Under the pieces are notes generated by a model. It had not been told where the DNA came from. It worked only from the letters and a program-made list of their open reading frames with translations, and did no database searches. A stretch of 64,000 nt of DNA from Haliotis rufescens. Taxonomy: Eukaryota. A program made the translations under genes and the position numbers. The stretch is taken from NCBI RefSeq assembly GCF_023055435.1, contig NW_025964001.1, forward strand, positions 16,616,001 to 16,680,000, read 5' to 3'. Below, piece by piece: positions 1 to 64,000 of this stretch (the stretch's first letter is position 1; the number at the start of each line of letters is the position of its first letter).

Positions 1-564
1 ATGTGTGGAAGCTATTTCTGGTGTTCCCCACCATGACATTGCTGGAATATTGCTAAAAGCCACATAAAACCAAAATCCCTCTCATTCACGTGATTTGTTA
101 ATCCAGCGCTGATTGCAGTGTTTTACTAGTTTGCTCAACTTTATAGGCCTATGCCTATCATGTGACTATCTAGTTAAGCTGTGTGTGAGACATCAAAATA
201 TGCTGATACCACACAATCGTAGTGTGCCACAAGACCTGTGTTTTGGGCGTCGTTGATGTCTTGCATCAAGGTATCTTGTTTATGTTCACATTAACATTGT
301 TACAAGTCAAAATGCTTTGAATCAATATTTATAAGACCAACCATAACATGCAAAGTAAGCATGCAGGGCCCCTACACATATTCAACAATGTCTACTAGTT
401 AAGTGACTAAACCTCCTCAGAATTAAATTAGAAAGTTTCATTATGTGGAATTTACCTACCTGACCTGGTCTAAAAAACATTGAGATACTTGGTGTCAGGC
501 CACCTTTGCCAATATTACAGTGAGGATTGAACTTGACATGACTTTAATCATTAGTCTATAGTAA

Positions 565-946
565 CAGCGTTCGAAATACCTGCCTGCCCGACTGTCCGAG
601 ACAGGTTGATTTCAACTCGGGCTGCAAGATTTTCAAATCCCCCTGCCCGACGGTCGGGGTATATTTCATAGGTGAAAATATTCTAAATATTTCCCGATGA
701 TAAGCATTAATTCAAATATAAAGATGAATGATAAAATGTAACCAAAAAGAAACCCCGTTAGCGTTTAGACAACCTAACATTTAGCGATGCGCTTATGCTA
801 CAAGCAATCAGTTTTCATATTTTTAATTAAATTATCCTGAGAAACATATGATTATAGTGGGCAGGCAGGTTTTGGTCAGGGCTGGCAAGTATTTCAGCTA
901 GCCAGTCCTGTGGTCTGGCTAAAATTTTTGGGAGTTTCATACCCTG
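565..946. mobile_element. Probable MITE
   Basis: Imperfect TIR CAGCGTTCGAAA / TTTCATACCCTG; ATAGTAA on both flanks. Confidence 0.55.
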
Positions 947-1255
947 ATAGTAACTACATTCCCATTTCTGAGACAAGACGTTTCCACAGACGTTACACTA
1001 CAGCTACATTCCTGGGTTGGAATAGGTCCCCAGTAACCTATACTTAGTGCAGGTGGGGACTACACATGATCAGGTGATCAGGCCTGGTTGATTGTGTTGC
1101 TCTTAATATCAATCACTGGTTTGTCTGGTCCCAACTTGGATTTTATACAGTGATATAGCTTGAATACGGCTTATTGCAACACTAAACAACATTCATTCAC
1201 TGGTAGAAGGTGATTGCGGAATTAACAAGAGAATATTGGATTTGTTGTCATGGCA

Positions 1256-1266
1256 TTTATTTATTT
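1256..1266 (-). terminator. Probable NXF1 polyadenylation signal (AATAAA), implying a 3'UTR of about 1.9 kb
   Basis: tttatttattt on plus strand; the SINE-free AT-rich region from 3189 ends near here. Confidence 0.45.
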
Positions 1267-3189
1267 ACACATTTCAATAATACTGTACATTCACTTTGTG
1301 AGTAATGTGTTGAACACATAATACTTACACATAAGCATCACATAAAACTATTTACATTTGTACAAAATTACACAATCTTCATAATGTTGAATCATAATGC
1401 TAAAACATCCGGACGAAAGCCTGCGGACCTAAGCCTCAGCATGGTCAGAAGGCATGTAATAAAGTCACTGTGAATCCAACACACACAACATTGCACTTTC
1501 ACACATCTTGTTACATAACAAGTAAACTGAAATCTTTAACTAAATACTGAAGTCCATGTTTTCCACACAAAGCTAACTTCTAAAATTAAGATATGATACA
1601 TTGTTCAGGTATGTTTCTTTACTTGGTTAATGGATCAGCAATCCCAACTTTGTAAAAGAAATAATGCAATTTTGATAACAAATCTTATTTTGTTCCCCCC
1701 TCTGAGTCAATTACTTCAACAATGCGAAAACATTAGTTTATGTCTATGTTGGCAGGAAGTAACCCACTTTTCTTTTGCTTTAAATTTTTCTATATTTTAT
1801 GCTTCCGAAAATAAATTTAGGAGATAATTGTTTTAATAAAGGACAAGGTATGACGACAAAAAGTTGCCAACCGGAACTGTATAATTAAGGACTTTAAAAA
1901 ATTATGTTGATAGTTATCAGATGTGTCCAAATGGCTGATCGTAGAAGTTCTCAGGAAAGATTACTGATATTTTTACAAGATTATTTTCTTACATGAGGTC
2001 AAGGACAACACAAACAAAGTAAAAAAAAAATCATTTTGTGTCATAGACTTGCCCAAAGTAAGATTTTCTTTAGACATTTGAAAAATCTGCCTTTTCACTC
2101 TTTTAGATATTTGTGTATTTGATCAAAAAACTTCCAAGTGTAAGACAAAAAAAGCTTCTGGTGAGCCATTTAAACATGTCTGATAATTTTCATACCAATA
2201 CTTGTTTTTCAAAATTTAAATATTTTTCATTACCAATAGGCCAAAATGGTTCCTCGTCCTATCTAGTTATTGTAAAAACTAACTTTACATAGAATGCCAT
2301 AAATCTGTAAACCAAGTAACTGACAGAACAAAATTTGTGAAAAATAATGAGCCATTTGTTTCCCCGGAGTGAAGTTTGTAAGAAAATAAATATCTATTTC
2401 TGAAATGTCAACAAAATAGCACTATTTTTGTGTTTACGTTTTTACACATTTAGGACTAAGGCTTTGCTCTCTCTAAACCTAAACACACCTGTGAATCATT
2501 TAAAGATTTTATGAAAAAAATAAAAATAAATCAAATCAAATAACAAGCACTTGCAAATGCAATTATATGAAAATCTTGTTATTGTTTCATAACACAGACC
2601 AATTAAGTTATGTTTCAAAGAACATGATCTCCTTCCAAACTACTCTCACAAGAACACACAACTTAAATAAAAACATTTACATAATTAACAAAATACAACA
2701 AATGTTTGAATAAAAAAATATTTTTTCATCTTAAAAACACTTTCAACAATTCAAATGAAGGAGGGGGAAGTCTCCCCAGAAATGATGTCCAAAATGAACA
2801 GTATAACCCAAGATTAATTTGCTCTTACTTTTGATTGTAATTTCTGAAAAAAATCATCTCATCCACCAGCTATTTACAAAATAAAATGTACACATATACA
2901 TATATACTTCAGATAAGGACATTTTTCATTGGGTAAGTTCTTATTTGGCGAGAGTTGAGATCTGTAGATATGAGCAAAATCTATCTTTCAGGTTCTGATT
3001 CTGCTCTGGAGTTATTTCCATCAGTGTACTGTGTAGATAACCACACATGTTCCTACATACTCCTTCAGTCGAGGAGATGTTACACTCTCACTTCCTGGCA
3101 ACAGAAGCATGGAGTGTTACTGGCAGTGTGTCACTAGTTGCTGAGACGCGTCACAGTCAGCAGCAAAGAAGATGGAGGCTTGGCGGCTC

Positions 3190-6100
3190 TCATTTCACAA
3201 AAGCCTGAGCTGGAATCCTGCCTTCACTCTGCAATATGAAATTATCTTTCCATCATACCATATCAACTTTATTTGTATCTTAAGTTTTTACTGATTTCTC
3301 AAGAATAGAAAGTAAAGGTAGCGAGTGAGCAAGTTTTATGAGAAAATCCTGAAGTGATGCAGGTCTTAGACTTTTACCACCTTGGTGAAACCTACGAACA
3401 AGGGTATGATGCCAACAAACTTATCAGAGCAAACATGCCATTTAAGTGAGTGAGATGGGGGTTAATGCTGCTTTTAACAGTATTCCAGTAATATCATGGC
3501 ATGTCAGCTTATAGTTGGAGGAAAGCCTGAAGTGATGCAAGTCTTAGATGTGTACAACTTTGGTGAAACCTACGAGCACGTGTATGGTGCTGATAAACCT
3601 AGAAACATAATCAGGGTGAACCGGGATTTGAACCCACGATCATAAGTTTCTGGAGTGTCCAAGGGAAGCAACACTGCACAGGAAATTGCGGCCTTTTTTG
3701 AGGAAAAACATGGATCCTGTCCACATCAATTCCGACACAAACATATGATATTGCATCTTTTCAGCTCCCTGTATACATACATTGAGTTGAGTGAAGACAG
3801 CAGCTGATTTGTCATAGTCCCAGCCATTTTCCTCCAGACATCTACAAAGACAAAGATCACATGCTTATATTTTCTATAAGAACATGGAAAATGCTTCTGT
3901 GGAGTATTTTTGTTCGTCATATTGTGGATATAATCATTTCTGCTTCTTCTTGAGATACCTACAACAGGACAACCTATAGTTTCACATTCACCAACAATAT
4001 GAAATCAGTTTGTATGTTCATGTTGTCACTGACACATCATTACAAAAACTGTTGATTTGAGTGAGTTTGGTTGTCCATCAATGTGTTTCAGTGATATTAC
4101 AGTGGGGCAGCATGATGTGGGAGGGAATCCTGAAGGGATGCAGGTCTTAGATGGTTACTGTACTGCGAAAACATACTCGGAACACATTTTGGATCCAAAC
4201 ACACAATCAGTGTTTGTAATTAAGGGGGTCCTGGTACTTGAGGTTTTCTGCCATATTAGAAAGGTTGAACTTGTAACATTAGGTTTATGACAAGGAGTTA
4301 TGTTGGAATATTGTTAGCAATATTCCAGCAATATCACGGCGGGGCCACCAGAAATGGGCTTCACACATCGTACCCATGTCGGGAATCGAACCCGGGTCTT
4401 TGGCATGACGAGCAAACGCTTTAACCACGAGGCTATCCGACCGCTCCCCTTGACTTTCATGTGTAACTTCGAACACTGCACGAGGAGGGTTTCTGGCATG
4501 CAACTCTGCACAATGAATTGCAGCACCTAATGGGACCTGTTAACTTAATGAAACACCCCTTAAGGGGCAAGTACAGCTGACAATGGTACTTACTTTCCTG
4601 ACCAGTCAAGGTTCATCCCAGACTGTAATGAAAACTTCTGGATCATAGTCTGGTGGTCTGACCCCCCCAAACTTGTGGACGGCAGGTCAGGGGGGACACC
4701 CGTCACTGGACTAGAGGAGGGGGTAGGGCCAGCACTCTTGAAGGCATTCTATAACATACACAGCATTCTCTTTCAAAGAAGAATCATGATTTTTACTATT
4801 TGTTCATACTACTCTAATGACAGAAAATGTACAAACAAAAATTATGACGCAGTGATCTATGAGAGGGCAGCATTGTTGACAGTTGTGTATTTGGGATCAT
4901 TTTGAATATAAAGTGAAGACATTATTAATACTGAAATGGTACTTCTTTGTATTTTATTGAAAGAGGCCTTGTAAGTGAAACGTTACCGTAGTAAGTGAGT
5001 AAGCTGGCTTTAATATTACATTTCAAAGTATTTCAGTTAAAGGTAAAACAGCATGTCGGCAATGTGGGAAGAAAGCCCAAAGTGTAGCATGGTCACTACT
5101 TTAGTGAACCCCATGAACACGGGTATGGCGCAGACAAACCTAGGATAATAATCAGGGTGAATCTGGGATTCTAATTCTGAACAAATCAACACATCAAGGC
5201 ACCATACGACTAGGTAGTCCACATGCCTCTGAAATGTAACAGGAAGCCAGACAATTCCCTACCTGAATCTGTTCTGTCGTGGCATTGCTGACCGTCAACA
5301 TGTCATTGGTAATCACCATCCTGAAGAGAGACAGCAAACTCAGTATCACAAACATATTACAACATATTACTTAAGCAAAGTCCTACAGACAGATGAATTT
5401 TTGTTCATAGAATCCAAACAGCTAACATTTAAATCTAAATCCCAAACTGCTGCAACACTTAATTAGCCAAGACAGAGAACACCTACCCGCTTCCTGCTGG
5501 CACTGTATAGAAGACTCTGTTGAAGGCTCGGATTGGTGGCTTGTCTGACTTGCTCTCACCTGTCAAATAAATTTTATAATACAGTTTCTCAACTCTTACC
5601 ACATATTTCTGACATTTATATATGGGTTACAAAAATATTCATTGAAAATACAATGAATCCACACCAATTTATTAGAGACACACTTGGAAATTGTCAATGC
5701 ATTACCAATACAACCTCAAGGACTTTGCCACTGAAAGATTTTGAGCTGACTACTGTATGGTACAGATGAGTCATTGCCTAGATGAGCAAAACAATGCCAG
5801 CATGTATAATTATAGTCCATCAGTTTTTTTGGTTTTTTTTATATAACGGGGTATACTATTTAAGGTGGTGTTTCGAAGGGTTTTGTTGGCAGGTTGGCCT
5901 ATGTTCAAGGTCGGTCAATGACCAGTGATGTACATGTTTTAAGTTGACGACTTACTTTCTTTGAAAACACCAGACAGTGCAAAGATGAGATGTGTGTTCT
6001 GCAATACAAAAAGAAATGGTATAAACTGGTTTTCTATACATCTGTATGGCATCTAGAAACAGAAACTATTTATTTTAATTCAAATCTGAGTGCCAGTGGC

Positions 6101-9100
6101 TTGCAATTCCTCCTTTAACCGACCTCATAACCTTGTACCTCAACAGCTTGAAACATTTCCCTTTAGTGATGACTATTATCTGGTGCAGGATGACAGCAAG
6201 TGAGTAAATAGATTGGTAGTCCAATATGGGACCTCTCTGCGAGACAATCTGACTATACCTCCATAGGAGGTTGTGTCAGGTGAACTTCCAAGGGTTCTCA
6301 ATTCTTAGGATACTAAGCGAAGCATTCAGTCCAACATATCTGATTTCAGTATCTTGAACTTAAAGAAACCAGTTAAGAATGTAAAAGTTCCCCTTTAAAT
6401 CTTTATGGATATTTCATACACTGTCACTTCTGAGCGCCATGAATTTACACCCAAATGGGAGTTCCATGGAAGAAATGTTTGTGTTTCTGTTGCCAATATC
6501 AAATTTTTAAATAGAGGAGGTACAGAAATGAAGACGAAGCTGACTGTTGATTGGCATCCTTCAGTTCACCTGACTCTCCTTTTGTCACAAATCATCATGC
6601 AGAGAGGTATTATGAGGGAGTAAAAGATCTGATCTGAATGAGACTGATTCTACATTTCAATCAGCTGATCAGTTTCAACATGAAAAGATCAACACTAGCC
6701 ATCAAACACATCCAGATTGCACAAAAAAGCTTAGTTCTGTCAACATATGAGACGCCTTCAGTGAGACGTCCTACTCTATACAGAGATACAGCACCTGGTG
6801 GTGGCTGGGAGTACTTACACTGGCGTGACTTATGTCCACAATGAAGGAGTTGGGGTCATGGGTTGTCTTGGGCAACAGGCACAGCTGTGACACCACTGGC
6901 AGCTTCCCCTGCCGCAACAACTTCTCCCGCCTCGCTGCAACAATCAACTTGACAAGTAATGTACCAAGCAAGTACTTAGTGTGAGTATTTATCATATACT
7001 TCAAACCCTTCATACATTGTGATACATTAGATAAAACAGGGTCCCTACTAAAGGATGATGTTTGTTTGTTGTTAAACGCCACACTAGGGAATATTCAAAC
7101 TATATAATGGCATCCTGTAAGTAATCAAGTTTGGACAAGACAACCCAGTGACTCATATTGTGAGAAGCAATCCATGCCGTTGGGATACGATAAAACACAA
7201 ACAAACAAGTCTCCGAATTTGACAACCTGATCCATTTAGTCGTCTCTTACGACCAGAATAACATGCTGCAGGCCTATTCTAACCCAGAATCTCCACTGTT
7301 ATCCAAGGGTTGATCGGCCCAACTATTGTACCGAGATGACAATGATGACGGCCAAATGCACATCTTTCACACTTTAAAAGGCCAAGTTTATCTGGTTTGT
7401 GTTGTGATGTAACTCTGCATAGTGTGCAGCACCACAGACGACAACTCTTAACGTCACATGAATACACGGTTTCGTTTGTCCACTGGAATCCAAATGACGG
7501 AGGGGGGGCAAGCAAATACTAGTGGGATGGTACACTGATGCATCGGTAGATCGTGATTTTTTACTTCTCGATACATGTATATGGATCGATCACAGTCACA
7601 CACTAAGTAAAAAGTATCGATTCTGACCTTAAATGTTTGCTTTAATAACTGTTCCACTAAACACTAATCAGAAAGCAAGTTAATAGTGAAAACAAATATT
7701 TTCATCCATTGCGCCATACTTGACACTGCCAACTGTAAATCATCAGTGTGCCAGGTATATTTTGCCATCCTGTCTATGAAAATGATGGCTTACGCACCAC
7801 AGATAAGAGCACATGCACGTATCGTGATACATATCAGATCGTGAGTAAGATATCATGATACATATCTGATCGCAGTTGGTGTATTGTCCCAGCCCAAGGG
7901 GCAAATGAGAAAGAAATTATTGGAAACATGTTTTGTTTGTTGCTCAACGCCGCACTCAGCAACATGACACGTCCTGTAAATAGTTGCACCTAGACCAGAC
8001 AAACCAGTGATTGATATTGTGAGCTCAGTCAGGGTAGGATAACATGCAACTAACCAAGTCACTGAGAGGTTGCTGGGCACCAACTGTGACCTGGAATCCT
8101 GATGAGCAGATAACGTGATGGACCATTTGTTTCCATAATAACCCTACAGTAGATTGTGTTCATGTCGTAGACACATGTCAAAGGCATGAACATACAGTGT
8201 ACAGTATTACTAAATTAAACAAGTGCAAAAGTGAGCGTGGCTCACTAATACCCCTGACCCGCCTAGTGTGTCAGTAGTTACAAATTAAATAGCTAGGATA
8301 GGGTAACTTAGGGTTTGAAAAATTCATAAAAAGATGGAAAACTAATAAAAACATTTTTTTTCTTTTGACTGCACCCCTCCTTATGACACAGATTATATGT
8401 ACTAAGTTTGAGATGAATCCACTGAATAGTTTAAGAGAAATCGCGTGGAAAAAGTTTTCAGACGGACGTTAGGGTTTGAAAAATTCATACAAAAATGGAA
8501 AATTAATAAAAACAATTTTTTTCTTTTGACTGCACCCCTCCATATGACACAGATTATATGTACTAAGTTTGAGATGAATCCACTGAATAGTTTAAGAGAA
8601 ATCGCGCGGACAAAGTTTTCAGACAGACGTTAGGGTTTGAAAAATTCATAAAAAAATGGAAAATTAATAAAAACAATTTTTTTCTTTTGACTGCACCCCT
8701 CCATATGACACAGATTATATGTACTAAGTTTGAGACGAATCCACTGAATAGTTTAAGAGAAATCGCGTGGACAAAGGTTTCGGACGGACGGATGGAACCT
8801 TGGTATAACTATATAACCCGACATTTTGTCGGGGGGTATAACTAGAATCTTCAACAAACCTGGGTCTTTGCACTTCAAAAGATTCCTGCTTTCAGAGATG
8901 TAATCGTTCAGTGATGCTTGCCTGGAAATAAGTAGATACAAATCACATTTGCTTTACTCACATTTACATATGAGAGTGATCTTACTTTAATAAACGTCTA
9001 AAAATACAGAATGCTGATGAAATATTGGTAAAGGAACAATAAACATTATTCTGAAAGTACTGGTTCAAATCCTATAAAGAGCCAAAGGAAACAAATAACA

Positions 9101-12100
9101 ACATGTATTGCCATGGAACATTTTCAAAACTTGTAATTTGATGATCTCATTTGGTTAGTGCATTTAAATATGAATATGTCACACACTGTAACCACTTGAC
9201 CTTATTAGTCCACTCGCACTCATGGTCAGCTGGGGACTAGTGTGTCTCAACATGTGAGAATTAGAGGTGTAACGTTACAGTCAGGTTGCTATACCAAACG
9301 TGAGTGAGTGAGTTGGGTTTAACGCCGCTTTTAACAGTATTCCAGTTATATCACGGCGTGTCAGCTTAATTTTGGAGGAAAGCCCGAGGGGATGCAGGTC
9401 TCAGACGTTTACCACTTCGGTGAAACCCACGAGCACGGGTATGGTGCTGACAAACCTAGAAACATAATCGGGGTGAACCGGGATTCGAACCCACAATCAT
9501 AGGTTTCTGGCGTGTCCAAGGGACGCAACTCTACACAGCGAATCGTGGCGCTTTAGGCGACTGGGCCACCCGTGCCCCACTATACTATGAGTGTGATCTG
9601 ATTCATATCTCGATGCAGTACTTTTATTTCATAAGATGATATTCTTTCATTTTGTAGGAGAATCACAGCCTGAATCATTTGTTTATAAATTCACAGATCG
9701 AAGACATGATATTGTAGGGCAGATATATATTGGCTAGAGGGCCAACCTGGAAATACTAGATGATCTGTGTTATCTGGTTGTGAACAGTTTATGTTTTTAT
9801 TCATGTTTTTAGACTAATATAACTTGTAATGTAATGTTTCATATCACAACAGGGGTTTGTAAATGTATTGTAGCATGGGCCCCGTATACAATACTGTACT
9901 GTCGTATCATGACACTACAAGTTACAGTGTGTATGTAAAGAAGGTTTCAGAGTGAACTAATGCTAGACTTACTTGTAGTCATTAGCAGGGTTGTAGGAAG
10001 CAGTCACAGAGAATAAAGCCTGAAAGTAAACACATACTAAATATCTACATACTATGTGAACATAAACAGAACCAAAATAATCTCAATTTTACCAAACCCA
10101 CCCCTTTCAAAAAAGGAAAAGGAAAAACTGCATTGCAAATTTTCATTCATTAGGTGCATTGCACCATACTTTCAGATTGGAAAGAGGATTACAACATATC
10201 AAAATCTGCAAAAATGCGTCACTGCATGATGTGTATAGGCAAGACTTTCAATTGGTTCAGTGACCGTAAAAACTAATCTTTTTTTGTGATCAATGCAAAC
10301 TTATGTGATCAACACAGGACAATTGTATATAATTGTATAAACTGCATGACAATGTTGTAATAAGCATGACAAGTTAAACAACAAGCCTTAGCAACACTGA
10401 ACACCAAGGTATTACCAGTATATCGGTATATTGCAAAACACTTTTCAAACTATACGTATTACAATATTTTGTCCGTGTTCCTGTATATTGGGAACAAAAA
10501 AAACATTGTTAGTTGAATTGTTTAACCTAAAATCTACATAGGTATTCAGTCACAAATGATGTTTCTCTTCGAAACTGATTGACAAAAGAGAGGAAATGCA
10601 GAAATGATTTTTCTCTCAAGTTATCTCCCCTGTACAACTACAAAATGGCGGCGACTGACCATGTTGACCTTGACATTCTAATGTTCACTTCAGTGTGTAG
10701 AAAATAGGATCTTCACGTACAATCAGTGTCAATCACTGTATGTATCACAATACAGATACCTGTATTGCAATATATTGCAATCGAAATCTTTTGCAAATAC
10801 ACAGAACTACTGAACAGATGGCATTACAGATAACCATGATAGCATTTTGAAGAACAAACAAATAGTACATCTTTTTAAGTTTATTATCTTTCAAAACTAC
10901 CAACCAGGATGTTTCACTAAACAATTTGCAACCCAAGAAAAACAAAACATATTGCCTTCAGTAACACATATATATGGAATTCCTATGAGTAAAAGACAAG
11001 TGCCTGCAACTCACCTGTTCGTGGTAAGCATCCAGCAATGGTTGCCTGTTATCAGCATCATATAATGAGTAGTACTCTCTCAGGAATTTCACAACAATGT
11101 TTTGGATGTCTTCATTGAGAAAGTAACTTTCCTGAAACGAAGGTTAAGACAATTCTATAATCTTACACTAAACATCATTACATCAGCATTAGAAATTGGC
11201 ACTAGTCCTGTAATCCTTGCTAAACTGCCCAATAACTACGGTATCATAAGGACAAGTAGAAATTTGCCATTTTTAAAGTCTTTACTATATCTTTTCATTA
11301 AAGAACTAGTGGTCTGAAAGTGTTAGTTTCTAGCGCTGTACGTGATAATTACATCCTGTCTTGTGTTTACAGCGTGTGATAGATCTCATGTCAAGCATGA
11401 CAGTGTCACCCTTACCACAGTCCGCCCTTACTGCAACCACATGATATACAACAGCTAGCTTTGTTTACTGTTCGAAGCAACATTCAATATTTGAACCACC
11501 ATCTTCACCCCAAGTTTATTCCCATGTAGGAATGGTTTCCAGTAACCCATACTTGTAATAGTTGACGAATGACCACCATACTTCTAGAGCATAGTGCACA
11601 CTCAAGCATAATGTGCACCCCCTTTGGGGATGCAGTATTTTGGAAAAAACAACAGTTTTTTTCAGTATTATACAGTCAAACTCCATGGTAACGCTTAATA
11701 CCTTAGTTCTGGGCAACACAGTGCTGGTTTCCAGCTCGAATGTGATCGGTGGTGGCAGCACGTGACCATCCTACGACAGAAGCAACATAACTCATTCTGT
11801 GTGATAAGATATGCATTGTATTTCTTACACATATGAATTAAGTAAAGGACTTTTGACATTGTGAGCAAAACAACCATAAGGCTTAAAAATGTGATAATAA
11901 TTTGTGCTTCCAATTTCCACACATCCAAGAATAGAGTAGTTTGTTGGCATTTATCAAAATTCTTTGAATAATGAAAATTAACGGTATGCGAGTAAAAGCC
12001 TTATTTCAAATGATGAAACACTTGGTTTATCTATCGTGAAGCACGACAAATTTTCACTAGCATGGATGGGGATAAATATGGTGAAAAGGGCTCCAGGTTA

Positions 12101-15100
12101 GGGTTGGTTTGTGAAAATGAAATACAACTACAACTATTGAGGGCAAGAGAGTAGATAGAAGAGTGAAGAGAAGGCCTGTGAATTCATTAAATTGATATGA
12201 CACATGCAAATAATCTAACCAAGTTCTATTTTCAGTGCATCTCTACTCACCAGATTTATGACCTTGGGGAACCTCTTGCGTACGGCACTGCAAAATTTCA
12301 CATGTCAATTTTCTCAATATACTGAATATGCTACACAGACAAATATTTTTACTCAATAAGATTAATGAACTACTGAACTTTCGTTAATTGTCTTTACAGT
12401 AACAGAGCCCTAATGTTCATTACACTTCTGTAAGTTATATCTCTCCACTGAATATTCTGAACATAAGAAAAGCTGCTTACCGGTACTTTATTTATCATAC
12501 ATATTGTTACTAGAAAAGTGGGGACTTTCATGTACAGAATTAAATCATGTTTCACTTTTGTGCAAAAATACTTCTTGTTACAAATTGTTTGAATTTTTCC
12601 GGTACACAGATGTCAACTTTTCAACAACGAATTGCAGGAGGACAGTTAATAGTATCTTTGAACATTCCCTGAGCTGTGGTCTGCAGACTGGGATGAATGG
12701 CAGCTGGCAACGAAATACAGAGATGGTGGATTAAAGTAAATAGGATGGATAAGGGAACTGAATTCTCCTGCCCCACAGGGCACATTTGGAGCCAAATTCA
12801 TGGGAGAGGTGCCATTGTTTTAAATTGGCATGAGAAAACTCATTTACTTTAATGCAAATTTGGAACTATACCAAAAAAATTAAAAGTCGTTGATGCATTA
12901 CACCAACATCACAAGTCTTTAATTGTAATTCACTTCTATACAAAACAAAGCTGCTTCCTTTGAAGACAACATAATTAATTTCCAATAATTACATCCAATC
13001 AACAAAATATCAATTCCCAGATGATCGTGACAGACCTAAAGGTCCTAAGTTAAAAAGAAAATTCCATTTTTCTTGTCAAAGAGAAAAGAAAAAATTCAAA
13101 TAATTGCATCCAATCAATACAAATTCAATTTCCAGATGATCATGATCTTAGGTTCCAAACTAAAAAGAGATTCCTTTATTTGTGTTTGTAACTGGTGATA
13201 TCAGTTCTCGTCCAATGCTTCTTGCAAGAACACGTCAATTGAAACATATGAAATGGTTACTATGTTCCATGTTTTTGCCATGACATTGTGTCTGTTGTTT
13301 GTGTTACAATGTTGTCTGCAGGCAAACCAGAGTTCAAACATATCTATTTGTGATATGCATTTACATGCTTCAACACTGTAAACACTCCACAACAGCTCAA
13401 ATCTGATTGTGTAGTGTGGCAAGAATTTGTATACTGCACCAACAATATGAGGATAATGTGATGATATTACAATGTTCACACATATTTAAATCCCAGGTGT
13501 AGCAGCATCTAGACTACTTCCTGTCAGTTATAGCAAGCAGCGTCTCCATCCCGAGCCCCGACCACTCCTGTCTTAGGTTGTCTCCCCTTCTGAGAGATCT
13601 TACCCGTCATCAGAGCTGATCGCATCACTCGGGTCACGCAGCAGCCACTGTTTACTGACTTCATCTATTAGGATAATGCCATATCAATTTCAGGGATTGT
13701 GATCAAACTTCTTCAGTTTGAGCTCACTGAAATTGAGCAACATTATCTACCTCGCAGGCACTGTTGTGATCATTTTGTCGTATTCCTTTTTTGGCTCGGG
13801 TGTGGACAACTTCCTCATGATTATTTTAACTGTGACTTGCAAGTTGATGCAATGTATAAATGACTTGTATATATATTTTTGTTTTCAGACCATATTCCTC
13901 TTGAAATAATACCACAAATACATCACTACAGGACCTCCTTACTCACTACGCAAGGATGTAGGCGTATTCATGGTCGGGGTCATCGCCAGGTTAGTTCTGC
14001 CCAGTCTGCAGACCACAACTTCATGAGGATGCACAAAGTACTATTGCATCCAAGTAGCACATTACGACCAGTGGCACCACAACATCAAACAATAGCAAAG
14101 TAAAAAGGGCACAGAAATTTGGATGGACTCTTTTTCAAATATAGGAATCATAAAAAATCAAACATAGTCCTATTTCAACAACAAATTTTGAAGCTTGGAA
14201 TGACACAGAGAATGTGTTCAACTTTGTTGTTATCCTATAAAGTATGTATTGAAGGTTATTTGTTCAGTGGCTCTGAGAGGATTCATCAAGGCTGTGTAAT
14301 ATCTGGGAAGACAACAGTTCCACAGCAACTCCATCAAATTATTATCTTGTTGACACTTAACAACAGTAAATGATTATTTGTCAGTGAAACAGAGATGCCC
14401 CATATCAAGTTAACAAGCAGAGTTTTACCAGTACTGACCCAACATTAACGTCAACATAATGGTCTTATCGTTGTAAGGAGACTTGAACAGCAGCGGTTAT
14501 TAACAGTAAATGCTTGTTTGTCACTGTACCAGTACTGTTGGTCAATATTAATGGTCACATGATGTTCCTATGATTGTAAGGAGACATGTATTGCAGCTTT
14601 AGGGTAAGGTAGTATAACACATGCCACACTCGTGCTGCCGACACCACCAACTGAGGGAGGCTGAGGGGGCGCCGCTGCCACCAGTTGAGTTGTCTCACTT
14701 GTCACCTGTCCCTCGGCTGGATGGGTGGGGCAAGGAGTCATCCCGATCGATGGTGCAGCATCCCGTCAGACAATGGTGCTACCATACATTACCTAATGTA
14801 CTGATTACGGTCCTTGAAGCGGTCACACAGATCGTTGCCATCTAGCTGAATATGATCCAGTTTCCATCCACTGATCTTGTCCAACTCTTCGATGCTCCGC
14901 AGCTGAAACAGAGGTTTCTGGATGAGACAAGGTCCCCAGCAACCCGACTGGAAGATGTGACTTAATGGATCAGTAGACTTGGTGTGTTTGTTGAACGTCA
15001 CACTCAATAAATATTCCAGCTATGTGACAGCGGTCTGTAAATAATCGAGTCTGGACCAGACAATTCAGTAACTGATATCATGGACATCGATCCACTCAAT

Positions 15101-18100
15101 TGTGTTTGGTTTGTAGTTTAACGCCGCACTCAGCAATATTCCAGCTATGTGACGGCAGTCTGTAAATAATCGAGTCTGGACCAGACAATCCAGTGACTGA
15201 TATCATGAGCATCGATCCACTCAATTGGGATTGATGACATGCATCAACCAAGTCAGCGAGCCTGACCACCCGATCCCTTTAGTCGCCTCTTACCTACTCA
15301 GTTGGGATACGAGATGCATCAACTAAGGCAGCAGCCCTGACCACCCGATCCCGATGGTCGCCTCTTACGACAAGCATGTGCTGCTGAAGACCCATTCTAA
15401 CCTGGTTCTTCACGGGTCCATTACTTGGTTGATCGCCCAACTGCGCGAATCGGCGCTCATAGTATCAATCACTTGATTGATAACCAAAGTGATACAATGT
15501 AGTTTCGAATGAGGTTGTCTTACGTTAAATGAGAGACATAATTTTCAGGGAAGGAGGGAGGGAAGGTGTTAACTTTTCAAGCTCAGTGGCTGATAGTGAC
15601 AACATATCCATTAGTGGGTTTGGTGGGTAGCTGATGCCTCTAGCTTGTGACGTCACTCATCTTTCAACCTGTCAATATCATGATCATGAAACTGCAATAA
15701 TTATACAAGTTCTGTCATGCTCCTTACTTGGTTCTTGCCGAGGTCTAGTGAAGTAATGCCAGATGCAGCAGAGACCATGTCCGACATGTGTGTTAATGAC
15801 AGCAGGCGATTGTTGCTCAAGTTCAGGCTTGTAAGCTGAAACGCAAAGTATTTATTTTGTTCAGAAGTCCTGTTGAGCTAGAAATTAATGATCACATACA
15901 TGGACAACAAGTGACTACTCTTTCAACGCTGCAGCTCAATAAACAGAACCCAGACTGAACCTGAATGCAGATGAGGTCACACTGACCAAACCATGTCACA
16001 CATGAGGTAACCCTGGCTAAACCAGGTAATACATGAGGTAACCCTGGCCAAACCAAGTCATACATGAGGTAACCCTGGCCAAACCAGGTCACAAATGAGG
16101 TAGTTACCCTGGCCAAACCAGGTCATACATGAGGTTACCCTGGCCAAACCAAGTCATACATGAGGTAACCCTGGCCAAACCAGGTCATACATGAGGTAAC
16201 CCTGGCCAAACCAGGTCATACATGAGATAACCCTGGCCAAACCAGGTCACACATTAGGTAACCCTGGCCAAATCAGGTCATACATGAGGTAACCCTGGCC
16301 AAACCAGGTCATACATGAGGTAACCCTGGCCAAACCAGGTCACACATGAGGTAACCCTGAACAAACCAGGTCATACATGAGGTAACCCTGACCAAACCAG
16401 GTCATACATGAGGTAACCCTGGCCAAACCAGGTCACGCATTAGGTAACCCTGGCCAAACCAGGTCATACATGAGGTAACCCTGGCCAAACCAGGTCACAC
16501 ATGAGGTAACCCTGGCCAAACCAGGTCACACATGAGGTAACCCTGCCTGAACCAGGTCACAAATGAGGTAACCCTGACCAAACCAGGTCACACATGAGGT
16601 AACCCTGGCCAAACCAGGTCATACATGAGGTAACCCTGGCCAAACCAGGTCATACATGAGGTAACCCTGGCCAAACCAGGTCACACATGAGGTAACCCTG
16701 GCTAAACCAGGTCACACATGAGGTAACCCTGGCTAAACCAGGTCACACATGAGGTAACCCTGGCTAAACCAGGTCACACATGAGGTAACCCTGGCCAAAC
16801 CAGGTCATACATGAGGTAACCCTGGCCAAACCAGGTCACACATGAGGTAACCCTGGCCAAACCAGGTCACACATGAGGGAAATCTGCCTGAACCAGGTCA
16901 CAAATGAGGTCACCCTAACTAAACAGGTCACACATGATGTCACATTAACTAAACCAGGTCACACATGAGGTCGTAGTGACCAAACAACAATTCATTTTTG
17001 GGCATAAGACAACATCTACATTCCTATTTTCATGTCAGTGTTACATTACCTCCGGTATGTTTTCCTTTATGACTTTGATGACATTGGACATAACATTGCT
17101 TCTGTTCAGAGCCAGGAACATGCCAGCTGCTCTCAGTACTGCAAACACAGAGGTTCAAGTTAACACCAGGGCAAAAACAGTAAACAAACAGATTACTATA
17201 GTAAACAGTACCTTGAATAACAGACATACTGATATTAGCAATGAAAGTGAATGAACTAAACATGCAGTCAGCAACTACAGCCATATCAAGGATGTCCTTC
17301 AAGAAACAAGCTTCTCCCAGACAAACTACTGGCAGATACTGGAGTACAATCAGAGGTAGACACCAATTGTCAAATAAACTAGCCCACAGCTCATGTTTCA
17401 GACAAGTGGCTTATGTAAAATAATTAGCTATTGGGGATAAATAAATTGTCTGTCTAGAGTTTCATTAGTCTTGGACTTTCGGGCTAGTGACATTGCTTGA
17501 CTCCGGCAATCAGTCAGGTCACGGCTGAATGATAGTCATTCCTGGAACGTCTTACTCTCAGTGCAAGCAGGTGAAGTTGACCTCACACAAACTACAATCA
17601 ATGAATGACCGTCCCCTCTTTGAAGGAGTAAGACAGACAGATCTCATGACATGAATCCTTGCATTGCTGTGTTGATTGAAAATGCAGTTCCAATAGCTTA
17701 GTTTTAGTTGACATTGATAGACCATCCGCATTTCGTTTGGCCAGTCCAAGTGTCTGCTCAATATATATTACCCCTATATTAATAGGTACATTTGTGTCAT
17801 GCACACTTGGTTCAAAGAAAGCAGCACCCATGGTAAAACAATAATGATCAATAACTATTTGAAAATTTATTTAGTTAAAGGTTTTGTATCCATTTGAGCA
17901 AAGGTATGTACTGTATGTACTGTAATTCACTCCAAAGTAATATTAAAGGATCAGTTAAGAACTTGACTGAAAAGATATTCTTAAAATCTGTATTTTTTCC
18001 ACCTAGATTTGATTACCATGTTTTTATTAAAAATCCGAAGGAGCTATGGAGAAACCGTAGTAATGAACAGATCTGATGTTGGTCATCTCTTACAAGAGGT

Positions 18101-21100
18101 TCTTGTGAATAAATACTGCATTACTGCAGTACTTGTGAATGGATGCTGCATTACTGCGGGCATTCTCTTTAATGAGATAAGCCATACTGCAGCTGGTTCT
18201 GTATATTGACACATAGGGATCACTGTGCTGCAATGATGAGAATGAAAACCTGACTTAGTGATTGAGGGTCTCAAGTTGAATGCTGCTGGTAACAGTTTTT
18301 CAGTTATATAACTGTGTGATATGGTGCTGAGAAACCAAGGGTCATAATCAGGGAGACACATAATCATCAGCTCCGGACATGAATAAGGGATGTAACTCTA
18401 CACAGTAAATTGTGGCACTTTTGCCTTTATACAAAAACATTGTTTGGTTCCATTACCTTCATCACTGAACATTGAGCTCAAATTGAGAGATCTTGTTGTT
18501 GGATCATATCGGTCACTCATTCGTTCCTGAAAAACAGCACATTCAAATTTAGAAATATTGACTCATGATCTTCAGTGTGATGGTCTCGGCATGCATTTGG
18601 ACAAATTCAAATATTTTGTAGATACAGAACAAGCATATCTTCAGCTGTATTTGCAATAGAAAACATGTTTGTTTCTTTTATTTTTTTATACATATGATTC
18701 ATTTCATCTGGTAATGTAAGCAATTGATTCGGAGGTCATGGTAGCAAATTGATTGATTTTCTATCTTCACCAAAAACAGGCTAAGGAGGTTTCCTGATGT
18801 AACATTCAAACTCTAAATCAGGTTTCACACACCTGAAGTTTCTTGATTGCCGACTCGTCCATGGGAATGATGGGCGGTTTGCTGTACATGACGTGGAGGA
18901 CCATCTACAACAACAATGTATCACCACTTTCACCGAAAGTTCACAACAAAGTGCAGCTTCTCATGATCTAAATATAGTCATATCACACTTGAGGCATGTG
19001 AATATCGGGTTAGAACTGGTCTTCAGCAACCCATGCTTGTCGTAAGTGGCGACTAATGGGACCGGGTTGTCAGACTCACTGACTTGGCTGATGCATGTCA
19101 GTGTATTCCATGGTGTAGATCAATGCTCATGATGTCAATCACTGGACTATCTGGTCCAGACTATTATTTACAGACCCATTTCATATTGCTGGAATATTAC
19201 TGAGCATGGTATTAAACAACAAACAAACAAAACACTGTTTAGATGGAATCTAGGTTCTTTTCCTCGTCAATACTTCATGGGTAAGTATAGACCACGTTCT
19301 TCATCACCTGTGAATTCACTGGATTAATATTTGGTGTCATGGTGACATGTCTATTTTCAGTAGTAAGCAAATGAAATGCTGCTGCTTATAACTCTGTACA
19401 TGAACTCAAAGTGAACCCTACATTGCTGGACACTGAAGCAATGTGGGGAGCAGATACCTCAAGACCATGGTACATAGTTCACATGCATGTCAAGTGACAA
19501 ATTCTGCAGTCTGGTCTGAGTACTTTCCCTCTTGTTCGAACCGGATCGTCATTTGAATTGACAATGAAAAATAGAAACAACATCACAAACCAGACTTAAG
19601 AATTCATGGGCGATGGAGGAATGTAGTGTTTACAATTGGGCTGGGACGGATAACTCGGGTACCCGGGCCGGGTGGGTACTGAGTAGGACCCTGGTACCCA
19701 CAGGACTAACCAGACCCATGTTTAGTCACGTGATATGTTTAATGACAAAAATTATCTAGAATTCTATGGTTAAACTACAAGTCACTAATGTTCGCATTTC
19801 TCTCTGACTAGGCCCCCATTCCTTCTGATTTTTCATATGGTTGAATAAAGATATAACTTAATTCAACTTCAGTGCATGAATGACCAGATTGTTTAATACA
19901 TGTATCTAAATACGCTTTACCAGGGCTATGCTAAAATGTTCCCAATCGGACATTTTGAGACATCTCCTGAGACCTACAGTGAGTACCCGAGTAGGGTCGG
20001 GTAATAGGGAGGTGGGTACCCAGGTAGTAAATTTGGACTCGTCCCAGCCCTAGTATACAAACCTGTGAAGTATTGACACTGACATATATTCCACAACAAA
20101 ATCCTACCTAAATAAGTAGAAAAGGCTTTTCACCACAATCAGTGTCTGAGAACCAAGTGATTTTATTTCTTCAACCAAACATTAGAACATGGGAATCTAT
20201 TATCTTCTGAACTATGTTTTGCTATATGTACTGCCTACCTTATAGCCATTTGGCATTGTCATCCTGTTGGAGAGTCTCTTGATGGCACTGCCTACATCCG
20301 GGTCTTTCACATAGAACACTGCATTCTTCCCTTCATGGTGAAACTATAACAAAGGAGCTGCCTTAGTAGAGTGAGTGAGTTGGGCTTAACAACACCTTAA
20401 ACAGGTATATTACCTGAAGTAGGAACTACTTTCAAATTTCTAGTTGACCTTTACAGGTCACTTGATTATTTCTATAAATAGATCACTCTGCGATTTCCTA
20501 TCAGAATGCCGATAATTTTTAGGAAATTGCTGAAACTGCAAATTGATTGTTAAACATGGACGAAAATGTTCACAAGTAAAGACAATTAACTCTTCGTTAC
20601 GGTATTAGATTTGCACTGAATTTCAAGTGAAGTGATGAAGACCTTTCACTTATGTTGTCTAAGAAAGGTTTCATGCATTCTTGTGCATGAGATGACATGT
20701 GTTAAATGTTAAAAGTTACTCCATAGATTAACAAGATCTCGCGAGGAAAAAGACTTCATTCAAGATGGCGGCGGTCAACAAGTGATGTCACCAGGATAAC
20801 ATATAACTGGTAAGTGATGTTCTATGTGACAGTATATGTTACATAAGCATGATAAGGGAGGTAGGTTGCTGGGGGATGACAGTTAGTCATTAGTCTGGTT
20901 GAAAGTGTTGCAGTTTGAGAACGTATATGTCTTGTCATCTGGGCCATATTCGGATCTAACACATGCATTGATGTAACAAAACCAGAACTTGTGCCATGAA
21001 CATAATATAGGGTAAAGAATGGCAAAAGATTGGATAAAATAGCAATTTTAGATGGCTCTTCGTGTTTTTAATGGCAAAAACGAATGATATATTTGTGATA

Positions 21101-24100
21101 ACACTTTCTTAGTAAATTACAGATTCTCTTACTTTTGGGGGTTGAGTCCCATCCGGGATTAGAACCCACACATGGCTTTTCATGTTTCATGCATTTCATG
21201 TATTCATCTACGTACAAGTCAAAAATTGTAAACAAATGTGAAGCATTTTTAGTCAGTTTGACATGGGAAGTTCCTCAAAGTGAAGTAGGTCTTAGAGAAG
21301 TATCACACAGACACCACTTAAACACACATGTACAGCTAACAAGGTTAATGAAAATGACAAGTATTTTACATAAGGATGGAGATTGTCATAATGGATAAAT
21401 CCAAAGAAGAATGCCAAAATTAATTTGCTGACAACATTACTGAGAAAGATAATGAACATGTGTATACTCACATAAACTGGCTCAAAGGGTGCAGTCAGTT
21501 GACCATTGATTGTTTTCAATAGAAAATCTTTCTCACATTTTTTACCATGTGGAACCTGTAAGACAAACAGATTACATATTACGTTTTCCCCTGTCCCAAA
21601 GAAGGCATGATAGAAAAATGAGTTCTGTTAACTCTTGTGTAAACACAGTGGTCTAGGAAGATTCTGTTGGACAGCATCCTGGTTCACCAGGGGTCAGTAA
21701 CTTGTCCCTACTCTGAAGCCTGAGATAAGTAAAACTTCTGTTCAGTCCAGAAAGCTCAGCTAATAATAGTCCATATAATATCATTCTTTTAAAGTAGACA
21801 AATCTGTTTTGATGTTAACAGGCTTGTAAACTATTTTTAGGGAGAAAAGTGTGCTCACTTGTTCTTGTGAATAAAATATATACATGTTCAACACTGGAAT
21901 AATTTCCGCTTAACATTGCTAATGGTTAAAACTCTTACGTTAGTTTTGGAAATATTTTTTTCTAAAGTCCAAATTATTGTTTTGTATCAAACTATTTTTT
22001 TCCATAGTTCTAAAAGTGTTTTCTGTAACTTACTGTGACTTTGGTCCATCTCGCCTCATCTGATAAAGGCAGTCCTAACCTCTGTAGGGTATTATTATCC
22101 CCTGAAAAATGACAGCAATGACAGCAACAGGCAACAAGACAGACATCATAGTATGTTAGTTTGGCAGTTTGGACAGGTCTCCAGGTTGATCTTCAGAAGC
22201 CATTTATAATAACATCAATATATGTTACTTATGTCTTTCATGTGGGGATTTTACACTTATTTTGATATGAGAAAAAGATAAAATATGAGAAGCCTGTTTG
22301 AAATGATTTACATGAATTCCAACACTCAATTATGGGCATTGACCCATTTAAAGTTGTTTAAATTGAACAAAATCTTCAGCTGCCAAATTCAAGTAATTTT
22401 TTTCTAAAACCAGTGGTGTATTCTTGTGGTGTATTGGTCAGCAAATCATTTGTCACACATCAAAATAGTTCAGTATTCTTAGCCTAAGCTTTACACATCA
22501 TAAGACAAAAGAAATTGTGCAAAATTTTAAAAGCTGCAGCCAGCAATATTCAAGCTACATCATGCCAGCTTGTAAACAATCAAATTGGGGCAAGGCACAT
22601 TAGCATTGCATAAGCAATGATACAAGCCACTGGTTATGATATACTGGGTGAGGTGAAATGGACTTTAATGTTGCGTTTAAGACTGTTGCACTTACATAGC
22701 GGCGTGCATGCACGTGTGTGTGTGTGGCTGCTTGCACTAGTCCGGACTAATGCCGATTTTATAGTGCTAGCCCATGAGATACCATGTTGCAGTTTTAACA
22801 TGAACATCCCCGACTCAGACACAGTATACAGACTCCAAGCCGACCAGTCCTTGTTTTAGTCCCTTGATGCTGAGTGCCAGACAGCGTAAAGAAAAATCGA
22901 ACTGCTGACCTTCGACTCTCCGGGCAGACACTCTACCACAAGACCAAGGAGGCAGTCGGGTTATAATATACACCATCAGCAAAGGACCCCTTTTCACCAA
23001 AAGGTCATTGAGAATAAAGGCTGTGGTCACCGTAGCCACTAGATCCTAATTTAAGTTCAACTAGTCTATAAAGCTCTTGGTCTACTCACTGTCTCTTGTC
23101 CTGCTGTACCTTCCTCTGCTGGAGCTTCCCCTGCCTCCTCTGCTATAGGGAGTGCTACAATGTAATCATCACCATCATCAGAAGAAATATCAACAGTAAC
23201 ATGTCAAGCTCTCAACTGGTCAAATCCACGACTATATAGCAACGTGCATGCTTGTGTGCGTGTGTGATACCGTGCTGCAGTTTAACATGAATACCCACAT
23301 CAGACACAGAATACTGACTCCAAGCCAACCAGACCTTGTTTTTGCCCCGTAATAACGAGTGCCAGACAGGGTAACAACAAGTACCATTTTACTGTCTGTG
23401 GTGTGACGCAGCCGGGGATCGATCGTGGCTTTTGCTCTCCCGGTGGACACGCTAACACTAGATCACAGAGATGGTCCCCGAGTCTAAGGAGTGAGTAAGT
23501 ATGATTTGGGTAATATTCCATCAATATCACAATAGGGAACACCAGAAATGTGCTCCACACATTGTACATATGTGGCAGTTCTAGGTTCTAGCTTTTAAGA
23601 TACTGCCATTGTCTCTACTTACAATCGGGGTTTACTTCCACCAGAATCCATGTTGATGTCACCATCATCATCTTCAAACCTGGAACGTGGGTTTGGGCGA
23701 CCTCCTGTCGTCCCCCTACCACGACTATACCCACCATAGCCTCGACCTGTGGAGGTAGATATTGCATTTTAAATCATAATCTTGAATATGATTAAGTAAT
23801 GATGCAATCATCTCATTACTACTTCAAATTTATAAGGCTGACTGAATGCATGATTAATGCCATCTGGGCTTGCGATGCAAACAGCCAAGTCACAGAACCT
23901 GACTAACCTATCTACTTTAGTCACTTGTTATGACAAGCATAGGTTACTGGGGACAGTTCTACCCCGGAATCCCTACAGGGATAAGGACCCTGGGGCATCC
24001 TCGATTTCACCATATTCTTCAAACCTTTTCTCACAAAAAGTGAGTTAGTACTCCACATTTAGCATTGTTCCAGCAATACTATGGTGGAGGCACTGAAATG

Positions 24101-25156
24101 GGCTTCTTTGTCATACAATGTACAACAGGTATGGATTTCCTCCTTCCATTATTAACAACTACTGCAAGCTATTAGTTATGACTGATCACATCAAGCATGG
24201 CTATTTATCATTTAAATATTGCTGAAAAGAATTTTTTTTACCTTTCCCATATTTTTTATTTTTGTACTTGTTGCCACCACCATATCGGGGACCTGACCAT
24301 CTGTCATCGTGATCTGAATTGACAGAAAAAAAACACATATCATGTCCCGAAAACCAGTAGTTGATCGTGTGAACAACCAGGCAAATTGTTGAGGTGATTA
24401 TTTATCAGTAAGAACTATCTACTGGATTTATTCCTGCAGGGCCCGTTTCAGAAATCTTTCTTAGCACCGGGCCTATTTATCATGGTTATAAATGTTTGAA
24501 ATGCAGGGTTTCAGAACCATTTATTTTCGATGACAGTAAATTACTGTCATCCAATATATCCTAAATGTTGGTTTCAAATTACGGTGATGATACATAAAGA
24601 TGTATGAAAAAAAGTTGACAAAATAACGAAAATGCAAATTTCATGTCTTTTTTTGTTATTTGTTTGGACGTCTTCAGCAAAATCAATGTTTAAAGTGTTC
24701 ACTCTATTTTAGGGCTCTAAACATAATAATGGTATGAAAATTGTGTAATATCTCATTTCGTATTTAGAAAGTGCACCCATTAGATTGTGAACCTAATCAT
24801 CAATATGCTGCTTTGGTTGATGCACCGTGGTTCTATAGACTTCAAATATTCGATTCGTGGCTGCCATTTGTGGTTTTAGTTACGTCTAGTTGTTGTTTTC
24901 AAGTTATATTTAGTGAATTTTGCGCATGTCAAGGACTGGAACAACAAATAGAGGAGACGAAGGTATTACTGTTAAGTGTTTACTAAAAACATACGGACAA
25001 GTACGATTGCAAATGGCGGCAGGTAACCCACAGGAACTGATCCATGTGTTTAGCTACGAATCACACAATAAAGTCATTCATACCTCCAAACGAGCGAGAC
25101 CCATCTCTGCCGGCGGTAACTGTGAATTTATCGGGGTCCCGTCTGTAGGCACACAT
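3190..25156 (-). CDS. NXF1: Nuclear RNA export factor 1 (NXF1/TAP), complete, 24 coding exons, 638 aa
   Basis: Spliced by hand, all GT-AG, phases consistent, 1917 nt: 25084-25156, 24242-24313, 23623-23746, 23090-23154, 22034-22101, 21472-21555, 20239-20343, 18833-18904, 18457-18526, 17050-17138, 15728-15835, 14793-14902, 12251-12287, 11702-11770, 11015-11131, 9973-10019, 8860-8921, 6819-6934, 5956-5998, 5487-5559, 5263-5320, 4594-4748, 3781-3841, 3190-3228. Motifs: DHDDR, RSRFEDDDGDINM, FTPY (PY-NLS); RRM-like WTKVTVPHGKK; LRR LTSLNLSNNRL and LDGNDLCD; linker AVRKRFPKVINLDGHVLPPPITF; NTF2-like YYSLYDADNRQPLLDAYHE and [44 protein letters not shown]...IPAQAFVK*. Confidence 0.96.
4315..4449 (-). 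mobile_element. tRNA-derived SINE, family A (fragments also at 1-90, 23495-23575, 24040-24130)
   Basis: Reverse complement of the 48925 copy. Confidence 0.8.
8217..8841 (+). mobile_element. Helentron/HINE (pearl/DINE-1-like) non-autonomous element with three 161-bp internal repeats
   Basis: AAACAAG start, repeats starting near 8308/8469/8630, (GACG)n microsatellite, 3' hairpin CCCGACATTTTGTCGGG followed by GGGTATAA. Confidence 0.7.
9301..9579 (-). mobile_element. SINE family B (older copies at 3446-3700, 5030-5230, 38781-38992)
   Basis: Near-identical reverse complement of 48359-48630; GGTTCGAATCC B box; shares the GCGGCGTTAAACCCAACTCACTC tail. Confidence 0.8.
12251..12287 (-). CDS. NXF1: NXF1 37-nt exon following the cassette intron (AVRKRFPKVINL)
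   Basis: CAG acceptor, GTGAGT donor; homologous to human AIRERFPKLLRL. Confidence 0.95.
12288..14792 (-). other. NXF1 cassette (retainable) intron, 2505 nt, equivalent to vertebrate intron 10
   Basis: Flanked by 110-nt and 37-nt exons; retention reads ATT AG|G TAA, an immediate stop; contains the CTE. Confidence 0.85.
13538..13640 (-). promoter_or_regulatory. Constitutive transport element (CTE) RNA hairpin, NXF1-binding
   Basis: Minus strand reads ATGACGGGTAAGA-TCTCTCAGAAGGGGAGAC-AACCTAAGACAGGAG (13610->13565). Both loop strands match the MPMV CTE half-site as I recall it. Closing stems CGATCA/TGGTCG and CCCGAG/CTCGGG. Confidence 0.9.
14793..14902 (-). CDS. NXF1: NXF1 110-nt exon preceding the cassette intron (LRSIEELDKISGWKLDHIQLDGNDLCDRFKDRNQYIS)
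   Basis: CAG acceptor, GTAATG donor; homologous to human [27 protein letters not shown] exon. Confidence 0.95.
14980..15420 (-). mobile_element. SINE-like family C, tandem/partially duplicated copies
   Basis: Two tails (about 14985 and 15110) and a duplicated internal CCTGACCACCCGATCCC segment. Confidence 0.75.
15983..16970. repeat. 31-bp minisatellite (ACCCTGGCCAAACCAGGTCATACATGAGGTA), about 31 copies, in an NXF1 intron
   Basis: Direct tandem repetition. Confidence 0.95.
19636..20052. mobile_element. hAT-type MITE
   Basis: TIR GGGCTGGGACG / CGTCCCAGCCC; 8-bp TSD GTTTACAA / GTATACAA; subterminal GGGTACCC repeats. Confidence 0.75.
22640..23480 (-). mobile_element. Two related SINE-like copies (family D) flanking NXF1 exon 4
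   Basis: TGCAGTTTAACATGAA...CAGACACAG...GACTCCAAGCC...GAGTGCCAGACAG shared between 22640-22960 and 23235-23480. Confidence 0.6.
25084..25156 (-). CDS. NXF1: NXF1 coding exon 1 (MCAYRRDPDKFTVTAGRDGSRSFG)
   Basis: ATG at 25156, GTATGA donor, phase 1 fits exon 2 (DHDDR). Confidence 0.8.
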
Positions 25157-25244
25157 TGTCCTGACAGAATATTTCACTTCGTCTGTTTTGTCGAATTCGT
25201 TCTTATGTCCCTTGCTGTGTCAGGAGAATTCACACACGAAGTGA

Positions 25245-25302
25245 TGACGTCACGGGAATATATGTTTCTAAAAATAAACCAATGACGCCATCGTAACCAA
25301 TG
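25245..25302. promoter_or_regulatory. NXF1 proximal promoter motifs: CRE (TGACGTCA 25245-25252) and two CCAAT boxes
   Basis: CpG-enriched region 90-150 bp upstream of the ATG; a YY1-like AAATGGCGGC is at 25011-25020 in intron 1. Confidence 0.5.
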
Positions 25303-26739
25303 GAAAAAGCTCCTTTCTGAAGGGTAAATCCCACCAGTTTCCGCGAAAGGTTGGTTTGGTTATTTTGTTTAACGCCGCTCTCAGCAATGTTCCAGATATA
25401 TGACGGTGGTCTGTAAATAATCGACTCTGGACCAGACAATCCAGTGATTACCATCATGAGCATAGATCCACGCACTTGGGATACGATGACATGCATCAAA
25501 CACGTCAGCGAGCCTGACCATTTCCATGAAAGAGATTCTTTTAGATAAAATAATGGGATGGGTGGTTTACCATGCCCCTTTTCGTGTTTTTCGCAGACGT
25601 ACCATGGATTTCCCTCTTCCCGCTATATTATTTCAGTATATTAAAAATATAAGAATATCAGTGTGAAGCTGTATGCAGAAAAATGTTTCTATTTACAAAT
25701 CATTTCAAATGAAAGTTGTAATATTTTTGGAATCAGAAAAACTAATTGTGAGTCTATTTATAACAAACGCACATACTTTGACGACTCTATATGTTAATAA
25801 CTAAATTTAGTACAGAGAAACACACGAAAAAAATAATAAATAGAGAGATTGCAGTCACCATCACGTACGTAGAACCCCCCGGGCCACAGAAGGAATTATA
25901 ACAAGATTTCCTCAATATGCCTCCAGCTAGAATTACTGATGCAATTCCTGTCAGGGACACGTCAAAATATAATTTATAGCCATATAATGACAATTAATCT
26001 TCTAGGTCGAAATCTTGCATCCAAATAACATCACATGGCTTGTATCAGTTGTATAGACTTCCTGATTGTCTGAAGAAGGACCAGCCTAGAGGACCCTCTA
26101 TTATCCAGCGTATTATATCTCCATGTCTCCGTTGCTCTGCTGTATCAGACGTTTACTAGTGTCAGGCGTTCATGCAAGGATTTACGGTAGTTATTAAGAT
26201 AATTCCGTGCATAAAAACTACTAGACGTTTATTGGACATTTACTCGAGACCCCGGCGTTTATTTAAGTCCTGGCGTTTAGTCAAGGAAATACGGTACCCA
26301 CACGTTTAGAAGTGTATCTATCAAAATCCCCTCAGTTGTAGTCGTGACTAAAACTCTAGGGATATTGAAAGACACACCTTGGGAACTTCACGACCCAAAC
26401 AGTAGTGACTCTGACAGACACAATAATACCAGTTATCAGCATCTATGCCCATCACGTCAGTGATTCAACAAATATACCTTCTGCTTTCACAGATGTCCAG
26501 AAGGTTAGTTAAGCCCGATTACACGCCGGGTAGCTTTATGCACGGATGTCTCCCCATCATTATCAACGCCGGGGGTAAAGCGTAACTGAAAGTAACACAC
26601 ACCTGGGGAAATATGGTGCTGTGTATGCTAGTTGTAAGAATCGTATCACACAGGTATTGGTAACCAAAAAAGGTATTATGGATGTAATAATTTCATTACC
26701 AACTAAATTGAACTAATACATCCTGTGGTCCAAAGACAC

Positions 26740-27257
26740 ACTCCGGCGCAGTGGTGACTTAGCCATACAATGTTCTAGCATTACACCACTGCCACAGGCT
26801 AGTTTGCATATCACGTGACCGGACTTTTCTCTTGTTGGTAAACAAACGCGCTTTTTCAGAAATCGGACTAATGCAAATATTTAGGGGCGCTTTATATATT
26901 GTATTGCATAATTATATAGATATGCTGCTACAAATGCGACAGTGAGTTGCATGAGAATACATATTTACGCATCAAAGCGACCGTATCGATAGCTCTCCGA
27001 AGCAACTAATGTAAACATAGGATAACTACGCAAATGGAAATAGTTTTCCACGATTTTGGATATTTTCTCAATGTAAGTTAACCATTCTATGACATATGTT
27101 TATCTAGATTTGTAGACTTGTTAAAAATGAAACAGATGAAAAACATATGCAATATCTTGAATGGACTGTGTAAGATGTGATGAATCTTGACATGGCGCTG
27201 GCCTTTGGCAGAGGTAGTATGCTGGTCGCATGGAACTCTGGGTAGGAGAGTGGTTCA
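26740..27257. repeat. Interspersed repeat of about 520 bp; inverted copy at 30139-30688
   Basis: TCACGTGACCGGACTTTTCTCTTG at 26811 vs CAAGAGAAAAGTCCGGTCACGTGA at 30610; similarity runs along the full length. Confidence 0.85.
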
Positions 27258-27609
27258 GAGTACTCAAACAGCTTAGCAATTCTTTCCTTGATGAATGTTA
27301 TTTAACCGGTCATTAGCTGAGTGTGCTATTCCAGCTCAGTGGATAAGATCTAATGTTCTACCTACTTTTAAGGGAGTCGACAAATCAAATGCTGCAAATT
27401 ACAATGTGCAATCTATCAATTTGAATTCTGTGTTTGTCAAGGTATTTTAAAGAATAGTGTCGAAGTGTTTATACAGCCACGTTTATGTCACATCACGTTT
27501 ATCAGAGCTTGATAACGGTGTAAGAATGTACATCGAAACGTAGCTAAATGCAATAAAGCGGAATTTTTTCCCTATACAATTGTATGTTTTCTTATTTACT
27601 CACCAACTT

Positions 27610-28500
27610 CTAGAATGCCAATCAAACAATTTAAAAAATATGGTAATTTCTTGGCTCGGATGAAGCTTTATCTTTCAGAAAGGAAGCAACGTGTAGTCTT
27701 GTGTATTTGTAAATTAACGCTGTTCACCGAAACGTACAGTTACCGTCGGGGTACCTCAGGGGTATTTGCTGGGACCGTTATTGTTTCTTGTTTACGTAAA
27801 TGATTCAACTGATAATCTGCAATATATGCATAGGCTTTTTTTCCGGATGACACATATATTTGTATTGCTACACAAATTACAGTAGATAGTATTAACAATG
27901 ATCTTATACAGTTATCTGAAATATCTGATAATGTGGCTGGGTAAGTTTAATCCTAAGATATCTAAGCTTATCCCTTTCGGTCACAACGAAATTTGTCAAA
28001 CACCTGATCTTGTTTACGATCGCGATCCGTTAGAGCGTGTAAATTCTTACAAACTGTTAGTTGATAACACAAATGGTCCAACCATGTAACCTCTATTATA
28101 GAGAAAGTTTAAAAAATAGTTTCACCCATGAGAAGATTATCACATGTGTTTCCAAAAATTATATATTTTAGGTCTATTTAAAATATGCATAAGAAATCGG
28201 GGATATATTCTAAATATGATACATTAAATACATTTTTGAAACACATGTTTTAATGTCCTCATGTGTTTCGTGATTTAATCAGCGATAAACTTGGAATAGT
28301 TCATTTAGAAGCATAGGAACTGTCACAGGTTTACCTACATTTGCACGTACGTCTAGCTTATATTATAAAACTGATTTGCTTCCTTAAAGTTCTGGACGGA
28401 ATCATAAAAGTCTCTGTAAAAATTGTCAAAAGGACACTGCATGGAGTATTTTCAAGAATGGTCTAATTATAATCTAAGAGAGGCTATAATCTCCTACCAT
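27610..28500 (+). pseudogene. Decayed non-LTR retrotransposon (CR1/L2-like) reverse transcriptase fragment
   Basis: Frameshifted motifs YLSERKQRVVL, VTVGVPQGYLLGPLLFLVYVND and a broken F-x-DDT. Confidence 0.75.
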
Positions 28501-28509
28501 TATATCAAG

Positions 28510-29150
28510 GAATGTGAACCCCTAACCTCATATCCAGGTATGTGAACCCCTAACCTCACATTCAGGTATGTAAACTCCAAACCTCATATCCAGGTTTGTA
28601 AACTCCAAACCTCATATCCAGGTTTGTAAACTCCAAACCTCATATCCATGCAGGTTTGTAAACTCCAAACCCCATATCCAGGTTTGTAAACCCCTACCAT
28701 CATATCCAGGTGTGTAAACCCCTAACCTCATATCCATGCATGTGTATAAACCCCTTACCTCAAATCCAGGTGTTTAAACCCCTAACATCATATCCATGTG
28801 TGTAAAGCCCTAACATGATATCCAGGTGTGTAAATCCCCGTCATCATATCCATGTATGCAAACCCCTAGCCTCATATCCAGGTATGTGAACCCCTCACCT
28901 CATATCAAGGTGTCTAAACCCAAACCTTATATACAGGTGTGTAAACCCCTAACCTCATTTTCAGGTGTCTAAACCCCAACCTTATATACAGGTGTGTAAA
29001 CCCCTAACCTCATATCCAGGTGTCTAAACCCCTAATCTCATATCCAAGTGTGTAAACCCCTAACCTCATATCCAGCTATGTGAACCCCTAACCTCATATC
29101 CAGGTGTCTAAACCCCAACCTTATATACAGGTGTGTGAACCCCTAACCTC
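28510..29150. repeat. 28-bp satellite, first block
   Basis: Unit CCAGGTGTGTAAACCCCTAACATCATAT, diverged copies. Confidence 0.9.
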
Positions 29151-29153
29151 ATT

Positions 29154-29323
29154 TAAGAATTGACCTTCACTTTGTGTGAGTTCATTGGAGTATGAACCTG
29201 CATAGAGTGAGGGCCAAACTGTATGAACGTCGGAGCTTGCGACAACGTTCATACAATGTTTGGCCCTCACTCTATGCAGGTTCATACTCCAATGAACTCA
29301 CACAAAGTGAAAGTCAATTCTTA
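29154..29323. mobile_element. Near-perfect 170-bp palindrome, probable TA-flanked fold-back MITE
   Basis: Arms of about 76 bp, one mismatch, one 2-nt bulge, 14-nt loop, TA at both ends. Confidence 0.7.
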
Positions 29324-30138
29324 TAATTTTTTATCACAATTTCTTTCCTCAAAGGACGTAGGCCAAGATCTAAACACAATTTTATTTAGTACGTGTGACT
29401 TCATGTTTACACCGACAGCCAAACAACAACCAGCTATACTGCGGAATAAAATAGTTCCCCAAAAAGGGTGGTGGCATGAGCGTATGGATGCAGAACTTGC
29501 TCTTCAGAAACATCTTACGCAACACATGTGTTCATATAATATCCCCATTAGATGAGAAAGGTATGTAATGAACTACCTCAGTAAGTCAGTCACAATGACA
29601 GCGCGTCGTAATACATTTACATCAAGTACAAGACGTCAAAATGGCCGACACGATTAACGTGACGGGAGCCTAGGATTTCCGAAGTTGTTAATGAACCTGT
29701 GGCGGTTACACGTGTTAGTCATAATTGATCAACTGACCGATTACTGAAAGGTGATTAAAGATGCGTCAAACAGACACCAAGGTAAATTCGTAGATTGCTG
29801 GAGACGGTCACTGTCAGCCTAGACACATATCGAGTCGATACTGACGATAGTTTGGATGTGCATTTTTTCGTTTGTTCATTAGGATTGGCCGTAGCGAGGA
29901 AATTCTTGAACAATAATGCAGTTAAGCTCTCTTACGTTTCTCAATGTATACTTAAATGCTGAGACCAAGATTAAAGGTTCTAAATGATCAGAAATAATGC
30001 TTATGTATGTTTTCGTGCTAGGGAATTCCCAGGGGTTTCCCCAGGAATGTGGAAGTAGTCCGTCAGTGTTTACGTCATTTCAAGAACGCCGTCTCGTGAA
30101 AAACGTATGAACGTCAAATTGTGTCGTTCATACACTCA

Positions 30139-30688
30139 TGAACCACTCTCCTACCCAGAGTTCCATGCGGCCGGCAGCCAGCTAGCATAGTACCTCTGCC
30201 ACAGGCCAGCGCCATGTGACGATTCGTCACATCTTTCACAGTCCATTCAAGATATTGCATATGCTTTTCATCCGTTTCATGTTTGACAAGTCAACACATT
30301 TTCATAAGCAAATGTCATAGAATGGTTAACTTTCATTGAGAAAGTATGCAAATACGTAAAAATCTACTTGTTTTTGCGTAGTTATCCTATGTTTACATTG
30401 GTTGTACGGCTCCACGTGCTGTCATCGAAGCGCAACGGAGAGCTAGCGACACGGTCACTTTGATGCATAAATATATATTGTCATGCAACTCACTGTCGCA
30501 GTTGTAGTAGCATATCTATATAGTTATGCAAAACAATATGTAAAGCGCCCCAAATACTTGCATTAGTCCGTTCTATACTGATTTCTGAAAAAGCGCGTTT
30601 GTTTACAAACAAGAGAAAAGTCCGGTCACGTGATATGCAAATTAGCCTGTGGCAGTGGTGTTATGCTGAGTCACCACTGCGACGGAGT
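30139..30688. repeat. Inverted copy of 26740-27257
   Basis: Reverse-complement match along about 520-550 bp. Confidence 0.85.
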
Positions 30689-30784
30689 CTGACTCATGAA
30701 CGTCAACTTCGCGATCATGTGATCGACCTCTCGTCCAATGGAAAAGCCGTATATCGTGTAAACGTCAAATTAAAAAATTATATC

Positions 30785-33618
30785 CACGTGTCTAAAACCT
30801 AACCTCACATATCCAGGTAAGTGAACCCCTAACCTCATATCAAGGTGTGGAAACCCCTTATCTCATATCCAGGTGTGTAAACCCTAACATCATATCCAGG
30901 TGTATAAACCCCTAACATCATATCCAGATGTGTAAGCCCCTAACTTCATATCCAGGTGAGTAAACCCCTAACATCATATCCAGGTGTGTAAGCCCTAACA
31001 TCATATCCAGGTGTATAAACCCCTAACCTCATATCAAGGTGTATAAACCCCCAACCACATATCCAGGTGTCTAAACCCCTAACCTCATATCCAGGTGTGT
31101 AAACCCCTAACCTCTGGTCCAGATGTGTAAACCCCTAACATCATTTCCAGGTGTGTAAACCCCTAACATCATATCCAGATGTGTAAACCCCTGACATCAT
31201 ATCCAGGTGTGTAAACCCCATACATCATATACAGGTAGTAAACCCCTAACATGATATCCTTGTGTGTAAACCCCTAACATCATATCCAGGTGTGTAAACC
31301 CCTAATCTCATATCCAGGTGTGTAAGCCTCTAACATCATTTCCAGGTGTGTAAAACCCTGACATCATATCCAGGTGTGTAAAACCCTGACATCATATCCA
31401 GGTGTGTAAACCCCTGACATCATATCCAGGTGTGTAAACCCCTTACATCATATCCAGGTGTGTAAGCCCCTAACATCATATCCAGGTGTGTAAACCCCTA
31501 ACCTCATATCAAGGTGTGTAAACACCTAACCCGCTATCCAGGTGTGTAAACCCCTAACCCGCTATCCAGGTGCATAAACCCCTAACATCGTATCCAGGTA
31601 TGTAAACCCTTACATCATATCCAGGTGTATAAACCCCTAACATCATATCCAGGTGTGTAACCCCCAACCATTAAATCCAGGTGTGTAAACCCCTAACTTC
31701 ATATCCTGGTGTGTAAGCCGCTACCATCATATCCAGGTGTGTAAACCCCTAACCTCATATCCAGGTGTGTGAACCCCTAACCTCATATCCAGGTGTGTAA
31801 ACCCTAAAATCATATCCAGGTGTATAAACCCCTAACATCATATCCAGGTGTGTAACCCCCTACCATCATATCCAGGTGTGTAAACCCCTAACTTCATATC
31901 CTGGTGTGTAAGCCATTAACATCATATCCAGGTGTGTAAACCCCTAACCTCATATCCAGGTGTGTAAACCCCTAACCTCATATCCAGGTGTCTAAACTCC
32001 TATCCTCATATCCAGGTGTGTACACCCCTAACATCATATCCAGGTGTGTAAGCCCCTAACATCATATCCTGGTGTGTAAACCCCTAACCCGCTATCCAGG
32101 TGTGTAAACCCCTAACCTCATATCCAGGTGTGTAAACCCCTAACATCATATCCAGGTGTGTAAACCCCTAACCCGCTATCCAGGTGCGTAAACCCCTAAC
32201 ATCGTATCCAGGTGTGTAAACCCTAACATCATATCCAGGTGTATAAACCCCTAACATCATTTCCAGGTGTGTAACCCCCTACCATCATATCAACGTGTGA
32301 TAACCCCTAACTTCATATCCAGGTGTGTAAGCCGCTAACATCATATCCAGGTGTGTAAACCCCTAACCTCATATCCAGGTGTTTAAACCCCTAACATCAT
32401 ATCCAGGTGAGTAAAACCCTAACATCATATCCAGGTGTGTAAATCCCTAACATCATATCCAGGTGTGTAAACCCCTAATCTCATATTCAGATGTGTAAAC
32501 CCCTAACATCATTTCAATGTGGTTTAAACCCCCAACCTCAGATCCAGGTGTGTAAACCCCTAACATCATATCAAGATGTGTAAACCCCTAACATCATATC
32601 CAGGTGTGTAACCCCCTACCATCATATCCAGGTGTGTAAACCCCTTACATCATATCCAGGTGAGTAAAACCCTAACATCATATCCAGGTGTGTAAATCCC
32701 TAACATCATATCCAGGTGTGTAAACCCCTAATCTCATATTCAGATGTGTAAACCCCTAACATCATTTCAATGTGGTTTAAACCCCCAACCTCAGATCCAG
32801 GTGTGTAAACCCCTAACATCATATCAAGATGTGTAAACCCCTAACATCATATCCAGGTGTGTAACCCCCTACCATCATATCCAGGTGTGTAAACCCCTAA
32901 CTTCATATCCTGGTGTATAAGCCGCTAACATTATATCCAGGTGTGTAAACCCCTAACCTCATATCCAGGTGTGTGAACCCCTAACCTCATATCCAGGTGT
33001 CTAAACTCCTAACCTCATATCCAGGTGTGTTAACCCCTAACCCCATATCCAGGTGTGTAAACCCCTAACATCATATCAAGGTGTGTAAACCCCTAATATC
33101 ATATCCTGGTGTGTAAACCCTAACATCATATCCAGGTGTGTAAACCCCTAACATCATATCCAGGTGTGTAAACCCCTAATCTCATATCCAGGTGTGTAAA
33201 CCCTTAATATCATATCCTGGTGTGTAAACCCTAACATCATATCCAGGTGTGTAAACCCCTAACATCATATCCAGGTGTGTAAACCCCTAATATCATATCC
33301 AGGTGTGTAAACCCTAACATCATATCCAGGTTTGTAAACCCCTAACATCATATCCAGGTGTGTAAACCCCTAATATCATATCCTGGTGTGTAAACCCTAA
33401 CATCATATCCTGGTGTGTAAACCCCTAACATCATATCCAGGTGTGTAAACCCCTAACATCATATCCAGGTGTGTAAACCCCTAATATCATATCCTGGTGT
33501 GTAAACCCTAGCATCATATCCAGGTGTGTAAACCCTAACATCATATCCAGGTGTGTAAACCCCTGACATGATATCCAGGTGTGTAAACCCCTGACATGAT
33601 ATCCAGGTGTGTAAACCC
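30785..33618. repeat. 28-bp satellite, main block, about 100 copies
   Basis: Unit CCAGGTGTGTAAACCCCTAACATCATAT. Confidence 0.95.
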
Positions 33619-34632
33619 GCGATATTTATAGGCCCTTCAATTAAGCTTTCTGCACACCCACACCTGTATATGTCGTATTTAAATGGACAGAATATCGACG
33701 TCAATAATTACCGTAAAAACACGCATTTAGCCTTAATCATGCCTTCATAACATACCTTGATTCTGAAAGGACGAAAACTATAGTTACTGCAATGACGTCC
33801 ATCACCTTAATTATAAAATTATATTTGAAATGATAGTGACGCGCCGACAATATTTGTTGGTTACCTTGGCAACACGAGCGCGTCACTATCATAATACGCG
33901 TTTATCCTCATCGTCTGCCCATAAGTGATGAGAGTAAGATAGATACTGACAAGCATGTTCGATTGATTCTCTGTTAGTTTCAGCACGACCAGGGTTTGGG
34001 CATCGATCATCTCACTGTACAGGCGGAATACATGCGTGTTTGTGTAGCTACGTACATGACATATACATTTCAGTAATTATGTTTAATGATGCAGGGACGT
34101 TATTATGATCTATGGATACAACAATATAATGCTAATGTACCTATTTTGCAATAGAAATCAAGTAGTTAGGGATTCCTGTCGGCATTGCTTTGATTAAAAC
34201 GAGTAAAATTATTTCTTTTAATTGAATGACTATTATTATAGAGGGAGGTGAATAACATTTTTTACATTTTGTATATATACTAACGACAGTAAAGGAACTA
34301 ATAATTTGAATCGAGCTATCGTTGAGGTGTACATTAGTTGCATTTGAACGCAACATCTTGTCACACTGAAATTTCACATCCTGCATGAACGTGCTCACAG
34401 AAGAAAAAGTGATAGGGACGTCAATATACCTTGTTGCCCGAATGTTTGGCAAATAACAAAAGTGTAATTTCTCGACCGTGGAACAAGTACCGCTACACGG
34501 GTGGGGGTGTATGAGACCCGGGCGTGGCAGGCCTACAAAACGACACCTGGACAAGATCGTCTCATTACCTTAATTGCGCTACGCAATAGATTCAAATCTA
34601 TAGAGAATAGAGAATTCCAAGAGAGAATCATG

Positions 34633-34647
34633 ACCACAACCACCACC

Positions 34648-34700
<53 letters not shown>

Positions 34701-34710
34701 TATTATTATT
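34633..34710. repeat. Compound microsatellite (ACC)n(ATC)n(ATT)n
   Basis: Seen directly. Confidence 0.95.
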
Positions 34711-36268
34711 TATCAAAGAATGTCAATTAGGTGTACTCAAATTATGTTAGGTGATAACTAAATTACACTAACTATATATTTCCATATCAAAGAGCCATTA
34801 TCCTGTATTTGTTTCCTGACGAAACACATTTGTATTGCTCGAATAGTGAAATACCCATACAGAAATAGAGATCCAGAAATCGTGCATGTAGTGACGTAAC
34901 TATTCAGCATCAATAGTTATTGAAGTACTCTCCATCATCTGATCTATCAGGTGATCTTAACCGCGTGTCCATGTGGAGGATCATGCAGTGTTTGTATGTC
35001 AACTTTCCATCAGTTATAGGTGGCATTTTAGACAATAAAAAAAAGGTCAATATTGGATATTTCCAAAATATACACAGAGGTTGGGAATATATGAAAATAT
35101 CGGGGTGGTGCTTAAAACGTGTAGCTGCAACTGTTTTGACGAAGGTCAAAGGGCTGTATGAAGGAACAGTGTTTAAGTAAAGAGTAATATGTACGTGTAA
35201 CTGCACATTGCTGTCGCCTGAATTCATTGGCCTGGGTGAAGGAACAGTGTTCCAGTAAATCTAACATGTAATTGTAACTTAACATGGAGTTACATATCGC
35301 TACAGGCCAAATGCCATGTGAAGTTTACTGAGGAAACACTATTTGAAATTCTGGACTTCACCTTGGTAACATGTAAACTTTGAGAGTAAGACCTTTAGGC
35401 AAGAAATAGGCATTCCCCATGTGCACCAATTGTGCTTCCCTTCTTGCAGATTTGTTTTTATGCTTATAAATCTGAACTTCTCGGATTGGCAAAGTCAAAA
35501 TAATGAAATTTAGCATGAGCGTGTAACTGCACACCGAGTTGTCGCCATAGGCCAAAGGGTTGTGTGTAGGTTTTACAGAACAAGGAAACATGTAGAAGCT
35601 TACCACTTTGTTTATACACAAACTATTTGTTTATTACGTGTATCAATCTTGCAGCTGACAAGTACACCAGGTTTCACACAGGACACTATTATTTCGACAT
35701 CTAGACCTCGACTGAGAATGGACACCAAACACTCCAGCGATGGACATCATGTGCACCGATCTACGCAGTTGGGATACGATGACTGGCATCAGTTAAATCA
35801 GCGAGCCTGACCACGCGATCCCGTTAGTCGCATGGGTTGCTAAAGCGCAATACCAACCCGGATCTTCACAGGGGGTAACACAAGGTCTCTTAATGAGTTA
35901 ACTATAAGGAATCGTAGTTCTCAGTATTGGTTTATGAACATATGTTTGCTTACCAACCTTTTATACAATTTAGTCCTTACAATACACCAATCATTACTTT
36001 ATATTAATAATATTAGAATAGAATAGAAGACTATGAGAAAATGAATAGGAGCAAACCCATGTTCATTACATAACCTAGATAACCATCACAGAACGGTTGC
36101 ATAGACACGAACACACATTCTTATTTTATAATATTACTATAGCAGTTACTATGTCCAATGTGGACTGAATGTCATTAGCTTCTAAATCCTGTTAGGAACA
36201 TTTAAAATAGGAGTTAGGTTCGGCTAAGTTGGCAGTCCCAGCATTGTTGATCCAAATCGTTCGAACAT

Positions 36269-36791
36269 CATCTTCCCGAGACAAGGGAGTTAACTGACTA
36301 TAAAAGTCCAGTTTGCGCCCTTGCCGAACTTGGCTGGAATTATGGAGTTATATTTTGGCTGGACTAACGAGTCTATGTATAATCCAATGAAAACGACACC
36401 GAGTTCGTATGCTGACATGCAGATTTCGGTTGATTGCAGGATTTCAAAGGCATGTGTACCATCAACTCTGCGTTGACAGATATTTTCCAAATTATTTCAT
36501 ATTTTTAATCAAGGTTCTCATGTAATTTGATGCACTTCGCGAGGTAAGACGCCTTTTTTACAATATAGGTCTTGGTTATCGATCAGATAGTCTTGACTGG
36601 GCGCCGCAATTTTGTTTGAAGCAAATACAAATAGTATTATAGGTGGATTCTGATTAGTCAGTAGGAGGGACATAACTCGTAATAGTCACTGGTGGTTGGT
36701 TCTACGATCGAGCCACGAAATTCCACCCAAGTTCGACAAGGGTAGAAACTGGATTTTTGTAGTCAGTTAACTCTCTTGCCTCCGGAAGATG
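36269..36791. mobile_element. MITE of about 520 bp with long TIRs
   Basis: CATCTTCCCGAGACAAGGGAGTTAACTGACTA / TAGTCAGTTAACTCTCTTGCCTCCGGAAGATG; related copy at 62761. Confidence 0.8.
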
Positions 36792-37079
36792 TGTAAACAC
36801 AAAGTCTTGTATAGGTATATCAATCCGTTTCATGATTTGATAAAATGACTCATTTTCACACAAGGCACTAAAAACATGGGACCTTCGTTAATCTGAAAAA
36901 GCCTGCTTTCCAAGCGATTACTGTTGGGAACATCTAAAAATATACAAAGGACATTTCTCTGTACCATTGGCACGTGAGTTTCGTTAATCCGAACAGTTAC
37001 CGTCCGGATTAACGAGGTTTCACGTGACAAGCGAACATCCTGGCAATTGTTCCTCCTCGTCGCCCCTCCTTCCCACAGT

Positions 37080-38597
37080 CTATAGGGCCCCTGCTGACGA
37101 CTCGCAGTCTGATGTTTCAAGTTCATTCCTCATATCCAGAGTTAGATCGACATCTTTGAAACTGAGAGGGGAATCAGCGAAGACGTCATCAACCATGACC
37201 TGATCGTCGGTAGGTGGCCATTTCACAACATTTCCAGGAGAATGGCGGTCCTTGAAAACGACATAAAACGTCTCCTTCTCCACAGGACTTGTGACCTCTT
37301 CGGGGTCGGACAGACTTTGGTACAAGGGAGACGGACTGATAGGTGTCTGTATGTCATGGTCGACAGACAGGTCATCGAGGCTGATGTTAAGAGGAGAATG
37401 AATGTTATAGTTTGGTACCGCTAAAAGGTTTCCAGCGTTGTGTTTTAGGTCATGTTTGCGTGTTTCTTCCCCGACCACAAACATACCTGCTGAAGTAACA
37501 TCTGGAGTGGGGGATGGAACTGGTGTGTCCATTTTATAAATATTTTTTTCAATTTTCCTTTTTATGTCGTTTAAGGATTGGTCCTGGTTGATGGGATCCC
37601 ACACTGTGGCATTCCGGTAGCCGTTGATGAGCATGAGAACGATGTCACAGGAATCGCGGTGGACGAGCGGATGCTTCCTGTAAGAACTGACCTCTTGGGC
37701 GGAAAGTGGCCGAAGACTTGGTAACGCGCTTGCTTGTCTTTGGTCCGACCTCAAATTACTCCCCAACGATGGCGTGACACTATGCGAAAACTTATCAGCA
37801 CATCTACGTCTGTTTGATTTGATTTGATTTTCAAATGTGTACATGATCACAGAATCTGGCAGAGGGCTCGGCAATTTGAACCCTGGCGGTTTCACGAACA
37901 CTGTCGGAATGTCCATTGTCCAGGCAGCGGAGAGATCGCGGTAGCTAGATGGATTAAAAACACTCTCTTGGCTCATTAAAAATAAGAAGATTTCACAGTC
38001 TGACAACGATTGACAAAGCTTGTGCGCGGAATAGTTGCTGGGCACTTTAGCTTGAATGCTGTATTCCTCTTTCAGTTCAGATGTCAGTTTAGAAAATGGG
38101 GACATAAGAACATCAGACTGCGACTGACCACTGATATAAAGTTTCGTTTTTCTCTGATTGAAATCAGAATCTTTTATCAGATCATCAATATCATCATCAA
38201 GGTCGTTTGTAACAGAAATGATCGGAATAGGTGGAGGTTTGACCTTGGCTGTACTCTGACCCCTACGGGACTTCCGGTCGTCCGTTTTGTCGAGAGGCAC
38301 TTTCTTGATTTTTTTAGTGTCGTCGGATACAACGTAGGGTTTGAGGAACTCCCAGAATACGTCCATACAACTGTCCTGTATAAGACTTGGGTAGATGTCA
38401 AGGAGGCTTATCGCCGTGTTCAGAGTCTCCTGGTTCTTGCGCATCCATGCTAGCGCTCCGCGAAATGTGGGCCAGAAGCTGTGCAATTGCTGGGACCTAT
38501 GCCGCTGAACGTAAGGCAACTTTCGACGGCGGCGGTCCTGCATGTGCTTGTAAAAGTTCATTCTGTTTTCAAGATTTTGCACAAATTCAGACGTCAT
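37080..38597 (-). CDS. Uncharacterised 505-aa protein with a divergent TIR (SARM1/TIR_2-like) domain, single coding exon
   Basis: 1.5-kb open frame; first ATG at 38597 with an in-frame TAA just upstream; splice acceptors near 38637 and 38751. TIR-like pattern KLYISG...KLCQSLSDCEIFLFLMSQESV...SYRDLSAAWTMDIPTVFVKPPGFKLPSPLP...NATVWDPINQDQSLNDIKRKI. Confidence 0.8.
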   Translation of the reverse strand: MTSEFVQNLENRMNFYKHMQDRRRRKLPYVQRHRSQQLHSFWPTFRGALAWMRKNQETLNTAISLLDIYPSLIQDSCMDVFWEFLKPYVVSDDTKKIKKVPLDKTDDRKSRRGQSTAKVKPPPIPIISVTNDLDDDIDDLIKDSDFNQRKTKLYISGQSQSDVLMSPFSKLTSELKEEYSIQAKVPSNYSAHKLCQSLSDCEIFLFLMSQESVFNPSSYRDLSAAWTMDIPTVFVKPPGFKLPSPLPDSVIMYTFENQIKSNRRRCADKFSHSVTPSLGSNLRSDQRQASALPSLRPLSAQEVSSYRKHPLVHRDSCDIVLMLINGYRNATVWDPINQDQSLNDIKRKIEKNIYKMDTPVPSPTPDVTSAGMFVVGEETRKHDLKHNAGNLLAVPNYNIHSPLNISLDDLSVDHDIQTPISPSPLYQSLSDPEEVTSPVEKETFYVVFKDRHSPGNVVKWPPTDDQVMVDDVFADSPLSFKDVDLTLDMRNELETSDCESSAGAL

Positions 38598-39143
38598 TAA
38601 AAATGTATGTATCAACTTCTCATTTTAATAAATCCTCCTGAAAGCAATGCCGGTATCCACACAGGATAGATATTTCTTTATAGGTAAGTGCACCCTTTAT
38701 GGGTCATGAGTGTCCGCTTTTTTTGTCCCAGGCCCTTTCTTGTGTATAATCCTGAAACAGACGAAGACATATTTGGAGTAAGTGAGTGGGGTTAACATCG
38801 CTTTGAACAGTGTTTCAGTTATATCATGACGTGTCTACGTCATGTGGGGGTAAAAAGTGATGATTATCTTATACGTTTACCACGGGTATGCAGCATGGTA
38901 TGGAGCAAACAAACCTAGTGCTAACCGAGATTCGAACCTACTATCTTAGGTTTCTGGCACGTCTGGCGAACTGCGGCGTCTTAGCCAACTGGACAAATCA
39001 TTATGAAACTAAAGAATAATGCTTAAAAAATCTTGCAAATATTGCAAAAGTAACAAAACAAAACTTATTTTGTATTAAGTGATGAAATTACTACACTTTA
39101 TTTATCGCCACATATGAATAGTTATTTCGCCCGGATCTACAAG

Positions 39144-42140
39144 CACACACTACATTCTTATGATCACATACACACACCCTCTGCAACACAATCACACACT
39201 ACATACCCATGATCACATACACACAACCTCTTCAACACAATCACACACTACATACCCATGATCACATACACACACCCTCTTCAACACAATCACACACTAC
39301 ATACCCATGATCACATACACACACCCTCTTCAACACAATCACACACTACATACCCATGATCACATACACACACCCTCTTCAACACAATCACACACTACAT
39401 ACCCATGATCACATACACACACCCTCTGCAACACAATCACAAGCTACATACTCATGACCACATACACACACCCTCTGCAAACCAATCACACACTACATAC
39501 TCATGATCACATACACACACCCTCTGCAACACAATCACAAGCTACATACTCATGACCACATACACACACCCTCTGCAAAGCAATCACACACTACATACCC
39601 ATGATCACATACACACACCCTCTGCAAACCAATCACACACTACATACTCATGATCACATGCACACACCCTCTGCAACACAATCACACACTACATACCCAT
39701 GATCACATACACACACCCTCTGGAAAGCAATCACACACTACATACCCATGATCACATACACACCCTCTGCAACACAATCACACACTACATACCCATGATC
39801 ACATACACACACCCTCTGCAAACCAATCACACACTACATACTCATGATCACATACACACACCCTCTGCAACACAATCACACACTACATACCCATGATCAC
39901 ATACACACACCCTCTGCAAACCAATCACACACTACATACTCATGATCACATACACACACCCTCTGTAACACAATCACAAGCTACATACTCATGACCATAT
40001 ACACACACCCTCTGCAACACAATCACACACTACATACTCATGATCACATACACACACCCTCTGCAACACAATCACAAGCTACATACTCATGACCACATAC
40101 ACACACCCTCTGCAACACAATAACACACTACATACCCATGATCACATACACACACCCTCTGCAACACAATCACACACTACTTACTCATGATCACATACAC
40201 ACACCCTCTGCAACACAATCACAAGCTACATACTCATGATCAGATACACACACCCTCTGCAACACAATCACACACTACATACCCATGATCACATACACAC
40301 ACCATCTGCAACACAATAACACACTACATACTCATGATCACATACACACACCCTCTGCAACACAATCACACACTACATACCAATGATCACATACACACAC
40401 CCTCTGCAACACAATCACAAGCTACATACTCATGACCACATACACACACCCTCTGCAACACAATCACACAGTTCATACCCATGATCACATATACACACCC
40501 TCTGCAACACAGTCACAAGCTACATACTCATGATCACATACACACACCCTCTGCAACACAATCACAAGCTACATGCTCATGACCACATACACACACCCTC
40601 TGCAACACAATCACAAGCTACATACTCATGACCACATACACCCACCCTCTGCAACACAATCACAAGCTACATACTCATGATCACATACACACACCCTCTG
40701 CAACACAATCACAAGCTACATACTCATGATCACATACACACACCCTCTGCAACACAATATCACACTACATACCCATGATCACATACACACCACCTCTGCA
40801 ACACAATCACACACTACATACCCATGATCACATACACACACCCTCTGCAACACAATCACACACTACATACCCATGATCACATACACACCACCTCTGCAAC
40901 ACAATCACACACTACATACCCATGATAACATACACACACCCTCTGCAACACAATCACACACTACATACTCATGATCACATACACACACCCTCTGCAACAC
41001 AATCACACACTACATACCCATGATCACATACACACACCCTCTGCAACACAATCACACACTACATACCCATGACCACATACACACCCCCTCTGCAACACAA
41101 TCACAAGCTACATACTCATGACCACATACACATTCCCCTCTGCAACACAATCACAAGCTACATACTCATGACCACATACACACACCCTCTGCAACACAAT
41201 CACACACTACATACCCATGACCACATACAACCCCCCTCTGCAACACAATCACAAGCTACATACTCATGACCACATACACACCCCCTCTGCAACACAATCA
41301 CAAGCTACATACTCATGATCACATACACACACCCTCTGCAACACAATCACACACCACATACCCATGATCACATACACACACCCTCTGCAACACAATCACA
41401 CACTACATACCCATGATCACATACACCCACCCTCTGCAACACAATCACACACTACATACCCATGATCACATACACCCCCCCCCCCCCCTCTGCAACAAAA
41501 TCACACACTACATACTCATGACCACATACACACCACCCCCCCCCCCCCCCCCTCCTCCTCTGCAACACAATCACAAGCTACATGCTCATGACCACATACA
41601 CACACCCTCTGCAACACAATCACTAGCTACATACTCATGATCACATACACACACCCTCTGCAACACAATCACAAGCTACATACTCATGATCACATACACA
41701 CACCCTCTGCAACACAATCACACACTACATACCCATGATCACATACACACACCCTCTGCAACACAATCACACACTACATACCCATGATCACATAAACACA
41801 CCCTTTGCAACACAATCACACACTACATATCCATGATCACATACACACACCCTCTGCAACACAATCACACACTACATACTCATGACCACATACACACACC
41901 CTCTGCAACACAATCACACACTACATACCCATGATCACATACACACACCCTCTGCAACACAATCACACACTACATACTCATGATCACATACACACACCCT
42001 CTGCAACACAATCACACACTACATACCCATGACCACATACACACACCCTCTGCAACACAATCACACACTACATACCCATGACCACATACACACACCCTCT
42101 GCAACACAATCACACACTACATACCCATGACCACATACCT
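39144..42140. repeat. 49-bp CA-rich minisatellite, about 60 copies
   Basis: Unit CACATACACACACCCTCTGCAACACAATCACACACTACATACCCATGAT. Confidence 0.95.
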
Positions 42141-42939
42141 CCCCCCCCCCCCCCCCCCCCCCCCTCCTCTCCATCACATTCACCCGGTTCATATACATGA
42201 TCACATACCACAGTCATCACCACCATCATCAGTCATCACCACCCTCTCCATCATAATCAGACATTTCAATTCGATGACCACATACCCCTTCCCATCCTAC
42301 TGCCATCAACTGTCCATTACTGAAGTCAGCGTACTGTTACCGATCAATACCCGCCTGCTTTTAAAGCCTAACAAAGAGGAATTATAGTCCCATTACTACC
42401 CACCACTCCGATTTATAGAAGCCTAATTAAAATCATCCACACAACATCTCTCCCTGTGCTTGGATACTTAGATGCGTGTGGGATACAGTCGATGGTGCAA
42501 TTGGTTCATGAAATATTGGAAAACATTATATGGCTTTTCACAAAGTCCTTGTTTGTGCAACGTTGGTTTCCATGACGGGTGTGAAAGGTATATGAACAGT
42601 ATATCACAGCAAACACTTCGTATCTCGTAGCCCAATGCTCCACAGCATTATGAGCACAGTAGCAGTAATAATCAGCCCACATCTACATCACGAACAACTC
42701 CATACGGAGGTGTCGCGTCCTCCGTGAATATAGTGAATATGTCGTTTTTATCAATTACCTGATTTTAAATAAATATCACAAGTTTACAGAAATTATAACA
42801 GAAACCACAAAAATAGCGTTATTTCGGTCGATCGCTGGGACAATGAGATTAATCCAGGTAGAATCGTTTATTCAACACATAGATGTTGTTTGATCGCTTA
42901 CCACTCAGATGAAACTGTTACAAACGCCGGTCTGAGAGG

Positions 42940-43212
42940 TTGGTTGGTTGGTTGGTTTGTTGTTTAACGCCGCACTCAGCAATATTCCAGCTATATGACG
43001 GCGGTCTGTAAATAATCGAGTATGGACCAGACAATCCAGTGATTGACGTCATGAGCATCGATCCACGCAATTGGGATCGATGACATGTATCAACCAAGTC
43101 AGCGAGCCTGATCACCCGATCCCGTTAGTCGCCTTTTACGACAAGCATAGTCGCCTTTGACGGCAAGCATGGGTTGCTAAAGACCCACTGTACCCCGGAT
43201 CTTCACGGGTCC
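42940..43212 (-). mobile_element. SINE-like family C
   Basis: Reverse complement of the 58861 copy; (AACC)n tail. Confidence 0.8.
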
Positions 43213-43621
43213 TCTGATAGGAAGCTGACAAAGCCATATGGGCGATTTGTTTCTTCACAAACAGTAAACTCTCACATCACAGGCTGGTTAACAAATCGTA
43301 AAGAAATACACACCTGTTCTCCAACAACGCAGTTATCCATTTGCTTTTCCTTGAACAAGGGTACTGTCAAAAATCTCCCTTAACAACACCTCGACACTGA
43401 ATCCTTGTTGATTCACCGTCACGCCTTCAACATACAATAATTACTGCATGTACGCATCGTTCGTGAATAATATTCATTAATAAAACTGGTCTAAGTACAC
43501 ACACACATCGATATCCTACCAGAAAGTCTGGTTGTCCACTCAGTCAAAAAGCCATATCTGTCTGTCAGCCAAGTTGAAAATCTGCTGCGAATCCGCTGGT
43601 TTTGTGTATAACTACATTTGC

Positions 43622-43635
43622 GTTACCATGGCAAT
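43622..43635. promoter_or_regulatory. RFX X-box (GTTACCATGGCAAT) at the putative promoter of the TIR-like gene
   Basis: 13/14 match to the X-box GTTACCATGGCAAC; about 100 bp upstream (minus-strand sense) of a CTG|GTAGGA donor near 43519. Confidence 0.55.
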
Positions 43636-44903
43636 GCAATCGATTTGTCAGCCATGTAGGTAGGGTGGTCTGACTGAAAGGACAATAGATATCTAATTAA
43701 CAGCAGTCCTTGCAAGTAGTTATCAAACACTCTCGAATACGTGCTAATGATGTGACTATATAGAATTACTTGTTGTGTTGGTTTCGGATTCTTTTATTGA
43801 AATAATTGGTCGGGATGTCGAAATACACATGGATATTGCCCCAATATTTAAAACATTAAAATTCCACTTTCTAATTATTATTTAATGTGCTTAAAATAGC
43901 AGGTAGGAAACTTATAAAGTGTCCTTGTGAGGTTTTTTTCATTTTTAACATATTTTATATAATTTATTTAGTTGATTGCGACAGTATTAAGTGAGGTTTT
44001 CTGTTAAATGTTACTTAGTCGGTAGAATTAAACACCCGCTGCTTTCTTTTTCGAGGATTAATTTGTTTGAAATAGACGGATTTTCCTTTTAAAAGGTTTC
44101 TGGCCCAATTTTCGAATTTAAGGCTGGCAGATCCGTCTAAACCAAGTATATATGTGCTTCAAGGTACCCGTGAAGATCCGGGATAGAATAGGTCTTCGGG
44201 AACCCATGCTTGTCATAAAAGGCGACTATATGCTTGTCGTAAGAGGCAACTAACGGGATCGGGTGGTCAAGGCTCGATGACTTGGTTGATATATGTCATC
44301 ATGATGTCAATCACTGGATTGTCTGGTCCATACTCGATTATTTACAGACCGCCGTCATATAGCTGGAATAATGCTGAGTGCAGCTTAAACAATAAACTAA
44401 CTACGAACTACCAAATATATGTGCAAGGCCTTGCATTTTGTACACGCAAACCACCTATAAAAAGGTGGTTATTATGACGGTAAGTGCCGCACGTTCTGTA
44501 TTAATAACCTGACAGTTGATATAACAACAAGGGACTATAGTAATACAATAGCGATGCGTGTTAATTTATTCGACGGAACATTGCCTCAGTCCGTCTCGCT
44601 AACTGTATTCTTGATTGTATTTCATAATATGCAGAAGTTGATTCATTTACATGTGATGAGAAAAGTATTATGGTCATAACACTAGTCCTGCGCCATGACT
44701 GTGGAATTTATATTTCGAAAATATTATATTTTTACTGAAAGCATTGGCAAGTCTAGATTAAACTAACCAAGTCTAGTTTGCTTGATTCCACACCTATGAT
44801 AACAGCATTAGAGGAAGGGTTCCTTCGAAGAAAAAAAATATGAAATTTTAAAGACATGTTTTCATTGTCTACCATAACACCTACACCATTTAGTTTGAAA
44901 AAA

Positions 44904-45071
44904 GGGGCGGTCGGGTAGCCGAGTGGTTAAAGCTTTCAGTCGTCACGCCGAAGACCCGGGTTCGATTTCCGACATGGGTACAATGCGTAAAGCCCATTTC
45001 TGGTGTCCCCCGCCATGATATTGCTGGAATATTGCTAAAAGCGGCGTAAAACCCAATGCACTCACTCACCC
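44904..45071 (+). mobile_element. tRNA-derived SINE, family A, full length with TSD
   Basis: A box TAGCCGAGTGG, B box GGTTCGATTTC, (CACT)n tail; TSD AGTTTGAAAA on both sides. Confidence 0.85.
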
Positions 45072-45419
45072 AGTTTGAAAATACGGTACCGGTGTTGGTT
45101 CATGTTATATTTTCTGAATGATTTGGCATCATGACAGTGATACATCCGAATGATACATCCACACTGGCATTTAACACATGCTATATTCATACGTTCTATG
45201 CGTTGATATTTTAATCCACTTTAAAATAATTGTGGCACTTGTTCTTTATATACTGTTTTATGAAATTAACCTCGTCCCACTTGGGGACTACCCCGCCGTG
45301 TTATCACGGGGAGAGAAGAAACTCTGGCACATATGATTCCAGTCGTTGAAACGCCACTTTCGTTGTCTGTTGGGTCAAACTGTATGATGTCGGTCCATCT
45401 TGCAGATAATGATTGGCAT

Positions 45420-47582
45420 TGATTACCCAGATAAGCCAGATATATTATGATGTAGATCAATCCTGAAGGTAGTGATTAACCAGACATATTATGATGTTGA
45501 TCAATCCTGAAGGTAGTGATCAACCAGACATATTATGATGTAGATCAATCCTGCAGGTAATGATTAACCAGTTAACCCAAACATATCATGATGTAGATCA
45601 ATCCTGCAGGAAATGATTAACCAGATAACCCAAACATATTATGATGTAGATCAATCCTGCAGGTAATGATTAACCAGTTAACCCAAATATATCATGATGT
45701 AGATCAATCCTGCAGGAAATGATTAACCAGATAACCCAAACATATTATGATGTAGATCAATCCTGCAGGTAATGATTAACCAGATAACCCAAACATATTA
45801 TGATGTAGATTAATACTGCAGAAAAAGATTACCCAGATAACCCAGACATATTATGATGTAGATCAATCCTGCAGGAAAAGATTACCCAGATAACCCAGAC
45901 ATATTACGATGTAGATCAATCCTGAAGGTAATGATTAACCAAACATATCATGATGTAGATCAATCCTGAAGGTAATGATTAACCAGATAACCCAGACATA
46001 TCATGATGTAGATCAATCCTGAAGATAATGATTAACCAGATAACCCAGACATATCATGATGTAGATCAATCTTGTAGGTAATGATTAACCAGATAACCCA
46101 GACATATTATGATGTAGATAAATCCTGAAGATAATGATTACCCATATAACCCAGACTTATCATGATGTAGATCAATCCTGCAGGTAATGATTAACCAGAC
46201 ATACCATTATGTAGATCAATCTTGTAGGTAATGATTAACCAGATAACCCAGACATATTATGATGTAGATCAATCTTGTAGGTAATGATTGCCCATATAAC
46301 CCAGACGTATTATGATGTAGATCAATCATGTAGGTAATGATTAACCAGACATATCATGATGTAGATCAATCTTGTAGGTAATGATTGCCCATATAACCCA
46401 GACGTATTATGATGTAGAACAATCCTGTAGGTAATGATTGCCCAGATAACCCAGACATATCATGGTGTAGATCAATCTTGTAGGTAATGATTGCCAATAT
46501 AACCCAGACATACTACGATGTAGATCAATCCTGCAGGTAATGATTAACCAGACATATCATGATGTAGATCAATCTTGTAGGTACATGTAATGATTACCCA
46601 GATAACCCAGACATATTATGATGTAGATCAATCTTGTAGGTAATGATTGCCCATATAACCCAGACATATTATGATGTAGAACAATCCTGCAGGTAATGAT
46701 TACCCAGACATATTATGATGTAGATCAATCCTGCGGGTAATGATTAACCAGATAACCGAAACATATAATGATGTAGATCAATCCTGAAGGTAATGATTAC
46801 CCAGATAACCCAGACATATTATGATGTAGATCAATCCTGCAGGAAATGATTAACCAAACATATCATGATGTAGATCAATCCTGAAGGTAATGATTAACCA
46901 GATAACCCAGACATATCATGATGTAGATCAATCTTGAAGGTAATGATTAACCAGATAACCCAGACATATTATGATGTAGATCAATCCTGAAGGTAATGAT
47001 TACCCAGACATATTATGATGTAGATCAATCTTGAAGGTAATGATTAACCAGATAACCCAGACATATTATGATGTAGATCAATCCTGAAGGTAATGATTAC
47101 CCAGACATATTATGATGTAGATCAATCCTGAAGGTAATGATTAACCAAACATATCATGATGTAGATCAATCCTGAAGGTAATGATTAACCAGTTAACCCA
47201 GACATATTATGATGTAGATCAATCCTGAAGGTAATGATTACCCAGACATATCATGATGTAGATCAATCTTGAAGGTAATGATTAACCAGTTAACCCAGAC
47301 ATATTATGATGTAGATCAATCCTGCAGGAAATGATTACCTAGATAACCCAGACATATTATGATGTAGATCAATCCTGAAGGTAATGATTAACCAGATAAC
47401 CCAAACATATTATGATGTAGATCAATCCTGCAGGAAATGATTACCTAGATAACCCAGACATATTATGATGTAGATCAATCCTGAAGGTAATGATTAACCA
47501 GACATATCATGATGTAGATCAATCCTGCAGGTAATGATTAACCAAACATATCATGATGTAGCTCAATCCTGAAGGTAATGAT
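45420..47582. repeat. 44/53-bp minisatellite
   Basis: Unit GACATATTATGATGTAGATCAATCCTGAAGGTAATGATTAACCA with or without GATAACCCA. Confidence 0.95.
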
Positions 47583-48358
47583 AGACGGAATTCCTGGACA
47601 GGTTAGAAACTGGTCACACTCGGTGTGTACATAGTGTTGTAGTTCTTAACACTTGCTTCAATAATCACGGCTCATGATGTCAATCACTGGATTATCTGGT
47701 CCAGACTCGATTATTTACAGACCGCCGTCATATAGCTGGGATATTGCTGAGTGCGGCGTTAAACAACAAACAAATCATAATCATTCAACATAATCAAATG
47801 TTGAAAAAGTGTTACAACGTTTATGAGATCATTAACAGAAGACATATTGGCGTTCAGTATTTAAACACCTTAGTTGCTTAAATGGTGTGCTGGCGTTCGA
47901 GGTTAAATATTTACTTCATTTTTTCTCCATATATGTTTCGGTTGTCATCTACTTGCTGTGAAGACGGCTAGATGTTCCTGTACCTTTGGTCAGAGTGATA
48001 ATTGTGGCCACATCACTTGTGTTACGCACTAGATAACAAACTACAAGTTTTTTTGCGTAACTGACATTCAAGACGATGTCTACAAAACTTCACTTCCGAA
48101 AACATGGCATCTTCCAAGAGGAGAAACACTTAAGGGAGCTCAGTCAGATGTTATTGTTGTTCAAGGGTATGACACTGACAACCCTACTCGTGTCACTAAA
48201 GGTGTTCAATATTACCTCAACAATCCTTCACAATGACCTCCACCAACAATCACAAACTTAGTTAATTCACTTAGCGACATTAGGCCGGGTCTGTTACTTC
48301 AGTCAGTTGTTGTACCAGACTCTAAGTCCGAAGTGTTAACATAGCTTTGGCACATTTT

Positions 48359-48630
48359 CACGGGTGGCTAAGGCGCCGCGATTCGCTGTGCAGAGTTGCG
48401 TCCCTTGGGCACGCCAGAAACCTATGGTTGTGGGTTCGAATCCCGGTTCGCCCCGATTATGTTTCTAGGTTTGTCAGCACCATACCCGTGCTCGTGGGTT
48501 TCACCGAAGTGGTAAACGTCTGAGACCTGCATCACTTCGGGCTTTCCTCCCACATTAAGCTGACACGCCGTGATATAACTGGAATAATGTTAAAAGCGGC
48601 GTTTAACCCAACTCACTCACTCACTCACTC
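48359..48630 (+). mobile_element. SINE family B
   Basis: Matches 9301-9579; (CACT)n tail. Confidence 0.8.
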
Positions 48631-48924
48631 TTGAATACTGGAAACCTCACAACAGCACCGATGACACTTGCCATGCAAATTCCTTTTCTAAATTGACATG
48701 TGTTGACAATGTGAAAATTTTAATTACATTTTTTTAATATATACATTATAACATTCAAATTCCACAAGTATAAAGTTTATACAAATCATTTTTTTCAGAT
48801 GCAAGATACAACCGGGAATGTGTTCAGGTGTGGTGTGTCCCTCCCTGTTCCTGGCTTGGAGCATCTCCTGACAGAACAGTCTACAATCCTAGATGAAACC
48901 CACCCCATGGCCTACTGGAAACTA

Positions 48925-49091
48925 GGGGCGGTCGGGTAGCCTAGTGGTTAAAGCGTTCGCTCGTCACCCCGAAGACCCGGGTTCGATTCCCGACATGGGT
49001 ACAATGTGTTAAACCCATTTCTGGTGTCCCCCGCCGTGATATTGCTGGAATATTGCTAAAAGCGGCGTAAAACCATACTCCCTCACTCACC
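48925..49091 (+). mobile_element. tRNA-derived SINE, family A
   Basis: Near-identical to the 44904 copy; CCTACTGGAA duplicated at 48911 and 49093. Confidence 0.85.
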
Positions 49092-50009
49092 CCCTACTGG
49101 AATCTGAACGTCCAACTAATCCCAAATCGAGATAATACAACTTGCATATGACTGATGATCGGTTTCGACTTACTACAAACCACAACATCTACAACCAAAT
49201 ACGGGTGCAGTTGGCTGTAGCTGGCCTTCCATAGTGTGAATTGTTCGTGGCATGAGGAGTATCATCATCATTTAGAAACTCTTTATTTCAACCAACATGA
49301 CTGGGATACAAAATGCAAGACAACATTGGATGATTTTTTTCTTCAAATATTTCCTTGACTGAATTGTCGGCTTGAATACATCTATACTGACTGAATTGCA
49401 CCTGGAAAACTATTTTACCTGAATGGACTTCTGGTACCAAAACGCAGGTTATTAAAAACGATAAAAAAATTATTTTCTTATTGTAGTATTTATCTTTTAA
49501 TATTGCTAATATAGTGTTATTTTGTATACTCAATAAACAGACACGATTGTTGTGCGGATAAATTTAGTTTTAGATGTGGGTTGTGTATGGCAAACACATA
49601 AAATGTTATTGTCGATTGTCATTAGACTTGAAAGTCTATTATGTAGGGATTGTATATATAAATATAGTGGAAAGGGTTAATGTGGACAGTCTATCAATAC
49701 GCATAAACCATTACCATGTAGATTCTATATCAACACGCTTCATGTGTGAATTGTCTTTATAATGGGTTATGTTTCTTTGTTGTTTAACGCCGCACTCAGC
49801 AATATTCCAGCTATTTGACGGCGCTCTGTAAATAATCGAGTCTGGATTGTCTATCAATAGACATAAAAGGGCTATTGCGTCTATGTCTATCAGTAAACAT
49901 TGATCGTTATTGTAAAGTGGCTTTATTAATACACATATTATAGGGATTGTGCAGTGCTAAAATCCTTCCCGTATGTTGTACACAATCCATAATAGGCTGT
50001 CAGGTCTAT

Positions 50010-50710
50010 TGACACACACTCCACAATCTATTGATACACAAATCACAATAATCTTTCATGTTTATTGATACACAGTCCACAATAATCATTCATGTCTGTT
50101 GATACACAATCATCGATAACCCGCCAAATCTAGTGATACACAATCCACAATAATCGTTCATGTGTATTGATACACAATCCACAATAATCGTCCATGTGTA
50201 TTGATACACAATCCACAATAATCATTCATTTTTATTGATACACAATCCACAATAATCGTTCATGTGTATTGATACACAATCCACAATAATCGTTCATGTG
50301 TATTGATACACAATCCACAATAATCATTCATGTTTATTGATACACAATCCACAATAATCGTTCATGTGTATTGATACACAATCCACAATAATCATTCATG
50401 TTTATTGATACACAATCCACAATAATCGTTCATGTGTATTGATACACAATCCACAATAATCGTTCATGTGTATTGATACACAATCCACAATAATCGTTCA
50501 TGTGTATTGATACACAATCCACAATAATCGTTCATGTTTGTTGATACACAATCCACAATAATCGTTCATGTTTGTTGATACACAATCATCGATAACCCGT
50601 CAAATCTAGTGATACATAATCCACAATATTCTGTCATGTTTATCGATACACAATCCACAATATCTGTTGATACACTATCCTGTCTATTAATGGACGATCC
50701 ACAATAACAT
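50010..50710. repeat. 34-bp minisatellite (TGATACACAATCCACAATAATCGTTCATGTGTAT)
   Basis: Direct tandem repetition with a homogeneous core at 50130-50590. Confidence 0.9.
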
Positions 50711-51602
50711 CTAAGATCAAATGCTGAAAAGAAAAACAATTTATGAATGACCAAGTATATATGAACATTTTCGTCGCTTGATAGATAACCCAGAACCTAT
50801 TTTATCTGCTGGTTTTAATTTTAATGTTTCAAACATATTTTATTAACATTAAAAGGTCAAATGGATTCGTCAAAAATTGCCTCACTCACGGCACATTTAG
50901 GACAAACAAATATACAGATAGCGGACAGTAGTGCAAATATTAAACATTGAAATCAATGCGAAATGTGCACAATACATGAGCCGGTACTATACTGTTACTA
51001 CTATTATATATAAAATAATTCCGACCAACAGACAAATTAGCTTGTTACATAAACGAAACCATATTACAAGCATTTATGTATAAGCGCAATGAATATTAGG
51101 CCCATGTCACCGTATGACAGATGCGCCTTACTTGTATACATGTATGTTTATGTAAATGTATGCAGACCTATATAAAACAATTAGATAAAATATTCTTTTT
51201 TTTTCAATTTTATTATTTTTTACAATAAAGACCTGATCCGAGGGACTCATTTTGTATTTCCGACTCACGTGAGTTGTACGAGATACTGTGTCGTCCTCCA
51301 TTAAGAGATCCGTTTTCACTTCGCTGTTCATTTGCGTTTTCTGTTATTCAACGAGGCCCGGCTTTGCTAAGTCGGCCTAATCCATTCAAAGCTCGTTTCC
51401 GAAACCCTCCCATAATACCAGTGTGTCAGGTTAGATAATTATATTTACTAAAATCGAAACTGGATGTCGACATTGACTGTAATTAGAGCTAAATACACTT
51501 TTTGACGGTCCCGTGCCGACTTCGTTTCACATGCAGTTTGCAAATTTGAGTTTGGCGGGAAACCGTGCTATGTGATGTGTAACCCCCGTACCTTGTTATC
51601 AA

Positions 51603-51620
51603 CCATTCAAGATGGCGGCG
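51603..51620 (+). promoter_or_regulatory. YY1 motif (CAAGATGGCGGCG) near the PPP4R3 transcription start
   Basis: Canonical YY1 site in a CpG-rich region about 330 bp upstream of the ATG. Confidence 0.55.
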
Positions 51621-51911
51621 ATTGTAGACTTCAACCTGTATCGAGATTGAAGTTTCATTTGGAAATATTAGGATTAATATTTAATTATGAGCGCATCTAT
51701 TAGCGCACAACAGATTTTATCCCATTCCAAAATGTGTGGCTCATAAAATTAATTTCCAACGGAGGGTTTTAGACGTTTTCCGGAATTTTTACGGGCCGAT
51801 GTGTGGCGGTGTTTTGAATGTGTGAACTTCATGGCGTCTGGGTGATACTAAACCACCCTTGATGATCGCCAGCTGAAATTAGCGCGACATATATTCTTGG
51901 ATCTCTGGTGA

Positions 51912-63863
<11,952 letters not shown>

Positions 63864-64000
63864 GTAAGTCCTGTCTGAAAATACTTGTAGAATTACCTTC
63901 ATCCTCTTAATAAAAAAGTGTTCAAAATTAAGGGGAGTGTTTAGGTTCTCCTTGCTGGAATCTGTCCAAGGATCTATCTAGACCTGCTCGAATGCTGCAG

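Follow-up and report, generated by a model that had tools for sequence, protein, structure and literature searches.

The closest described counterpart of the locus reported here is intron 10 of vertebrate NXF1. NXF1 regulates itself via this retained intron, and Wang, Rekosh and Hammarskjold (2015, PMC4338338) report, in the available part of their paper, CTEs for mammals, zebrafish and coelacanth; fly and worm had none, and the words 'invertebrate' and 'mollus' are absent from its text. According to the same part, a conserved 5' splice site adjoins the CTE loop and no use of it in NXF1 genes is in evidence; both the cause of retention and the role of this splice site are named there as open questions. 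The accessible portions of other papers add that AAGACA is the named conserved CTE loop (PMC4330393), that NXF1 heavily binds its own intron 10 in mouse cells (PMC4782049), and that human short NXF1 has 356 residues, 18 of them encoded by intron 10 (PMC5170612).

Decoy exons in retained introns (SF3B1, OGT, ARGLU1 and DDX39B; Parra et al. 2018, PMC6097662) are internal 3'/5' splice-like pairs in retained introns of >1 kb that are rarely or never included. In the accessible text of that paper they are sequence-conserved, bind U2AF and give leaky junctions, NXF1 is not among the decoys named, and the phrase 'secondary structure' does not occur. IRBIS-type complementary regions and the Dscam1 docking/balancer pairings, as the available parts of their sources describe them, are short near-perfect arms >1 kb apart in one intron that cover a splice-like site, and they are defined by orthologue conservation and compensatory change. 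Transposon inverted-repeat duplexes (Alu-like pairs, MITE ends) form long imperfect intronic duplexes as well, and are common in the genome examined here.

The window that we analysed is a stretch of 64,000 nt from the abalone Haliotis rufescens (contig NW_025964001.1). Its minus strand encodes NXF1 and the animal is a mollusc, both as an initial annotation of the DNA had held: in a profile search single exons matched Pfam LRR_NXF1-5, Tap-RNA_bind and NXF_NTF2, exons also matched human NXF1 structures in a PDB search, and the matching protein record, nuclear RNA export factor 1-like of Haliotis rufescens (638 aa), spans 24 coding exons in a spliced alignment. The intron that concerns us is the longest among the 23 introns of the coding region. 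An Rfam scan of the window at gathering thresholds gave 0 matches. The features of this part of the gene are as follows.

14793 to 14902, minus strand: NXF1 coding exon 12, the end of the LRR domain (Pfam LRR_NXF1-5, E 3.8e-10; PDB 3rw6; spliced alignment), equivalent to vertebrate exon 10
12288 to 14792, minus strand: retained CTE intron of 2,505 nt with GT-AG ends, following coding exon 12
14789 to 14791, minus strand: in-frame TAA directly after the intron donor, from translation of the retained form
13523 to 13659, minus strand: CTE with extended stem; core 13608-13567, AAGACA loop, donor-like CGG/GTAAGA with its GT at 13603-13602
12251 to 12287, minus strand: NXF1 coding exon 13, 37 nt, equivalent to vertebrate exon 11

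Because the position of the abalone intron aligns to rat residue 337 and zebrafish residue 360, and the human short form of 356 residues less its 18 intron-encoded ones ends at the corresponding point, we equate this intron with vertebrate intron 10. As described in the available parts of PMC4338338 and of Li et al. 2016 (PMC5170612), the two share the intron position, a single-loop CTE with AAGACA, a donor-like site beside the loop, a CTE slightly nearer the 5' end, retention, and an in-frame stop giving a short protein. They differ in that the stop comes after one intron-completed codon in abalone and after 18 residues in the vertebrate short form, that no long-range duplex or upstream acceptor is described in those parts for the vertebrate intron, and that the abalone is a protostome. 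The retained abalone mRNA would encode a predicted short NXF1 of 347 aa.

The CTE intron was covered in four of four RNA-like runs (three studies) at a contig depth of 11-20, with intron contigs reaching 28-30 nt into both flanking exons. Two downstream introns were at or near zero depth in the same four runs, a repeat excepted, and the joint that removes the whole intron (12287-14793) was present in all four at a depth of 6.6-15. The RNA-like status of these runs is a guess; they do show spliced joints and empty neighbouring introns. The depths suggest that about half of the transcripts keep the CTE intron, contig depth being a poor measure. A short repeat at 11184-11276 had very high depth in all four runs and is probably an abundant transcribed element.

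The core of the element (13608-13567) was the sole match to the CTE pattern in a genome-wide search. It carries 13-nt and 15-nt identities to a retroviral double CTE, and identities of 15 nt and 9 nt to the SRV-1 CTE primers printed in the available part of PMC4330393. Sequence and fold place AAGACA opposite an AUGAC strand in an internal loop. The sense strand folds better (fold z -2.17 versus -0.58 for antisense), and the element folds locally by itself. The single genome match, the retroviral identity and the folds sustain the CTE named in the initial annotation and its position between two complementary arms. We conclude that the abalone NXF1 intron holds a bona fide CTE sequence, whose binding by NXF1-NXT1 and role in export are putative.

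A scan with the CTE pattern gave 17 metagenome loci, of which 15 were set aside as retroviral-like, two with pol-like frames by inspection and the others grouped by BLAST or CTE flanks; L009 and L017 were left as comparators. The fifteen (L002-L008, L010-L016 and L018) have one CTE pattern match each and three flank types. A further match, L059 4001-4045, the only one among genome contigs, was dismissed: it arose by chance in a bacterial coding sequence that has no NXF1 matches, the pattern alone being no proof. Three viral matches were retroviral CTEs. L017 is the NXF gene of an unplaced animal, with a protein ~36-44% identical to the best 15 of 120 NXF1 proteins; its CTE lies in the same intron, which is cut by the contig end ~930 nt downstream. 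L009, read on its reverse complement (locus position = 2437 minus x), has the full CTE fold and no exon, and hence is only a candidate NXF1. The GGGU/ACCU helix and a 6-bp apical stem are common to abalone, L009 and L017, with different stem sequences; the base preceding AUGAC is G in abalone and A in the other two.

The arms that bracket the abalone CTE lie ~1.3 kb apart, and are predicted to pair as follows.

14021 to 14051, minus strand: 5' arm outer extension, from folds; a 19-mer in it is single copy at one mismatch or fewer
14000 to 14020, minus strand: 5' arm of the core helix, 20-21 bp, containing an acceptor-like TCTGCAG that ends at 14006
13980 to 13989, minus strand: 5' arm of the inner helix, 10 bp with two G-U pairs, from the cofold and the whole-intron fold
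12704 to 12713, minus strand: 3' arm of the inner helix, from the cofold and the whole-intron fold
12672 to 12692, minus strand: 3' arm of the core helix, containing a second TCTGCAG that ends at 12681
12640 to 12671, minus strand: 3' arm outer extension, from folds

Positions 12675-12692 are the exact reverse complement of 14000-14017. On the minus strand, the sense strand of NXF1, the core helix is 20-21 bp long (20 bp, including one U-G pair); the inner helix (13989-13981/12712-12704) has two G-U pairs. A sequence check and a cofold of -60.9 kcal/mol reproduced both helices as the initial annotation had drawn them, with one further A-U pair bringing the inner helix to 10 bp. Folding the whole intron by partition function upheld them too, with a mean pair probability of 0.98 for each. 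The annotation had lacked the outward extension, in which 14051-14021 pairs with 12671-12640; with it, the full duplex comes to ~60 predicted pairs and -83.9 kcal/mol. The outer part decays gradually, and the ends of the duplex fade without a defined boundary. In the whole-intron fold, nested helices run across the entire intron, with the CTE near the tip.

The best helix of the intron scored 46.7, against 24.7 +/- 2.4 for dinucleotide shuffles, none of which (0/300) reached that score. Among genomic controls from 40 genome stretches, 16 of 318 segment-strands (5%) did so. In 14 of these 16, the arms match at least 6 times in the 464-kb control set; among controls with low-copy arms, helices this strong numbered 3/238. 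The abalone arms have 2 matches each in that set, namely the arms themselves, and the 18-mer of the duplex has exactly two exact copies in the genome, which are the two arms; at one mismatch there were 2 more matches versus 1 for a control pattern. Both arms are thus single copy and not a high-copy repeat, in agreement with the initial annotation, which had found them unlike the TE families it recognised. A TIR element or MITE was rejected on the same search, since multi-copy arms would be expected and none other was found. Unlike transposon inverted repeats, these single-copy arms enclose an ancient host element.

Intron 11 (14903-15727) holds a stronger helix, of 52.0, which arises from opposed repeat-like copies resembling repeats of the control set; it also holds direct repeats of 99 and 58 nt. 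Within the CTE intron, diverged short direct duplications occur at 12977-13145 and 14357-14597, so that local duplication does happen here. Elsewhere in the window, a tandem array of a 31-nt unit in >20 copies occupies 16010-16991, in the intron after NXF1 coding exon 10, and 39001-42000, where base skew is very strong (GC -0.73 to -0.80, AT +0.32 to +0.38), is probably satellite.

The locus was found in 20 sequencing runs from two organisms, A and B, of which B differs only at the level of polymorphism; none of these runs is recorded as RNA. Across six runs there were 14 SNPs. Two fall within the 62 core-paired bases; both break pairs, occur in one run each, cost 5.1 and 1.9 kcal/mol, and speak against tight constraint. 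Ten of the 14 SNPs lie on predicted pairs of the whole-intron fold and 8 of these 10 break them; together with a chain that, once the main helix was taken out, was matched by 59/200 shuffles, this led us to reject a whole-intron rod for abalone. The initial annotation had read the wobble pairs as a sign of selection on the sense strand. With strand-symmetric scoring of the extended duplex we counted 16 G-U versus 8 A-C oppositions, against an expected G-U share of 0.53 and in a region picked from a sense-strand fold; the energies are -83.9 kcal/mol for sense and -73.5 kcal/mol for antisense. We regard this as a weak sign of such selection.

We scored splice-like sites with a model built from the gene's other 22 introns. 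The donor-like GT of the CTE scored 8.2 versus 5.2 for the true donor and ranked 1/166 in the intron. The acceptor-like TCTGCAG of the 5' arm scored 7.3 versus 6.0 for the true acceptor; its AG was tied fifth of 137 intron AGs and ranked 1/62 among AGs upstream of the CTE. This AG stayed in the top 3 in 93% of bootstrap models and ranked 2 when the training data came from a different animal. Under a crude pyrimidine-count rule the arm AG came only 17-21/62 in abalone, 6-11/96 in L009 and 2-4/59 in L017. Nine other intron AGs, outside the arms, also outscore the true acceptor, and at 14024, the closest branch-point-like A, 5/6 runs have G. The TCTGCAG of the 3' arm, ending at 12681, ranked 11/137. 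With CCG/GTAAGC at 12480 (rank 3/166) it could bound a second pseudo-exon of 200 nt, 12680-12481 on the minus strand, for which no joint was seen. The arm acceptor and the CTE donor together outline the following feature.

13604 to 14005, minus strand: predicted pseudo-exon of 402 nt from splice-site scoring, with stops in all three frames (12, 5 and 11)

The palindromic core of the duplex is therefore an acceptor-like YTGCAG, which the initial annotation had overlooked. That annotation had offered the 10-nt central palindrome as a caveat. The palindrome is real, and the acceptor accounts for the caveat: CTGCAG reads the same on both strands, so that any helix covering an acceptor of this kind has a palindromic middle. 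The energies of self-pairing (-21.7 and -18.9 kcal/mol for self-dimers, -2.4 and -1.0 kcal/mol for hairpins) are weak, so that the palindrome does not explain the duplex. In the four RNA-like contig sets, from which rare forms drop out, we found no further joint inside the CTE intron, be it pseudo-exon inclusion or partial splicing, and no leaky junctions to the flanking exons. By score, this retained intron of >1 kb has an internal 3'/5' splice-site pair, as the introns with decoy exons do. Unlike the decoys described in the available text of PMC6097662, the abalone pseudo-exon is predicted from scoring, its acceptor would lie in a long-range helix, and its donor is part of an export element.

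Both comparator contigs have a similar arrangement. When all pairs were considered, the strongest helix in L009 and in L017 was one enclosing the CTE. It scored 33.4 in L009, against 22.0 +/- 2.2 for shuffles (0/200 reach it), and 29.7 in L017, against 22.9 +/- 2.3 (2/200 reach it). Size-matched abalone controls reached the L009 helix in 22/318 and the L017 helix in 42/398 cases, 4 and 13 of them with low-copy arms. L009 has two further nested helices, and the nested chain of L017 beats 200/200 shuffles. In each, the AG ranked first upstream of the CTE (1/96 in L009 and 1/61 in L017) lies in the 5' arm of the top helix, 232 nt and 300 nt, respectively, from the CTE donor. Across abalone, L009 and L017, the arm AG ranked in the top 3 in 73-100% of bootstrap and cross-trained models. 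An arm held the rank-1 AG in 9, 3 and 7 of 400 shuffles of the three sequences and in 7/316 genomic segments, and in 3/28 (11%) of the strong short helices among genomic controls. TGCAG is present in 3/3 arms, with 11-13/300 shuffles giving it for each. The arm-acceptor test is post hoc, because the common TGCAG had been noticed in all three sequences before testing; L059, the only candidate for a prospective test, was the chance bacterial match.

The arms of L009 and L017 show no sequence homology to those of abalone and do not align with them. Arm homology between species was rejected after a search in which the 5' arm of L009 itself came second among the matches, with a score of 20 versus a shuffle mean of 21.6. 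The donor of the pseudo-exon is conserved as part of the CTE, and its acceptor recurs in layout only. The IRBIS-type and Dscam1 pairings, as described in the available parts of their sources, are short near-perfect arms of the same kind with orthologue conservation and compensatory change, whereas here the layout alone recurs, in sequences too distant to align. A 14-nt word at 14228-14241 (minus strand), upstream of the CTE, has one occurrence in the abalone intron and two in L009 (E 0.019), by chance or as a protein site.

We regard the locus as a probable splice-masking RNA structure. In the reading that we prefer, at just short of an even chance, the duplex hides a cryptic 3' splice site; left exposed, this site would be used together with the CTE 5' splice site to define the 402-nt, stop-containing pseudo-exon. 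The arms would pair in NXF1 pre-mRNA, the 5' arm burying the best upstream acceptor-like AG and the CTE's own helix probably covering part of the CTE donor. Because splicing at the CTE donor would sever the two strands of the CTE loop, it would spoil both the full and the retained mRNA. Masking would make the choice all-or-none: either the intron would be removed whole, giving full NXF1, or it would be kept whole, with an intact CTE that NXF1 would bind and export, giving short NXF1. Since transcription reaches the 3' arm only 1.3 kb beyond the 5' arm, there would be an interval in which the acceptor is open; in folds of nascent fragments the arm was mostly 20-60% unpaired, and <10% once the 3' arm was present. 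While open, the acceptor could act as a decoy that slows intron removal, the least supported step of the scheme; PMC6097662 proposes a decoy role of this sort for cryptic exons within retained introns. The contigs with no inclusion joint, the branch-like A that is G in most runs, and the strong acceptors exposed elsewhere in the intron speak against both masking and decoy. The initial annotation had proposed that the duplex loops out the CTE-bearing segment and could control retention or CTE presentation. The CTE is indeed enclosed and the intron retained, but the acceptor-like core points to splice-site masking and not to general looping-out.

The duplex could instead be a structural scaffold that compacts the long retained intron and displays the CTE to NXF1 at the tip, with the buried acceptor-like motif a passenger surviving because it is buried. 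A top helix enclosing the CTE in 3/3 sequences, the nested helices of L009 and nested chain of L017, and the position of the CTE near the tip of the whole-intron fold would all suit a scaffold. We nevertheless consider it unlikely: the abalone helices besides the main one do not exceed shuffles, SNPs break most of the predicted pairs on which they lie, and the TGCAG in all three arms is left to chance. Moreover, the CTE folds by itself, and short cloned CTEs function in reporters, according to the available part of PMC4338338. We also give a low probability to the arms being a neutral remnant with no RNA role, either of an old local inverted duplication or of two opposed copies of an extinct element. 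Neither arm has another copy, no insertion could be nearly as old as the enclosed CTE, and two unrelated contigs likewise have a strong helix around the CTE, at the control frequencies given above, all of which argue against a remnant; the genomic controls as strong as the abalone helix, including those with low-copy arms, the gradual, old-repeat-like decay of the outer part, the stronger helix in the next intron upstream, the two broken core pairs and the modest strand asymmetry argue for it.

With ~60 predicted pairs and a 20-bp perfect core, the duplex is long enough for dsRNA-binding proteins. It might thus serve mainly to bind such proteins (ADAR, Staufen), or to be cut by Dicer, and in this way decide what becomes of the retained transcript, as the initial annotation had suggested for ADAR and Staufen. 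We think this very improbable. The short mammalian NXF1 protein co-localises with Staufen2 in the available part of PMC5170612, an observation on the protein and not on abalone RNA. Inside either core arm no sense-strand A>G change was seen in the four RNA-like runs, whose contigs give majority letters only. The sole A>G adjoining an arm, at 14024, is a polymorphism and not A-to-I editing, because both DNA runs carry it too. Two small-RNA runs contributed 0 reads and hence do not weigh for or against small RNAs from the duplex.

A wider form of the masking reading is doubtful but worth stating. In it, the CTE 5' splice site would belong to an ancient decoy exon, as its donor, and a long-range helix would switch off the acceptor of that exon. 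The layout, an acceptor in a helix 200-400 nt upstream, would have been kept across distant animals without sequence conservation, and retention would be set by a race of spliceosome loading versus co-transcriptional helix closure, with NXF1-CTE feedback.

A CTE and a retained intron in NXF1 are known already from vertebrates; what is new here is the predicted burial of the best upstream acceptor, the CTE as best donor, and the outline of a 402-nt pseudo-exon between them. In 2013, Mamon and colleagues reportedly identified conserved blocks in the vertebrate nxf1 retained intron and a predicted structure for it, which may anticipate a duplex. The open literature, mostly as titles and abstract starts and with subscription papers outside, gave no mollusc CTE, no long-range duplex in this intron and no CTE-bounded pseudo-exon. 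NXF is not mentioned in the available text of Frith and Ni 2023 (PMC10735318), and the available parts of that paper, PMC8151460 and PMC7551171 added nothing on the duplex.

The range given in PMC4338338 does not extend to a CTE in the retained NXF1 intron of a mollusc; L017, from an unplaced animal, is a second case. Since the abalone is a protostome, its CTE with retained intron would trace the device back to the last common ancestor of bilaterians. The abalone locus offers one testable answer to why the intron is retained and why the CTE carries its 5' splice site, and it yields a prediction for vertebrate intron 10.
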